A stretch of DNA of 60,036 nucleotides, the filler included, from Hausera hauseri (taxonomy: Eukaryota), in NCBI GenBank assembly GCA_046269625.1. It is 12 parts of 12 records of this genome, joined end to end, with 100 filler letters (N's around TTAATTAATTAA, not from the genome) between each part and the next. Parts side by side here need not be neighbours in the genome. Positions count along the whole stretch, not along the records: positions 23,673 to 30,027 come from JBJURY010108209.1; 11 more parts are not named here. One strand, 5' to 3'. Positions within the stretch are counted from its first letter, which is position 1. The number at the start of each line of letters is the position of its first letter. The translations under genes were made by a program, and so were the position numbers. Shown in pieces: positions 1 to 60,036 of the stretch. The notes under the pieces are model-generated. The model worked only from the letters and a program-made list of their open reading frames with translations, was not told where the DNA came from and did no database searches.

Positions 1-382
1 AAATACCACCTTGTCACAACACCTTGTCTACAACTCATACCTCAACTGCATCCAGTCACGGTGCCTCGACACCGCCTGATAAATTTTCATCGTTGCCCTC
101 TGACTTACAGCAATATATCTCGCCTTCCTGCACGCATCTGTTGCAAAATGACAAATAATTCGTACCACCTCAATCCACCTTTCATCACACAGTAACATCA
201 CATTAAAGACCAATACGTCAAAAGGTCTGCCCGCTACCTCCTCGCCGCAGGCAGGGAATGGAAAGATCAGGAATAATCAGAAGATCCAAATCTCCCTGGT
301 CTTCACCACTGCATGTTGTTCCAAAAAAGATGGTACCTTTTGCCAATGCGGTGATTACCGCCAAGTCAACATCATAACAACC

Positions 383-1450
383 ATGGATGCCTATCCTCTA
401 CTATTAATCAACAGTATCCTTCACAGACTCCATGGTTTCACCATCTTTTCCTGCATTGATTTGCATAAAGCATATTACCAAATTCCGGTGGCCCCAGCAG
501 ACATTCCGAAAATGGATGTCGTTACACCTTTCGGCCTTTTCGATTACCTCTTCATGCCTTTTGGACTCTGCAGCACTTCCCAGACCCTTCAAAGGCATAT
601 TGATGCAGTCCTATCAGGTTTAGACTCTGCTTATCCCTACATCGATAATATCTTAATTGCATCATCCTCCTCGAAACAACACTCCGAACACTTACGTTTA
701 ATCTTCCAACACTTGCAGCAAACCAACTTGCAAATTAATTTCCCCAAATTCTCTTTTCTTCAGCATAAGGTCAACTTCCTAGGACACGTTATTAGCTCCT
801 CCGGACATTCACCTCAGCTAGACCGCATCACACAGCTCAAAAGAATACAACTACCACGTAGATCAACAGAGATGTGTTCTTTGCTCTGAACCCTGCACTT
901 TATTCATAAGTATGTTCCACATTGCTTCACTCTAACCGTTCCATTTGCATCACTAAGCTCTGTCAAGAAACAACAGCCTATTCAATGGACCGCCAAGCTA
1001 GTCAACGCTTTCGATCACCTTCAAGATAATATAAAACCGTGGAGATTCTGGCCTATTCATACTCCCATGCAGAACTCGTCTTAACCACGGATGCATCTAA
1101 AATAACTGCAGGTGCTGTCCTCCATCAAGTTAAAAATGGATCCCATGAGCCAATAGAATTCTTTTCTCGAAAATTCACGGCACAAGAGCAAAAATATTCT
1201 ACCTTTGACAGAAAGTTGCTGGCAATGGTCTATGCCGTAAAACACTTTAAGCATCTGATAACCACAAGAACCTTTACAATACAAACGGATCACAAGCTCT
1301 AGCTTCAAATTCTCATCATGATGTCGTCTTTTCCACGTCAGGAGAGGCAAATATCTTATTTGTCCATATTTAATTTTAAAATTAAATACCTAAACGGAGT
1401 CGACAATTTAGTAGCTGACTTTTTAAACCGATCGGTCAGCTCGACGTATT
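383..1450 (+). pseudogene. pol: Reverse transcriptase / RNase H (gypsy pol fragment)
   Basis: ORFs 383-889 and 1039-1302 plus the start of ORF 1318 carry the RT and RNase H motifs. Confidence 0.92.
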
Positions 1451-2600
1451 TTACACCAATTTTTCCTCTATCCAAACTTCAACAAAACCAGCCACCTCCT
1501 GACATCCTTAAATGTTTTAAATCGTGCAAAACCATCGACGGTGTGGCCTTTTACACCTCCAGACCTAATAATCGTAAAGTCATCCTTTCTGAATCGCTTC
1601 AAAAAGAAGCATTCAACAACATCCATTCGTTGCATCATCTCGATGCCAAGACTACTTTTCGACTCTTACAATGCCAAGCAGTATGGCTGTCAATGCGCCC
1701 TGACGTACAGGCATGGGTTAGGCAGTGTGTGGCATGCCAAAAATACAAAGTTTCTAAGCACTTAAAGCCACCACTATATCATTTTCCCTGCACATCTCGT
1801 TTTGAATCTGTTCACATTGACCTTGTAGGCTCACTACCCTTAGACAACAGCCATCAGTTTATTCTCACAATGATAGACCGTTCCTCGCGATGGCCAGAGG
1901 CTGTCTCACTTCGGAGCACCAATACAGAAATAATCTCAGACGTTTTCATCCGTACTTGGATCAGAAGGTTTGGATCACCTCGCCACATCATTTCAGATCA
2001 AGGCCCACAGTTCGAATCCAACCTGTTTAAAGCTCTTGTCAATCAATTCGGAATTAACCACATTCACATGTCACCTTATCATCCTCAATCGAATGGCCTT
2101 CTCGAACGCTTTAATTGAACGATGAAAACGTCTCTTAAAATCCTTGCTGAATCCAATCGCAGTTGGATTACCCTCCTTCCGTACGTTCTGCTTGGCGGGC
2201 GGAACACACCATATACTTCTACAGGCTGTTTACCTGCAGAAGCATTATTTGGTACTTCTATCAGATCATTATTCGAGCTGGCTGAGTTGGACAATATTCC
2301 CACAAACGAAATTATACAAGCGGCCCAGAGACACTTCATTGATATCAACCAAGACTCATTTTGTAGACTGTTACACGGTAATAAACTCAACATACCCGAC
2401 GATTTATATACTGACAAGTTTGTATGGCTAAAAAATCAGACGCCGTGTGGTTTTCAACCTCAGTATGTTGGCCCTTACAAAGTAATTCGTTGACACTCTC
2501 ACAACATCATCATTCTCAAGGACGACAAAGAAGTAACAACCCACATCAACAACGTTAATTCGGCTTTTTTCATTGACAATACGTCTCCAATCGAAACCAC
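1451..2600 (+). pseudogene. pol: Gypsy integrase
   Basis: HSLHH...CVACQ zinc finger, D-D-E core (HIDLVG, SDQG, LLERF) and GPY motif (YVGPYKVI) in ORFs 1318-2118 and 2122-2493. Confidence 0.92.
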
Positions 2601-3532
2601 TTCTCCACCAACATCTTTACACGACGCGCAGCAATCCAAAAATTCATCTCATCTCTGTTCAATTCCTTAACCCACCTTCCCCTATGTTTTCTTTCAATAC
2701 TACTACAATTTTTTCTGATAGTTCATCCCTTCCTTTTCCATCCGATTTTGCACCTTCTTGCCTTCTAACATCTTCTCCATCCCCTGGTGACAACTTGCCT
2801 TTTCCTTTTATAAGACCTCCTCCGCCAAACACCACTTCGACTTCGCTAATCTCTTCATCCACCGCTTTCGTCATTCCAGCCTCTTGCATATCACCTTCCA
2901 ACTACTTTCCTTCGCCTTTTCCATCTTCTTGCTCTTTTCCGCTTTGTCCATCTTCGCCGTCTTCTCTCTCTCTTTCTCCTTCCACACCTTCTTCATTTTC
3001 GGCGCTTTCATTTTCCCTTTCTGCTCACACATCGTCTTTTACTCATTTCAATTCCGCTTCGAAACTTCCTCCTCTCTCTACTTCTATCCCTATCTCTTTT
3101 CCTCTCTCTACCACTACCTCTCTTTCATCTTCCACTTCCACTCTTTCGCCTAATGCAATTCCAACTTTTACTCCAACATTTCTCTCTCTTTCTTCATCCG
3201 CCACTACACCTTTTATCGTTCCTTTGTCTTCTATCACTCTCTTGAATACCTTTAACCATTCTCCTTCAACATCTTCTCCTTATTATGACTCATCTTTGCA
3301 CGGTACAACACTCACAACAAAATCTGACAATTTCTTTCTCCAACTTCAACCTCTGCAGGCAAACACACAGCATAAAGACAAAACACGCAGAGTCACATTC
3401 AGCATGTATAGCAGGGAAAAATCAATAAAATGCACCCAACGTCTTGTCCACATTAAGACCAACTGACACACACTTTTTCGTTTAGCGATTGTTTCTTCCC
3501 GTTTGTTTTAATCTTTATAGTATTCACTTAGC

Positions 3533-3650
3533 CAGTGGAGGGTGATGTGGTGCCCACAGCAGCCGGTGCCCTCTAGCCCATTTGGTTGGGCACGGCCGGG
3601 CGTACGTTGCCGTTGCGTCAGGCCCATAGTCGGGTCCGATCTCCCGCCTC
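3533..3650 (+). repeat. Candidate PPT and start of a truncated 3' LTR
   Basis: Purine-rich AGTGGAGGGTGA is followed by TGTGG at 3546 and a switch to GC-rich non-coding sequence. No second LTR is available for confirmation. Confidence 0.45.
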
Positions 3651-3732
3651 GAAAGTTCCATATGGTGAAGTTTTATTCTAAACTTTTCGTTTATTACTAG
3701 TGTAAATTGCGACAGTTAAATCAAAAACAAAT

Positions 3733-4060
3733 GACAATATTAAAATATCTATGATCTCCGATTTCTTTTATCCAAACGTTGGTGGTGTTGAAGGCCGTAT
3801 TTCTGAATTATCTCAATGTTTGCTTCAACATAGTTATAAAGTTATTGTCATTACTCATGTATATGCTGAAAAGGACAATTATTGTCGACAAGATGTTTGA
3901 AATTTGTCAAATTGCTTAAAAGTATATTACATATTATTACATCCCACCTTTTCTATTATTCGTGACATTTCGATACGAGAGAAAATTGATATCGTTCACT
4001 GGCCATGGAATCGATTGGTGGTGCACCGTCGTTAATGATTACAAATTCTTAAGATTTATA
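3733..4060 (+). pseudogene. PIGA: PIG-A (GPI GlcNAc transferase) N-terminal fragment
   Basis: Translates as NIKISMISDFFYPNVGGVEGRISELSQCLLQHSYKVIVITHVY...V*NLSNCLKVYY...IIRDISIREKIDIVH, matching the PIG-A signature [24 protein letters not shown]. Contains a stop and internal deletions. Confidence 0.85.
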
Positions 4061-4180
4061 GCGGGTAAACTTATTGGATTGTTTGATTTTGAATATTTAA
4101 TCCAATATGCATTATGATTCATCAATGAATTCTGATATAATAACTGAAGAACTTAACGCCTTCAATCAAATCTGTATGGG

Positions 4181-4244
4181 ACCACCACCACCACCACCAC
4201 CACCACCACCACCACCACCACCACCACCACCACCACCACCACCA
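4181..4244 (+). repeat. (CCA)n microsatellite at contig end
   Basis: Perfect ACC repeat running into the spacer. Confidence 0.95.
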
Positions 4245-4344
4245 NNNNNNNNNNNNNNNNNNNNNNNNNNNNNNNNNNNNNNNNNNNNTTAATTAATTAA
4301 NNNNNNNNNNNNNNNNNNNNNNNNNNNNNNNNNNNNNNNNNNNN
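4245..4344. other. Artificial contig spacer (44N-TTAATTAATTAA-44N). Identical spacers at 8383-8482, 14057-14156, 18833-18932, 23573-23672, 30028-30127, 34969-35068, 41168-41267, 46528-46627, 51089-51188, 55282-55381
   Basis: The same 100-bp unit with a six-frame stop linker occurs 11 times. Confidence 0.99.
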
Positions 4345-4381
4345 GTAGTTTTTTATATTTTAATTTTAAAATTGTGCTAAA

Positions 4382-4460
4382 ATGGGGAAAAGGACAGAAT
4401 TATCCGTTACTGAGAGAGAAAAAATCCTTGTGTACCATGAAGAAGGATATTCTCAAAGAG
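4382..4460 (+). mobile_element. Tc1-like transposase N-terminal fragment
   Basis: MGKRTELSVTEREKILVYHEEGYSQR is a typical Tc1 first HTH start. Confidence 0.7.
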
Positions 4461-4614
4461 TCACCAAAGAGTCACATTGGTAGAAACTGTTTTGTTTATA
4501 TTACACACGTGTGCGCGCTGGAAAATGTCCAATGAGGGTTTTGTTAAAATTATATATAAACTTAGTAAAAAGAAATGAGAGACTAAATAATACTACAAAT
4601 ATTTATTAACACAA

Positions 4615-5244
4615 TTACAAATATTCGTCTGTAAAATCACCCATAGAAGCAATCACGTGCATTTGACGAGTGCTTAAATCGTAGAATCGCTCTATAAGAG
4701 TCAAAAGCCGTTGTTTTCGCGCAGCCACCACCTGTTTGATTGATGTGTCTGGATGTATCAATGATGATGTTGTTGTTGTTGTTATTGGTAAAAGTTCTAA
4801 TAAATAAAATTTTATAATTAACGTATCGTTATTATCCTGGAGAAGTGATTGTAATTTTATTAATGGAATAAATTTCGGAAATCTACATGTAATGTTGCGT
4901 TCGTCTTGTGGATTTGGTTTCATGAAACATACCGATCGTAAATCCGTTTTCAATTTGTCACAGCAGATAACCTCGCCCCATTTGTTCAGTAGTAACATTT
5001 TAATTATTGCACGAAACGGCCACTGCAACAAATCATCATGTTCACCTTTAAAAAGTGCAAAGAAAACTGATAAATTCGTACTTTTTGCGATTCAATCACC
5101 GTCCGGCTAAACGCTAATACAGAAATTTTACTGCTGCAAAATGAATGAATTACTCGTTACTACTACTACATTACTACTCGTTTTCTGGTCTGAGAAATTT
5201 TCCAATTTTCAAGTGAAGGAGGAGGTAGTTGTTGTGGTATTCAT
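4615..5244 (-). pseudogene. Intronless TRAF-type MATH (TRAF-C) domain protein
   Basis: One frame with 4 internal stops: FT*KLENF...*NFCISV*PDGD*IAKSTNLSVFFALFKGEHDDLLQWPFRAIIKMLLLN...FMKP...RNITCRFPKFIPL...NDTLIIKF. Matches the TRAF-C consensus WKI..F / YKMC.R.Y.NGDG / HLSLFF.IMRGEYDALL.WPF / DDT.FIK. Confidence 0.85.
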
Positions 5245-5391
5245 AATTTTTAAAAGAAATGAAAATGCCAGCTTTATTTGTACTAGTTTGTTGTTATTGG
5301 GAAACCTTTTATTCATGGTTGCGAAACATAATACCAGTTTTATATTGAAATAATTTACATTAGAGAAAAAGGAACACATTCGTACGTACAT

Positions 5392-5873
5392 TTAATTGTA
5401 TGAAACATAGTCTACACAAAGCGCTAAACATTTTCTGTAGGTACAATACGGTCCGTGTTCACGATACGGACATAGGATACTGTCAGTTACAACCAACGCC
5501 ACCGAGGTTGCACATGTAGTCATTCTCAGCTCTGGAAATTGCCAGTGTAGGTGTGCAAACTTTTGAGAACCAATTTGATCTTTAACGTAGAACATTGTAT
5601 TACTAATATCAAAGCAATCACAAATGTCATTCAGTATACATGTTCCACAAAAGCTTGAATTGCCTTCATGCCAATAAATTTAATGACTATGTCGTATGAG
5701 AAACGCATTGGCAATTTGCGCCTTTTCTATCTGATCTTTCCACTCACAGTCTGGCTTGAATACGTACACAAGCAGGTGGAATATGTCACAGATGTCCATT
5801 ATGCATAATTCCTTTATTATATATTGGGCATTATCATATAGAAAGCTTCAATATCTATAAATCCTGCCGCCAT
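5392..5873 (-). pseudogene. Polinton DEDD/DnaQ-like nuclease
   Basis: Homologue of 13351-13839 (MAAGFIDIE...IKEL...; C-terminal CPYREH...C..RKC). Disrupted. Confidence 0.75.
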
Positions 5874-5953
5874 TACTTATCTGTTACAAAATCATTTTTT
5901 GTTTATAACACAAGCAAAACAACTAACTAATATTATTATTATTATCACAATCA

Positions 5954-6424
5954 TTAAACATAGGTGGTTTTGTCCATATAGCTAAAGCCAAATTTTTTGC
6001 GTTCATTTCGTGTCGATTCATTGACGCAAAATAATCCCCATTGTTCCGGTGACATTACACTGAATTCCGCCTCTTTACGGCAAAGAAAAACGATTTGTGT
6101 GATTGCACTGCCTTTCGAAAAAGCATACGGTTTCCCGAATTGGTTTTCCAGCAACACCTTACTTTCACCACGAAAGTCTTAATCGATGACACCGCTGCCA
6201 CCCACAACCGTCAGTCCGAGCTTTGCAAATCCGCTTTTCGATAAAAGTTGGCCGTAATAACCGGATCGAATCGCCTATCGAATCCATGTCGTTATGCATT
6301 TGATTGTGCTATCCGGAATTGTCGTATTGACATTGGAAAACACATTGTAGCCTGCACTGTTTGCTGTAATACGTCTTGGTACAAAGGCACTTTCGTCTGT
6401 TAAAATAATCTTTACATCATTCAT
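5954..6424 (-). pseudogene. dut: dUTPase
   Basis: AFVPRRITANSAGYNV, YYGQLLSKSGFA, GVID.DFRGE, AITQIVF and a degenerate motif 5 (RNERKKFGFS). Contains stops and frameshifts. Confidence 0.9.
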
Positions 6425-6519
6425 TATCACTATTCTTATGCCAATATAAAAATTACACGTATATTTATACTCGGTAATTGGGTTAATGAAAGAAGAAGAA
6501 GAACGATAAAACAAAATTT

Positions 6520-6960
6520 ATTGATAATAAAATGTGCTTTAGCTACACACCAAATCGGGCTTTTAATACCGACCTTTTCCTTGTATCCTTGTAATTCAAT
6601 GTTCAGTCGACACTTTAAACCACAACAATCATTACAGTCGGGTACATGAGACATTTCGCGACCAATAAAATCAAACAGTTTCGTTTTCTGAGCTGGTAAA
6701 TCGACAGATTGCTGTTGCATGGTCGTCTCGTTTAACTTTAAATCCATGTTTAATTGATGCAGAACATCAGCAAGTTTATCCAAATTTTCACCCGAAAGCC
6801 GTTTTACACGACAGCTGTCCTTCGGTGCACATAAAGACACGGGATCATTCAATGAAATCAGTGCGGGAATTTGCAGAAAATGCATTTCATACTTGCGAAA
6901 AATTCGTTTTGGTAAAACTGTCTGTGTTTGGCGCGACGATGGGTTTGATTTTCGTTTATG
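6520..6960 (-). pseudogene. Conserved Polinton hypothetical protein
   Basis: Homologue of 12249-12690 (ISLNDPVSLCAPK...KTKLFDFIGREMS...CRLNI.LQ.YKEK.GI.SPIW). Confidence 0.65.
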
Positions 6961-7249
6961 TATTCCAATCATTGCGTTTTGCCTTTTTTATGTCGATTTT
7001 GCTGCTGATGATTTCTGAGAAAGTTCCTTTTTCGTTTCCGGACAATCGCCCTGCACAGAATTGACCGACTTTTATAATTGTTGGAAAGGTTCTGTTTTCG
7101 TTTCAAGCAATTTGACATTAGAATTGTCCTTTTTGTAGCAAAACAACCACGACTAATCTAAACTTTTATCAATTGCATCATTAAGTAGAATCGTTTTAAT
7201 GTCGTCTGCTATGGCAGTAATGTCTGAATGAACATGGGAATGATATTTA

Positions 7250-7728
7250 TAGTTTGTTGTGCAATGCACATTATTCTGATTCACTAAAACATTTATGTGG
7301 TTTTTAATTTGATTGATCATCGGTTTATAGTCCACTGTCTAAATACCAAGTACAACAAGTTTACCACTGCTAAGCACATTGACACAAAGTGGGCGAAACG
7401 ATGTAAGTCTCAGTGCAGGAAACAGTTCGGGTTCATATGTACATTCAGCGGCCATTGCTAATTTGTACAGATTAATTAATGGACAGTCTAACTGAGTCGT
7501 TGCAGTTATTGATTGAATTTGGTCAATGCCAATTCCGAACGGGAGTAGTTTATTAGCTGTGATTGATTTCCCATAAGCCATAATGCGACACATTTCCGAT
7601 TGAAATATGATGCATGTAAAATCCGGTGGACACTTGAGGACATACTGCCTTGACTTCCATTGATTAAAAGATATTGTGTTAATATCACACTCGGTAGCAT
7701 GTCAACGATAGTTGATATTAGCTAACAT
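7250..7728 (-). pseudogene. TATA-box binding protein (TBP)-like
   Basis: Repeat 1 TCIIFQSEMCRIM. Repeat 2 IQSITATTQL...INLYKLA...CTYEPELFPALRLTSFRPLCVNVLSSGKLVVLG, matching TBP IQN.V...I.LE.L...SYEPELFPGL...LIF.SGK.V.TG. Confidence 0.85.
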
Positions 7729-7831
7729 TATGGAAACAGTATTTATACTATAGCTATTTATATATTCGTATAACACGATTATAAACAAGTCATGTGGTGA
7801 AGAAAGTTTGTATTATTATTACTATTATTAG

Positions 7832-8382
7832 ATGAAGCTGCAGAATGACGCCATTTTCCAGATTGTAAGCCACAATGGAAGTGGAAAAACACATGTTGTA
7901 TGAAACTATTGCAGAACTACCGTAACATGTTCCATTCACCGCGGTATAATCACATTTACTGGCATCAAGATGTTGGTGATGATGGTTAGTCCAGTTTGAC
8001 ACATCAAGAATTTTGTAAATTGAAATCGATAAAGGTAATTAATGGGTTTGATGAGAACTGGTCAGAGATTACACAACGGTGACATTATTGTCATTGACGA
8101 TTTATTTTAAGAAGCAACGAAACAATAGGACTTCAACAACCTGTTCACGAAGATTGCACGACACAGTGGCGTAACGGTAATTTTCATTACGCAAAACGTG
8201 CTCCATCAGGGCGGACTGCACCAAACAAGAAATCTAAGCGTACACTATTTGGTGTTGTTCAAAAATCCCCGTGATTAGGTTATTATTAATTATGTTGCAA
8301 GACATGCATTTCCTCACAACCGAGCCTACTTGATAGATGCATATCATGATGCTACGACCGAGCCACACGGATACTTGTTCAT
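7832..8382 (+). pseudogene. Polinton A32/FtsK-like packaging ATPase
   Basis: Degenerate Walker A (SHNGSGKT), Walker B IIVIDDL, LFTKIARHSGVTVIFITQN, YLVLFKNPRD, YHDATTEPHGYLF. Truncated by the contig end. Confidence 0.9.
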
Positions 8383-8492
8383 NNNNNNNNNNNNNNNNNN
8401 NNNNNNNNNNNNNNNNNNNNNNNNNNTTAATTAATTAANNNNNNNNNNNNNNNNNNNNNNNNNNNNNNNNNNNNNNNNNNNNTATACGGGAC

Positions 8493-8955
8493 TTAATCTT
8501 GGAGTAAGTTCATGTTCACTTTTAATATCTTTACCTTTGTACTCCGTATTTTTGAATCCAAATTTCTGCGCCATATCAAGGACTCAAAGGTGACAGTAAA
8601 TTCAAAATCTACCATAAAATGTAAGTTTTCTCTTAAAATAAAAACATCGACCTTGCCCATAAACCGTAATTTGTACTTGTCGTAAAATGGCCGATTCTCC
8701 AACTGTTATTTTATTGTCAGCTAATGTCAGAGGACAAGAATGTGTTTTGGTTTCAGTAACAATCTTGTTCTACGTTATTTTCATACTTTCTTTCAATGTC
8801 ACCGGTGCGTAGAGAAAGTTAAATTCCGTCAGTGCAACCTTCCATTTTCCAGATAAATCCAAAGGATTGTTCCAATCTACAACGCATTTACTGGCAGAAT
8901 TGTTCGGACGAATCGTCGGACAACTGTTGCTCGGCAACACCATGTAAATACTCAT
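8493..8955 (-). pseudogene. Polinton minor capsid (penton) protein, paralogue 2, N-terminal part
   Basis: IYMVLPSNSC...NNSASK.VVDWNNPLDLSGKWKVALTEFNF matches the penton N-terminal motif (F..LPSNSS..F.N....F...L..P..L.G.WEV.L.E). Confidence 0.8.
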
Positions 8956-8994
8956 GATCTCGATGATGATGACAGTGATGACGCAGTTTGTTTA

Positions 8995-9755
8995 TTATCG
9001 ACGACATCGAAAATGTAACGTCAAATGTGTCGTTGACCCGAAAAGAAATTTAATGGGTTCTAAAAATTCATCAAGCATATACACGGAAATACTGTGCACA
9101 ATATTGTAAGACAATGATAAGTACGTGGGGCTGAGCATATTAACGCGAACAGTTTCACCCGATGTTTTGTACGTGTCAGAATCAAGTTTGATAGAAGCCA
9201 GTAGTTGTTTACGTTCTCCACCAATGAGTACGGATTCAGTTAAATCCGTTAAAATGTTGATTCTACGAAATGCTCCATAGAGTTGTGGTTTGTATTTTGC
9301 AACAATAAATCGTCCAACAATGTTTTGATAGAATTCGCGTTTTGAAAAACCCAGATTCCGAGCCAATAATTCATCAAAGGCAAAATATGTAACATTGTCA
9401 TGTAGTATAATCGAAATATGAACATCTGCGTTTATTTCACATGTCTTTACGGCTAATGTATTCGTTTTCTTTACGTATTCACACAATTCCAGTTCCGTTT
9501 CCATTATTAAATCGTGTGGTATAATATATGAACGGAAGACTGATTCTGACTTAGTCCACTTTACTATAATATCGGATGTAATAATGTAAATGTGAATTCC
9601 GTCAAAGCCACTTCCCAGGCTCCGTGGCGTAAATCGACCGGTTGGTCCATGTGCACGGTAAACTGTTCAACGGTATTGTCGTCATTGTCGTCACGTTGTG
9701 ATAATGATCTGTTACTATCAAGTACCAAGTAAATGATGCTGCTATTGCTGCTCAT
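8995..9755 (-). pseudogene. Polinton minor capsid (penton) protein, paralogue 1
   Basis: N-terminal IYLVLDSN...NTVEQFTVHMDQPVDL..WEVALTEF. C-terminal ILTDLTESVLIGG..QLL...PTYLSL...ISVYMLDEF..PIKF...LTLHFR. One break near 9564. Confidence 0.85.
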
Positions 9756-10790
9756 TGAATCTGTGACGCAAAAATCCAAATCGATGCAGTGTATCCGTGC
9801 TACTTGACGAGATATTGTTTATTCGAACCTTTGTCACGCTAACGTAGAATTTCCTGAATGCGATATATATCGGGTTTCTCGGGCAGTACCTGCAGTTCCT
9901 GTTCGTAGAATTTACCGCGTGTTTGCTCACCGTTTTCAGCCTTTAAAACGTACATGACAGTTGTTTGTTTTGAGTTGATTTCCGAAATTCAGAAAACCTC
10001 GTCTCTCCAGTTCTGATTGAAATTCTTAATGAATGGCGACGTACCTATTTTCGAAATCCGTACGTAAGCACCGATTTTATATTTTGGAAGTTTAATTGCC
10101 TGTTGTTGTATTCGATTTTGATAGTCACATATCCAAATCATCGATTACGTCAACCTGGCGCATTCCGTTAATTCCAGTGTGTCGAATGATTGTATGCATG
10201 AATAATATCCGGCAGTACATCTATCCAATGTTTGTTGCCTTGATTCGTAAAGAATTTGTTTAGGCGACTGCGCAATGTTTGATTAAACCGTTCAACGAGT
10301 GCAGCTTTGTATTGGGAAAACACCGCGTAGTGGTTTACGCCAAGCCGTTTAAAGACCGCTGCAACGTGGGTGTTGTAGAATTCTTTACCTAAATCCGTTT
10401 GTAAATGTTTCGGTTGTTTTTGTTGTTGCTGTTGCTGTTGTTGCATCAGTGTCTGAACAGCGTCGGCAATCTCTACCGGATTTAGATTTCACGGCAATTG
10501 CACGTGCAAAACGACTAAACACATCAACGCATGTCAGCACGTACCGATACCCATCGTTGATGCTGATGTACGGAATCATTTCCATCAGATCTATTTGCCA
10601 TGTTATTTACACCGGCAACACGGTATTCACGAGTTGGAAACCGCCTTCTTATCGGTCTGTTTACGCTGCATGCTAACTGTTTCCCGAGCCAACGTTGGGT
10701 TTGTTGCCGTGTCTGTTCGACAGTCTTTGCCAGTTTGTCGACGCCAGTATACTGCTGCTGCTGCTTTTGTTGTTCGAAGCATAGAATTGA
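9752..10790 (-). pseudogene. Polinton retroviral-type (rve) integrase with C-terminal chromo-like tail
   Basis: YTGVDKL...WL.KQ...RPIRRRF, WQIDLMEM...RYVLTCVDVFSRFA, LQTDLGKEF, ALVERFNQTL, FYEQELQ, YLVK.HGY. Confidence 0.92.
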
Positions 10791-10864
10791 TTAATCGCTT
10801 GACTGTAGCGGCGCTTCGTTCAGATACACATTTCTTGCCGGGCAAACGCTTGGTAGGTTTGCGT

Positions 10865-11371
10865 TTAACAACTGTTTTTCAGAAATTCTTCATTTTTATC
10901 GCAATCATGTCTTCGTCGATTTTCGAATTTGTTTATAGACACACCTTTCCGATTGAAAATATCTGTTCGTACACGCATGTCATCGGGACACTGTTGTTTA
11001 AAGTCGATGAACAAATATCCGTGTGGCTCGGTCGTAGCATCATGATATGCATCTATCATGTAGGCTCGGTTGTGAGGAAATGCTTGTAGTGCAGCATAAT
11101 CAATAATAGTCTGATCACGGGGATTTTTGAACAACACCAAATAGTATACGTTTAGATTTCTTGTTCGATGCTGCCCGCACTGATGGAACATGTTTTGCGT
11201 AATGAAAATAACCGTCACACCACGGAGTCGTGCAATTTTCGTGAACAGGTTGTTGAATTCCGGTGAATGGAACATGTAACGGTAGTTCTGCAATAGTTTA
11301 CATACAAATTGTGTTTTGCCACTTCCACTAGGGCCTATAATCTGGAAAATGGCATCATTCTGCAGCTTCGT
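10865..11371 (-). pseudogene. Polinton packaging ATPase with internal deletion
   Basis: Walker A GPSGSGKT is intact. The Walker B region present in copy 1 (7942-8128) is absent. TVIFITQN, YLVLFKNPRD and PHGYLFID are present. Confidence 0.9.
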
Positions 11372-11473
11372 CTAATAATAGCAATAATAACACAACCTTT
11401 CCTCACCACATGATTTGTTTATAATCGTTTTACACACGCGCATATAAATAACTATAGTATAAACATTGTTTCC

Positions 11474-22559: not shown

Positions 22560-23572
22560 TTACGATTTTACGCTGCTTTTTACAATTTTTGGCAACTATA
22601 TAAAATGACGCAACTAATAATAATAAGACAAACGTTGATACTCCAATGGTCGATATAACAGGTAGAGTTAAAAATTCAAATGTTTTTTGTGTTGCTACAT
22701 ATGTAGTAATTGTGTTCTGTACGTCTTTATCTTTTTGTGAATCTGGGTAAATTTTTTCTATTAAAATGTATAAGGTGATTGTTCAATTTCGTTTTCCTGC
22801 TGCATTAATTTGTATTATATATTCTGTCTGAGATTTTAAGGATTTACATTCAATTTGTTGCGTATTTCTTATGAGCACTACTTTTTTGTTTCTTATGTAG
22901 GGTTCGACAGTTTATTTTTATATCGTAGTTTAATCTTTCCTCAACAAAGAATACTATTCTATCCCGATGGATCGAATACCTGATAGGTATGTCTTCAATT
23001 CTTGCTTTACATATATTGTTCGTTGTAACAATTCGAGCGGTCGACCTTTTCGTCGAGGTTTCCATTGGAATTTTCCAAATTCTGTTTTCTGGATAGTAGA
23101 TTTGTAACTGTATACTTAGTTGATTAGGCCGTGTCTCGTATAAATCAAATCTTATTTTGAATTCTTGGTTCACGGGTATTTTACAGCACGGATGTTGCAC
23201 ACCTGCAAGGATGGAACAATATTCTATTTTCGGAGTTAGTCCTAGTGCTATTGCAAACACGATAGTAATTTCCCGACTGACCGTTAGCTCTGTCCGAGTA
23301 TTTACTTGAATACAGTGTCTTTTCTTATTCACAAAGATTGTCTGGTTATTTTCGTCTACTAGTCTTATGTCCGGGTCAGTGGATCGCAATATTTCGTTCC
23401 GTTTTACTTTATGATGCCTATTCCAAACAGGAATAACTAGTTGGAAATGTGGTTTTGTTTCATAAATTTTAGGTAATTTCGGTACGTACAGACGATAGGT
23501 CAGATTATAGGTATGTCCGAAATCTATGTCGCAACATTGCGTACGTTCTCAGGACTCAAAGTCACAATTCTT
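22560..23572 (-). pseudogene. Cys-containing type-I membrane protein (second envelope-like ORF), C-terminal part
   Basis: KNCDFES*ERTQCCDIDFGHTY...HCIQVNT...EYCSI....HPCCKI ectodomain. Hydrophobic LPVISTIGVSTFVLLLLVASF at about 22600-22670 is followed by a basic stretch. Homologous to 46628-47330. Confidence 0.65.
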
Positions 23573-23672
23573 NNNNNNNNNNNNNNNNNNNNNNNNNNNN
23601 NNNNNNNNNNNNNNNNTTAATTAATTAANNNNNNNNNNNNNNNNNNNNNNNNNNNNNNNNNNNNNNNNNNNN

Positions 23673-26220
23673 CAATGTAATGACAGTTGCCAATTTATTT
23701 TTATAATCACGATAATCTACGATTTTTGTTGAAATGTATACCATATTTCAGGACGGAGGGAGTAATACATTTTGGCAATTCGTGTCTCCTGTTACGCAGT
23801 ATTTATGATCATGTCTTTGTAAATGCTTTCATAGTTAGTGACCTTTTGGTGTTATTTTGCTTCCGATAAATTCTATGATTTGTTGTATGACTTTGTCCTT
23901 CTTTTGTTCGGCAAAAATTCTAAATGTTTTATCCATTGCCAGGACTTGTTGTCTATCCACTAATTCTTTGAGTTGAGCTTTTCGCATCATCCTAATCGCG
24001 CTTGTTTTGGTTTTGAGCCTTGATAACGCGTCAGCATCGACATGTTTGATTCCGGGTTTGTACTGAAATTCAAGATTATATCATGAGATCTCTTCGATCC
24101 ATCTGTTGAGTCTACATGTCGGATTGTTTGCTCTGCCTTTCAAGATTGTAACCGCTTTATGATTCGTAACAATTATAATCTTTTGTCCGTAGACGTATGC
24201 GTTAAAGTGTCGTAAAGCTTCTTTTACAGCTAACGTTTCTAATTCTGTAACAGAGTAATTCTTTTCAGTTTTCTTAAGTAATAGTCCTCCGTATGCGATC
24301 GGATTATCCAGTTCTTCGTCTTTTCGTTTTTGCACTAACTCGTACCCAATGCCTTCTTTGCTTGCATCCGTTTTAATTATGAACGGTATGTTAAAATCAG
24401 AATATCTTAAAACTGGTTCGCTAGTTAGGATTTTCTACATTTCGTCAAAAGCTTTCTGTTCAACGTCGGTACATTTCCATTTAATCCCTTTTTAAGTAAA
24501 CGATACAAAGGCGCGTTCATTTTTGAATTGTCTGGTACATAAGTGGCGTAATACCCACATAAACCTAACCAAGGTGTTAATTACATTTGATTCTGGGGTT
24601 CCATACAGTCTCATATTTTACTTAGCAGTGATTTATCTGGTTTTGATCCTCCTTCTCCGACTATATGTCCAAGATAAGATACAGCGTTTTGAACCCATTT
24701 GCATTTCTTTGGATTTAATTTCAATCCGGCTTGTTCTATCCGCATAAGTGTGTCCTCGATATGATTTAAATGTTATTCTTCCTTTTTCGATGTTATCACG
24801 GCGTCGTCTAGATAAGCAAATGCGTGTTTTAGTCCCATTAACATCTTATTCATCATTCGGGTAAAAATAGCTGGTCCCGTTGAATTCGTATACAGCGTCG
24901 TGCGTTTTAAACGCAGTTTTATAGCGGTCTTCTTCTTCTATCTCTACTTGCCAGTATTCACATTGTAAATCGAGTGTGGTGAACCATTTTGCTCCGGAAA
25001 GCCTATCTAGGGCTTCTTTTACCGATGATAGTGGAAATATATCTTTCATCATAAGTGTGTTTAACGCTCGATAATCGATACAAAATCGGTGCTTTGTAGT
25101 AACTTTCTCCTTAACCATGAGTATAGTGGAGTACCACGATCGGTAGCTCGGTCTAATTATGTCGGCCTTCAACATTCGTTCTACTTCTTTTGTTATCTCC
25201 GGTCTCAATGAGTGTGGAGGAGGATACCATTTCGGCATCTTCTGATCTGCTAAACCTATTTCATCATTGGTGCCAGGCTTTTCTTGAACGGAATTGTTAG
25301 CCTCAAGGCCTTGGCTCTGCCATTGTCTTCTTCGTCTTTATCGATAACTTAGTTATAACGGCAAAGTAATTCGTAAAATCGGCAGTATGACTCGGGCGAA
25401 AATTTAGTTTCAACATGAGGTGGAAATTCGGCACATTTGTAAGGTTTTTCTTTAATCATTATTTCCGATACTCTATAAGTATGCCCAAAGTTGTGTTAGC
25501 ATATAATCTAATCGGAATTGGTGCGTTATTAGCTATTCTATTGGGCATACGACCCGTCGATACTCTTGTTAATACGTTACTGAGCACAATGCTTGGATTT
25601 GACGATTCTCTTGGTTCGAAATACACTGGTTGGTCGTTATCCTGACGTATCTGAGAATATATTAATACTTTGGTTCTGGGTGAAATGTTCTCGTCTACTG
25701 GGATCCAAACTTCTCCGAATTGCCTAATCTTGGTAGTTTTAACCCCTTTTATCGGTCCAAGTTTTATTAATTTCCCTGCATGGACGTCTATGGCTACATT
25801 CGGTAGTTGTCGCAACAAATCGCATCCTAATACTACATCATCCGTCAATTGTTCCATTACTGAAAATTCGTGATGTAAAGATTGTACCATTATTCGTATT
25901 TCCGATCTCCATCGGAATTTGCTTTTCGACGATTGTCCAAAAGCTTCGACGTTTCCTAAGTCTGTTGCTGGAGGTCAGTATAATTGCTTTCGTAAAAGCT
26001 GCCGCATTGAATCATAGTTTATCAGGATATCTCAGATCCTGTGTCTATCAATGCGTAGACCTCCCAATCTTCTAGCTGGATTTTTGCAAAAGGCCTACCT
26101 TCGATTATCGTACCATAGTAATTTGGTGCTAATTTTTGGATGTCGTATGCTTGACACCTTGTAGCCGTTAATGGTAACTTCAGTGGTTCCAACCGGCTGA
26201 TCGATTAGTTGCCTTAACAC
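23673..26220 (-). pseudogene. pol: Ty3/gypsy protease-RT-RNase H (to the start of integrase)
   Basis: ALIDTGSEIS (DTG at 26037-26045), RFCIDYRALN, TLDLQ.EYWQV, FAYLDD, KTDAS, EKNYSVTELETLAV, DADALSR. Confidence 0.93.
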
Positions 26221-26686
26221 TCCAATTGGGTTTAACTCATTATTCGTACCATTTACATTTCCCGTTTCTTGACTTCGAACTGGCGACTGTGTTTCTTCGT
26301 TTCGGCCGTTCTGCGCTTCATGATCTCTTGAGAAATTGATCGCATTTCTTTTGGTCTGGGTACTCTAGGCAAATAAATTATACCGTATTCGTCGACTGCT
26401 GAACGACGATATGGGGCAGGCGTCCTTTTTATTTCGTGAACCTTACGTAATATACCATAGTGCTTTGCTCCTTCATAAGGATCCTGAAGGTTAAACAGTT
26501 TTCGACAAACATCTGTTAGATATAAACTCGTAGACTTTTTCTCACAGTCTTGGTATATGGATGCAGTTGTCAGTAATATTGGTAATGGCGGTTTTATAAC
26601 AGAGTAGCTTTTGTGTCTATTGGTCTTTGAGACGGCGTCTCGTCAATGTTATTCCTCTGTGTTTTGACATTTGTGAATTTATGTTT

Positions 26687-28737
26687 TTAATTAAAGATGT
26701 GTCTCTTTTTTCGTTTTCGATTATGGTAGCCAACATGTCGTTCTACATCCGCATTCCATCTACTTTCTTCATAAGCTTTTAGAAATTTTCCGAAAGGTGT
26801 GATAAAAACCGTTAAAATTTTGCATGAAAATCCCGTCAGGCTGAATATCTCATATCCGTTTATAATCACTTGAATTGTTGCTTTAACCACCTGAATTAAA
26901 AAGTAGATTGCTAGGAATCCTGATGCGGCTTGTCCGAATATCGGAAACCTTCCCCAAATTTTATACAATATTTCAGTAGTCACCTTTTGGTAGTAGTTAA
27001 CACCAAGTAACGATTCCCATTTCGCTTGATAACGCGAGTCTTCTAGTATTGTATGCACCGCTCTGTTTAATTCATGCGTCCGTTGGCGTGGAAAAGCAAG
27101 AAATTGTCTAAATGCTTCTACATCTTTCGGTCGATAAATACCTTTTGCGGCGGTATCTTGAAACTTATAGTAGGTTATTCCCTTTATCAAGTTTGTTCGC
27201 GTCAGTTTGGCGGGTGGCGCGATTATGCCACCGTTCAGTAAACTTACCCAATCGGTTTCGCTCTGTCGGAACATTGGCTCGCCTAGGCTGCTCGTGCAAT
27301 CTCTCATAATTGTCGGTTGAGTAGAGTTTGCCAACAATACTCTAGTAATTGGTGTTACTAATCTAGTAGGCTGTTCGACTACATCTTTTTGCGTTTTCGA
27401 GTTAGTATCTATTCTGCTCATGTAACGTTTTCTTGTCATCTCATTAAACTTACGTTCTTTGATCTTAATGAAATTGCAGTCAGTATTACAGCACGTCTTG
27501 ATATATCACTGGAAGTTCCTGTATACACCTCTTCTCTTCCACATTAATGGGTACATCCCTTTTTCATAAATCAGTAGAACTTCTCCAGTCACTCGGCTGA
27601 AAACGCCTTCTTTCATCGGAATTATTGGCGGCGCCATTTCGGGATTGGCATAGATTAAGGCCAACGTGGTTGTCATGACTTCTAAGTCTAATTTGCAGTC
27701 ATTTGTTATCATCTTGTGATATAACTCGACTACTACAGCCTGTCCCTTATAGTAGAAGTAGTCTTCTCTGTTCTTCAAATAATCCTCGATTCGGATATCT
27801 TGAGTATCCAGCTTGAACGTTTTGGCATTAATTTCAGTCTCAGCCACAAAGAATGCTTCATAGTTTGTGGCATAAATTACTACATCACATCATGCAAGTT
27901 CGTCCTTCTTTACGAATTTTAATCCATGAGTATCGGAGATTAATATGGTAGGTGTAGGCTGTTGGACTACATCTTTTCGCGTTTTTGAGCTAGTATCTAT
28001 GCTGTTCATGTAACGTTTTCCTGTCGTCCCATTAAACTTAAGTTCTTTGATCCTGATGAAATTGCAGTCAGTCTTGGCTGGTGGTTCCCAAATTACGACT
28101 GAACTTCTAAAAGCACAGGAGCCGTCTTAAATGTGACACTTTTGGTTTTCCGTATAGAGCTTAGTAACGCTATGAAACATTACTTTTTGTGTGGGCATCT
28201 CAATTTCGTAGAAATCCACAACCACTATGTTTGATTCCAATCCTTTTCCAGTATCGTATTCTGCACAGTTGCAGTGACCTGCTATTTTGTATGCTCTGAT
28301 TATTTTCCCTTGCTGCATTCCTAATTTCATGCTCTCCCATTTCAGCCTGCCTGTCTCTCTGGCCTGTTTATAGGGCTGCCGTTCTAAGTTCGTTGGAATT
28401 AACGGGGTCGTTGGCTTGATTATAAATGAATGCCAATGAATTAATTCACAATGGAAAATACTGCTAGAACGTCGTAACATGCATTCTATCCAATCCAATG
28501 AGACCAATTCTCGTTGCTGGTACAGCATATATCTCTTTTCTTTTTTTTTAATTTATGTGGTCTCGCATCTTTGCACATTTCCAAATACATCAATAAATAC
28601 CGTTGACCAAGCCTGAATTTATCACAGTCATATATTTTAACTGCTCCCATTTGCCGTATTAACATCATCACGGTCAGAAAATTAATTAGCCTGTTTGGTT
28701 CGTTTCCTCGATTATTTCCATTTAAGTTTCGTAACAT
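26687..28737 (-). pseudogene. env: Chuvirus-like (class III, gB-like) envelope glycoprotein
   Basis: Signal-like NFLTVMMLIRQMGA then IYDC; IECMLRRS..FHC..H; AG.C..AEY; LYHKMITNDCKL..EV...LAL...NPE; RVTGEVL; PITRVL; GIYRPKDVEAFRQFLAFP; KIWGRF..FGQAASGFLAIYFLIQVVK...NGYEIF. Collinear with the chuvirus glycoprotein pattern I recognise. Confidence 0.88.
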
Positions 28738-28824
28738 GTCTTCAAATCTACTATTATTGTTACTAACGAAGGGCCTGTTTTGACATATCGCATCTTTTCC
28801 GAATAGTTTGGACCAATCTATTTC

Positions 28825-29841
28825 TCAGGGTAATTTCCTATCGGTCTTTCGTGCTAGACTATTGGCCTTGTTAAATTCATTTTCCCGGACTGGATTTGTT
28901 CTAATGGCCAAATATAATAATTCTTTCCGCAGCTCTTCTATGGTGTTCTCTACCATAATTTTCTCGATCACCAATTCATAGCTTAAGGTGCTTCTCGATA
29001 ATTTACAGCGGAAATTCTTCATTGTTCTGGCTGCATTCAATATAGATTTCTCCTTTTCGTCTAATATATCGCCACAGAGACTGGAGTGATTTGCTATGCG
29101 TATCAAATTTTTCATGAGTTCATTTAACTCTTCATTTTCCGTGTTAAAGGTCGATATGGACATTTGCCTTAATTCTCTAATTAAATCTCCATTATAGTCA
29201 ATTTCTTCTCGCATTTTCCGCGGTCTACCGACGGGACGCTTCTGTTTCGCTATTAATGACACGGTTTCACTAGGTGGTACTAAATTCTTATCAAACTGTT
29301 CTTTATCTTCATCTGTTTGTAAGTATTCGAAACACATTGTTGCGTCTCGAACGCCGATGACGCGTCCTACACACTGATCAGTTTTGGCCTTTTTTGTGGC
29401 TTGTTCCTTTGTTTCTTGCATAGCAAGCGTTACTACTATCCGATTTGTTTCACCTGAGATAATTCCGACGTCTATTAATAGTTCCAGTTCGTATGATATT
29501 CTACCTATAAAGTAAAATCTATAATTTTGTTCGCTTGCGCAACCATTACTTATTAGCCACTGTATCACGTCTCTTACGTAGGAGTGCGTAGTGAACTCGC
29601 GCTCTTTCTCGTCCATCCAGTCCGACGACATTCTTATTTTAATCGGCTCCTCGGTTTTAGCACTTAAGATTTCCGCATACTCCCTTATCAAAAGTTTTGG
29701 CACGGCACTATAAGTTGTACCTTCGCTAGATAGTTTAGTCAGGGTAGGAACTAACTTTCTTAACTGAATTTTTGTGAAGTTTACATTAATTAACTTAATT
29801 AAATCTTTCTCAGTTTGCACCGAGTCCCGAAGCATTTTCAC
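28825..29841 (-). CDS. Pre-env accessory domain with AT-hook-like GRPRK
   Basis: 338-aa ORF in frame with env across a single TGA. Shares GRPRK, EL...LI..AN and KSI...AR with 45384-46214. Confidence 0.65.
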   Translation of the reverse strand: MKMLRDSVQTEKDLIKLINVNFTKIQLRKLVPTLTKLSSEGTTYSAVPKLLIREYAEILSAKTEEPIKIRMSSDWMDEKEREFTTHSYVRDVIQWLISNGCASEQNYRFYFIGRISYELELLIDVGIISGETNRIVVTLAMQETKEQATKKAKTDQCVGRVIGVRDATMCFEYLQTDEDKEQFDKNLVPPSETVSLIAKQKRPVGRPRKMREEIDYNGDLIRELRQMSISTFNTENEELNELMKNLIRIANHSSLCGDILDEKEKSILNAARTMKNFRCKLSRSTLSYELVIEKIMVENTIEELRKELLYLAIRTNPVRENEFNKANSLARKTDRKLP

Positions 29842-32199
29842 ACCGAACCTCTGATCTGATAGACATGTATCTGTTTCTTACAATCGTACGAGAGTTTTCG
29901 GATTTTCAGCAACCATTGCGTTTAACATGCATCCCATTCTTGTTCACTTTCACTGTCCGGCGGTCGATAATCAATTGTCGAATTGTGCATCTACTGGTCT
30001 GGCCATATATTTAACCTGTATTGATCCNNNNNNNNNNNNNNNNNNNNNNNNNNNNNNNNNNNNNNNNNNNNTTAATTAATTAANNNNNNNNNNNNNNNNN
30101 NNNNNNNNNNNNNNNNNNNNNNNNNNNAGATGCAAACTGAGTCACTCAATTATATTATCAAAAACATCTTCAAACAATTTTTTAGACCTTTCCAGTGTTT
30201 CTACTAGACATATTGGCCTTGGGAGGGCTGCTTATGAAAACAGAATGATCAACAGCAGAAAAGTCACAAGTTTTTATTATTAGAGAGTCCAGCTTTGTTA
30301 AAAAACACAATTTACAGAACATTAAAAAGTCTGCAATTAGCATTAATTGAATCTTATAAAGTCTATCTCATATCTAAAGATACATTTAAGATATCTTGAA
30401 CTGGAGTCTCCATACAACTTAATGATAAATCAGATGTTATTTATACTATTCATGATGCCTCGAACACCTTGGTGTGGTCCATTCTGTCTGTCATAGTGAT
30501 TCTCCATATTAGATCTGAACTTCATTGTCGTTTCATTTGTTCCTCTACAAGTACTTTAACGATTTTCTTTAGATCTGTTCTTTGTCTTTCTATTGCATTC
30601 GTCTCTTGCATCTCTTCTGCATTCTGTGCGTGTACTTTCTGAGTCGTTTGTTAACTTTATACAGTCAATCACATTGAAGATTGTCTATTCTTTTGTTTGG
30701 GAAAAACATTCGCACCATAACTTTGTCGCCGAATGTCAATTTTTGTCTAATACAATTATTCTGTTTTGGGGGTCTTTTTTGAATTTTTCCAGCTGCTGTC
30801 TCAGTTTGGTGACATATTCACTCAGATTTCCCCCGCCCCATTTCTTTTCGAGATTTAACTATATCCTCATTCGTTTTGCAAATATCGTCTCGTTTGGCAT
30901 TGCAAACAACCTTTCTAAATAGTCGTTCAACATTTCTATCCTTTTGCTGGTATTTTCGGGAGGTCGTCTATTTCTGATTACTCAAAAATTATCTTGTTCT
31001 TGAATGAAATTCTTATATCGGAGTATATTATTCCTGGAATGCCGAATAACACAATCTACTTAGTAAATAACAATGTTGCAATATTTTCGTAGTTACGTTC
31101 TTTAGAGTGATTGACATCGGACGTTTTCAATAGTTGGCAAAGTAAAGAAGACTTTACTCGGCAAAGTCGGAGGATCGAAATCCTGAAGATCCCTTAGATT
31201 CTTGTCGCACATAAATCAAATTGAAGTCTAATCAGTTTTTAAAATGTATTTATTTTTATCCAATATTTAAGCAAATTAAAAATAAATAATAATTTACTTA
31301 TTATTTATTTTTGATGCTCCATTACTTTCCCCTCTCCTTTATGATCCTTGTTCACTCTTTTCAACCATTCCACTCTTCTACGAATTATTCTACCATCTTC
31401 CATGTTTTTCAACTCCCACTGATGCGGCGAAATTTGTTAAATTATTTGATACAGTCCTTCGAACTGATAAGCATTTTTTCTTTTTTTCTGAGGATCTACT
31501 TTCACGAAAACTTTTTGTCCAATTTCAAAATTTCGTTTCCTTCCCTTCGCCCCTTCGAAATGTTCCATTCGGTTAGCTGCTTCTGTAATATGTTTTTGTA
31601 ACACTGTCTGTCTTATGACTCCTCAATCCATAAAATTTTATCGTCTCTTCATTCTTCAAATTTTCATCCTCAGCACTTTCTGATTGTAGATGCAATATCC
31701 TGATGACATTATCTATGAACATTAATATTTTCATGGTTGTATGTTGGTCTGTACATTTATACATTGTTTCTGGCATTTTATGTCTACGTACTTGACTTTA
31801 TCCTTCAGGAGTTGAACAGTCTGATTGGTACTAACTATCAAGTCAGATGTTTTAAGATTTCCTTTCTATCTCTATATAGCAGAGTATCATCCGATTGTTA
31901 TTCATTTTGACGTACGGTGGGCCTATCACTTCATTTCTTAGTAATTCCCAATCATTTATTAATTCCCTTTAGAGATGATGCAGTTTTCTCTTGAAATACC
32001 TCATCGATTACTGATGGAACGGTTATCCCATTATATATGTGTATATAATTGTGTAAATTTGGTAGGATCCAATCATATATTTCAGTAACTTTTCGACGCG
32101 CATCAATAGTTAGCCGCAGTTCCCATTTTGTATTGCTTGGTTAATTAGGCAAAGCTAATACTGTCATTTGACGGATTTTTCGAACCTGATTATCTGTAT

Positions 32200-33140
32200 T
32201 GATTTTAGTACATGTCATAGAGTCGAAAACTGTACTCGCTCGTGTCATGGGATGATGAACGTATTAAATGTCTTGTAAGCTTCCAAAAGAAACATCTTAG
32301 ATCCCATTATATATTTAAGGAATTCGGCACCAGCTTTTGAGGAGTCCAATCTTCGATTGATTTGTCGCCAATCGATTTCTTGTCTTTGTTCAATTTGTAA
32401 ATAATTCTTCTTAGAGATACAAATGCCTGAAACATGATTTCTCCATCCTTTTCTGCGATTACGATTTCCACAGGGAGAGTCATTTGTGATTTACCTGATT
32501 TGTATGCATAATCAAAAGATACTGCGATATTACGCGTACTGTTTGCTATTCTTGTCACTATAATACTGAGTTCCTTTTATGGTCCTCTTCAGTAGGCTAT
32601 TCCTTATACTTCATCTGTTCTGGTATCCGGTGGATCACCTCTGTTTCGAAAATTTCAATAATTCCAATTGTCAGCATTTCTTTCGTAATAAAACGAACTT
32701 CCTTTGGGCCTACGGAATATTTGATCTGTATGACTCCTGGTGTTGGATCACTTCTGTCTGATATTCTTTTTCATCCAAATTTCTGATGATCAATTCTATT
32801 TTACCCAAAACAACATGTATCGCTACTTCGAGGTGTTTTAGGGGTATTTTCGAGAATATGTATTGGATCTTCTTCTCGATGATTTTATCAGGAACGATTT
32901 GTCGGTTGCGGAGTTCTCCGTATTTTAGAAATTTTTGGATTTGCCTAATTTTACTTATTTCTTCATCGATGTAGTCCATAACTTTGCTTTATCTGTGGCC
33001 TATAGTCGGCAGGTTCTCTAACGAGAAGGCATAGTATTAACTGGCATCCCTCTAGCTATATATTATTTCTCCGAATATTGTTGAATGAATTGCTTCCCGT
33101 ATCGGGAGCGAGATATGGGTTGATTTTTTTCGCCATCTTG
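32200..33140 (-). pseudogene. Homologue of the exonuclease-fold accessory protein
   Basis: HLEVAIHVVLGKI vs HSDVYIHLAEGEV; IIEI...KYKE*PTEE vs MIEI...YYQYPTED; LPVEIVIAEKDGEIMFQAFVS vs IPIEVSIRDMNGIEVYFRLIAS (21186-22476). Confidence 0.6.
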
Positions 33141-33299
33141 GCATTTCGTTAGATATGAAAGTGAATAACTGATCTTGTATTTACTTTTATACCTAAGTTT
33201 ATACAAGTTTACCGTGATTGGCCAATTTCTAACAGTTTTCTCTTGTTTTCTGCTGTAGCTTCGTAAATTTTATTGAACACGTAACCGATTATATTTAGA

Positions 33300-34868
33300 C
33301 CAATAATAATAACTTGTTCTTCAAATACTGGAAAGATGGCTTGTGATGATCTAACGCTTTAACAAACTACTTCATGATGCCAAACTTGATGTGGAGATTT
33401 GGTAAGATGATTTTCTTTTTCTCAACAAGAGGTTCATGAATGACGTTATGAGAACCTAGTTGAAACGTTTCTTGCGATGGCCAAGTTCTCCTTGTGTAAT
33501 ATTCTGATTTCATCCTGCTGCCACATGTGCAGTGGAAACAGAAGAACTTTGTATAACCACTTTCCAATCCGTTTAGAATAGCTACGACTTTCAAATCTGC
33601 ACATATGAGCCACTGATCATCTTTGTATTTTATTCTGGCCAAAATAAATACTCGATTCTCATAGGTTTCTCTCAGGGGTATCGAATGTGCAATCGGAATG
33701 GAAGGTAGCTCATTTCCAATATGAAGTAATAATGTCTTGATGCTGTAGAGTGATGCGTCAATGAACTCCATTGAGAAGAATCATATTGTAATCCTAGATT
33801 ATCAAACAATCCCTTAATATCATTGTAGAAGCAGAGATCTTTGAACAGGGAAAAGTGCTGCTGCAGTTCCCAGGATTGTTTTCTAAATGATGAAACTTTT
33901 TCATCATCGTCCAACAGATGCCACTGCTGAAGACGTGAAGCCAACAGTTCACTCTGATGCTTAGTCAAATCACGAAGATCATTCAGCTCAGGTCCTGTTA
34001 TGAAGCGAGGTTTACGATTAGTATCCTTCAGCAACTCGTAATTTTCCTTAAGAGTTTTCTTGTATGATGCAGAAGAACTGTCTATGCTTTAAATTTTTAA
34101 TTGAGGTTCAGGAACTTGGAGTTCAGCAGAATGAGCAACAGGATGAATAGCTGTAGATATATTGTGATAGATAACAGCCTTCTTCCCTTACAATTGCGAC
34201 CTGATGTCGGTTAAACAGAAGTATCAGTTTGTGCAGTGATTTTTCGACTCTCCACACCATTGGTATTCCAAATGTTAGTCCTCTACCAGATCTGTTTTCC
34301 CATGCCGACAGTGAACTAGCACACTTTAGACAGCATATATGAGGCGCTCAGTTTTTATCCTGGTCTCCGAGCTTGCAGCCAAAGTATGTATAGAGTCAAT
34401 CTTCGTCTGCACCTCTTTAACATTAGTTGACAACAAACGTAACAAAAGCTATCGGCCTGATTTAACAATTTCTGGGCATTAAACGCGCTTGTATTTCCAT
34501 CAGCTTATATATCCTTCTAGCTAATTCGATAATTAGCAACGAAATTACGTAACGCAATTACAACTTACGTGTATGATTATAACTATATAGTAATTACACG
34601 AAAGTTGTATTTACGTTACGTGATTTCGCATTACGTAATTTCGGTGCTATATTAGTAACGAAATGACGTCACTTAATTATCTCGGTCATTTACACAAAGC
34701 TATTAAGTACCAATATATTTTCTGGTAAACAAAACTTCTCTATAACAAAAAATGAATTTATGTAAAATTGGTGGGTCACACAAGAAAATGGGTATTAATT
34801 TTGTGATCTGCATGTCAAAATACATAATGTCGTGCCACTCGCATTTCCGTTTTTTTTTTGTTGAAGTG
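33300..34868 (-). mobile_element. Chapaev3-type (CMC) DNA transposon, 5' end and truncated transposase (about 33310-34479)
   Basis: FCYVC, YFGCKLGDQDK..APHICC..C, IPMVWRE..H...YFC, SELLASRLQQW, FIDAS..S.K.LLLH.GN..PSIP, ICADLKV, GYTKF.CF.C, LHIK.G.MK.FVKAL. Terminus CACTTCAACAAAAA at 34868 is flanked by TWA. Confidence 0.88.
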
Positions 34869-35068
34869 TAATTAGTATTATCTGGTAATATGCATCAAGT
34901 TTTCCTTCGTATCTGCTCAATTGATTGTGTATCTATTGTTTTATTTTCCATGTTTATACACATTTTTGNNNNNNNNNNNNNNNNNNNNNNNNNNNNNNNN
35001 NNNNNNNNNNNNTTAATTAATTAANNNNNNNNNNNNNNNNNNNNNNNNNNNNNNNNNNNNNNNNNNNN

Positions 35069-38000
35069 CGAAAAAGTGTCTGTGTCAGTTGGTCTTAGTG
35101 TGAACAAGACGTTGGGTGCCTTCTACTGATTTTTCCCTGCTATACTTGCTAAATGTAATTCTGCGTGTTTTGTATTTATGCGGTGTGTTTGCTCGCAGAG
35201 GTTGACGTTGGCGAAAAAATTGTGAGATTTTGTTGTGAGTATTGTGTCGTGCGAAGATGATCTAGAATAAAGAGAAGAAGAAGGTAAAGAAGGGAGAGAG
35301 GTTGTTGGAGACGACAGTTGAAGGTGTTTAAGGTAGTGTTGGAAGACAAAGGACTGAAGAGAGGTGTAGTGACGGATGAAGGAGGAGAGACGAAAAGTGG
35401 CGTAAAAATTGAAATTGTATTAGGTGAAAGAGTAGAATTAGAGAATGAAACAGGTAGTAGGAGAGAGAGGGGAATAGAGATAAGGATAGGAGTAGAGAGA
35501 GAAGGAATTTGCGAAGCGGAGATAAAAGTAGTAGAAGACGAAGTGTGAGGAGAAAGGGAGAAAGAAAGTGCCGAAGACGAGGAAGCTGTGGAATAAAGAA
35601 GAAAGAGTGAGAGGACGGTGAAGAGGGAAAAATGGAGAAGAGCAAGAAAATGGACAAGGCAAAGGAAAGTCGTTTTTAAGGTGGTATGAAAAGGTTGGAA
35701 TGATAAAAGGGGTAGATGAAGAGATTAGTGAAGTTAAAGTGGTGTTTTGCGGAGGAAGTCTTGTAAAAGGAGAAAGCAGGTTGTCACCAGGGGATGGGGA
35801 GGGTGTTAAAAAACTGGAGGGTGCAAAATCGGATTGGGAAAAGTGGATGAACTGTCAGGAAAAAGTGAAGTAGAGGACTTGGGTAAAAACGTATTGGAAA
35901 GTGGGTTAAAGAATTGAGCAGAGATGGTAGGTGAATTTTTGGGTTGCTGCGCGTTGTGTAAAGATGTTGGTGGAGAAGTGATTTAGATGGGAGACGTATT
36001 GTCAATGAAGAAAGCCGACTTAGCGTTGTTGATGTGGACTGTTACTTCTTTGTCGTCTTTGAGGATGATGATGTTGTGGGAGTGTAAACGAATTACTTTG
36101 TAAGGGCCAACATTCTGAAATTGAAAACCACACGGTGTCTGATTTTTAACCATACTAACTTGGCAGTGTATAAATCGACGAGTATGTAAGGTTTATTTCC
36201 GTGTAGTAGTTTACAAAATGAGTTTTTGCTGATGTCGACGAAGTGTCTCTGGGCTGCTTGTATGGTTTCGTCGGTAGGAATATTGTCCAGCTCAGCCAGC
36301 TCGAATAATTGTCTGATAGGAGTACCAAATAATGCTTCTGCAGGTGAGCAACCTGTAGACGTAGATGGTGCGTTCCGCCAGCCAAGCAGAACGTACGGAA
36401 GAAGTGTGGTGCAAGTGCGATTAGACTCAGCAAGGATTTTAAGAGACGTTTTCATCGTGTGGTGAAAGCGTTCGAGAAGGCCATTCTATTAAGGATTATA
36501 TGGAGACGTGCAAATGTGGTTAATTCTCAATGGATTGACAAGAGCTTTAAACAGGTTGGATTCAAACTGTGGGCCTTGGTCCGAAATGATGTGGCGAGGT
36601 GATCCAAACCTTCTGATCCAAGTGCGGATGAAAACGTCTGCGAGTGTTTCTGTGCTCCGAAGCGGGACAGCCTCCGGCCATCGCGAGGAACGGTCGATCA
36701 TTGTGAGGATAAACTGATGGCTGCTGTCTAAGGGTAGTGGGCATACAAGGTCAATGTGAACAGATTGAAAACGAGACGTGCAGGGAAAATGATATTGTGG
36801 TGGCTTTAAGTGCTTAGTAACTTTGTATTTTTGGCATGCCACACACTGCCTAACCCATGCCTGCACAGCAGAGCGCATCGACAGCCATACTACTTGGCGT
36901 TGTAAGAGTCAAAAAGTGGCCTTGGCACCGGGATGATGCAATGAATGGATGTTGTTGAATGCTTCTATTTGAAACGATTCAAAAAGGATGACTTTAGGAT
37001 TATTAGGTTTGAAGGTGTCAAAGGCCACACTGTTGATGGTTTTGCACGATTTAAAAGATTTAAGGATGTCAGGAGGTTGCTGGTTTTGTTGAAGTTTGGA
37101 TTGAGGGAAAATTGGTGTAAAATCAATCGAACTGACCGATCGGGACAAAAAGTCAGCTACTACATTTTTGTCTCCGTTTAGGTGCTTAATTTCAAAATGA
37201 AATGCGGACAAATACGATATTTGCCTCTCCTGACGTGGAGAAGGCGATTTCATGATGAGAATTTGAATCAAGGTATTGTTGTCCGTTTGTATGGTAAAGG
37301 TTCCTGCAGTTAGCAGATGCTTAAAGTGTTTCACGGCAAGGACCATTGTAAGCAACTTTCTGTCAAAGGTGGTATATCTTTGCTGTTTCTCCGTGAATTT
37401 GTGGGAAAAGAATTCTAATGGCTCATAGGACCCATTTTTGACTTAATGGAGGAGAGCACTTGAGGCTGTGGTGGATGCATCTGTGGTAAGAAGAGTTCTG
37501 CATGGAAGTCGGGATAGGCCAGGATTTCCACGGTTTTTAGATTATCTTTAACGTAATCGAAAGCGTTGACTAGATTGGCGGTCCACGGAATAGGCTGTTT
37601 TTCCTTATAAGGGCTTATTGATGCAAATAGAGCGGTTAGAATGGAGCAGTGTAGAATATACTTATAAATAAAGTGCAAGATTCCGAAGAAAGAACGCATC
37701 TCTGTTGATGTAGGTGGTAGCTGTATGTTTTTGAGCTGTGTGAGGCGCTCTGACTAAGGTGGATGTCCGGAGAAGCTAACAACATGTCCTGTGAAGTCGA
37801 CCTTATGTTGAAAAAAGAGCGTTTGGAGAAATTAATTTGCGAGTTGTTTTGGTACAAGGGCTGGAAGATTAAACGTAAGTGCACAGAGTGTTGTTTCGAG
37901 GAAGATGATGCAATTAATATATCATCGATATAGGGATAAGCAAAGTCTAAACCTGAGAGAACTGTATCAATATGCCTTTGGAAGGTCTGAGAAGCGCTAC

Positions 38001-40150
38001 AGAGTCCAAAAGGCATGAAAAGGTATTCGAAAAGTCCGAAAGGTGTAATGGCAGCCGTTTTCGGAATGTCTGCTGGGCCACCGGAATTTGGTGGTATTGT
38101 TTGTAAAAATCAATGAAGGAAAAAATGGTCGAACCATGGAGCCTGTGAAGGATATCGTTGATTAATGGTAGATAGTAGGCATCCATTGTTGTTATGATAT
38201 TGAGTTGGCGGTAATCACCGCATGGGCGAAAAGTACCATCTTTTTTTGGAACGACATGTAGGGGTGAAGACCAAGGGGATTTGGATCTTCTGATTATTCC
38301 TGATTTTTCCAGTTCGAGAAACTCAGACTCCACTGCCTGTCTGCGGTGAGGCGATAGCGGGCGGACCTTTTGGCGTATTGGTCTTTGATGTGCTGTTAGT
38401 ATGTCATGGAAGGTGGATTTAGGTAGTAAGAATGATTTGTCCTTTTGCAACAGACGTGTGCAGGAAGACGAAATATAATGCTGTAAGTCAGAGAGCAACG
38501 ATGAAAAGTTTTCAGATGGTGTCGATGCATCGTGATTGGATGCAGTTGCGGTATGAGTTATCGACGAGGTGTTGTGACAAGGTGGTATTAGGTGCAGGAT
38601 GTTTGTGTTGAAGATGATGTTGGCAGCTGTACTATCAGTAATAGGTGCCACAGAGTTGGCAATATCGTATTTTTTGCCGTAATAAAAATTTCTTTATAAT
38701 GAATGATTATAAAAGTAATTTAAATTGGAAGTCGTTTTCTTTAGTTTTGACTTGCTAGAAGCGATCGCCCGGGTGGTCACTAAAATGTTGCTAATTTGAT
38801 TAAAATTATTTCCGCTCTTTAAGGAACATCGTTTGTAGTCTACAAGTAAATTGTAGTGGGACAGAAAGTCTGAACCCAATATAGGTGTGTGTACATTGGC
38901 TACTGTAAATTTCCAAGTAAATGTGTTTGGGAAATTTGGAAGTGTAAAAGTTAATTTAATAACACCAAAAGTTTGTAAAGGTTCACAGGACGCAGTGAAC
39001 AGTTTCTTTTTGAAGTGAAATGGTTTTGGATGGGCTGTGTTGGTGGTAGTAAAGAGATGGTTGCGCCGGTGTCTATGAGAAAATTAATGTTTTGCTTTGC
39101 TGGAGTGACGACTGCTGCTTCCAACGTAAATACAGCAAAAGAAATGTGTCAGCTATCTTTTTGTAGGTTGTTGCCTTTGCTAGAACTTGCCGTGTGTCCT
39201 AGCGACGAAATCCGTTTTTTGTAGCTGATGAGTTTGGCCTGCTATTTTGTGTGACTTTGGTAGTGTTGATTTTATTGTGCGTGTTATAGTTACAACCAGG
39301 CAAACATTTTTGCGTTTTTGTTCCAAGTTTTGCATGATAGATGCAAACGATGTTGCTTGTATTAAAATCGGATGAGTAAAATTTGTAACTGATGCAGCAT
39401 TTTTAAGCATTGTTACCAAATTTGTTGTAATAGTAGCAAATAGGCGACCGCTCGGGCGAAGGAGACCGTCTTTGTCGTTGATGAAATATATTAGGGGAAG
39501 CAGTCCTTATAAAACCTCGCCGATGCAGCGTTAACTTATTTAATTTCTCGTTTATGTTACTAATTGTTTTTTACAAAATTTCGTTGACTGAGCGTAATTG
39601 CGCAATTTGTTGCTGCAGCGATGCATTTTGTTGTTGGTGGTTTGTTGTTAATGCCGCAGAGACAGTTGGTTGTGTGTATGAGTGCAGCACTTTATAAGCT
39701 TTGTCTGCCAGTTTAGCTAACTTTTCCAGTGCCGTGAAGTCTTCGACCACAGTGAGCAAAGCTCTTATTTGAAGGGGCAATGAGTTTATAAAGTAGCTAC
39801 GAAGAAGTTCTGGACTATGCTCAGATATTAAGCCAAGGGTATTGAGGTGCGACAAAGATGTGCCGTAGAATTCAGAAGGCTTCTGTAGGCTCATGGCGTT
39901 GTAACTGAAAAACATTTGAATGATAGAATCGATTGACGGCTCAGTGAGCATAAGAATGGCATTATAAAGTTGGGCATATGGATCGGTGTGGTGAAGGATG
40001 TCGATGATGTTTGTAATTTTGATTTTGATAGAAGCAGGTAAATAAAAAAATAGGATGTTGGCTTTGGATAAAGGATCGACGACGTTTTGTGATTGGAGCC
40101 AGAATTTGTGCAGTTTTAGCCGTGTTTTGGTAGAATTTTGGTTGTCAAAG
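35069..40150 (-). mobile_element. Degenerate CsRn1-like Ty3/gypsy element, gag-pol and 3' tail
   Basis: Gag (DPYAQL...KPSEF...LAKLADK, CYYYNKFG..A.KC), protease FLIDTGATIS (39065-39073), RT SPWSSPLHVVPKKDG..RPCGDYR, YIDD, RNase H, integrase. Same family as 1-3545. Confidence 0.95.
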
Positions 40151-41267
40151 AAGTATTCTGTGCAGGGAGAATAAGTGTGGAGTGTGTGCTGTGTCGGAAT
40201 GTTTGAAACAGTTTGTTTGGGTAAGTGATGGAGATCGGTGGTTTGGTGGTATCAATAGTGGGTGATGAATCCATGCTACCACGGATGCGGAAGTGTATAT
40301 GAAGGCAGATATAAGCTGAAGAAGATTGCAGGGTTCCAACGAAAGTACCGTGGAGCCGTAGTGTGAAATAAAAGTCAGGTGAGCGAAGAAAAGTGGAGAT
40401 GATGTTGTATATGGCAGCAGTGTTTAAGTGTTTTACTGCATTTGTGCGAATGTTTGTTATTTAGAAAAACGAAAAGGATGTACAAGGAGGTCGTGTAGCC
40501 GGGGGCTTGTCGTGGGGTGGCGGCGAACGGTGCCGTCTGACCCAGTGGCATAGAGTGGACGGCCGGGGCTTCATCCTCGCCGTGACAAGCCTCAAACTGA
40601 AGGGTAACAGTTTCCTGCTTGCAGCCAAATCTTGAAAGTCGTGCTACTAATGTTTTTCGTGAGTTTTGGTGGGATTTAGCCGGGCTCCCATGGTTTAAGC
40701 AAAATAAAATTTCCACCGAATAAAGTGAAATACAACAGGCTGTCTCATGTTGTGTTGTTAATACTTTTAGATTTAGCAGCAACGTTTCGAACGGTAACAA
40801 GAGTGTTTTCGACCAATTAATCAATTTCCTTAAGCAAAGGATTACAACCCGGTTTCGGTTCTACGCATAAATTATAATTGGTCGCCGAAATATTTAGAAT
40901 TTGCAAGAAATAAGTATTAACTAAATTCTTGAAAAACTACATAAGTTATACAAAATAACCAAAGTATATTTATTCGGTGACGATTTAATATAATTTGGCA
41001 AATAAACCAGTGGTGATCCAACGGAACTACGGTATCTAAATTATATTGCAATGTTGACAACCAAAAACAAAAGATGTGCACAGAATACTTAAAGTTCACA
41101 ATTGAAAAAAATGTTACCTTCGTGAAAAAAACTTTGTCTATACGTTTGGTGCCCGCGTCGATCGTCGNNNNNNNNNNNNNNNNNNNNNNNNNNNNNNNNN
41201 NNNNNNNNNNNTTAATTAATTAANNNNNNNNNNNNNNNNNNNNNNNNNNNNNNNNNNNNNNNNNNNN

Positions 41268-43250
41268 AGACAATACAGCAGAGACAAGTGTCATGAATAA
41301 TGATATAAGACTAGACAGAGTCGAAGAAAGAACTACACAAATAGAATAAAAGGTGAATGATAGTAATATAAGCTTAAATAAATTGGAAGAGAGAAGTTCT
41401 CAACTAGAACAAAACATAAATGCCCATTCCAGACAAATATATAATTTATGACAACAAACTATTGATCATATATTGGCAATACATAGAAATAGAGAACAGA
41501 TTGATAATAACGGGAGGCAAGTAAATCAAAGGTTAAATGGAATGCAAAATCAAGTAGCAATTATAGTATGTGAACAAGAACAAATACAGGTAGAAAATAG
41601 TCATACCAAAAACAAATAGAAACGTTAACTCGAGGTATAAATCAATTAAACGAACGTCTCGAACAAGTAAGGACAGAGGAAATGATAACTCAACGGCAAG
41701 AAGAAATACAATAACCAGAGTTTTCAGTAGAAGTAATTTCCATATCATGTGAAACCTCTGACACTAATAGCAACAACATGGAGCCGTCAAGGAATAACCG
41801 ACAGCCTTTGGCTCATCATCATGAACGCAATTATGATTTAAATAATAATGCCGGTTTCGACCTATTCAATGAAAGAAGAGAAGAGAAATACCAAATGTTA
41901 CCTCGCCGTCAACCATATGAAGGGCGAGTATCGGATTTGGAGGACTTTTTAGATGAATACTATTCACTAGCAAATGATATGCATTGGGATGACGCAAATA
42001 AAATATCTCTTTTACCAGTACATGTGAATAACGACCTGAGAATGGCAATAACCCGCCTACCTATGCGAATATATAAAACGTGGACGCAACATTGAGAAAG
42101 GATTCTACAAAATCAACAAGTTAATATACAAGAAAATCGATATATAAAATTCAAAAATTGTAAACAAAAACCAAATGAAGAAGTTTTGACATACATTAGT
42201 AGATTTAAAACAGCAATGAATAGATATTTTTGCCATAACAAACATGCATTTGGTGCCATGATCATGAAGCAATTTGTACTTTGACTCTTGCCACCCTTAC
42301 GAGGAGTTAAATTCCATACCGCCAATAATATCAATGAGTTGATAGAATATATCCGAAGAATGGCAACACGGATAGATGAAACACCCTTATGGGCTAATCA
42401 AACGCAAATTGCGACAGTAGCCACGACACCATTACTAGTAAGGCAAGATGTATCAAATCGTAGTAACGCACCTTGGAGAGACTCTTGGAGAAGCCAAAGT
42501 CCTAATCTGCTAGGCAACAATACACCACAGCGAAGCAATACTCCAGAAAGAGGAAGTTATAACCAATCATCTAAAAACTACAATAGTAACCAAAGAGATA
42601 CACAATATCAGCGAAATAGAAGAAACTACGATGATCAACAACGAAACGACCCAAGGTATGGTAGATCACGGGATAACTCAAGAGATAGCAGTAATAAGAG
42701 AAATCGATTGCCTAGTAGTGAACGGTACAACAATGGTCGAAATTCCAGTCGCTGTGAGAATAAAAACAGTCAAGTGAACTCATATTATAAACGAGATAAT
42801 AGCCGAACACGATGTCCAAATAATCGTTCGGAAGGATCAAGACTTAACTATTCCAACGATAGACGAAGCGAAAGTCGCGAGAGATTTAGAAGAAATGACA
42901 GTCGAGAAAGATATAGTAACTTCAATAGAAATAATAGCAGAGAAAGAGGTAATCGACGAGACAGTAACAGAGACAGGTTTAATCCTGGAAATGATAATAG
43001 AAATAGGTATAACGATTCAATATCGGGTCAATATGATAGAAAACGCGATTATACACCACCTCAACAAGATTTGGATAGGTACAATAAAAATCCCAGTCCA
43101 TATTCCCAAGGGACCAAAATCGAACCCCTTCTCAGAGACAAAATAACAAAAACGATAAATACACCCGACCGTCGGATTATAATTGTAGACGAAATGACTC
43201 ACCGATAAACAGAAACATTTCCCCACACAGATATGACAGAAATACGACAT
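41268..43250 (+). pseudogene. gag: Gag of the complex gypsy-like element: coiled coil, capsid-like domain, R/S/N/D-rich tail
   Basis: Heptad-like LDRVEERTTQIE...LNKLEERSSQLEQ; YEGRVSDLEDFLDEY..LA..MHWDD..KISLL; CKQKPNEEV.TYI.RF (MHR-like); long SRE/SRD-rich stretch; no CCHC knuckle seen. Confidence 0.78.
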
Positions 43251-43399
43251 CGAAATATCCTAAATATTCCAATTAAAGAAAGTTGGACTCAACAATATCA
43301 TCTTAGTTCCACAAAAGAAAAAGGTAACTCTTCAGACAATAGGAGAAGTAATAACGACGAAAGGAACGTTTCAACCCGTCGTTCAGTAACCTTCAATGA

Positions 43400-44950
43400 A
43401 CAAACTAAATCAGTTTTCACGGGTATATTAATGGCAAAATCTATAGTAGAACATCATCAAATCACATCTAAACCATTATTCAACAATTTTGTTCCAGAAA
43501 AACCCTTCATAACTAGAAATTAATTGGATCAAGCAGAAAGAAAAGTACCAAATATCCAAAATAATACTCTTCCATATATGTTATGGCCAGAAACTAAAGA
43601 AATAAAAAATTTGCTATTAACCTTTGTAGCTGTGGACAAAACTATTGGAGATGAACAGGAACCAGAAATCAATCAAATAAGAATAGAGAACATTGAAGGT
43701 GATTTGATAGTCGAATTAGAAAATATATATTTAGAAAAGGAAAAATGTTATGAAAACCTTAGACAACTACTGTGTGGAAAGCTTATAGTTGGAATAGATT
43801 TGCCATGGTTATTTAAACAAATACAATTGAAAGAAACGGATGTTTTTGGTGCGTTTAGTAATCAGAACTTCAACTTACCAAATGATCATTGGACAAGAGA
43901 AGGCACATTACCACAGCGAATAATCAACCTAGGACAAGAATATCGAATTAAACTTAACCGTCAGGGATCTCCATATTATATCTTTCCAAGCAGACCTTTG
44001 TTTAAAGATTACAAACATTCCCTACGAGAGATAACATGCAACACTACTTTGATCTCGGAAGCTACCTTACAGCGTATGGATACAGATATAGTTCAAAATT
44101 GGGATAAGATATTCGCTGACAAGAAATCTAACCGAATAGGATTTACAGATATTGCCGAACAAGGATCAATTTGTATGGAAGGTATTGATAAAGTCTATCT
44201 AAAAAGGACTGACATTCAAGTTAAAAGAAACGACCCCCATGTGTCATAATTACTAACCAAGAAGAAGCACGATTACGAATTGGTAACAAAACAGTAATAG
44301 TTTCCAAAGAAACTATGATATTTCCTAATTATTCTTACGAAGGAGATTGTCACATACAACCTTTAGATGATTGTCCGATATACTTAATACAATTGCTTAA
44401 GGAAACGCCTAAATTGATGGTGGACGAATCCTTAATGCAGGGTGAAGGAATAATTCTTACGGGTAGGTGCATAACCAAAGGAGATCAGAAAGGGCTTACA
44501 CAATTCACTGCTAAAAATTTGGAAGGAAAAACAATTCTCAATATTCATGTGTATCCGAACATACCAGATACTACAAAGTACACAGAATATAGTAGAAGAT
44601 CTAACCCTCAACGACAAGAGTCGGTAAGTGAATTCATGAATAGATATTTACCAGGGAAAGTGATCATCGGACGCCAGTTACCAGAACTATTAAGTACATT
44701 GAAAATAAACCCAGTAAATCTAACTGATATCTACGACCTGTAACAGATTAACATAACTTACAAGTGTTTAGACCTATATAACGGTTATAACTCGGAAATT
44801 ATGGCACAAAGATGTTTAGACGAATATATAAAGACAATACGAGTAAAATGCAAAATACCACGGATAATAAAAAGTCAGAAAACATTACGAATAGCTTTTC
44901 CAGCAATACAAAAACTCAAGAAAACTAAGGAAGCAAGAACAATTTCGGCA
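43400..44950 (+). pseudogene. Two tandem degenerate DEDDh/REX4-fold domains
   Basis: Unit 1: QIRIENIEGDLIV...LRQLLCGKLIVGIDL. Unit 2: QFTAKNLEGKTILNIHVYP...TKYTEYS...FMNRYLPGKVIIGRQL...LKI...DIYDL. Confidence 0.55.
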
Positions 44951-45383
44951 ATTGAACCAAAAGCTCAAAGACATCCGGATATGGATTCTAACGAATATTC
45001 ACACGAACTTGTTAGAATAAGACCAACGGGAGAATGGATAGAACCTTATAATGACAGATTAGTTACACCACTTTCACAACCAAAAGTTCCACCTCAACAA
45101 CCGACATTATTTGAGAGTATTTGGGATTCAATACACCCAAGTACATCCAAAAGGGAACCACCAGTAGTCGACGAAGATGAAGTGTTTGAAATCTTAAAAG
45201 ACGATGAACTAATACCTACACCGGATCTGATTCAGTACCCTGATACTACGCTAATACCAATCGTAAAACCAAAGATCATTCCAGAAATGAATATTCCACC
45301 AGGATTTATAGTGTATGGTGAACCTTCAGAATCAGTAACCGAAATAATTAAAGCTAAATTACAGATGGCTGATTCAGCGCCTA

Positions 45384-46340
45384 ATGATGTATGGAATGCT
45401 TTACGACAATGAGACACTACCATTAACTAGTCGAATAGAATGTGCGCCGTTACTCTTTCCATTAACAAAAGATGACGTATTCTGCTTTTTAGCCGCACGA
45501 AAGTTACTAAAAACTCTAGGAAGAGACCAAAGACGAAAATACCGAAGAAAACAACCTTATATTATAAGTGTAGAAATTAAAACCAATAAGCAAAAACAAG
45601 TAATTGAAGTAACAAAAGGAATGTTCACTAAATTTACAGATCTCCGAAGGAAGGTATTAGATGAATTAGATTTAGAAACTAATATAATAGCGAAAACTGA
45701 TGTCTATGGCAGATTAGCCGTCGACAATGATTATGTTGTAGATTATGGACTCCTTACCGAAAAGATTTATCAGATTACCATGGAATTTGACACCAAGAAA
45801 AAGGGAGGAAGACCTCGAAAATGTGATTTTAACCCAATAAGTGATGATGAAGAAAAGCCCGAAGAAGAAAAGCCAGAAAGGCAAAGAAAGAAAAGACCTT
45901 TGTCGCGGAAACGTAAGGAACAACGGGATACATTAGAACATATATTATATGATAATTTCCAACGATTCACTATTAGTGACGATGAAAATGAACCAACACA
46001 AAATCCAGTCCCGGGAACGTCAAACCAGAGTGAAATAAATGTACCAAAAGTAACACTGACGATTCAGGAACTTCTGCAACAGTTAATTAAGAAAGCTAAC
46101 CCAAAGCAACTTAACAAGATACCAACAATTACAAAAATTCCACTAAAGTCCATAATAGAAACGGCTAGAAACTTTTCATCACGATTACAAGATTACTACA
46201 AAAATGTAAACTGAAAGGTGGATTGAATAAAGCATTGACACGACTATTAAAGGCATGTGACCAAACCAAACAGAAGTTGACGCCAAGCTACATCATCTAG
46301 TAAAGGATCTAGCCCATCACATGGACAAACTAACGAAAGA
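45384..46340 (+). pseudogene. Pre-env accessory domain with AT-hook-like GRPRK
   Basis: KKGGRPRK, ELLQQLIKKAN, KSIIETARNF; homologous to 28825-29841. Confidence 0.6.
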
Positions 46341-46527
46341 ATGGGTAACCAAACAAGGCGTTTGGACGAAATCCTCAAGAAATGTAACCCTACAACACTA
46401 ATATTATTATATTTGATAGCCGTTAGTAGCCTAAAAACTACGAAGGCATTAGAAGCTTATGATTGTTCCAGACCAGAAATAACAGCCAGACTTTCACTGG
46501 TGGATATAGGTAAATGTCAAAACGCAA
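46341..46527 (+). CDS. env: N-terminus of chuvirus-like glycoprotein
   Basis: LILLYLIAVSSL...ALEAYDCSRPEITARLSLVDIGKC matches signal + YDC-x8-SL.D..EC. Truncated by the contig end. Confidence 0.82.
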
Positions 46528-46627
46528 NNNNNNNNNNNNNNNNNNNNNNNNNNNNNNNNNNNNNNNNNNNNTTAATTAATTAANNNNNNNNNNNNNNNNN
46601 NNNNNNNNNNNNNNNNNNNNNNNNNNN

Positions 46628-47330
46628 GATTTGGCAATACTGTTGATTAGAAGTTGCTTTGCCCTCTCTCAGGAATTGAACCGTGATTACTCGTCCTTTA
46701 ATCAACCGTCTTTTTGTGTTTATTTGGATACAGTTATCTTTTTGGTTTGCTATTATACTCGCTATATTTTCTTCTAACATCCGTTTTAACTGGTCAATGG
46801 ATTAAAAAATGTCTTCCAGCTCTATATTATGATAATCTCCATAAGTTTGTGGTATAACTAAATGTGAATTCAGGTTTATTTCCGAGTGTACTTCATTACA
46901 GTTCGGTAAATATGCATGATAGCTAACGGCATAAAAATGTCCTTATTCTACGTTGCAGCAAGTTGTGTCGTCCTCTGACTTGAATTTACAATCAGACTCA
47001 GCTTGGCTTATTAAGTTATGAATTAATATCCGGATTTGCCCCTCATGCGATCCTGGCAACCTAAACCCGACACATGGGGCTTCTGGCAAAAAGTAGTCTA
47101 ATTTTATTGCTCGTAAAAATTTTTTGTCCTTTTGTTCTGGTTTATGTTGGGGAGTTCACTCTTTTTGTGGCGGCAGCTTTAATCCGATTTTTCTGATTCC
47201 GTATATATCGTTCAACGAATTTTCATCTACCCACCACTGGGCGTTCGATTTAGGTGTTAGGACCGCAATCAACGATAAGGCTACTATTATCTGTGCATAA
47301 GATACTGGTCTAGTGACAATTGAGGAGGTT
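46628..47330 (-). pseudogene. Second envelope-like protein, N-terminal part, fused after integrase
   Basis: After RYNLRPR comes in-frame YAQIIVALSLIAVLTPKSNA/QWW (signal-like), then SDCKFKSEDDTTCCNVE*GHFY and NCIQINTKRRL..GRVITV...QYCQI. Homologous to 22560-23572. Confidence 0.68.
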
Positions 47331-47334
47331 TTAT

Positions 47335-50300
47335 TTTCTCGCGGTCTTAAATTATAGCGTTTAGCTGGTCTTATATCTGTTTTAACTACTCTTTGGATTG
47401 TACGATTTCTTTTCCGTTTTTGTTAACATAGACCGTGGTTGGCGTTGTGCGGACGATTTCATATGGTCCTCTGCCGGTACGTGTTAGTTTCAAGGATGTA
47501 CCTTTCTTCGCGACTGGGTAATGTATATAAACCCAATTTTCTTTTTCCATATCATGGGGTTTAATTTTTTTGTCATATTGCTTTTTGAATTGTTTTTGGT
47601 ATTCGAGTGATAATGTTTTTGCAACTTCCCAACACTTTTGTAATCTTGTCTGCAAGACTTCGGCAAAGTTTTGGTCTAGATTCTGGAGGTTCTTTTCATA
47701 CAGTGTCATACCTAGATCTGTGGGTAAAATTGCTTCTCGTCCATACATCATAAAGAACGGTGTAAATCCTGTTGCTGGATGTGGGTTCGTATTGATTGCA
47801 AACTGTGTCCCTTCTAAGAATTCGGCCCAATTCTTTTGGTCTTTGGCTACCACTGTTGATAGTACACGAATGACCGTTGTGTTCATTCGTTCTACCATTC
47901 CTTGTCATTGGGGATGGTACGCAGTAGTGGTTAAATGTTTGATTTCGAATATCTTAGTGATTTTCTCGAATAATTCGCTTGTGAAGTTCCTTCCTCTATC
48001 CGCTAAGATTTTTTCTGGTGGTCCGTATCTGCAGATGATTTTCCTTATCACTGCATCGGCTAGCGTTTCTGCTTTTTGATCCAGTAGTGCAAATAGTTCG
48101 ACAAAATGCGTTAATCGATCTACGCACGTTAAAATATATCTGTTATTTTTGTGAGCTGTGGGCAAGGGTTCCACTATATCCATGGACATAGCTTGCATAG
48201 GCCTATCTGGTATGCTTATTGGTTTTAACTCTGCTAGGTAGCTTTTTATTTTCTTTTGTTTTTTTGCGCAAACTTCGCAAGCGCCTACCCAGTTCTTTAC
48301 ATAGATATAGATGCTTGGCCAATAATATTTATTTAATATTCTTTCCAATGTCTTCTTCCAGGACATGTGTCCAGCTAAATATGAATCGTGTTCGGCCATG
48401 AGTACTTCGATTCGTAATCCTTTTGGAATAACTATTAGCCTTCTTCCTCTTCGTTCGTAATATAGGATGTTATCTTGGTTTGATGCGCGATATTTATGAC
48501 CGTGTCTCTGTAGGTGTTTCTTGAGTTGTCGCCATTTTGGCATTTTGTCATTCTGTATGAACTCCATGATTTTCTGAATAACCTTGTCTTTAGCCTGATC
48601 ATCCGTAATTTTAATCGTCTTATCCAATATTAGAGTTCTTTGTCGTTCAATCAGTTGTTCGAGCTGAGGCTTCTTTATTGTGGTGATTGCACTCGTTTTT
48701 GTGTTTAACCTTGACAGTGCATCGGCACCGAGATGTTTGTTACCCGGCTTGTATTGGAATTCAAAGATATATCAAGAAATTTCTTGGATCCAACGGATCA
48801 ATCTACATGTTGGATTATTAGCCCGTCATTTCAATGTCGTAACTGCTTTGTAATCGGTTATTATTATAATCTTTTGTCCATAGAAATAGACATTAAAGTG
48901 TCGTAGTGCGTCTTTAACAGCTAACGTTTCTAATTCGGTAACTGAATAATTCTTTTCTGCTTTCTTCAACAAGCGTCCTCCATAGGCTATTGAGTGTTCT
49001 AGTTTTTCATCTTCCTGTTTGTGAGCTAATTCATATCCTATGCCTTCTTTACTTGCATCTGTTTTAATGATAAATTGTAAGTTAAAATCAGGGTATCTCA
49101 GAACCGGTTTGCTCATCAAGATTTTCTTCATTTCGTGGAATGCTTTTGGCTCAACTTCCATCCATTTCCATTTAGTTCCTTTCTTGAGCAGGCGATATAG
49201 TGGTGCATTAATTTTTGAATTGTCTGGTACGTAAGTGGTATAATACCCACAGAAGCCTAACCAATGCCTTAACTCTTTTTGATTCTGTGGTTCGATGAAA
49301 TCAGATATTTTATTTAACAGGGATTTATCCGGTTTTGATCCTCCTTCTCCGACTGTGTCCGAAGTATGATACTGCGTTCTGGGCCCATTTCCATTTCTTC
49401 GGATTTAGTTTCAACCCTGCCTGTTCCAGTCGCATGAGTGTATCTTCAATGTCCTTTAAGTGTTCTTCCTCTGTTTTTGATGCCATTATTACGTCGTCTA
49501 AGTATGCGAATGCATGACCGAGTCCCATAAGCATCTTATTCATCATTCTAGTAAAAATAGCTGGTTCTGTGGTGATGCCGAAGGGCATGACGTTGAATTC
49601 ATATACGTCATTGTGTGTTTTAAACGCCGTTTTATATCGATTTTCGTCCTCGATTTCTACTTAACAGTATCCTGATTGTAAGTCGAGAGTGTTAAACCAT
49701 TTCGCTCCTGATAGTCTGTCTAATGCTTCCTTTACCGATGGTAATGGGAACGAGTCTTTCATCATAAACGTGTTTAATGCCCGGTAATCGATACAAAATC
49801 TATGTTTCGTGGTTCCTTTCTTTTTAATTATAAATATAAGCGAGTACCATGATCGGTAACTTGGTCTAATTATATCGGCCTTTAGCATTCATACTACCTC
49901 TTTAGTTATTTCTTGCCTTAAGGAATGAGGAAGTGGGTACCATCTGGGCATCTTTTGTTCTTCTAGATCGATTTCATCATTAGAGCCAGGTTTCTTCCTT
50001 AATGGAATTGCTAATCTCATGGCTTTGCTCTGCCTATATTCTCTTCCTTTTGTGCGATTATTGAGCGGTATTTACATAGTAATTCACAGAACTTGCAATA
50101 CGCCTCCGGAGAAAATTTGGTTTCCACGTGAGGTGGAAATTCAGCGCATTTGTATGGTTTTTCCTCTATTTTTACTGCTGATACCCTGTAAGTATGCCAC
50201 AAAGTAGTGTTAGCGTACAATTTCACGGGGGTTGGCGCATTGTTTACTAGTCTGATAGGTACACGTCCTGTCGTTACTCTGCATAGAATATTGCTAAACA

Positions 50301-51088
50301 TGAGGCTTGGATCGATTCTCTCTTCGGGTTCAAATTATATTAACAGATCTTCGTCTTGACGAATCTGTGCGAAAATTATCATTTCGGTTCTGGGCGGAAT
50401 GTTTTCATCTACTGGGATCCATACTTCGCCCGGTTTCCTTTCTTTTATTACTTTTGTTCCCTTTATTGGTTCCAGCTATAGTAGTTTTCCGCTATGCAAA
50501 TCAATAACCAGGCCTGGTATCTGTTTTAATACGTCACAACCCCGTACTACATCGTCTGTCAACTGGTCCGTTATCGCAAATTCATGTTGAAGTGCTTGAC
50601 CCATCATATAAATGGTGGGAGTCCATTTAAATTTTGGTTTCGATATTTGTCCAAATGCTCCTACGCTACCCGGATCCGATGATGATGGTAGATATAACTG
50701 ACTCCGTAATGTAGTTGGTATGGATTTGTATTTTATGAATGACTTTTCTGATCCTGTGTCCATTAAAGCATATACTTTCCCATATTCAGTGTATATTTTC
50801 GTAAAAGGTCTTCCTTCTACTACTGTTCCAAAACAATTTAACACCATCTGTGAATTCTTCATAGTAGAAATTCTGTGCCCGCTTATTGTTATTTCTGGTG
50901 ATGAAACGATATTTTCCGTTAGTTTCCTTAACTCCTCGTTAGGGTATAAATTATTACTCGCCATTTCATTGACACGGTTGTCGATGAGTGTTTTTTGCGA
51001 TAGCATACCTGAGATCGAACACAGTTTCGGGTTCTCCCAGATCGTTGAATTTGATTCTATGTTACGAGGTATTCTTTTTGAATATATT
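47335..51088 (-). pseudogene. pol: Ty3/gypsy pol: protease-RT-RNase H-integrase
   Basis: ALMDTGSEKSFI, RFCIDYRALN, MPFG, FAYLDD, KTDAS, HDSYLAGH...CEVC, MDIV.PLP, ADRGRNF, MVERMN, GPYEI. Very similar to 23673-26220. Confidence 0.95.
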
Positions 51089-51625
51089 NNNNNNNNNNNN
51101 NNNNNNNNNNNNNNNNNNNNNNNNNNNNNNNNTTAATTAATTAANNNNNNNNNNNNNNNNNNNNNNNNNNNNNNNNNNNNNNNNNNNNGGTACGGAACCC
51201 GTCGTTCCCGCCGTTGGCCTGGCTTGTTGCGTACAGCGCATTCTGTCTGCGCTGGAGGCTGGCGAATACACTGAGCTAGAGCGACAACGCGATGAGTTTG
51301 AAACGCGCCTTTTGGATTTAGGGTACGTCTCGATCGTTGGTGCCGATGCCCCTCGATTGCCACACACTTCCAATCTTTCCTTCAAAGGTGTTTAAATATA
51401 GCCGAGTTACTCAAAGCACAGTACGGCGTGTCACGTTTCCAGCGCGAGCGGTCAGAGTGACGGGACGCGGATGGTGGGACACAGGAACAAAGACCCCTGG
51501 GGTGCACGTGTGCACACAGCCGTAGGAATGACGAGAATGAAAAGCTACTTGAAACAGGAACAAAAAGTAGAGAAAAAGCTATTCAGGAAATCACTCACCA
51601 TGCATCTCAAGAAGAAATTGTCCCC

Positions 51626-53632
51626 GTGGTCATGGAAAAAATGACGAGTCAATTACAGGTGGAAATCCAGAAAAGCGATGGTGTAAAGGCCAATGGAATA
51701 TTTTTTCAATTTATGCTACTTTTATTGGTGTTATTTTCGGATTTTAAGAAGACTGGAACAATATTGGCTTATGATTGCAACCAAATATACGAAGGTAGCT
51801 ATTACTCATTGATGGATTTACAATAATGCCCAGATGCCCTTCCGAGGAAATTAGAGACTCAAACGCAGACTTTATATATTTATTATGATAAAACTATGTT
51901 ACACATAAAGGCATTGGAATGTTCTGTACGTATATCGCGTACTATTTCTCATTGCGGTCACCTACACTACGACTCGTACATTAAGCCAATTACCATACCC
52001 AAATGCGTGTCAGTAAATCCTGCATATTATAGAGATGCGGGAGAAACTCAAAAGTTGAAATGGGAAGATATTTTGCTCACAGCTATAAAAGGGCAAGTAA
52101 CCCAACAAGATAAATGGATCGCTGGTTATAAAGATGAAAAGGGAAATTGTAGAGGAGGAAATTTTGATACCCGAAAAGGTATTGAAGAAAGTATAGTAGT
52201 ACATGACCAGTACGAGGTCGAGATTAAGGATAATACCTAAATTTTTGAGACTTGTACAAATAAAATGGAAAACTTATCCTTTTGCAAGTTGCAAACGGAA
52301 CATTGTCATACTAGAACATCCACAATAGTATGGACACCTCCCATAAGTTATGATTGTACAATAGCACAAATCAGAAAAGGAGAATTCAGTGTCACTACCC
52401 AAAAAAACGCTATGCCCGTCACTATGAGTCTAATTTTGAGCATACCAATATTCAAGTTATTCCGGAAGTAAAAACTCCAAAAATTGTGATATATAAGGAT
52501 ATCAAAGGAGGAGTCTAATTTATACAACAAGACGCAATCACAAAATGATGACAACAAGTATATAATACTAATTACGATAATTATTTTATATTAGAAAGAG
52601 AGATAAAAGGTGCGGATAATGCTCCCACTAACAAAGCTTAGTTAGTAAATATTGCCAATTATATAGCAAATCGGGATGATTTTTGTTTTATCTAACTCAC
52701 AAAGCAATTGAAGAAATATATTCTGAGACCATTCAGAACTTTTGCAGAGTGAATCTTGAAACTTTGAGAAACCGTTTGGCTATCTATGCATCTAACCCAG
52801 AAATGATCACAATAACCCTTCCCTTTGGCGAAGGAATTCAGGGAAGAGTCCTAAGAGAAGTGCTATATACATACAAGTGCAAACGATTAGACCTACCCCT
52901 GATTACTGGTACTCCTTGCTACTCTGAGATACCTGTTAAGTATAATGAAGAAATCCGATACGTTCAGCCGATTACCCGAGTACTTCTATCACCACATAAA
53001 ATACCCACGGAAATTCAAAATTGTTCAGTACTAAATAAACCATTTATCAAGTACGACAATCAGGACCTTTGAATTAGATTACTGGATCGTGAAAGAGTTA
53101 AGAAAAGACCGAAGAATTTGACGATGGCGAATTTGAAACATGCAATTAAAAGCAATATGTTTACGGACGTGTCCAAATCCGCATTATACAGCAAAAAGAA
53201 ATGGGTTTATTCGTGAAGTTTTTAGCATACCCTCGACAGAGAGAGCAAATAGTAAATCGCGGAATACACCGAGAAATCGATGACAAAGCCGTAGAAGGAA
53301 AATGGGACCGCTTATGGACACCTGAGGCCTATACTAAAATCGATTCAAATCTGTGGTATAAAATGTGAGGCAGATTCCTGAGATTTGGTCAAGTAGCCTC
53401 TAGGTTAATGGTCATATACTTCATTATACAGACTTTCAAAATCTGTATCAATTCCGTATTAAATGCATATAAGATTTAGAACTTAAAGGGACAACCTCCA
53501 AGCATAATAGGTGCTCTATTTTCCCCAATTGGTAAATTCATTAAAGTTTACCATAAGAAACAATGGCGAGGTAAACTAGAAAAACATGTTGATTATAAAT
53601 CGAAGAAGCTTTTTCCAAAGGACACCCCGTAA
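51626..53632 (+). pseudogene. env: Chuvirus-like (class III, gB-like) envelope glycoprotein
   Basis: FMLLLLVLF...LAYDC...YSLMDL..C; LECSVRISRTISHCGHLHY; AG..DEKGNCRGG; IYSETIQNFCRVN.ETLRN.LAI...NPE; EVLYTYKC; CYSEIPV; PITRVL; FLAYPRQRE; GRFLRFGQVAS..MVIYFII. Confidence 0.88.
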
Positions 53633-53902
53633 AGTTCCGATAAAGACAACGCCCCTGGATATTATCCTACCACAGGGACTACAAAGCACACGAAAGGGAA
53701 ATTTAGGTTTATGAAACCAAAGGAGAAAAATATACCCAAATCTCTTGCTGTGCCATATGAGAATAAAACCGTGCCCATTTGTAGATTACCAATATTAACA
53801 GACCTAAATGATCCGTATGGAAAAATGGAGGAGTATATAAAACTATGTAACTTACCAAAATATTCTCAGGAAGACATACGTTAATCCTTTATTATACGAA
53901 AC

Positions 53903-55281
53903 ATGGAAAGCAACCGTGTAACATTACCTACATCACATAAGATATGTACACTGCCACCTACACCTTATCATCAAACAAACCGATTAATGAAAGATCAAGT
54001 AGATAGAGAACCCAATTTAACGACCTCAGCATCCGTTAGTAGGCAAAACGCAACATTCCAACGTGTAAGTTGCTACATAGACCTGACTGAACTCAAAGAG
54101 GAAGTGAATGGAGTGGAAAACAATACCCAGTCTTTGCAAAGTTTAACCGTTTTATTATCAAGCGGCACTACCCGATATTGTTCAACTAGTTACAGCTTGA
54201 TGGAACCACATATAGATAATCACAACGATGTATTAACGTTTCTCGAGCTGTTACGCGATAATCGACCTCACATCGGAGTTCACTTTTATAGCTTTGACCT
54301 GAATGTTATGGTTGACACTGGCGCTAACGTTGCATTAATAGCAAAACATGTCATTCCAGAAGAATTGCAATTTCAAATAAAATTGGCTACTAAAGACTCA
54401 CCTGGTACTACTTCGGCTTTCCAGCAATGCAGTAAACCTTATGCATACTGGAAAAGTGAACTTTGGATTTGTGGACAGAAAGTCATGATAACTTTTGATG
54501 TAATGGTTACCATAGATCCGCGATGCATTTTGGGTATGAATGTGTTGCGAAAATTGGAAGGATTACACATAAACTTACAATCAGGATCAATTTGTCGAAA
54601 TATTGATAATAAACCCCCTAATTACAACAAAACAGACATCTGAGTAGAACATGTTGAGAAAATGCTACCCAATTCTAGAATGGTTATACATGCCAGAACA
54701 ATATTCCCAGACAACAGTGTAATTGACTTTGTGCCGAAAACTCTTCGAAATGAGCTTATATTACCACATTACTGCGTTAAAGTAATTGGAGGTACCATTC
54801 CCGTAGAAGTTCTAAATCTCTCTCCAAGATTTGTCACGATATTCACTAAAACAAAAATTGGACAGACATTGGAAACTACAGGCCAAGAAAAATACGATAA
54901 CAAAGTTGCGGCCATCTCCACAGCCGAACATGCTAATGTTGAAGACACACTTAATGTCATTCTTACTAAAGTCAAGCAGATTTTATCAGATAAATATCTA
55001 AGGAATTTCTCAAACCTCATTTGTCAGTACCTTGATACTTTGCAAAAAAAGAAACGGATATCAGACGAACAGATTTTGTCGAATTTAGATTGTCGTTTAT
55101 GCTCGACCTCACAACCGGAAAGGAGATAGATCTATTACGACAACCTATACCAAAATGGTACCCTCCTCCAAAAGCACGCCAAAGGGAAGTTGAGGAACAA
55201 ATTCAGGCAATGCTCGATAAGGGTATCATAGAATTAAGTCAATCACCATGGCTTCTCCCATAGTTATGGCCAGGAAAGCTA
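53903..55281 (+). pseudogene. pol: Aspartic protease, PR-RT spacer and start of RT
   Basis: VMVDTGANVALI (DTG at 54314), ILGMNVL, then PKWYPPP...EVEEQIQAMLDKGII..SQSPW. Confidence 0.88.
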
Positions 55282-56684
55282 NNNNNNNNNNNNNNNNNNN
55301 NNNNNNNNNNNNNNNNNNNNNNNNNTTAATTAATTAANNNNNNNNNNNNNNNNNNNNNNNNNNNNNNNNNNNNNNNNNNNNAACCCTAAAACATTTTTTC
55401 GTAATTCAAATTCTAAAAAAGAAAAAAATACAAAAAAAAACCCCCATTAAACATTTTAACTCAAAACTTTGGAAAGATTAGTTATATCAACATCTAGCAG
55501 AAGCGTTCATTGAAGAAGAGCATGATTGTTGCAGTTTTAGTGGTACCTGGATCGTCAGTAGCATCTCATGGCTGTGTGAGTGTCACACTGCTTCAGTATT
55601 GTCTAGTAATCGGTGTGATGTCCTTCTAAAAAGTTCTCGAAAAGAACTCTAGAATCATTAAGCAACACAGAACTGGTATAGTTGACCATCAAACGCTGGA
55701 GGAAAGAGTGATGAGGAGATTGGAGCACCTATGGATTTGTCCGGAGTGCAGTGATGATGATTCAGCTCATAACTCAGGTCCTGATGTTTCTAGCAACCCA
55801 CGCCATGGTATATAAACCTTGTGACACACACATGACTGTGGTTGTCTGCTAGTTGAACAACTCGGCTAAAGACTCCTCTTAGTTCATAGTTTCTACCAGG
55901 AGGTATGTTATTTTCATTACTCTACTCTGACTTGGTGAACATATGATTAAGTTTTGCCTCTGTTTAATGTTCTGTATTTAATACCTGTTCATCTATATTA
56001 TCTATTAAAATAGTCGTCCCCCCTCCCCCTACACTTGCTTTGATTTAAAAATATTTTGGAAAATTGTAAAAAAAATTTAATTTAACTCTCTCAAATAATT
56101 TTTATGAAATTAAATTGAGAAAATGAACCTCGAGATTCACGTTTTATATTACAACTCGTGTTCATAATTAAAGCCTGGACACAATTAAAACTTTTAATCA
56201 TGTACTTCTTTTACTAAATTTCATTTGTATCATCTTAATAAATAAACATATAAGTGTATTAGAAAACTGTATTCCTAAATTTGTTTTTCATTAAACACAG
56301 ATGTAAAATTTGGCTTCAATTAAAATGTAAAAGATTAGGTAAAAGTTTGTTTCTTGTTTATCTTATTCTTATATCAGGTATTTGAGGGATTTGAGAAGCA
56401 CCTCTACTTAATAGCAAGAATTTTCATTAGAATCAAATTAAATCAACTTTATTTTCAAATGGATAAGAATTGGGCACACAGGCCCGTCTTACATTCTGCC
56501 CTTTACTCACATCGTTCATACAGCTTGCATTCATTCAGGTACACACCATAACATTTAGTTACATTATCCAGCATGTACAGAACAGCATATCCAGCAAGAG
56601 TCTTATCACTTCTGTTAACTTTCTCTATCCTGTATTGTTCAGCTATCTTTCATCTAGAACTGTATATGTTCTTTGTGTTCACAG

Positions 56685-56820
56685 AGTGGGATCTTGCGCT
56701 ACTGTGGTCCAACTGAATTTGCACCTGGTTTGTGGGCTGGGGTAGAGCTGGATGAATCAGCTGGAAAAAATAATGGCAGTGTTGGAGGAATTAGCTATTT
56801 CAACTGCCCTAACAACTGTG
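56685..56820 (+). CDS. CAP-Gly domain exon (CLIP-family-like host gene)
   Basis: TTCTTTGTGTTCACAG acceptor; SGILRYCGPTEFAPGLWAGVELDESAGKNNGSVGGISYFNCPNNC; GTGAAT donor. Confidence 0.88.
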
Positions 56821-57389
56821 GTGAATCTTTATTGTTGTTTCTCTTTTTCTTTTTTTTTTTTAATTTAAATACGTGTTTCAGTGTCATTTTCTCAGTTGTT
56901 TTAAAAAGGAAAATAAAAATAGTTTTCGTGAAAAAGGATTAGATATTGGCTTATCTCTGTTGTTTTACTCATCACCATTTGTATAAAGGATGCAGAAATT
57001 CATGAGTTTGGATGAAGATTCTCTTGATAAGTGTATTACACAATTATAAATAGTCCCCTTTTATCTTGTAAAATTGATTCCATCACGAAAACGTATATTT
57101 TCAGATAAGTTACAAAGAATTCGTTCGCATCAAAGTTTAGTGCTGGCTGGCACTTGCGTGTTCTGGGTAACTGAAATGTAGGTGTCTACACACTGTCATT
57201 ACTTTGCGAGAACAAGCTTCATATATCAGAGATCAACAAATATCGTATAAGATACATGGGGCTGAAGATGATAAAAGAATATATTTAGCTGTGATCAGAA
57301 TGCCGCTCTTGACGATCTATTACCTATCAGACAAAGGCACTAGGCATATGTCTTTCTCAGTTTTGATGGTGATTTGTAGAGGGGTGGAA

Positions 57390-58260
57390 GCTGGCATCGC
57401 AGAACTGTTAGACTCGTATACTGTTGCAGCAGGTGCTCAACTGACTCTCCATATTGGTGGCAGTTTGGCTCACGTTATGGATCTAATCTGTTTAGGTGTT
57501 TATTGACTAGAGTATGTCCGGTTCTCAGTTGGAAAATCAGGCTTTGGCCTCTTGTTTGCAAGTGATGTTTCATGTTTTTTGAGTCTTTTTTTGCTTTTGT
57601 GTTTAAAGAGTCCAATACCTGTTTTGGAAGTGGCCCACTGGTTCAGTCATTTCTCTTTGTAGTTATTTCTCAGAATCTTTCTGCATGCTTGGAAAGCAGT
57701 GCTCGTTGGGGACTCTTGATCCTGTCAGCGAAGAAAGCGACTCCACAATGATTCCGGTGAAACTTCAGACCTTATAGGAGCTGACAGCCGCAGAAATTAA
57801 ACATTTATTTAAAGGGTACTGTTTTCTGTAATTTTAAAAACAAATTGAACAATATAGCAGCGAAACAGCGAGCGTCAAGAACTTCATTGTTTGTCTATTT
57901 AGCTTGAAAGATTCGCTTTCCTCTTCTAAAATCCGCTTAGTTGGGGTGGAGGATTTTCTCTTTCTCTAACCACCAGTAAAGCCGTGGGTCATGCGTAATT
58001 TTCCAATACTGGATGTAAGAGAGGTACGTAGATAGCTAATTCATTTCACCATATGGTTTGTATCTTTTGAGGATGGCTGTTTTCCATCCTGTAGGTACAG
58101 TACCTTGTCTCCAAGTTTTGTTAATAAAATTTAGGATTGTCAGCAACTCTTTTTTCACCAAGTCTGAGTAGCATTTCGTAGGTGATGTGGTCTGGTCCTG
58201 GTGCTTTTTTGAGTTCCATCTTGTTGAGACGCGACTTAAACTCAGATGCAGTTAATTCTT
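57390..58260 (-). mobile_element. Degenerate I-group non-LTR retrotransposon, internally deleted
   Basis: KAPGPDHITYEML...INKTWRQG.VP.GWKTA...SLTSSIGK (RT N-terminus, about 58000-58260) and LIFQLRTGH..VNKHLNRL (C-terminus, about 57470-57540). Confidence 0.75.
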
Positions 58261-60036
58261 CATAAAAATGTTGTTATTGGCTTTCTGTGTTTTCATCATG
58301 CGTTTAGTCGGAATTTCTGATGGCTTTGTCCAGCTTGAGTCTTTTGCACCTAAGTGCATACAGAAGAACACTGCAAGAAAAAGTGATGTCAGCTTGGAGT
58401 CTGATTTGGTGTACATCAGGATGAAATGCAAAGCATCGACAGGTGTGGAAGTTCCTTTTCGATAGCTGCCCACGTGTCATGAGCACTGAGGTTGCATAGA
58501 GAGAGAAGATAGCATATATCACTCGTAATATTCTAACAAAAACGCAAAATATGTGGAAGAACCTAAACTAAAATGAGAAATGCTGAAAAAATAGCACCCA
58601 GTCATAAAGTATACAACCAAGCTTCCAAATTTTAAAACCGCTGCCATATACAGATGGAACGATTTCCTGTTACTATATCCACTCTTCACACTTGTATATC
58701 AGACGAGAAGGTAAATTGCTTGTTTTGTGGTTCACGGTTTGCACATCAGATTCACAGTCGGGAAAGCGAGGTGCGAAATGAATGATGGGACAATCATCTT
58801 GAAAGACAGACAGCAACACACATTTTAGAGACAGGTAGAATAACATTGAAAACACTGATGCAAGAAGAGACCGTCGGAGTGATACATGTAATCCGGGGCG
58901 CTGATGAACATTGAGACTGAATTATTTTAGGAGATAAAATATCAGTCATTTTGTGTGTTACTGGGTGCAATGTAATTTGTATTTCGGTTAACTTTCCTCG
59001 ATTTTTACATGAAACGTAAGGGGTATTTGTGAATTAGTTTTCTAACACTTAATTCGTCTGTTAGTAAAGCATTCTGCGAATTAGGTACACGAGTATAAGC
59101 CTAGCTTGAAGATCTCGCGCAAAAAGGTGTCTCCGTGAGAGGAAGCCGAAGTGAATTCTGGCATATAGAAACTAGATACCGTGGCTCTCATCTACTTTTC
59201 CTGCAGTATGCCAGGTAAACTGATTAAAAAATGCCAGTGTTTTTTTTTTTCGGAGCACCTGTTGAAAAAAAATCTTTGGAATAAACTCTGAGGGAAAATG
59301 ATGCAGATACATACGTCTAAAGATCAAAACGAAACCAACCGTGAGCATTGTTGCAGCCTATATTTTTGACAACTGAGATGAGTCTAGAATGACTGCCATC
59401 GGTTGATATAAACTGATTATAAACTGGTTATTGCAATCAACCCTCGTTATGAAAGCAATTTACAGACATGAATGAGTCTGGCTGCTGAAAGGTGTTAACA
59501 TTCGCAGCAGCACTTGGACTTATTGTCCTGGTCATGTTTATCGTCTGGAGTATGGAGAGGGCCTACTGACCACTGCAAAGGCTGCAGTGAACAGCAACCA
59601 GATATCAAGAGATGATGTACAATTGATGAGAGGGTCAAACAAGAAACTAGTAAAGGAGAAAACGTGGACTGGGAAGAAAATGTCACACAAATGTTGGAGT
59701 TTGGAGTGAAGGCTAGACAACGTGCAAAATATAACCTTACACACAAGACAAGAGGAACTTTCAGTCAACATCAATCCTAAATGATGGTCATGAATACATT
59801 TCATCGGACGAAACGTGAATGAGAATACCCTGAATGCCACGATGCAAGTTCTTAGGAAAAGACATGACAAGAGCATTTTTTGTTCTCCACAACATTAGAT
59901 TTTCCATTTCTGATGTTTCTCTAGTGCAGGAAAGACATATCCACTGAATCTGTAGACACTGGTATGGTGCATGTTAATGATGTGTGCACCTTTTTGATTT
60001 CTGAGTTTGTCTTAATAAATTTGGAACTGGTCTGTA

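Follow-up and report, generated by a model that had tools for sequence, protein, structure and literature searches.

The locus described here raises the question of whether a gene for a TRAF-C (MATH) domain, placed directly behind the gene block of a Polinton-like element, belongs to that element and, if it does, from where it was taken and what its product might do. Polintons are thought to be viruses, and a host target is clear for few of their accessory genes. An earlier note on this DNA had proposed a captured innate-immunity antagonist and had left its membership of the element open.

A MATH domain gene beside a Polinton-like gene block

The window, by which we mean the whole stretch of 60,036 nucleotides that was analysed (Hausera hauseri, assembly GCA_046269625.1), consists of 12 unrelated contigs of 4–6 kb each, most of them transposon fragments, concatenated via N44-TTAATTAATTAA-N44 spacers. 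Adjacency or a long inverted repeat across contigs, whether at the spacer at 4245–4344 or at the 10 others, is a joining artefact. The MATH gene and the Polinton gene block, however, both lie within contig 2 (4345–8382), so that their adjacency is real despite the artificial joins, and an origin of this arrangement by contig joining is ruled out. On its plus strand contig 2 has the beginning of a P-loop ATPase gene; on the minus strand lie a TBP-like gene, a dUTPase gene, an upstream gene that the earlier note had called a nuclease, and the MATH gene. The features of this contig (copy 1 of the element) and of a second copy are as follows.

4245–4344, no strand: assembly spacer, non-biological; to its left is an unrelated Gypsy contig
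4382–4459, plus: Tc1/mariner-like transposase HTH start, not part of the Polinton, abutting the truncation point (Pfam HTH_38 E 1e-4, HTH_SB E 0.04, both below cut-off)
4471–4614, no strand: element sequence 3' of the MATH stop, common to other copies (records 1, 2 and 9; six loose ends before 4471)
4615–5244, minus: MATH/TRAF-C gene of 209 codons, a broken copy with four in-frame stops and short Thr-repeat stretches
4630–4749, minus: C-terminal heptad helix of ∼40 residues (about residues 166–205), a predicted oligomerisation or partner-binding coil, from alignment and heptad pattern; conserved in the relatives P0009, P0167, P0168 and P0169
4807–5220, minus: TRAF-type MATH domain, residues 9–146 (Pfam MATH_2 E 2.4e-20; PDB TRAF1/2/3/5)
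5245–5393, no strand: spacer of ∼150 bp from the upstream Polinton gene to the MATH start, present in diverged copies too (records 4, 5, 6 and 7 of run X1; records 12 and 13 of run X2)
5394–5873, minus: upstream Polinton gene ('nuclease'), frameshifted in copy 1, open in copy 2 (13351–13839)
6062–6382, minus: dUTPase remnant of the element (Pfam dUTPase E 2e-14)
7333–7521, minus: TBP-like domain of the element (Pfam TBP E 4e-9 / 3e-8)
7860–8382, plus: 5' part of a P-loop ATPase gene, packaging-ATPase-like, with a Walker A motif in the translation; start approximate, gene cut by the contig end
8483–14056, no strand: copy 2 of the element on a separate contig, with ATPase, integrase and capsid-like ORFs on minus and TBP, dUTPase and 'nuclease' on plus
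13928–13984, plus: RING-finger-like remnant in copy 2 (Pfam zf-C3HC4_3 E 1.3e-4, 22 bits, below the 27-bit cut-off)

Two other fragments in the window may be mentioned here. The end of Gypsy contig 1, at about 3750–4050, contains a piece that resembles a glycosyltransferase N-terminus (PIG-A-like), and 18933–23572 (minus) is part of an element that encodes a C3HC4 RING (E 7e-5) besides long ORFs that have no Pfam matches.

The reading frame of the MATH gene runs on the minus strand from an ATG at 5244 to a stop at 4615, with no frameshift and no need for an intron, and is interrupted at codons 12, 39, 46 and 51 (plus-strand positions 5209–5211, 5128–5130, 5107–5109 and 5092–5094). Scored with X in place of the stops, it matches Pfam MATH_2 over model positions 1–134 of 136 (73.6 bits, cut-off 32; E 2.4e-20) and TRAF-mep_MATH with 61.2 bits (cut-off 27.4; E 1.6e-16), and its top PDB matches are the TRAF domains of TRAF1, TRAF2, TRAF5 and TRAF3 (E 3e-16 to 6e-13). 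The earlier description of a complete, intronless TRAF-type MATH domain with four stops is thus borne out, both profiles of the HMM search that it had called for lying above cut-off. A profile of the protein family described below gives the gene 198.9 bits, compared with 7.4 for the best of 500 shuffles. No second MATH domain is found elsewhere in the window. An identity as a host exon was considered and rejected, since no splicing is needed and the gene has its own ATG, common to its intact relatives.

Neither a RING nor zinc fingers are found in the six frames of contig 2, as had been claimed. The accompanying statement that the gene lacks a coiled coil holds for the TRAF-N coil, which is absent from its usual place directly before TRAF-C (the gene and its relatives start at the MATH domain), but not for the C terminus, where a heptad helix is present and conserved. 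The surroundings of the gene include no poly-A tail (the longest downstream run of A is 6) and no LTR or gag sequence beside it.

The element and its sister copies

As judged from sequence, the label Polinton rests on gene content and copy number rather than on the full set of defining features, because PolB and terminal repeats are absent from both fragments. PolB gives no match within either fragment, both contigs being pieces of 4–6 kb, and neither contig shows a terminal inverted repeat or an AG-type terminus, copy 1 being cut at about 4471. A retroviral-type integrase may be represented by rve matches in copy 2 (E 3e-4 and 5e-4, below cut-off and frameshifted) and by none on contig 2. A packaging ATPase may be represented by a Walker A motif in both copies and by weak AAA and Pox_A32 matches in copy 2 (E 0.015–0.03, Pox_A32 at 0.03), and ORF 8995–9666, which has no Pfam or PHROG match, may encode a minor capsid protein. 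The gene block is compact, intronless, dispersed and multi-copy, with 19,383 contigs of one public run (X1, below) matching contig 2 and a second copy at 80% identity within the window. Both copies carry a TBP-like domain (7333–7521 and 11481–11924), an unusual accessory gene for an animal Polinton. Polintons have been described as abundant in Dugesia (bioRxiv 10.64898/2025.12.11.693146), and in planarians smedwi-2 knockdown releases them from repression (PMC8532177).

The upstream gene is on the same strand as the MATH gene and terminates near 5394–5401, ∼150 bp ahead of the MATH ATG. This placement agrees with the earlier note; its label 'nuclease' does not fare as well, for the gene has no Pfam, PHROG or PDB match. 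Its predicted model is of low confidence (pLDDT 34), two of nine candidates match as relatives (62–65%), and the Atlas gives unnamed eukaryotic clusters at 0.97 with a Maelstrom lead at 0.87; locus searches with it returned no match. An exonuclease-type fold is plausible.

Copy 2 matches copy 1 with 80% identity over 5362–7941, diverges right after the 'nuclease' gene and ends in a CAC repeat, which confirms that it departs from copy 1 and stops short of the MATH gene. Directly after the 'nuclease' gene, in the slot that the MATH gene holds in copy 1, it has the RING-like remnant. Since this remnant, with its score below cut-off, stands where copy 1 has MATH, the slot appears variable, and the comparison suggests a swappable slot for ubiquitin-signalling cargo.

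At its other end copy 1 stops at about 4471, where six other contigs continue differently. An 11-bp tandem duplication (4454–4475) lies where the Tc1-like transposase start meets the truncated Polinton, and record 8 of run X2 matches 4345–4460, beyond which record and window differ.

Whether the MATH gene travels with the element can be judged from sister copies. The contig 2 stretch is present in two public runs: X1, which includes one piece that agrees with the window letter for letter and may be the sample it came from, and X2, which is labelled as another organism. In X1, 309 contigs fall on 4345–5520, and 162 of them are less than 90% alike. Among the matches listed, records 4 and 5 span ORF and spacer with 55 of 390 and 61 of 388 letters different (86% and 84% alike), record 7 extends from the spacer into the upstream gene, and record 6, with 35 of 284 letters different (88% identical) and its own 43-base deletion over the MATH start, joins 112 letters of the ORF to 48 of the upstream gene on a single contig. 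X2 contributes pieces of ORF and spacer that are 82–92% alike. The contigs of both runs are short, none among the matches listed spanning a whole sister ORF; records 4–7, which between them bridge ORF, spacer and upstream gene, nevertheless show that the same arrangement, with the MATH gene at the same position behind the upstream gene, exists in several copies that are 10–16% apart. Within stop codons 12, 39, 46 and 51 another letter is found in 13, 19, 11 and 9 contigs respectively, and the stops are therefore private decay of copy 1. In one further X1 contig 4512 is followed directly by 5383, the arrangement expected of a copy that lacks the MATH cassette; with a short side of only 22 letters this is a hint only.

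We conclude that the gene is very probably cargo of a multi-copy Polinton subfamily, carried behind its dUTPase and 'nuclease' genes. Membership of the element, left open earlier, now has the support of diverged sister copies, including the bridge to the upstream gene in record 6. The comparison with other copies proposed in the earlier note finds the gene in them; copy 1 is truncated, and no terminal inverted repeat is seen on it. The case that the same note had set against its reading, a single host processed pseudogene, fails and is rejected: there are many copies, no poly-A tail and an intact family that shares one start, and the closest full-length TRAF is only 39% identical.

Intact relatives and the probable source of the domain

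A word-index protein search with the X-read gene gave no match. In a full HMMER scan of 1.84 billion representatives the best single-domain matches are two MATH-first proteins (61% and 46%), and a profile built from these finds 11 proteins among 400 candidates, seven of which are intact and MATH-first, with 155–213 aa; three further relatives are cluster members. The intact relatives, which come from contigs of 0.8–6.4 kb, are 43–60% identical to the gene, compared with at most 39% for full-length TRAFs. At 46–70% identity they share one start and the MATH-first architecture, most of them also the C-terminal helix, and this persistence of a common start and a new helix points to long selection on the architecture. 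Five intact members agree completely in 54 columns; copy 1 keeps 42 of these, whereas intact members keep 87–100% (leave-one-out), as expected for the decay of a once-selected gene.

The predicted model of P0009 (pLDDT 83) comprises a TRAF-C sandwich followed by a 40-residue helix (149–188), and matches the TRAF-C folds of TRAF1, TRAF2, TRAF3 and TRAF5 with E about 1e-11 and rmsd 2.2–3.2. A heptad-pattern C-terminal helix is found in the copy 1 gene, P0009, P0167/P0176, P0168 and P0169; three of the seven clusters (P0004, P0170 and P0171) lack it or have a short one. GDG-x-G is kept in 10 of the 11 family members. The Ser-Ser-Phe loop motif of human TRAF2 is absent from all 11, and a TNFR-type ligand motif therefore cannot be assumed.

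Searches for family loci gave no match in viral contigs, bar one marginal 21-residue hit (L003) with no match to the genes of the window, and two host-type full-length TRAFs in metagenomes. The Atlas shows generic MATH clusters at 0.89–0.91 but none dedicated to the family, small clusters being outside that search. Three very long proteins, P0002 (3052 aa), P0003 and P0005, contain up to 13 MATH domains together with TRAF zinc fingers, and are probably either merged tandem TRAF genes or real multi-MATH proteins.

The origin of the family was approached through two trees, both built without any Burro MATH sequence. In a quick tree, computed from the 75 top-scoring members of a set of 178 proteins with the domain (near-duplicates dropped), the family has a support of 100 and is the neighbour of four TRAFs; resolution is weak, and three long-branch rows fall on that side too. 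A more careful tree of 27 rows chosen by hand, from which P0130, P0137, P0059 and P0174 (long-branch) and P0169 (near-duplicate) were left out, recovers the family as one clade (100/100) with a long stem (0.91), and separates the family plus four TRAFs from 16 others with support 99/96. Two of these four neighbours are named planarian proteins, Dugesia TRAF-2-like A and Dendrocoelum TRAF-4. A loop motif, Cys-[FYN]-x-[KQR]-Pro, occurs in 10 of 11 family members, in all four planarian-type proteins and in 14 of 186 others.

The planarian TRAF-2A-type host genes (Dugesia ADF47429.1; Dendrocoelum T1DBK6) are the nearest full-length relatives, with up to 39% identity to copy 1 and 46% to intact members; they have the loop motif in common with the family and are its sister in the 27-row tree. 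They differ in that they keep zinc fingers and a TRAF-N coil and end at the MATH domain, and a RING-type Cys pattern is visible in the full-length proteins. The family was likely captured from a flatworm TRAF-2A-type gene. The donor is likely rather than proven, because a forced grouping of the family with vertebrate/coral-type TRAFs is not rejected by the AU test (p 0.16); the earlier proposal of capture from a host accordingly finds support in the 99/96 grouping with planarian TRAF-2A-like proteins, while the AU test is not decisive.

A Gypsy element at 23673–30027 (minus) encodes, upstream of protease/RT, a fusion glycoprotein of Monjiviricetes (mononegavirus) type (E 2e-38), and also has an internal 122-nt duplication. 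The same order, with env between gag and pol, is described for the Burro elements of planarians (PMC6431247). From the TRAF tree and this order of the fusion gene, the host lineage would be a flatworm, likely a planarian.

A proposed decoy adaptor and its rivals

Dominant-negative TRAF2 mutants block signalling, in a system where TRAF-N trimerises and TRAF-C binds motifs on receptors and adaptors (PMC9406534). By the mechanism that we propose, capture would have retained only the peptide-binding TRAF-C and lost TRAF-N together with the RING and zinc fingers; the helix gained at the C terminus would likely restore oligomerisation and with it avidity. From a transcribed element, the protein would be expected to sit on the TRAF-binding motifs of host receptors or adaptors and to bring no ubiquitin ligase to them, which would blunt the TBK1 or TAK1/p38 signalling that depends on TRAFs and serves to silence foreign DNA or to kill the cell. 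We put the probability that the intact product is such a decoy adaptor, dampening host TRAF signalling in stress and cell death, at about 0.5.

The TNFR/TLR and NF-κB setting of the earlier proposal fits poorly with a likely planarian host. No clear NF-κB, cGAS or STING homologues were found in planarians in the account of PMC13563047, by which planarian TBK1 limits foreign-DNA expression and induces TRAFs; the planarian outputs of relevance are TBK1 (PMC13563047) and TAK1/p38 (PMC4993586), and NF-κB is the wrong read-out. Knockdown of planarian TRAF2-like genes, moreover, leads to more cell death or worse infection pathology (PMC7586133, PMC4993586), so that a plain dominant negative could harm the element's own host cell.

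These same reports, in which planarian TRAF2-like genes are pro-survival or inhibitory (PMC7586133, PMC4993586), make a serious rival of the reading that the gene is element cargo but an active adaptor. As a TRAF1-like scaffold or MATH substrate receptor, its MATH domain would pick a host target and its C-terminal helix would recruit a RING ligase or survival factor in trans, with degradation of a restriction factor or cell survival as the outcome. The RING-like remnant in the same slot of copy 2 is consistent with this, as are the Burro elements of planarians, which join RING, MATH_TRAF_C, BIR and BCL2 motifs (PMC6431247), and the IAP and Bcl2 homologues of adintoviruses (PMC8502044); but no RING gene is seen in the MATH-bearing copy, RING and MATH alternating in the slot, and the helix on which recruitment would depend is missing in three of seven clusters. 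We consider an active adaptor rather unlikely. A pro-death or release function would follow the example of the megalocytivirus TRAF, ISKNV ORF111L, which binds TRADD and triggers caspase-8 apoptosis (PMC3352826). The best viral fold matches include TRAFs of megalocytiviruses, and blockade of planarian TRAF2 would be expected to raise cell death (PMC7586133). ORF111L, however, retains a RING and coiled coil (PMC3352826) that the Polinton MATH family has in neither case, at an identity to the megalocytivirus proteins of just 29–30%, and such a function is improbable.

It is just as hard to credit that the gene never served the element, a host TRAF retrocopy or Burro-type MATH ORF having landed once by a Polinton fragment and then been copied passively. 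Raw material for such an event would be plentiful, with >120 MATH transcripts in planarian genomes (PMC6109357, PMC7586133) and a stand-alone MATH ORF in a Burro-like element (PMC6431247); copy 2 is without the gene, and no terminal repeat is seen on the truncated copy 1. Against this, the sister copies at 10–18% divergence are mostly free of the stops of copy 1, the intact relatives keep their start and new helix across 46–70% identity, and the gene has no poly-A tail, LTR or gag next to it.

Comparison with known systems places the decoy reading in context. TRAF-C on a mobile element has a precedent in Burro/GYPSM1, the giant LTR retrotransposons of planarians, where a Dugesia tigrina element has it as a separate accessory ORF (PMC6431247); there the carrier is an LTR retrotransposon and the domain is usually part of a polyprotein with RING, BIR and BCL2 (PMC6431247), whereas the Polinton gene has a DNA-element carrier and a C-terminal helix on its ORF, the two being likened by description and not by sequence kinship. 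ISKNV ORF111L is likewise a host-derived TRAF gene of the same TRAF-C fold in an animal dsDNA virus, but at 296 aa it keeps a RING and coiled coil, is pro-apoptotic and fish-derived, and shares 29–30% identity (PMC3352826). The 'TRAF' gene of a MELD virus, compared here by its figure legend label, is annotated with a TRAF3-like fold in a Polinton-related genome with adintovirus-like PolB, but comes from non-animal eukaryote datasets and rests on structural prediction (PMC8502044). Vertebrate TRAF1 and engineered dominant-negative TRAF2 also retain TRAF-C without a RING; TRAF1, however, keeps its trimerising N-terminal coil, while the coil of the Polinton gene comes after MATH.

In the literature searched we found no report of a TRAF/MATH gene in an animal Polinton; this covered the supplement text of PMC8502044, which has no TRAF or planarian entry, with the figures and genome maps of that paper and Repbase outside the scope. 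TRAF-C on mobile elements is already known, from Burro and from megalocytiviruses, and what appears new is the animal-Polinton carrier and the order MATH then coil, a structural variant of the TRAF module.

A host-derived TRAF-C kept across diverged copies is evidence that Polintons are selected for interference with host signalling. Should the host be a planarian, Burro and Polinton, giant elements of unrelated kinds, would both have acquired this one host domain, a coincidence suggesting that in planarians TRAF signalling restricts mobile DNA. More speculatively, and with some doubt on our part, flatworm Polintons may carry dedicated captured TRAF decoys, MATH first and coil last, in a slot swappable with a RING gene, as the DNA-virus party to an arms race in which Burro was armed as well and which contributed to the TRAF expansion of planarians; the partners of these decoys would then expose the planarian DNA-sensing pathway upstream of TBK1. 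In animals described as without recognisable cGAS, STING or clear NF-κB (PMC13563047), what this small protein binds could give a lead to the missing sensor pathway.

Follow-up and report, generated by a model that had tools for sequence, protein, structure and literature searches.

Broken Ty3/gypsy elements, likely of a Burro-like GAG-ENV-POL group, whose class III envelope gene precedes protease and reverse transcriptase

Giant gypsy-like elements of planarians, known as Burro or GYPSM1, measure 25-30 kb and carry gag, ubiquitin-like, Bcl-2, env and protease segments in frame, according to the section devoted to them by Arkhipova and Yushenova (2019, PMC6431247). Burro is reported from both land and freshwater planarians; further studies of it are cited as Grohme et al. 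2018 and as Lee et al. 2026. Likewise, "ancient errantiviruses" with GAG-ENV-POL order are described from nematodes, bryozoans and flatworms (Chary and Hayashi, eLife, PMC13524379), where term counts in the table give 9 flatworm, 10 bryozoan and 36 nematode elements.

The DNA analysed here (the window: 60,036 nucleotides of Hausera hauseri, GCA_046269625.1) consists of 12 contigs joined by spacers, of which C6 occupies 23673-30027; 34 ORFs were scanned against Pfam at E up to 0.1. We read five contigs, C5, C6, C9, C10 and C11, as the broken remains of several families of Ty3/gypsy LTR elements in which a class III envelope gene precedes protease and reverse transcriptase (RT), likely of the Burro-like GAG-ENV-POL group of a flatworm (probability roughly 0.85). 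The parts of this reading that the data show are the order of the genes, the class III fold of the envelope, the Ty3-type enzymes, the existence of single-chain relatives and the decay. No contig holds a whole element, and C5 and C10 are tied to C6 through homology only. A sequence-only reading of the same DNA had seen a Ty3/gypsy lineage with a class III envelope between gag/accessory domains and pol, which stands, none of its three refuting conditions having been encountered, and had taken the gag-env-pol order for undescribed, which does not: the order is in print for Burro (PMC6431247) and for errantiviruses (PMC13524379). That order, known in the literature from 2019 onward and covered by a survey of animals, brings little that is new; what the dead copies contribute is additional families, and perhaps an additional host.

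The minus strand of C6 reads, in the order first proposed for it, accessory region, envelope, protease, RT and RNase H, all of them decayed. The frame of the accessory region (28825-29877, 350 codons) continues through one stop into the envelope signal, with 1 stop in 463 codons against 48 and 46 in the other two sense frames. What had been called the accessory ORF of C6 does lie before the envelope, but in all likelihood it forms the central part of a single long polyprotein rather than a gene of its own. This 350-aa ORF (29877-28825) has no significant Pfam family; it includes a weak ubiquitin-like module at about 29817-29398 (iE 5e-4 to P0165 with a 22-sequence set, iE 0.15-0.19 in the other profile search) and an AT-hook-like GRPRK at 29229-29215 (AT_hook E 0.2). 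The region also has a helical part.

The C6 envelope (26687-28689, minus strand), interrupted by a frameshift near 28550 and by three stops, starts with an internal signal-like segment (28689-28657) and an N-terminal YDC motif (28635-28624) and has its membrane anchor at 26917-26861; a chance control counts 3 stops in its 621 codons, and 62 and 41 when the two alternative sense frames are read. A 122-nt duplication within it (27366-27487, an 89% copy of 27954-28075) falls on the low-confidence stretch of the envelope model, residues 333-392. On the same strand follow an envelope tail or linker (26094-26686), an aspartic protease split over two frames (25786-26093; iE 1.4e-5 and 9e-4) with LIDTG at 26051-26037, a conserved domain (25480-25785) in the slot called dUTPase-like in Burro, a frameshifted RT (24495-25229; RVT_1 E 9e-9) with YLDD at 24814-24803, and RNase H (24015-24434; RT_RNaseH E 1e-27). 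The contig ends at 23673, short of integrase, and neither gag nor integrase lies within C6.

C11 (51698-55281, plus strand) is a divergent copy whose envelope matches the C6 pieces at 31-38%; it runs, as had been read, from envelope through a same-frame linker to protease (54293-54574; RVP E 7.5e-7) and the start of RT (55156), and a shared frame carries envelope and protease: from the envelope anchor to past the protease it has 5 stops in 632 codons, against 45 and 52 in the others. The proposed succession of gag, accessory region and envelope start is likewise confirmed in C9 (41916-46527, plus strand; 45-72% identity to P0024, an intact single-ORF protein), where gag (41916-42308; iE 2e-14 to a profile of four relatives) is separated by about 1,000 accessory codons from a ubiquitin-like module (45519-45770), followed by an AT-hook-like motif (45807-45821), a Bcl-2-like module (46047-46377), a signal (46392-46424) and the envelope start (46455). 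C10 (47400-51088, minus strand) holds protease, RT, RNase H and integrase in that order, and its pol agrees with that of C6 at 71% of nucleotides along 2,361 bases. The conserved domain between protease and RT occurs in C6, C10 and C11, and a three-sequence profile of it found no dUTPase.

Modest evidence from profile matches suggests that C9 carries Burro-type ubiquitin-like and Bcl-2-like modules. The former best matches the ubiquilin-2 UBL (E 0.003). With Bcl-2-like segments chosen by eye, the Bcl-2 family makes up 58 of the 60 PDB matches shown for a four-relative profile (best E 7e-4); the C9 module is detected only through P0024, whose own segment has a Pfam E of 0.052, and no window match is left once the P0024 row is removed. 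No Bcl-2-like domain was detected in C6, and no MATH, BIR or ankyrin domain of Burro was seen in the window ORFs scanned, on contigs of 4-6 kb; ankyrin is present in one relative, P0162. The envelope in frame between gag and protease, a Burro trait, is seen in the envelope-protease frame of C11, in the accessory-envelope frame of C6 and, for C9, in P0024.

A flatworm is the likely host. It is unlikely, in our estimate, that elements of this same architecture reside instead in the land snail or slug of the window, or in another phylum not yet reported. The sole host-type gene examined in the window does point to a land snail or slug and not to a flatworm, with a C12 exon 93% identical to CAP-Gly proteins of Arion vulgaris and Bradybaena similaris, 74% to leech and 57-68% to fish. 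Such a host would be new: PMC13524379 gives only Nematoda, Bryozoa and Platyhelminthes for GAG-ENV-POL order, and the first 15 of 46 mollusc rows in its table are all F-type. Composition argues the other way, since CpG o/e is 0.90-1.17 in the element contigs against 0.56 in the snail-like contig, CpG loss is absent from heavily decayed copies, and dinucleotide distances are 35-74 among the five element contigs and 117-148 to C12, a contrast that is not decisive because coding retroelements may differ in composition from host introns. Furthermore, the ubiquitin-like, Bcl-2, env order is the signature of Burro, an element of planarians on land and in fresh water. If true, a snail or slug host would widen the known range of GAG-ENV-POL elements by a further group of hosts.

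The C6 envelope is, by profile match and predicted fold, a class III fusion protein of the chuvirus G or gB type, as the first reading had it. Its pieces match PF24664 at E 1.7e-8 and 8.9e-23, and the 621-codon frame, stops included, at E 3.7e-39 (134.7 bits against a cut-off of 27). Herpesvirus gB accounts for all 42 PDB fold matches listed for the predicted monomer model (pLDDT 82; best E 4.5e-10), at low TM-scores of about 0.3, and the best viral fold match is a chu-related glycoprotein (E 5.8e-26). An envelope profile search placed gB in 36 of the 40 PDB rows listed, and a single-sequence search gave no PDB match. Among 773 candidates in a word-indexed search there were no homologues of a 272-aa envelope piece, and no DNA loci of relatives were found among viral contigs, metagenome contigs or prokaryote genome contigs. 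All 13 of the 150 listed envelope relatives that exceed 1,000 aa were scanned: envelope then protease stand in one chain in nine, five of which also have RT/RNase H, and none has integrase before envelope. Cluster members P0162 (4,844 aa) and P0165 (3,003 aa) contain the full series. A gB-type ENV between GAG and Ty3/gypsy POL is seen piecewise in C9, C6 and C11 and whole in P0017, P0023 and P0031.

These chains bear on whether the order could be an accident of nested insertion, or reflect an endogenised chuvirus glycoprotein beside an ordinary gypsy pol, either of which seems very improbable. The C6 linker, with 7, 16 and 7 stops in its three frames of about 217 codons each, is closed in every single frame, so that in-frame fusion is demonstrated for C11 and the relatives and not for C6; moreover, the linkers of C6 and C11 (297 and 310 codons) exceed the first-protease distance of 125-208 aa in 8 of 12 measurable relatives. 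They lie near the second-protease distance in four relatives (322-365 aa), however, and are without LTR match or repeat; in C6 (26094-26686), no LTR, further repeat or extra protease was detected. Together with the single frame of C11 and the single-chain relatives, this largely refutes nesting, and since intact relatives encode the whole series as a single polyprotein, the order is no nesting artefact.

The enzymes place the elements with Ty3/gypsy, as proposed: the best PDB sequence match is Ty3 for both C6 RT (E 4.6e-19; retroviral RTs 4e-5 or weaker) and C6 RNase H (E 5.4e-13). C6 and C10 fall within no relative's clade in trees of unnamed rows that are largely unresolved, and the integrase and RNase H trees gave their position no resolution. 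A word-indexed search with the C10 integrase returned only 7 matches, all distant, and a search of the window for the exonuclease-like motif of P0026 gave nothing. DUF5641, DUF1759 and Peptidase_A17 mark BEL/Pao, and no BEL/Pao-type domain occurs among the 34 window ORFs scanned at E up to 0.1. Given this, and the match of RT and RNase H to Ty3 and to Ty3/gypsy-type Pfam models, a BEL/Pao element like mosquito Anakin is hardly credible and was rejected, although Pao elements too have envelopes of this family (10.1101/2020.02.15.950899) and one weak match, P0076, has a DUF5641 domain ahead of the envelope.

It is likely that the family carries a second surface protein behind integrase. Two hydrophobic segments follow the integrase in five of five long relatives, and a second membrane protein at this place is probably present in C10 and C5 also. 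The post-integrase frame of C10 (46628-47359, minus strand) has an RYNLRP motif and the start of a cysteine-bearing putative ectodomain; its signal-like segment (47299-47258) was identified by eye, and no hydropathy peak was flagged in the stretch scanned, which began inside that segment. A C5 homologue (22594-23572, minus strand; 33% over 115 aa to C10, E 1e-19) has its membrane anchor at 22659-22594. The protein has no Pfam family; similarity between the window's version and those of five relatives is not significant, and weak among the relatives, and a two-sequence fold model reached pLDDT 35. An Atlas search gave no match for the C5 ORF; with the P0014 region it returned fn3 clusters at 0.89-0.91, a result that Atlas marks as weak (recognition 1663). 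The literature searched yielded no post-integrase membrane protein of such elements.

Beyond this protein, on the minus strand, the decayed accessory frames of C5 (20237-22593) end in a C3HC4 RING finger (ORF 20557-20237; zf-C3HC4 E 2.6e-6, above cut-off), and are followed by a purine tract (20167-20156), a 743-bp LTR with TGTTAT...ATAACA ends (20155-19413), a tRNA-type primer site starting TGG (19410-19393) and, downstream of it, a weak gag-like start (18933-19259; iE 0.11). These Ty3/gypsy hallmarks, the TG...CA-ended LTR with its purine tract and primer site, are present in C5, which is linked to C6 only via C10; no contig of the window has a second LTR or a target-site duplication.

The active ancestors likely translated the entire series as one polyprotein. 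The inferred topology, processing and particles can be envisioned as follows: Gag and the host-like accessory modules (ubiquitin-like, AT-hook, Bcl-2-like) would stay in the cytosol, an internal signal would direct the envelope ectodomain into the ER, and the envelope anchor would stop transfer, leaving protease, RT, RNase H and integrase back in the cytosol, where the envelope tail would hold them at the membrane until protease releases them. A further signal after integrase would give rise to the second membrane protein, and the envelope trimer, gB-like, would fuse particle and cell membranes. More tentatively, and with more doubt than belief, one may picture a two-protein entry system encoded as a single polyprotein with four passages through the ER membrane, the gB-type fusogen before protease being paired with a fast-evolving, fibronectin-type-III-like attachment protein after integrase, by analogy with herpesvirus gB and its receptor-binding partner, and with the RING gene as further cargo. 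If the post-integrase protein were such a partner, entry by these elements would rely on two components, as in viruses, and whether they move between cells could be tested in intact planarian relatives.

Among known systems, the Anakin Pao elements of mosquitoes (Dezordi et al., 10.1101/2020.02.15.950899) also have a chuvirus-type glycoprotein in an LTR element, but one that is BEL/Pao, not Ty3/gypsy. The nematode non-canonical ERVs (Sacco et al. 2022, J Gen Virol, cited in PMC13524379) show the same flipped envelope/pol order in a metavirus, reportedly as a single gag-env-pro-pol frame, but in nematode hosts. Errantiviruses (PMC13524379) share a Ty3/gypsy pol, a gB-type envelope between gag and pol, and an ectodomain between two hydrophobic segments; "fibronectin", "RING" and "polyprotein" do not occur in the main text of that paper, and the elements of Chary and Hayashi are intact and mostly multi-copy, unlike the dead fragments here, where stops and frameshifts are present in every contig. 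Burro differs in its MATH, BIR, ankyrin and Smc domains, not seen in the present fragments, in that its section in PMC6431247 mentions no membrane protein after integrase, and in that no BIR was detected in C5, whose RING stands directly ahead of the 3' LTR. It is nevertheless alike, by description and not by sequence, in the one-frame succession of Gag, ubiquitin/SUMO-like, Bcl-2-like, mononegavirus-like env, protease, extra domain and RT-RNase H-integrase, in its RING-type cargo, and in the decayed copies reported in a related species.

The element spans almost the whole of C6 (23673-30027), one of the window's 12 unrelated contigs of 4-6 kb each. Read along the minus strand, an accessory region of 350 codons comes first and a fusion glycoprotein second, followed by an aspartic protease (LIDTG at 26051-26037), a reverse transcriptase (RT; YLDD at 24814-24803) and RNase H. 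The contig stops short of any integrase. Stops or frameshifts interrupt every part. In-frame stops are much rarer than chance would give: 3 in 621 codons of envelope (62 and 41 in the other sense frames) and 1 in 463 codons of accessory region plus envelope signal (48 and 46). In C6 no single frame is open throughout the envelope-protease linker. In C11 an envelope and a protease precede the first part of RT, and one frame runs from the envelope anchor to past the protease (5 stops in 632 codons versus 45 and 52); C9 has gag and some 1,000 accessory codons ahead of the beginning of an envelope. These motifs and domains confirm the one-strand order that the sequence-only reading had given for C6, as well as the partial series in C11 and C9. 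The pol of C10 is 71% identical to that of C6 over 2,361 bases and runs on through integrase.

Two further assignments made earlier, a class III glycoprotein and a Ty3/gypsy pol, were borne out. By sequence and predicted fold the C6 envelope is a class III fusion glycoprotein. Its frame reaches 134.7 bits with PF24664 (Monjiviricetes fusion glycoprotein; cut-off 27), and of the 40 PDB rows obtained with a profile built from 86 relatives, 36 are herpesvirus gB (best E 8e-4). Its model (mean pLDDT 82, long central helix present) matches gB in all 42 PDB folds listed (best E 4.5e-10, TM about 0.3), the best predicted viral structures being chu-like glycoproteins (E 5.8e-26, TM 0.49). A 122-nt duplication inside this envelope falls on a poorly modelled stretch. 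By sequence, the enzymes are Ty3/gypsy-type, with yeast Ty3 the best match among solved structures for both RT (E 4.6e-19) and RNase H (E 5.4e-13), and none of 34 window ORFs scanned has a domain of the types generally known as BEL/Pao markers. Trees without named reference sequences gave no finer placement of C6 or C10.

Whether the order is native to the element can be read from intact relatives. Across the full library the C6 envelope has 285 matches at E up to 0.001; among the 150 listed, 13 exceed 1,000 aa, and all 13 were domain-scanned. In nine a protease follows the envelope within the same chain, and five of these include RT and RNase H too; three stop in or just past the envelope, one gives no further domain call, and none of the 13 has integrase upstream of the envelope. 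The entire series is present in cluster members P0162 (4,844 aa) and P0165 (3,003 aa). Another relative, P0024, is a single ORF 45-72% identical to C9 from gag tail through envelope. These comparisons indicate that an envelope upstream of the protease is, as proposed, the true layout; nested insertion as its source is rejected, since neither C6 nor C11 has an LTR or repeat between envelope and protease and 9/13 relatives join the two in one chain. Aspartic-protease domains are repeated within one chain in relatives P0017, P0162, P0015 and P0012 (four Pfam stretches in P0017, six in P0162, three in P0015, some past integrase); C6 and C11 have one each. One full envelope-pol polyprotein, P0014 (HBK71150.1), is filed under a Flavobacteriaceae MAG and probably derives from an animal contig binned with the bacterium.

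Ahead of the envelope, relatives share a helical and ubiquitin-like module (best PDB matches ubiquilin-2, E 0.003) and a GRPRK motif. Segments of four relatives, chosen by eye, contain a Bcl-2-like domain for which the Bcl-2 family makes up 58 of 60 PDB matches listed (best E 7e-4); each of the four hits the Pfam Bcl-2 family at E 5 or lower, and P0013 scores 20.1 bits, below the cut-off of 31.4. C9 has a GRPRK-type motif and, at modest scores, the ubiquitin-like module and the Bcl-2-like domain, the last matched only via P0024. In C6 the GRPRK motif is present, the ubiquitin-like match is weak, and a Bcl-2-like domain is not detectable.

All five relatives extending well beyond integrase (P0014, P0015, P0026, P0162, P0165) show at least two hydrophobic peaks there, the first signal-like, and in four of them a C..L.P.T.Y-like motif and a proline-rich tail can be recognized by eye; P0014 adds an fn3 signal, weak by the search tool's own measure. 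C10 has a signal-like segment, read by eye, downstream of integrase. C5 encodes a homologue of this putative protein (33% identity across 115 aa, E 1e-19) that bears a membrane anchor; beyond it lie some 800 decayed codons with a RING finger at their end, followed by a purine tract, an LTR of 743 bp, a primer site and a weakly matching gag start. This passage from element 3' end through one LTR to gag start (19393-20167) could mean that copies lie in tandem, that the element was circular or that the assembler collapsed its LTRs. A SUMO-like stretch seen by eye in the C5 frame that follows this membrane anchor (21834-21620, minus) had no such Pfam match. The window's post-integrase protein has no significant similarity to the relatives' versions, and its predicted fold gave no usable model. 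Searches of the accessible literature found no published description of such a protein. The family likely carries a second surface protein behind integrase; that it would act with the gB-type envelope as a two-component entry system is a tentative reading, which we consider less likely than not.

Predicted topology and the established behavior of signal-anchor polyproteins suggest how intact ancestors or relatives might have worked, the window copies being too broken to make these proteins. Gag and accessory modules would remain cytosolic, the envelope would cross the ER membrane from an internal signal until halted at its anchor (stop-transfer), and Pol would be tethered to the membrane and freed by the element's own protease, with a further signal after integrase. 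If so, capsid, fusogen and enzymes would reach one membrane in fixed ratio, and the Bcl-2-like, ubiquitin-like and RING modules may curb cell death or bring about the breakdown of host factors.

More than one organism probably contributed to the window, because C12 and C4 are CpG-poor (o/e 0.56 and 0.43), unlike the five element contigs (0.90-1.17), which are similar to one another in composition. A CAP-Gly (CLIP3-like) exon in C12 (56685-56822), 93% identical to Arion vulgaris and Bradybaena similaris proteins, identifies land snail or slug DNA by sequence. The Burro-type cargo favors a triclad flatworm as element host (about 75%), and a land planarian with snail prey would be one fit; other groups take the remainder beyond a mollusc host, which is improbable. 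C4 (14157-18832), whose first 200 bases are presumably similar to the terminus of a fish-type RTE/Rex3 LINE, is possibly a third organism's DNA. Two decayed copies in C2 (5362-8382) and C3 (9666-13871), 80-90% identical over about 2.9 kb, have ATPase-, integrase- and dUTPase-like motifs that we take to suggest Polinton/Maverick. A second gypsy family, lacking envelope, occurs in C1 (2-3480) and C8 (35069-38589) as copies 84% identical, the former adjoined (about 3751-4000) by what we take to be an intron-free, decayed PIG-A-like fragment. C7 (30128-34968, minus) has heavily decayed retroelement-like pol fragments and, adjacent, a stretch transposase-like by eye (33367-34088) in which a Pfam scan found no match.

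The observation is real and correctly read, but already described in kind: the order had not been recognized as described, and it is published for Burro and for GAG-ENV-POL elements. Planarian Burro, in the accessible text, has gag, ubiquitin/SUMO-like, Bcl-2, env, protease, dUTPase-like and RT-RNase H-integrase parts in one frame, its env matches mononegavirus glycoproteins, and it is named the first case of in-frame env between gag and pol (Arkhipova and Yushenova, PMC6431247). Available portions of other papers describe nematode, bryozoan and flatworm GAG-ENV-POL elements whose ENV is gB-type (Chary and Hayashi, PMC13524379, who cite Sacco et al. 2022), report Burro in land and freshwater planarians and a RING plus BIR cargo (PMC13465017, citing Lee et al. 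2026), and note that BURRO1 is transcribed (PMC8532177). C9, with putative ubiquitin-like and Bcl-2-like domains before the envelope, may be arranged as in planarian Burro, and the envelope-type elements here are likely dead, new members of the Burro-like GAG-ENV-POL group.

Follow-up and report, generated by a model that had tools for sequence, protein, structure and literature searches.

A predicted receptor-like membrane protein gene behind the integrase in a decayed family of Ty3/gypsy retrotransposons

The window, by which is meant the whole 60,036-nucleotide stretch of Hausera hauseri DNA analyzed here, is made up of 12 separate contigs of 4.0-6.4 kb each with N spacers between them, and the host is an animal, judged by gene content. 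The element of interest belongs to a decayed family of large Ty3/gypsy LTR retrotransposon that carries an extra surface-protein gene, referred to as ORF-X, behind the integrase. On contig C10 the pol gene is broken by stops and frameshifts, and its Pfam domains stand in the order PR-RT-RNase H-integrase expected of the GAG-ENV-POL errantiviruses. The short motif RYNLRPR, which we take to mark the end of gypsy pol, runs in frame into a signal-peptide-like stretch and a Cys-containing domain that continues on the minus strand to the contig end at 46628, in agreement with the sequence-only reading of this DNA. The linker between the motif and the signal-like stretch is 7 codons, the hydropathy of the latter reaches 3.3 across 11 residues, and cleavage would presumably follow S-N-A. 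The ORF-X frame of C10 contains three stops in 265 codons (47158-47156, 46945-46943, and 46804-46802), and the other five frames contain 13-30; the C..C..CC cysteine pattern of its first domain is common to the database relative P0003. The features of the locus and of related contigs are collected in Table 1.

Table 1. Positions in the window of ORF-X, the genes and motifs around it, and the env genes of related elements.
Feature	Position	Strand	Remarks
Contig C10	46628-51088		JBJURY010569228.1; ORF-X piece at left end
Ty3/gypsy pol of C10: PR, RT, RNase H, integrase	47389..51087	-	Pfam RVP, RVT_1, RT_RNaseH, Integrase_H2C2, rve
Frame break, integrase core vs tail	47400..47407	-	copies in the sequencing run vary in length here
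Integrase-tail-like stretch IQRVVK...RYNLRPR	47339..47398	-	in ORF-X frame
RYNLRPR motif	47359-47339	-	same frame as signal-like stretch
Signal-peptide-like stretch	47240..47317	-	ends S-N-A before Q-W; matches P0003 N-terminus
ORF-X N-terminal half: signal, charged linker, FN3-like domain 1, start of domain 2	46628..47317	-	cut by contig end
FN3-like domain 1, approximate limits	46844..47101	-	alignment with P0003 and P0003 model
ORF-X homologue in C5, C-terminal two thirds	22508..23572	-	FN3-like domains, Thr-rich linker, TM, basic stretch
ORF-Y in C5	21559..22464	-	own ATG about 45 bases after ORF-X stop
RING finger (C3HC4), further broken accessory ORF of C5	20240..20557	-	PF00097, E 2.6e-6, above cut-off
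PPT in C5	20167-20156	-	purine run directly followed by TGTTA
LTR-like TGTTA...TAACA in C5, 743 bp	20155-19413	-	motif-based limits; one LTR copy present
PBS-like TGGCG in C5	19410	-	
gag-like ORF start after PBS in C5	18933..19091	-	weak match to C9 gag-like piece (E 0.018)
gB-type (Monjiviricetes fusion) env pieces upstream of pol, C6	26690..27889	-	PF24664, E 9e-23 and 2e-8
gB-type env running into protease in one frame, C11	51827..54640	+	PF24664, RVP

A homologue of the C10 gene had been proposed on contig C5, and the relationship is confirmed (33% identity over 120 residues, pairwise E 2e-21), as is the description of its end, a transmembrane (TM) helix (22647-22591, mean hydropathy 2.4) followed by a basic stretch. 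The C5 copy has two stops and two frame breaks, and its tail ends L-Y-V-K-I-T-stop. A HMMER profile made from the C10 and C5 pieces and run against 1.84 billion representatives, with a cut-off of E <= 0.001, gave five matches, two of which are true relatives, namely P0003, an intact protein of 479 residues, and P0004, a C-terminal part of 189 residues, both of them single ENA records, from contigs of 4.9 kb and 16.2 kb respectively. The others (P0005-P0007) are long repetitive proteins that were rejected as compositional matches after inspection of their sequences. P0003 aligns with C10 from the signal onward (P0003 residues 10-236; 32% identity over 232 residues) and with C5 at 35% and 33% identity down to the TM helix, and because it spans both, the C10 and C5 stretches represent parts of a single type I membrane protein. 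The family thus assembled has four members that are 31-52% identical in protein. After two domains come a Thr-rich linker and a probable third domain, and beyond the TM helix and the basic stretch the protein closes with a short tail; the signal and the TM helix are the sole strongly hydrophobic stretches of P0003. All three C-termini in the family end Y-x-[RK]-I-T-stop, which we take to belong to the class of YxxPhi-type sorting or SH2-binding motifs.

Searches for further relatives were negative. Word-index searches, in which absence is weak evidence, returned no related sequence among 101 candidates for the C5 ORF and P0003 alone among 3335 when P0003 itself was the query. Scans of viral contigs and metagenome contigs for the ORF-X locus gave no match, a PDB sequence search with ORF-X alignment A2 gave 0 matches, and no host protein family was matched at the level of sequence by HMMER, word-index, Pfam, or PDB sequence searches.

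For comparison with other copies, contigs were used from the one sequencing run found to contain this DNA, which may be the source sample; no RNA run was listed as containing it. Across 893 bases of the ORF-X region, 1010 contigs of the run match with a wide spread of likeness, and the region is therefore repeated; over ORF-X the contig depth, which does not equal copy number, is far below that over pol. Coding constraint on the gene behind the integrase, the absence of which would have told against the earlier proposal, is evident from the comparison of C10 with C5, in which codon identity by position is 0.57/0.64/0.42 over 118 codons, with divergence highest at third positions, and 21 of 40 identical residues are encoded by different codons. 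Against the run copies, 21 of 37 listed differences in C10 ORF-X are synonymous where 10.9 are expected, a count that is indicative only, since the list (the best-supported 40 of 177 differences, minus three upstream rows) is ranked and not random. In ranked lists of the same kind, third positions account for 0 of 12 differences in the integrase and for 2 of 8 in the part that covers domain 2. The weight of the case for constraint is carried by the C10-C5 codon test together with the kept cysteines, signal, TM helix, and tail. These observations also bear on the idea that ORF-X is no more than a piece of a host receptor gene, taken up recently and without function, which the pattern of divergence, highest at third positions, largely refutes; four copies at 31-52% identity have kept the cysteines, the signal, the TM helix, and the tail motif, no host family is matched by sequence, and the idea is scarcely credible.

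The position of the gene within the element is given by contig C5, on which ORF-X is succeeded by ORF-Y, a reading frame of about 300 codons with one stop and no Pfam match above noise, and then by the RING gene. The combination of a PPT, an LTR with TG...CA ends, and a PBS that is expected of errantiviruses is found as motifs, with one LTR, at 20167-19410. From this context and from the adjacency of ORF-X to the integrase on C10 it follows that ORF-X lies between pol and the 3' LTR, where it is first in a block of cargo genes. The central proposal of the sequence-only reading, that the element carries another membrane protein of no relation to the gB-type env, is thereby upheld, the gene being under coding constraint and the C5 copy standing before ORF-Y, the RING gene, the PPT, and the LTR. 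A very short LTR just before the PBS of C5, as a second run of purines at 19448 might suggest, was rejected, since the run at 20167 abuts TGTTA and pairs with TAACA at 19413. The succession at 19410-20167 of PPT, single LTR-like stretch, PBS, and new gag-like start has the appearance of a tandem insertion sharing an LTR or of a collapsed repeat.

A structural model of P0003 was made from an alignment of four sequences (mean pLDDT 55), and it contains two beta-sandwiches, with pLDDT about 60-85 over residues 61-285. Foldseek searches of the PDB with this model placed FN3 proteins in the top rows, the best at E 1.3e-6, with 281 matches that reach E <= 0.001, and most of the named rows from a viral library were likewise FN3. 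The best VIA match was fibronectin (Z 9.1, rmsd 2.2 over 84 residues), after which, at Z 7-8, come both cytokine receptors and proteins of cell adhesion with no single family singled out, and the atlas leads for P0003 were FN3/cytokine-receptor-like (0.85-0.87); the atlas gave no usable match for the C5 ORF. Domains 1 and 2 are internal repeats with C..C..CC (none of 1000 shuffles reaches their score). The third domain has a weak fn3 match (E 0.12) and, modeled alone, folded poorly (pLDDT 50) with no Foldseek match at E <= 0.001. On these models ORF-X is predicted to carry two FN3 domains, the third being uncertain.

The description of the gene as envelope-like, also put forward in the earlier reading, is not upheld as far as structure goes. 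The structural check proposed there for the joined C10 and C5 protein, carried out on P0003, gave a fold of FN3 receptor type and no fusogen fold; the predicted tandem FN3 arrangement is that of cell-surface receptors and adhesion proteins. No fusion-protein Pfam match was obtained for ORF-X, whereas the env genes of C6 and C11 match PF24664. The motif of a furin-type site is R-x-[KR]-R, and no such site occurs in P0001-P0004, nor was an internal fusion peptide found. By its predicted fold, ORF-X is receptor-like and not a fusogen. Among known proteins it is most readily compared with FN3 receptors such as cytokine receptors, neogenin/DCC, LAR, and Tie2, and with viral mimics of receptors, with which it shares tandem FN3 domains, a single TM helix, and a tyrosine motif in the tail, although identity to these is about 10%, with no match at the level of sequence. 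The viral proteins that match the model in fold include CyHV-1 ORF129A, from a herpesvirus. Class I cytokine receptors are marked by the WSXWS motif and by the Pro-rich Box1 motif of the tail; the tandem FN3 ectodomain and single TM helix of that class are present in ORF-X (predicted fold), and both marks are absent from P0003 and P0004. ORF-X further differs from FN3 receptors in its own C..C..CC pattern and in a very short tail that has no catalytic domain. FN3 is a common fold and is uninformative on the ligand.

The manner in which ORF-X is joined to pol is best seen on C10. A fusion to the integrase had been claimed, and in this copy it can be read directly for the tail-like stretch, which is in the ORF-X frame, but not for the integrase core, which is in another frame with a break near 47400. 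Judged from the sequence, the break looks like damage in the C10 copy, because copies in the run differ in length at 47400-47407. The tail frame shows a weak match to a natural integrase tail (pairwise E 0.096). From 47480 to the signal-like stretch, C10 has neither an in-frame ATG nor a strong pyrimidine-rich acceptor in phase, and a 300-nt run contig with 50 differences bridges the junction free of gaps, covering the tail, the signal, and the start of the ectodomain. Over tail and signal, third positions account for 7 of the 8 differences to copies listed among the best 40 of 177. Related elements have the habit of polyproteins: on C11, a single frame of 413 codons with 3 stops (against 33 and 35) takes env into PR, and on C6, an upstream ORF runs in frame into the env signal with one stop in 439 codons. 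The same habit is described for the Burro elements (PMC6431247). On the balance of all this evidence fusion is favored, and ORF-X is rather probably made as the C-terminal end of a gag-env-pol polyprotein in the C10 lineage.

Alternatively, ORF-X would be a free-standing accessory ORF with its own or a spliced start, its function being the same as in the preferred explanation, and the open run in C10 would be incidental or specific to that lineage. P0003 has Met at positions 1, 6, and 10, the last falling exactly at the start of the signal, with no RYNLRPR-like stretch before it, and from this a free-standing gene may exist or is at least possible. The adjoining ORF-Y has its own ATG, seven run contigs diverge from C10 at 47348, inside the tail motif, and no long pol-fused ORF-X was found by the HMMER profile among the 1.84 billion representatives. 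A word-index search with the C10 integrase C-terminus, in which absence is again weak evidence, gave 3 related sequences (34-35% identity) among 338 candidates, none of them close or fused. With the start codon and the acceptor both missing from C10, a linker to the signal of merely 7 codons, and a junction that a divergent copy retains without gaps, a free-standing gene is nevertheless the unlikely account, and production as part of the polyprotein is preferred.

A gB-type env upstream of pol on C6 had been reported, and it is found there (PF24664, E 9e-23). An env in frame between gag and pol, the arrangement of Burro, occurs in the relatives C11 (env into PR) and C6 (upstream ORF into env signal). 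The 350-residue ORF at 28828-29877 of C6 that is in frame with the env signal includes an AT-hook-like stretch (weak, E 0.18), and the C6 env contains a direct duplication of 122 bp (89%; 27366-27487 and 27954-28075). On contig C9 (41268-46527) a gag-like start is accompanied by a long stretch rich in Arg/Asn/Ser and by unassigned long ORFs that take up about 3 kb; no Pfam matches were obtained, and the end of the contig resembles the beginning of a gB-type env, signal included; this content suggests elements well over 15 kb in length.

Carriage of both membrane genes by one element has to be approached through comparison. None of the 12 contigs has both, C10 starting about 90 codons before the protease, short of the env position, and C6 ending before the integrase core, and the Logan contigs are shorter than the span that links env, pol, and ORF-X. 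The pol genes of C10 and C6 had been called very similar; they are indeed alike (71% in DNA, 58-79% in protein), but as sister families, not copies, and above the protease the likeness carries on for about 50 codons, into the region that links env and pol. The pol of C11 is 28-41% identical in protein to that of C10 or C6. Because C10 pol is closer to that of env-bearing C6 than either is to C11, the common ancestor of C10 and C6 had env, and by parsimony on these sequences the C10 element would quite probably also have had a gB-type env. It is improbable that the two membrane genes are instead alternatives, with the C10/C5 lineage having lost the gB-type env and keeping ORF-X alone: such a reading draws on the contig ends, on which C10 does not reach the env position nor C6 the integrase tail, and on the two families being no more than 71% alike, and it is opposed by the pol identities, which place env in the common ancestor, and by the persistence of likeness to C6 above the protease, into the linker.

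With respect to function, ORF-X is predicted to be a single-pass membrane protein of ~480 residues that by its modeled fold is no fusogen, and the chances are about even that it has a receptor-like binding role at the host cell surface. In such a scheme, the fusogen would enter the ER by way of the env signal, and after the env TM helix the chain would again be cytosolic, through PR-RT-IN, until an internal second signal took the FN3 part across the ER membrane. There the FN3 part would be freed by signal peptidase, to be anchored by the second TM helix, and the conserved C-terminal tyrosine motif might steer sorting or bind an SH2-type partner. The ORF-X protein may then bind or decoy a host ligand or a neighboring cell, and it would act within a block of host-manipulating cargo genes together with ORF-Y and the RING gene.

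Attachment and fusion are divided between proteins in herpes- and paramyxoviruses, and herpesvirus gB requires partner glycoproteins. ORF-X could by analogy be the attachment partner of the gB-type fusogen, the two being cut from one polyprotein in which they flank pol, entering the same membrane one to one, and being found together on the particle. The topology is compatible with a single polyprotein, as is the C11 env in frame with PR, and a stalked beta-sandwich ectodomain on a Thr-rich linker would suit attachment. Related single fusogens of rhabdo- and chuviruses, by contrast, work alone; no copy with both genes is present among the contigs, ORF-X sits in a block of cargo genes, and two relatives among 1.84 billion representatives is a narrow spread for a core entry protein. 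The gag-env-pol elements are, moreover, described as having three ORFs in the available text of PMC13524379, in which further ORFs were not sought. The host-facing, receptor-like role fits the anatomy of ORF-X at least as well as that of attachment partner, and it is preferred because of the cargo-gene setting, the narrow spread, and the receptor fold. Partnership in entry is doubtful, though one-to-one synthesis with env would agree with it; the full arrangement, in which one polyprotein of a reverse-transcribing element yields two surface glycoproteins that form a two-part entry machine, a gB-type fusogen encoded ahead of pol and, behind pol, an FN3 protein that binds a receptor, is more doubtful again.

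Several described systems provide a setting for these observations. The Burro/GYPSM1 elements of planarians are giant gypsy-like LTR retrotransposons with a mononegavirus-fusion-like Env in frame between gag and pol, and they resemble the present family in abundant host-like cargo, RING-type and ubiquitin-related domains among it, with accessory ORFs that are separate or within the polyprotein (PMC6431247, available portion). They differ in the cargo named in that portion, which comprises AIR1, Smc, MATH, BIR, ankyrin, BCL2, SUMO-like, dUTPase, and midasin-like proteins, with neither an FN3 membrane protein nor a second membrane protein behind the integrase (PMC6431247). Their internal region is up to 25 kb with one ORF of about 4,900 residues, and the contigs here are 4-6 kb; BIR, BCL2, ankyrin, and MATH domains were found in none of the 117 ORFs of >= 85 residues on C5, C6, C9, C10, and C11, which cover the elements in part. 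GAG-ENV-POL errantiviruses with an HSV/gB-type env are described from Nematoda, Bryozoa, and Platyhelminthes, and their gB-type env precedes PR-RT-RH-IN as on C6 and C11; as far as the available text goes, they have three annotated ORFs, with chromodomains and not membrane proteins C-terminal to the integrase, and the words "fibronectin" and "fused" have 0 occurrences in the main text (PMC13524379). A caution is provided by the LTR elements of bdelloid rotifers, in which a post-pol ORF3 with TM and Cys was initially taken for env but turned out to be cargo of another sort, leading to the warning that TM, glycosylation, and cleavage motifs are insufficient for an env call; the ORF3 types listed in the accessible text are F-type env, GDSL esterase, DEDDy exonuclease, and short TM proteins, and "fibronectin" has 0 occurrences in it (PMC5408684). 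Literature searches, with subscription papers and Repbase outside their scope, yielded no description of FN3 cargo in LTR elements. What is present here is of a known kind, a giant env-bearing gypsy element with host-like cargo, and what appears new is the constrained, receptor-like cargo gene with its predicted FN3 domains.

Gypsy elements that carry env are usually drawn with a single membrane protein. The lineage described here has retained, to a divergence of about 30% identity, a further surface protein of receptor-like type in which a tyrosine motif is conserved, and this retention points to an action of the transposon at the cell surface other than fusion. Should ORF-X face the host, the cell surface would join the cytosol as a place where cargo interferes with host signaling, a theme familiar from Burro; should it act together with the gB-type env, it would bear on how these class III fusogens find their target cells. 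P0003 is an intact natural protein with which a host ligand can be sought.

The remaining contigs contain other elements and fragments. C2 and C3 (4345-14056) are related at 80% DNA identity and have a Maverick/Polinton-like look, with an rve integrase, what we take by eye to be a Walker A ATPase piece and penton-like ORFs, and TBP-like, dUTPase, and MATH-domain pieces. C1 (1-4244) and C8 (35069-41167), which are 84% alike, represent another gypsy family, env-less in appearance, in which a long ORF of low complexity comes after the integrase, and C1 ends beside what its translation suggests is presumably a PIG-A-like host fragment. C12 includes a fragment of a CAP-Gly domain at 56658-56939 (PF01302, E 4e-20).

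Follow-up and report, generated by a model that had tools for sequence, protein, structure and literature searches.

Decayed Ty3/gypsy copies in Hausera hauseri and their unbroken relatives point to an Env lying in frame between Gag and Pol

Three contigs of the Hausera hauseri assembly carry decayed copies of three Ty3/gypsy families in which an Env resembling those of chuviruses and herpesvirus gB lies upstream of the protease. Together with their unbroken relatives, these copies indicate that Gag, an accessory region, Env and Pol were very probably encoded in a single frame. The original prediction of such a Gag-accessory-Env-Pol layout is supported, more by the unbroken relatives than by the copies in the window, none of which spans Gag to Pol. 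The window, the whole stretch of 60,036 nucleotides that was analysed, is made up of 12 contigs, each 4.0-6.4 kb long, with runs of N between them, and the contigs end inside elements; it is partly eukaryotic and holds many decayed retroelements. The three copies, C11 (51189-55281; JBJURY010767096.1), C6 (23673-30027, minus strand) and C9 (41268-46527), display no mutual DNA similarity (at E 1e-5) and therefore represent three families rather than copies of one. A further contig, C10, is a sister of C6 (71% DNA identity over 2.4 kb). The Pol order protease-RT-RNase H-integrase is complete in C10 and in the relatives, while C6 retains protease-RT-RNase H and C11 the protease followed by the start of RT; the closest full-length proteins found share 32-37% identity with the C6/C10 Pol over RNase H-integrase. 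In both C6 and C11 Env precedes the protease and does not follow the integrase. No Gag was seen in C11 or C6, and the evidence for a capsid consists of a PF03732 match in C9 that lies under the Pfam cut-off and weak Gag matches in the relatives P0005, P0015 and P0019. The features of the three copies are listed in Table 1.

Table 1. Coordinates of the features of C11, C6 and C9 (positions along the window)
Feature	Position	Strand	Evidence
C11 leader in Env frame, stop-free, upstream of signal	51461..51679	+	0 stops in 85 codons; weak alone (73/2000 shuffles)
C11 internal signal-like segment	51680..51769	+	Kyte-Doolittle 1.85 over 19 aa; small residue at -1 before YDC (51770); -3/-1 residues as in 10 relatives
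C11 Env, predicted class III (chuvirus G / herpes gB-like), broken	51770..53638	+	PF24664 in three pieces, E 4e-16, 2e-18, 4e-12; collinear with relatives; cysteine spacing like relatives
C11 Env membrane anchor	53405..53461	+	Kyte-Doolittle 1.83 vs 0.90 for second, weaker amphipathic segment; 8 K/R in next 20 aa
C11 coding linker between Env and protease, Env frame, no known domain	53639..54256	+	Stops 1 vs 17 and 14; 0/2000 shuffles
C11 aspartyl protease, catalytic DTG	54257..54562	+	PF00077, E 3e-6
C11 post-protease region and RT start at contig end	54563..55281	+	Relatives align up to 54892; RT start by eye from likeness to C6, C10
C6 accessory ORF, 350 codons, no known family, in frame with Env signal	28825..29877	-	Stop counts; no Pfam match
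C6 signal-like segment, YDC (28632), Env	26687..28689	-	PF24664 E 1e-16 and 9e-23; frame change near 28545; internal 122-base duplication
C6 frameshifted linker, protease, RT, RNase H	23784..26686	-	Protease and RT/RNase H matches; 71% DNA identity to C10
C9 Gag-like start and ~1300 codons of accessory region, broken by stops and five frame changes	41715..46394	+	PF03732 E 3e-4; P0054 collinear at 45-72% identity
C9 Env signal-like segment, YDC (46458), first Env residues, cut by contig end	46395..46527	+	PF24664 E 0.0025 (last 41 codons); 56% identical to P0054 Env start

The frame that encodes Env in C11 can be followed into Pol. Between 53252 and 55129 it contains 6 stops, including the terminal one, compared with 44 and 52 in the other two frames, and none of 2000 shuffles was as good. 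The 206 codons that separate the end of the Env match from the protease are, because of their stop counts and shuffles, coding and in the Env frame. The original prediction had the Env tail running into the protease across two isolated stops, at 53630 and 53882. Both stops and the continuation into the PF00077 domain are present, but two further stops (53366 and 53477), which flank the region of the membrane anchor, and three frame changes within Env (near 52400, 52685 and 53200) had been overlooked. The single TGA of the original prediction is at 54641, giving five internal stops in the Env frame; three unbroken relatives align across this last codon. A hidden second protease in the linker was considered and rejected, as a profile of 17 protease domains from relatives recovered only the known one.

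In C6 the proposed passage of the accessory ORF (29877-28825), in frame and across one TGA, into a hydrophobic segment and YDC was confirmed. The stretch from ORF to YDC carries 2 stops in 464 codons, compared with 48 and 46 in the other frames (0/2000 shuffles), although the 80 codons around the TGA are, taken alone, weakly stop-poor (95/2000 shuffles). The ORF returned no Pfam match and no usable Atlas match. From the Env tail to the protease C6 is not one frame, the best having 8 stops in 233 codons (225/2000 shuffles). Two segments inside its Env (27366-27487 and 27954-28075) form the 122-base duplication, 89% identical, which is apparently damage specific to this copy. With respect to the fold of the protein, PF24664, to which pieces of both C11 and C6 match at E 4e-12 to 9e-23, is a Monjiviricetes fusion glycoprotein family. 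A structural model of C6 Env (349 residues with X at stops, built from 53 sequences; pLDDT 84.8) was compared by Foldseek with solved structures, where the best match was pseudorabies gB (E 2e-9, TM 0.42), and with viral models, where the best matches were chuvirus-type G proteins (TM 0.70-0.72; best E 8e-17, TM 0.72). The Env of these elements is thus predicted to be a class III protein with a gB-like fold.

The front of the element is seen in C9. Its four ORFs beginning at 41778, 42288, 43233 and 43524 do share one frame, as had been claimed, with 5 stops in 845 codons compared with 52 and 105 (0/2000 shuffles). Continuity of that frame as far as Env did not hold in this copy: ORF 43524 is separated from the Env signal by five frame changes, and no single frame is stop-poor over the last 125 codons (606/2000 shuffles as good). 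The relative P0054, an unbroken chain of 1963 aa, aligns to C9 42549-46526 in six collinear pieces at 45-72% identity; 1351 of its first 1388 residues are covered on C9, and the chain then continues through Env. Residues of P0054 stand opposite the C9 stops at 43521, 44247 and 44741, with 43206 falling in an alignment gap, and P0019 spans the two Gag stops of C9 in a weak alignment (24%, E 5e-6).

When the intact tail of the C6 Env was searched against 1.84 billion proteins, 198 matches were obtained. Among the best 12 of these (P0009-P0020), in 10 the chain continues from Env into a protease, and the remaining two stop no later than the Env anchor. Fifteen long proteins (14 of the 150 listed, and P0005) and three cluster members were scanned. 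P0005 (2973 aa) has the order capsid-Env-proteases-RT-RNase H-integrase (Ty3 capsid, E 8e-6), P0019/P0161 read Gag-Env-protease (PF03732, E 2e-4), P0015 zinc knuckle-Env-proteases, and P0010, P0016, P0159 and P0163 leader-Env-protease-RT-integrase; the Gag matches of these relatives lie below the Pfam cut-offs. Three lower matches are of other kinds, with DUF5641 before Env in P0033, Ig domains in P0088 and Env first in P0125. The relatives are probably free of introns, judging from how little space their contigs have to spare (for example, 2973 aa on 10,266 bases) and from the collinearity of P0054 with C9. DNA of the relatives was searched for in viral and metagenome contigs and none was confirmed, and a word-based search with the C11 tail against proteins of 1097-3130 aa yielded 0 of 3843 candidates. 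The source record of P0010 is labelled bacterial; probably it is a misplaced eukaryotic contig whose annotation assumed no introns. In a tree of 13 rows, which holds no named references, C6/C10 form a long branch that is separate from all but one of the six relatives with Env in frame, at a fork that is not starred, and the six are grouped in just 3% of bootstrap trees, which may agree, weakly, with the published lack of a single clade. Nine of 13 scanned relatives (P0005, P0009, P0011, P0012, P0015, P0016, P0019, P0159 and P0163) have between 2 and 7 protease domains, almost all of them bearing the catalytic DTG/DSG and some placed after the integrase, where the window copies show one; a literature search for tandem proteases in gypsy elements found nothing relevant.

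The membrane readings use Kyte-Doolittle (KD) hydropathy, -1/-3 residues and charge bias, which are heuristic, and insertion energies, which are only a rough guide. The hydrophobic stretch said to precede YDC in each Env is present in C11, C6 and C9, ending 4-10 residues before the motif. In 10/10 relatives with Y/FDC the hydrophobic core ends 7-10 residues before the motif, with Ala or Gly at -1; C11 and C9 fit this pattern, and C6, whose signal is weak (KD15 1.37, Ile at -1), fits less well. The core lies 149-1365 residues into the chain of these ten proteins, and by these features the leaders resemble internal signals that can be cleaved. In the relatives, 5-81 residues separate the core from the closest Met upstream (at least 46 in 5/10), and because of this variation there is no conserved start belonging to Env itself. 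C11, C6 and C9 each have a Met 16-18 codons before the signal, that of C9 being in a frameshifted stretch. At the other end of Env, two tail segments are seen in 12/12 rows, the first with KD 1.8-2.4 and the second with 0.9-1.7, mostly followed by basic residues. The second reaches 1.55-1.71 in C6, P0014 and P0019, which is borderline for another crossing. On these values the tail appears more like one membrane crossing than two, and an internal signal with a single crossing agrees with the hydropathy, the -1/-3 residues and the charge bias. Budding motifs in the Env tail are scattered and of differing types in 10/13 rows, with none in 3, and were not counted as evidence.

It is likely, from these sequence features, that active forms of the elements made one polyprotein, with predicted passage across the ER membrane and predicted cleavage by both the signal peptidase of the host and the element protease. 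Synthesis of Gag and the accessory part would take place in the cytosol. An internal signal, provided by the hydrophobic stretch that precedes YDC and cleaved directly ahead of that motif, would then send the Env ectodomain into the lumen, and a single stop-transfer helix would bring the chain back to the cytosolic side. There, protease-RT-RNase H-integrase would stay attached to the Env tail until the protease released them. Gag, Env and Pol would be produced in equal numbers and assembly would be placed on the membrane, for which the structural polyproteins of flaviviruses and alphaviruses offer an analogy.

The internal stops of C11 bear directly on this model. Copies were compared in one public run, X1, that contains the C11 family, with 3080 contigs aligned. 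At 53882 7/7 X1 contigs, and at 53630 seven contigs (89 of 113 in depth), read otherwise than the C11 stop, and X1 contigs vary in length at 52399-52401 and 52679, which are two of the C11 Env frame changes. The expectation that the stops would prove copy-specific is therefore borne out for two of the five, 53630 and 53882; 54641 falls outside the 40 of 798 rows listed for X1. At 53366 and 53477 no alternative letter reaches 55% among the X1 contigs, as might be seen if the C11 family shared a stop near the Env anchor that was either read through or marked a defective, amplified sub-lineage making secreted Env and no Pol. Such sharing is highly improbable, given that the neighbouring stops at 53630 and 53882 are not shared and that unbroken relatives align across both codons; the blank in X1 is itself weak because the comparison omits differences near contig ends and counts each letter separately. 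Readthrough by a reassigned code was rejected since no consistent residue stands opposite the stop codons: the 15 TGA, 5 TAG and 12 TAA sites within alignments are matched by a wide variety of residues, and where Trp is conserved the codon is TGG 20 times and TGA once. TAA stands opposite Glu or Gln at 8/12 sites, a result that single-base decay would give likewise, and of seven C6 stops one is common to C10. The first 270 bases of C11 (51189-51460; 48-62% G+C) have no cover in X1 and probably either do not belong to the element or represent a chimeric end of the contig; within them, a frame of 67 codons has no match in Pfam or the PDB.

Two other readings keep the frame continuous and differ in how Pol or Env would be obtained from it. 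If the Env tail crossed the membrane twice, Pol would lie in the lumen and working Pol could come only from chains missing the internal signal, a topology brought into view by the second, moderately hydrophobic segment behind the anchor of C6, C11 and 10 relatives. There is scarcely any likelihood of this, as that segment is always weaker than the first, usually contains Lys/Arg and Pro, is followed by basic residues (the positive-inside rule) and is absent from P0005. It also often includes a Cys-Cys-Pro or Cys-Pro motif, of a type that receives lipid on the cytosolic face of the membrane. An additional spliced or subgenomic RNA is the source of Env in Drosophila gypsy and of Gag in copia, and most Env (or Gag) of the present elements could similarly derive from such an RNA, leaving the full polyprotein a minor product. 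Equal amounts of Gag and Pol would be unusual for particle assembly, and the Met 16-18 codons before the signal in each window copy, with one within 17 in 5/10 relatives, could serve such a transcript. The other 5/10 relatives, however, lack a Met within 45 residues, and leaders of 126-1340 residues are open in 10/10, so that translation through the leaders is needed; we regard an extra RNA as the main source of Env or Gag as unlikely.

An elaboration of the single threaded polyprotein is offered more tentatively, and is doubtful as it stands. The elements might be enveloped, with a single chain yielding two surface proteins, one being the gB-like fusion protein ahead of the protease and the other a protein with signal peptide and membrane segment after the integrase; Env trimers might cluster the tethered proteases in the ER and so trigger maturation, and the 2-7 proteases of the relatives might cut separate membrane-bound junctions. 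The second membrane protein and the multiple proteases are seen in relatives and not in C11, C6 or C9. A signal and membrane-anchored protein of 300-400 aa follows the integrase in P0010, P0016, P0159 and P0163 and not in P0005, that is, in four of the five relatives complete to integrase. In C10 (46628-47380, minus strand), a frame change behind the integrase is followed by a stretch of 230 codons that contains 3 stops and begins with a segment resembling a signal peptide (47308, KD 1.72); by eye this stretch has fibronectin-III-like spacing, and it gave no Pfam match and no significant pairwise similarity.

Other contigs of the window contain further elements and gene pieces. C1 (1-4244) and C8 (35069-41167) are two copies of gypsy Pol that share 84% identity, show a strong G/C skew and stand far from C6/C10, and no Env match was seen in either. 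C2 and C3 (4345-14056), 80% identical, carry TBP-like domains (E 4e-9 and 1e-5), accompanied by a MATH domain in C2 and by a dUTPase and an integrase fragment on the opposite strand in C3; a TBP-like domain carried by a repeated element would be unusual. C5 (18933-23572, minus strand) presents a one-strand series of ORFs in which a RING finger (20237-20557, E 3e-6) and a membrane segment (22647) occur, the last ORF being cut by the contig end; the series may represent the front, accessory portion of a large element. An exon-like CAP-Gly domain in C12 (56685-56819, plus strand; E 2e-19) is a piece of a host gene.

Nematode NERVs reportedly consist of one continuous gag-env-pro-pol ORF, in work from 2022 attributed to Sacco et al. 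In the planarian giant gypsy-like elements Burro / GYPSM1, Env lies in frame between gag and pol within one polyprotein, with accessory domains between, an arrangement called there the first such case (Arkhipova and Yushenova 2019; PMC6431247); no single copy in the window shows all of these parts. The Burro Env is described as matching fusion proteins of arthropod and fish mononegaviruses, and decayed copies with stops and frameshifts are also described (PMC6431247). By contrast, the accessory regions of C6 and C9 have no BCL2, MATH, BIR or ankyrin Pfam match, although P0013 contains a weak Bcl-2 match before Env (E 1e-3) and P0159 an ankyrin match; the MATH, RING and dUTPase domains in other window contigs recall Burro cargo. 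Compared by description only, Burro exceeds 30 kb and has long LTRs, whereas the contigs here are short, with no LTRs or full length seen. Errantiviruses of the HSV/gB type, with the order GAG-ENV-POL, occur in Nematoda, Bryozoa and Platyhelminthes and do not form one clade (Chary and Hayashi, eLife, PMC13524379). They resemble the present elements in having Env upstream of Pol, a gB-like Env and an ectodomain with a signal or first membrane segment on one side and an anchor on the other, and differ in being intact where C11, C6 and C9 are broken (PMC13524379). By eye, the cysteine and motif spacing of C11 Env resembles the Schmidtea rows of supplement 2 of that paper, while six short Schmidtea motifs had no exact match in the relatives. 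In the sections of PMC13524379 compared here, a single frame or processing is not discussed; its figure supplements on ORF layout may already show a single frame, and it cites nematode NERVs as having Env before Pol. Atlas virus and nematode belpaoviruses share one Gag-Pol-Env polyprotein, internal membrane segments and a fusion protein captured from an RNA virus, and differ in being BEL/Pao elements with a class II, phlebovirus-like Env that comes last (PMC9094657). Since Env is last, their Pol needs no return across the membrane.

The layout with Env in frame is thus already published, as far as the sources describe it (PMC6431247, PMC13524379), and C11, C6 and C9 add three more divergent families. 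A literature search on the processing of such Env-before-Pol polyproteins found nothing relevant, and processing represents a testable gap, for which the broken window copies are poor material and the unbroken relatives better. Placing the enzymes behind a membrane-anchored fusion protein would mean that ER targeting, the Gag:Pol ratio and the timing of the protease are solved in a manner unlike that of retroviruses and insect errantiviruses.
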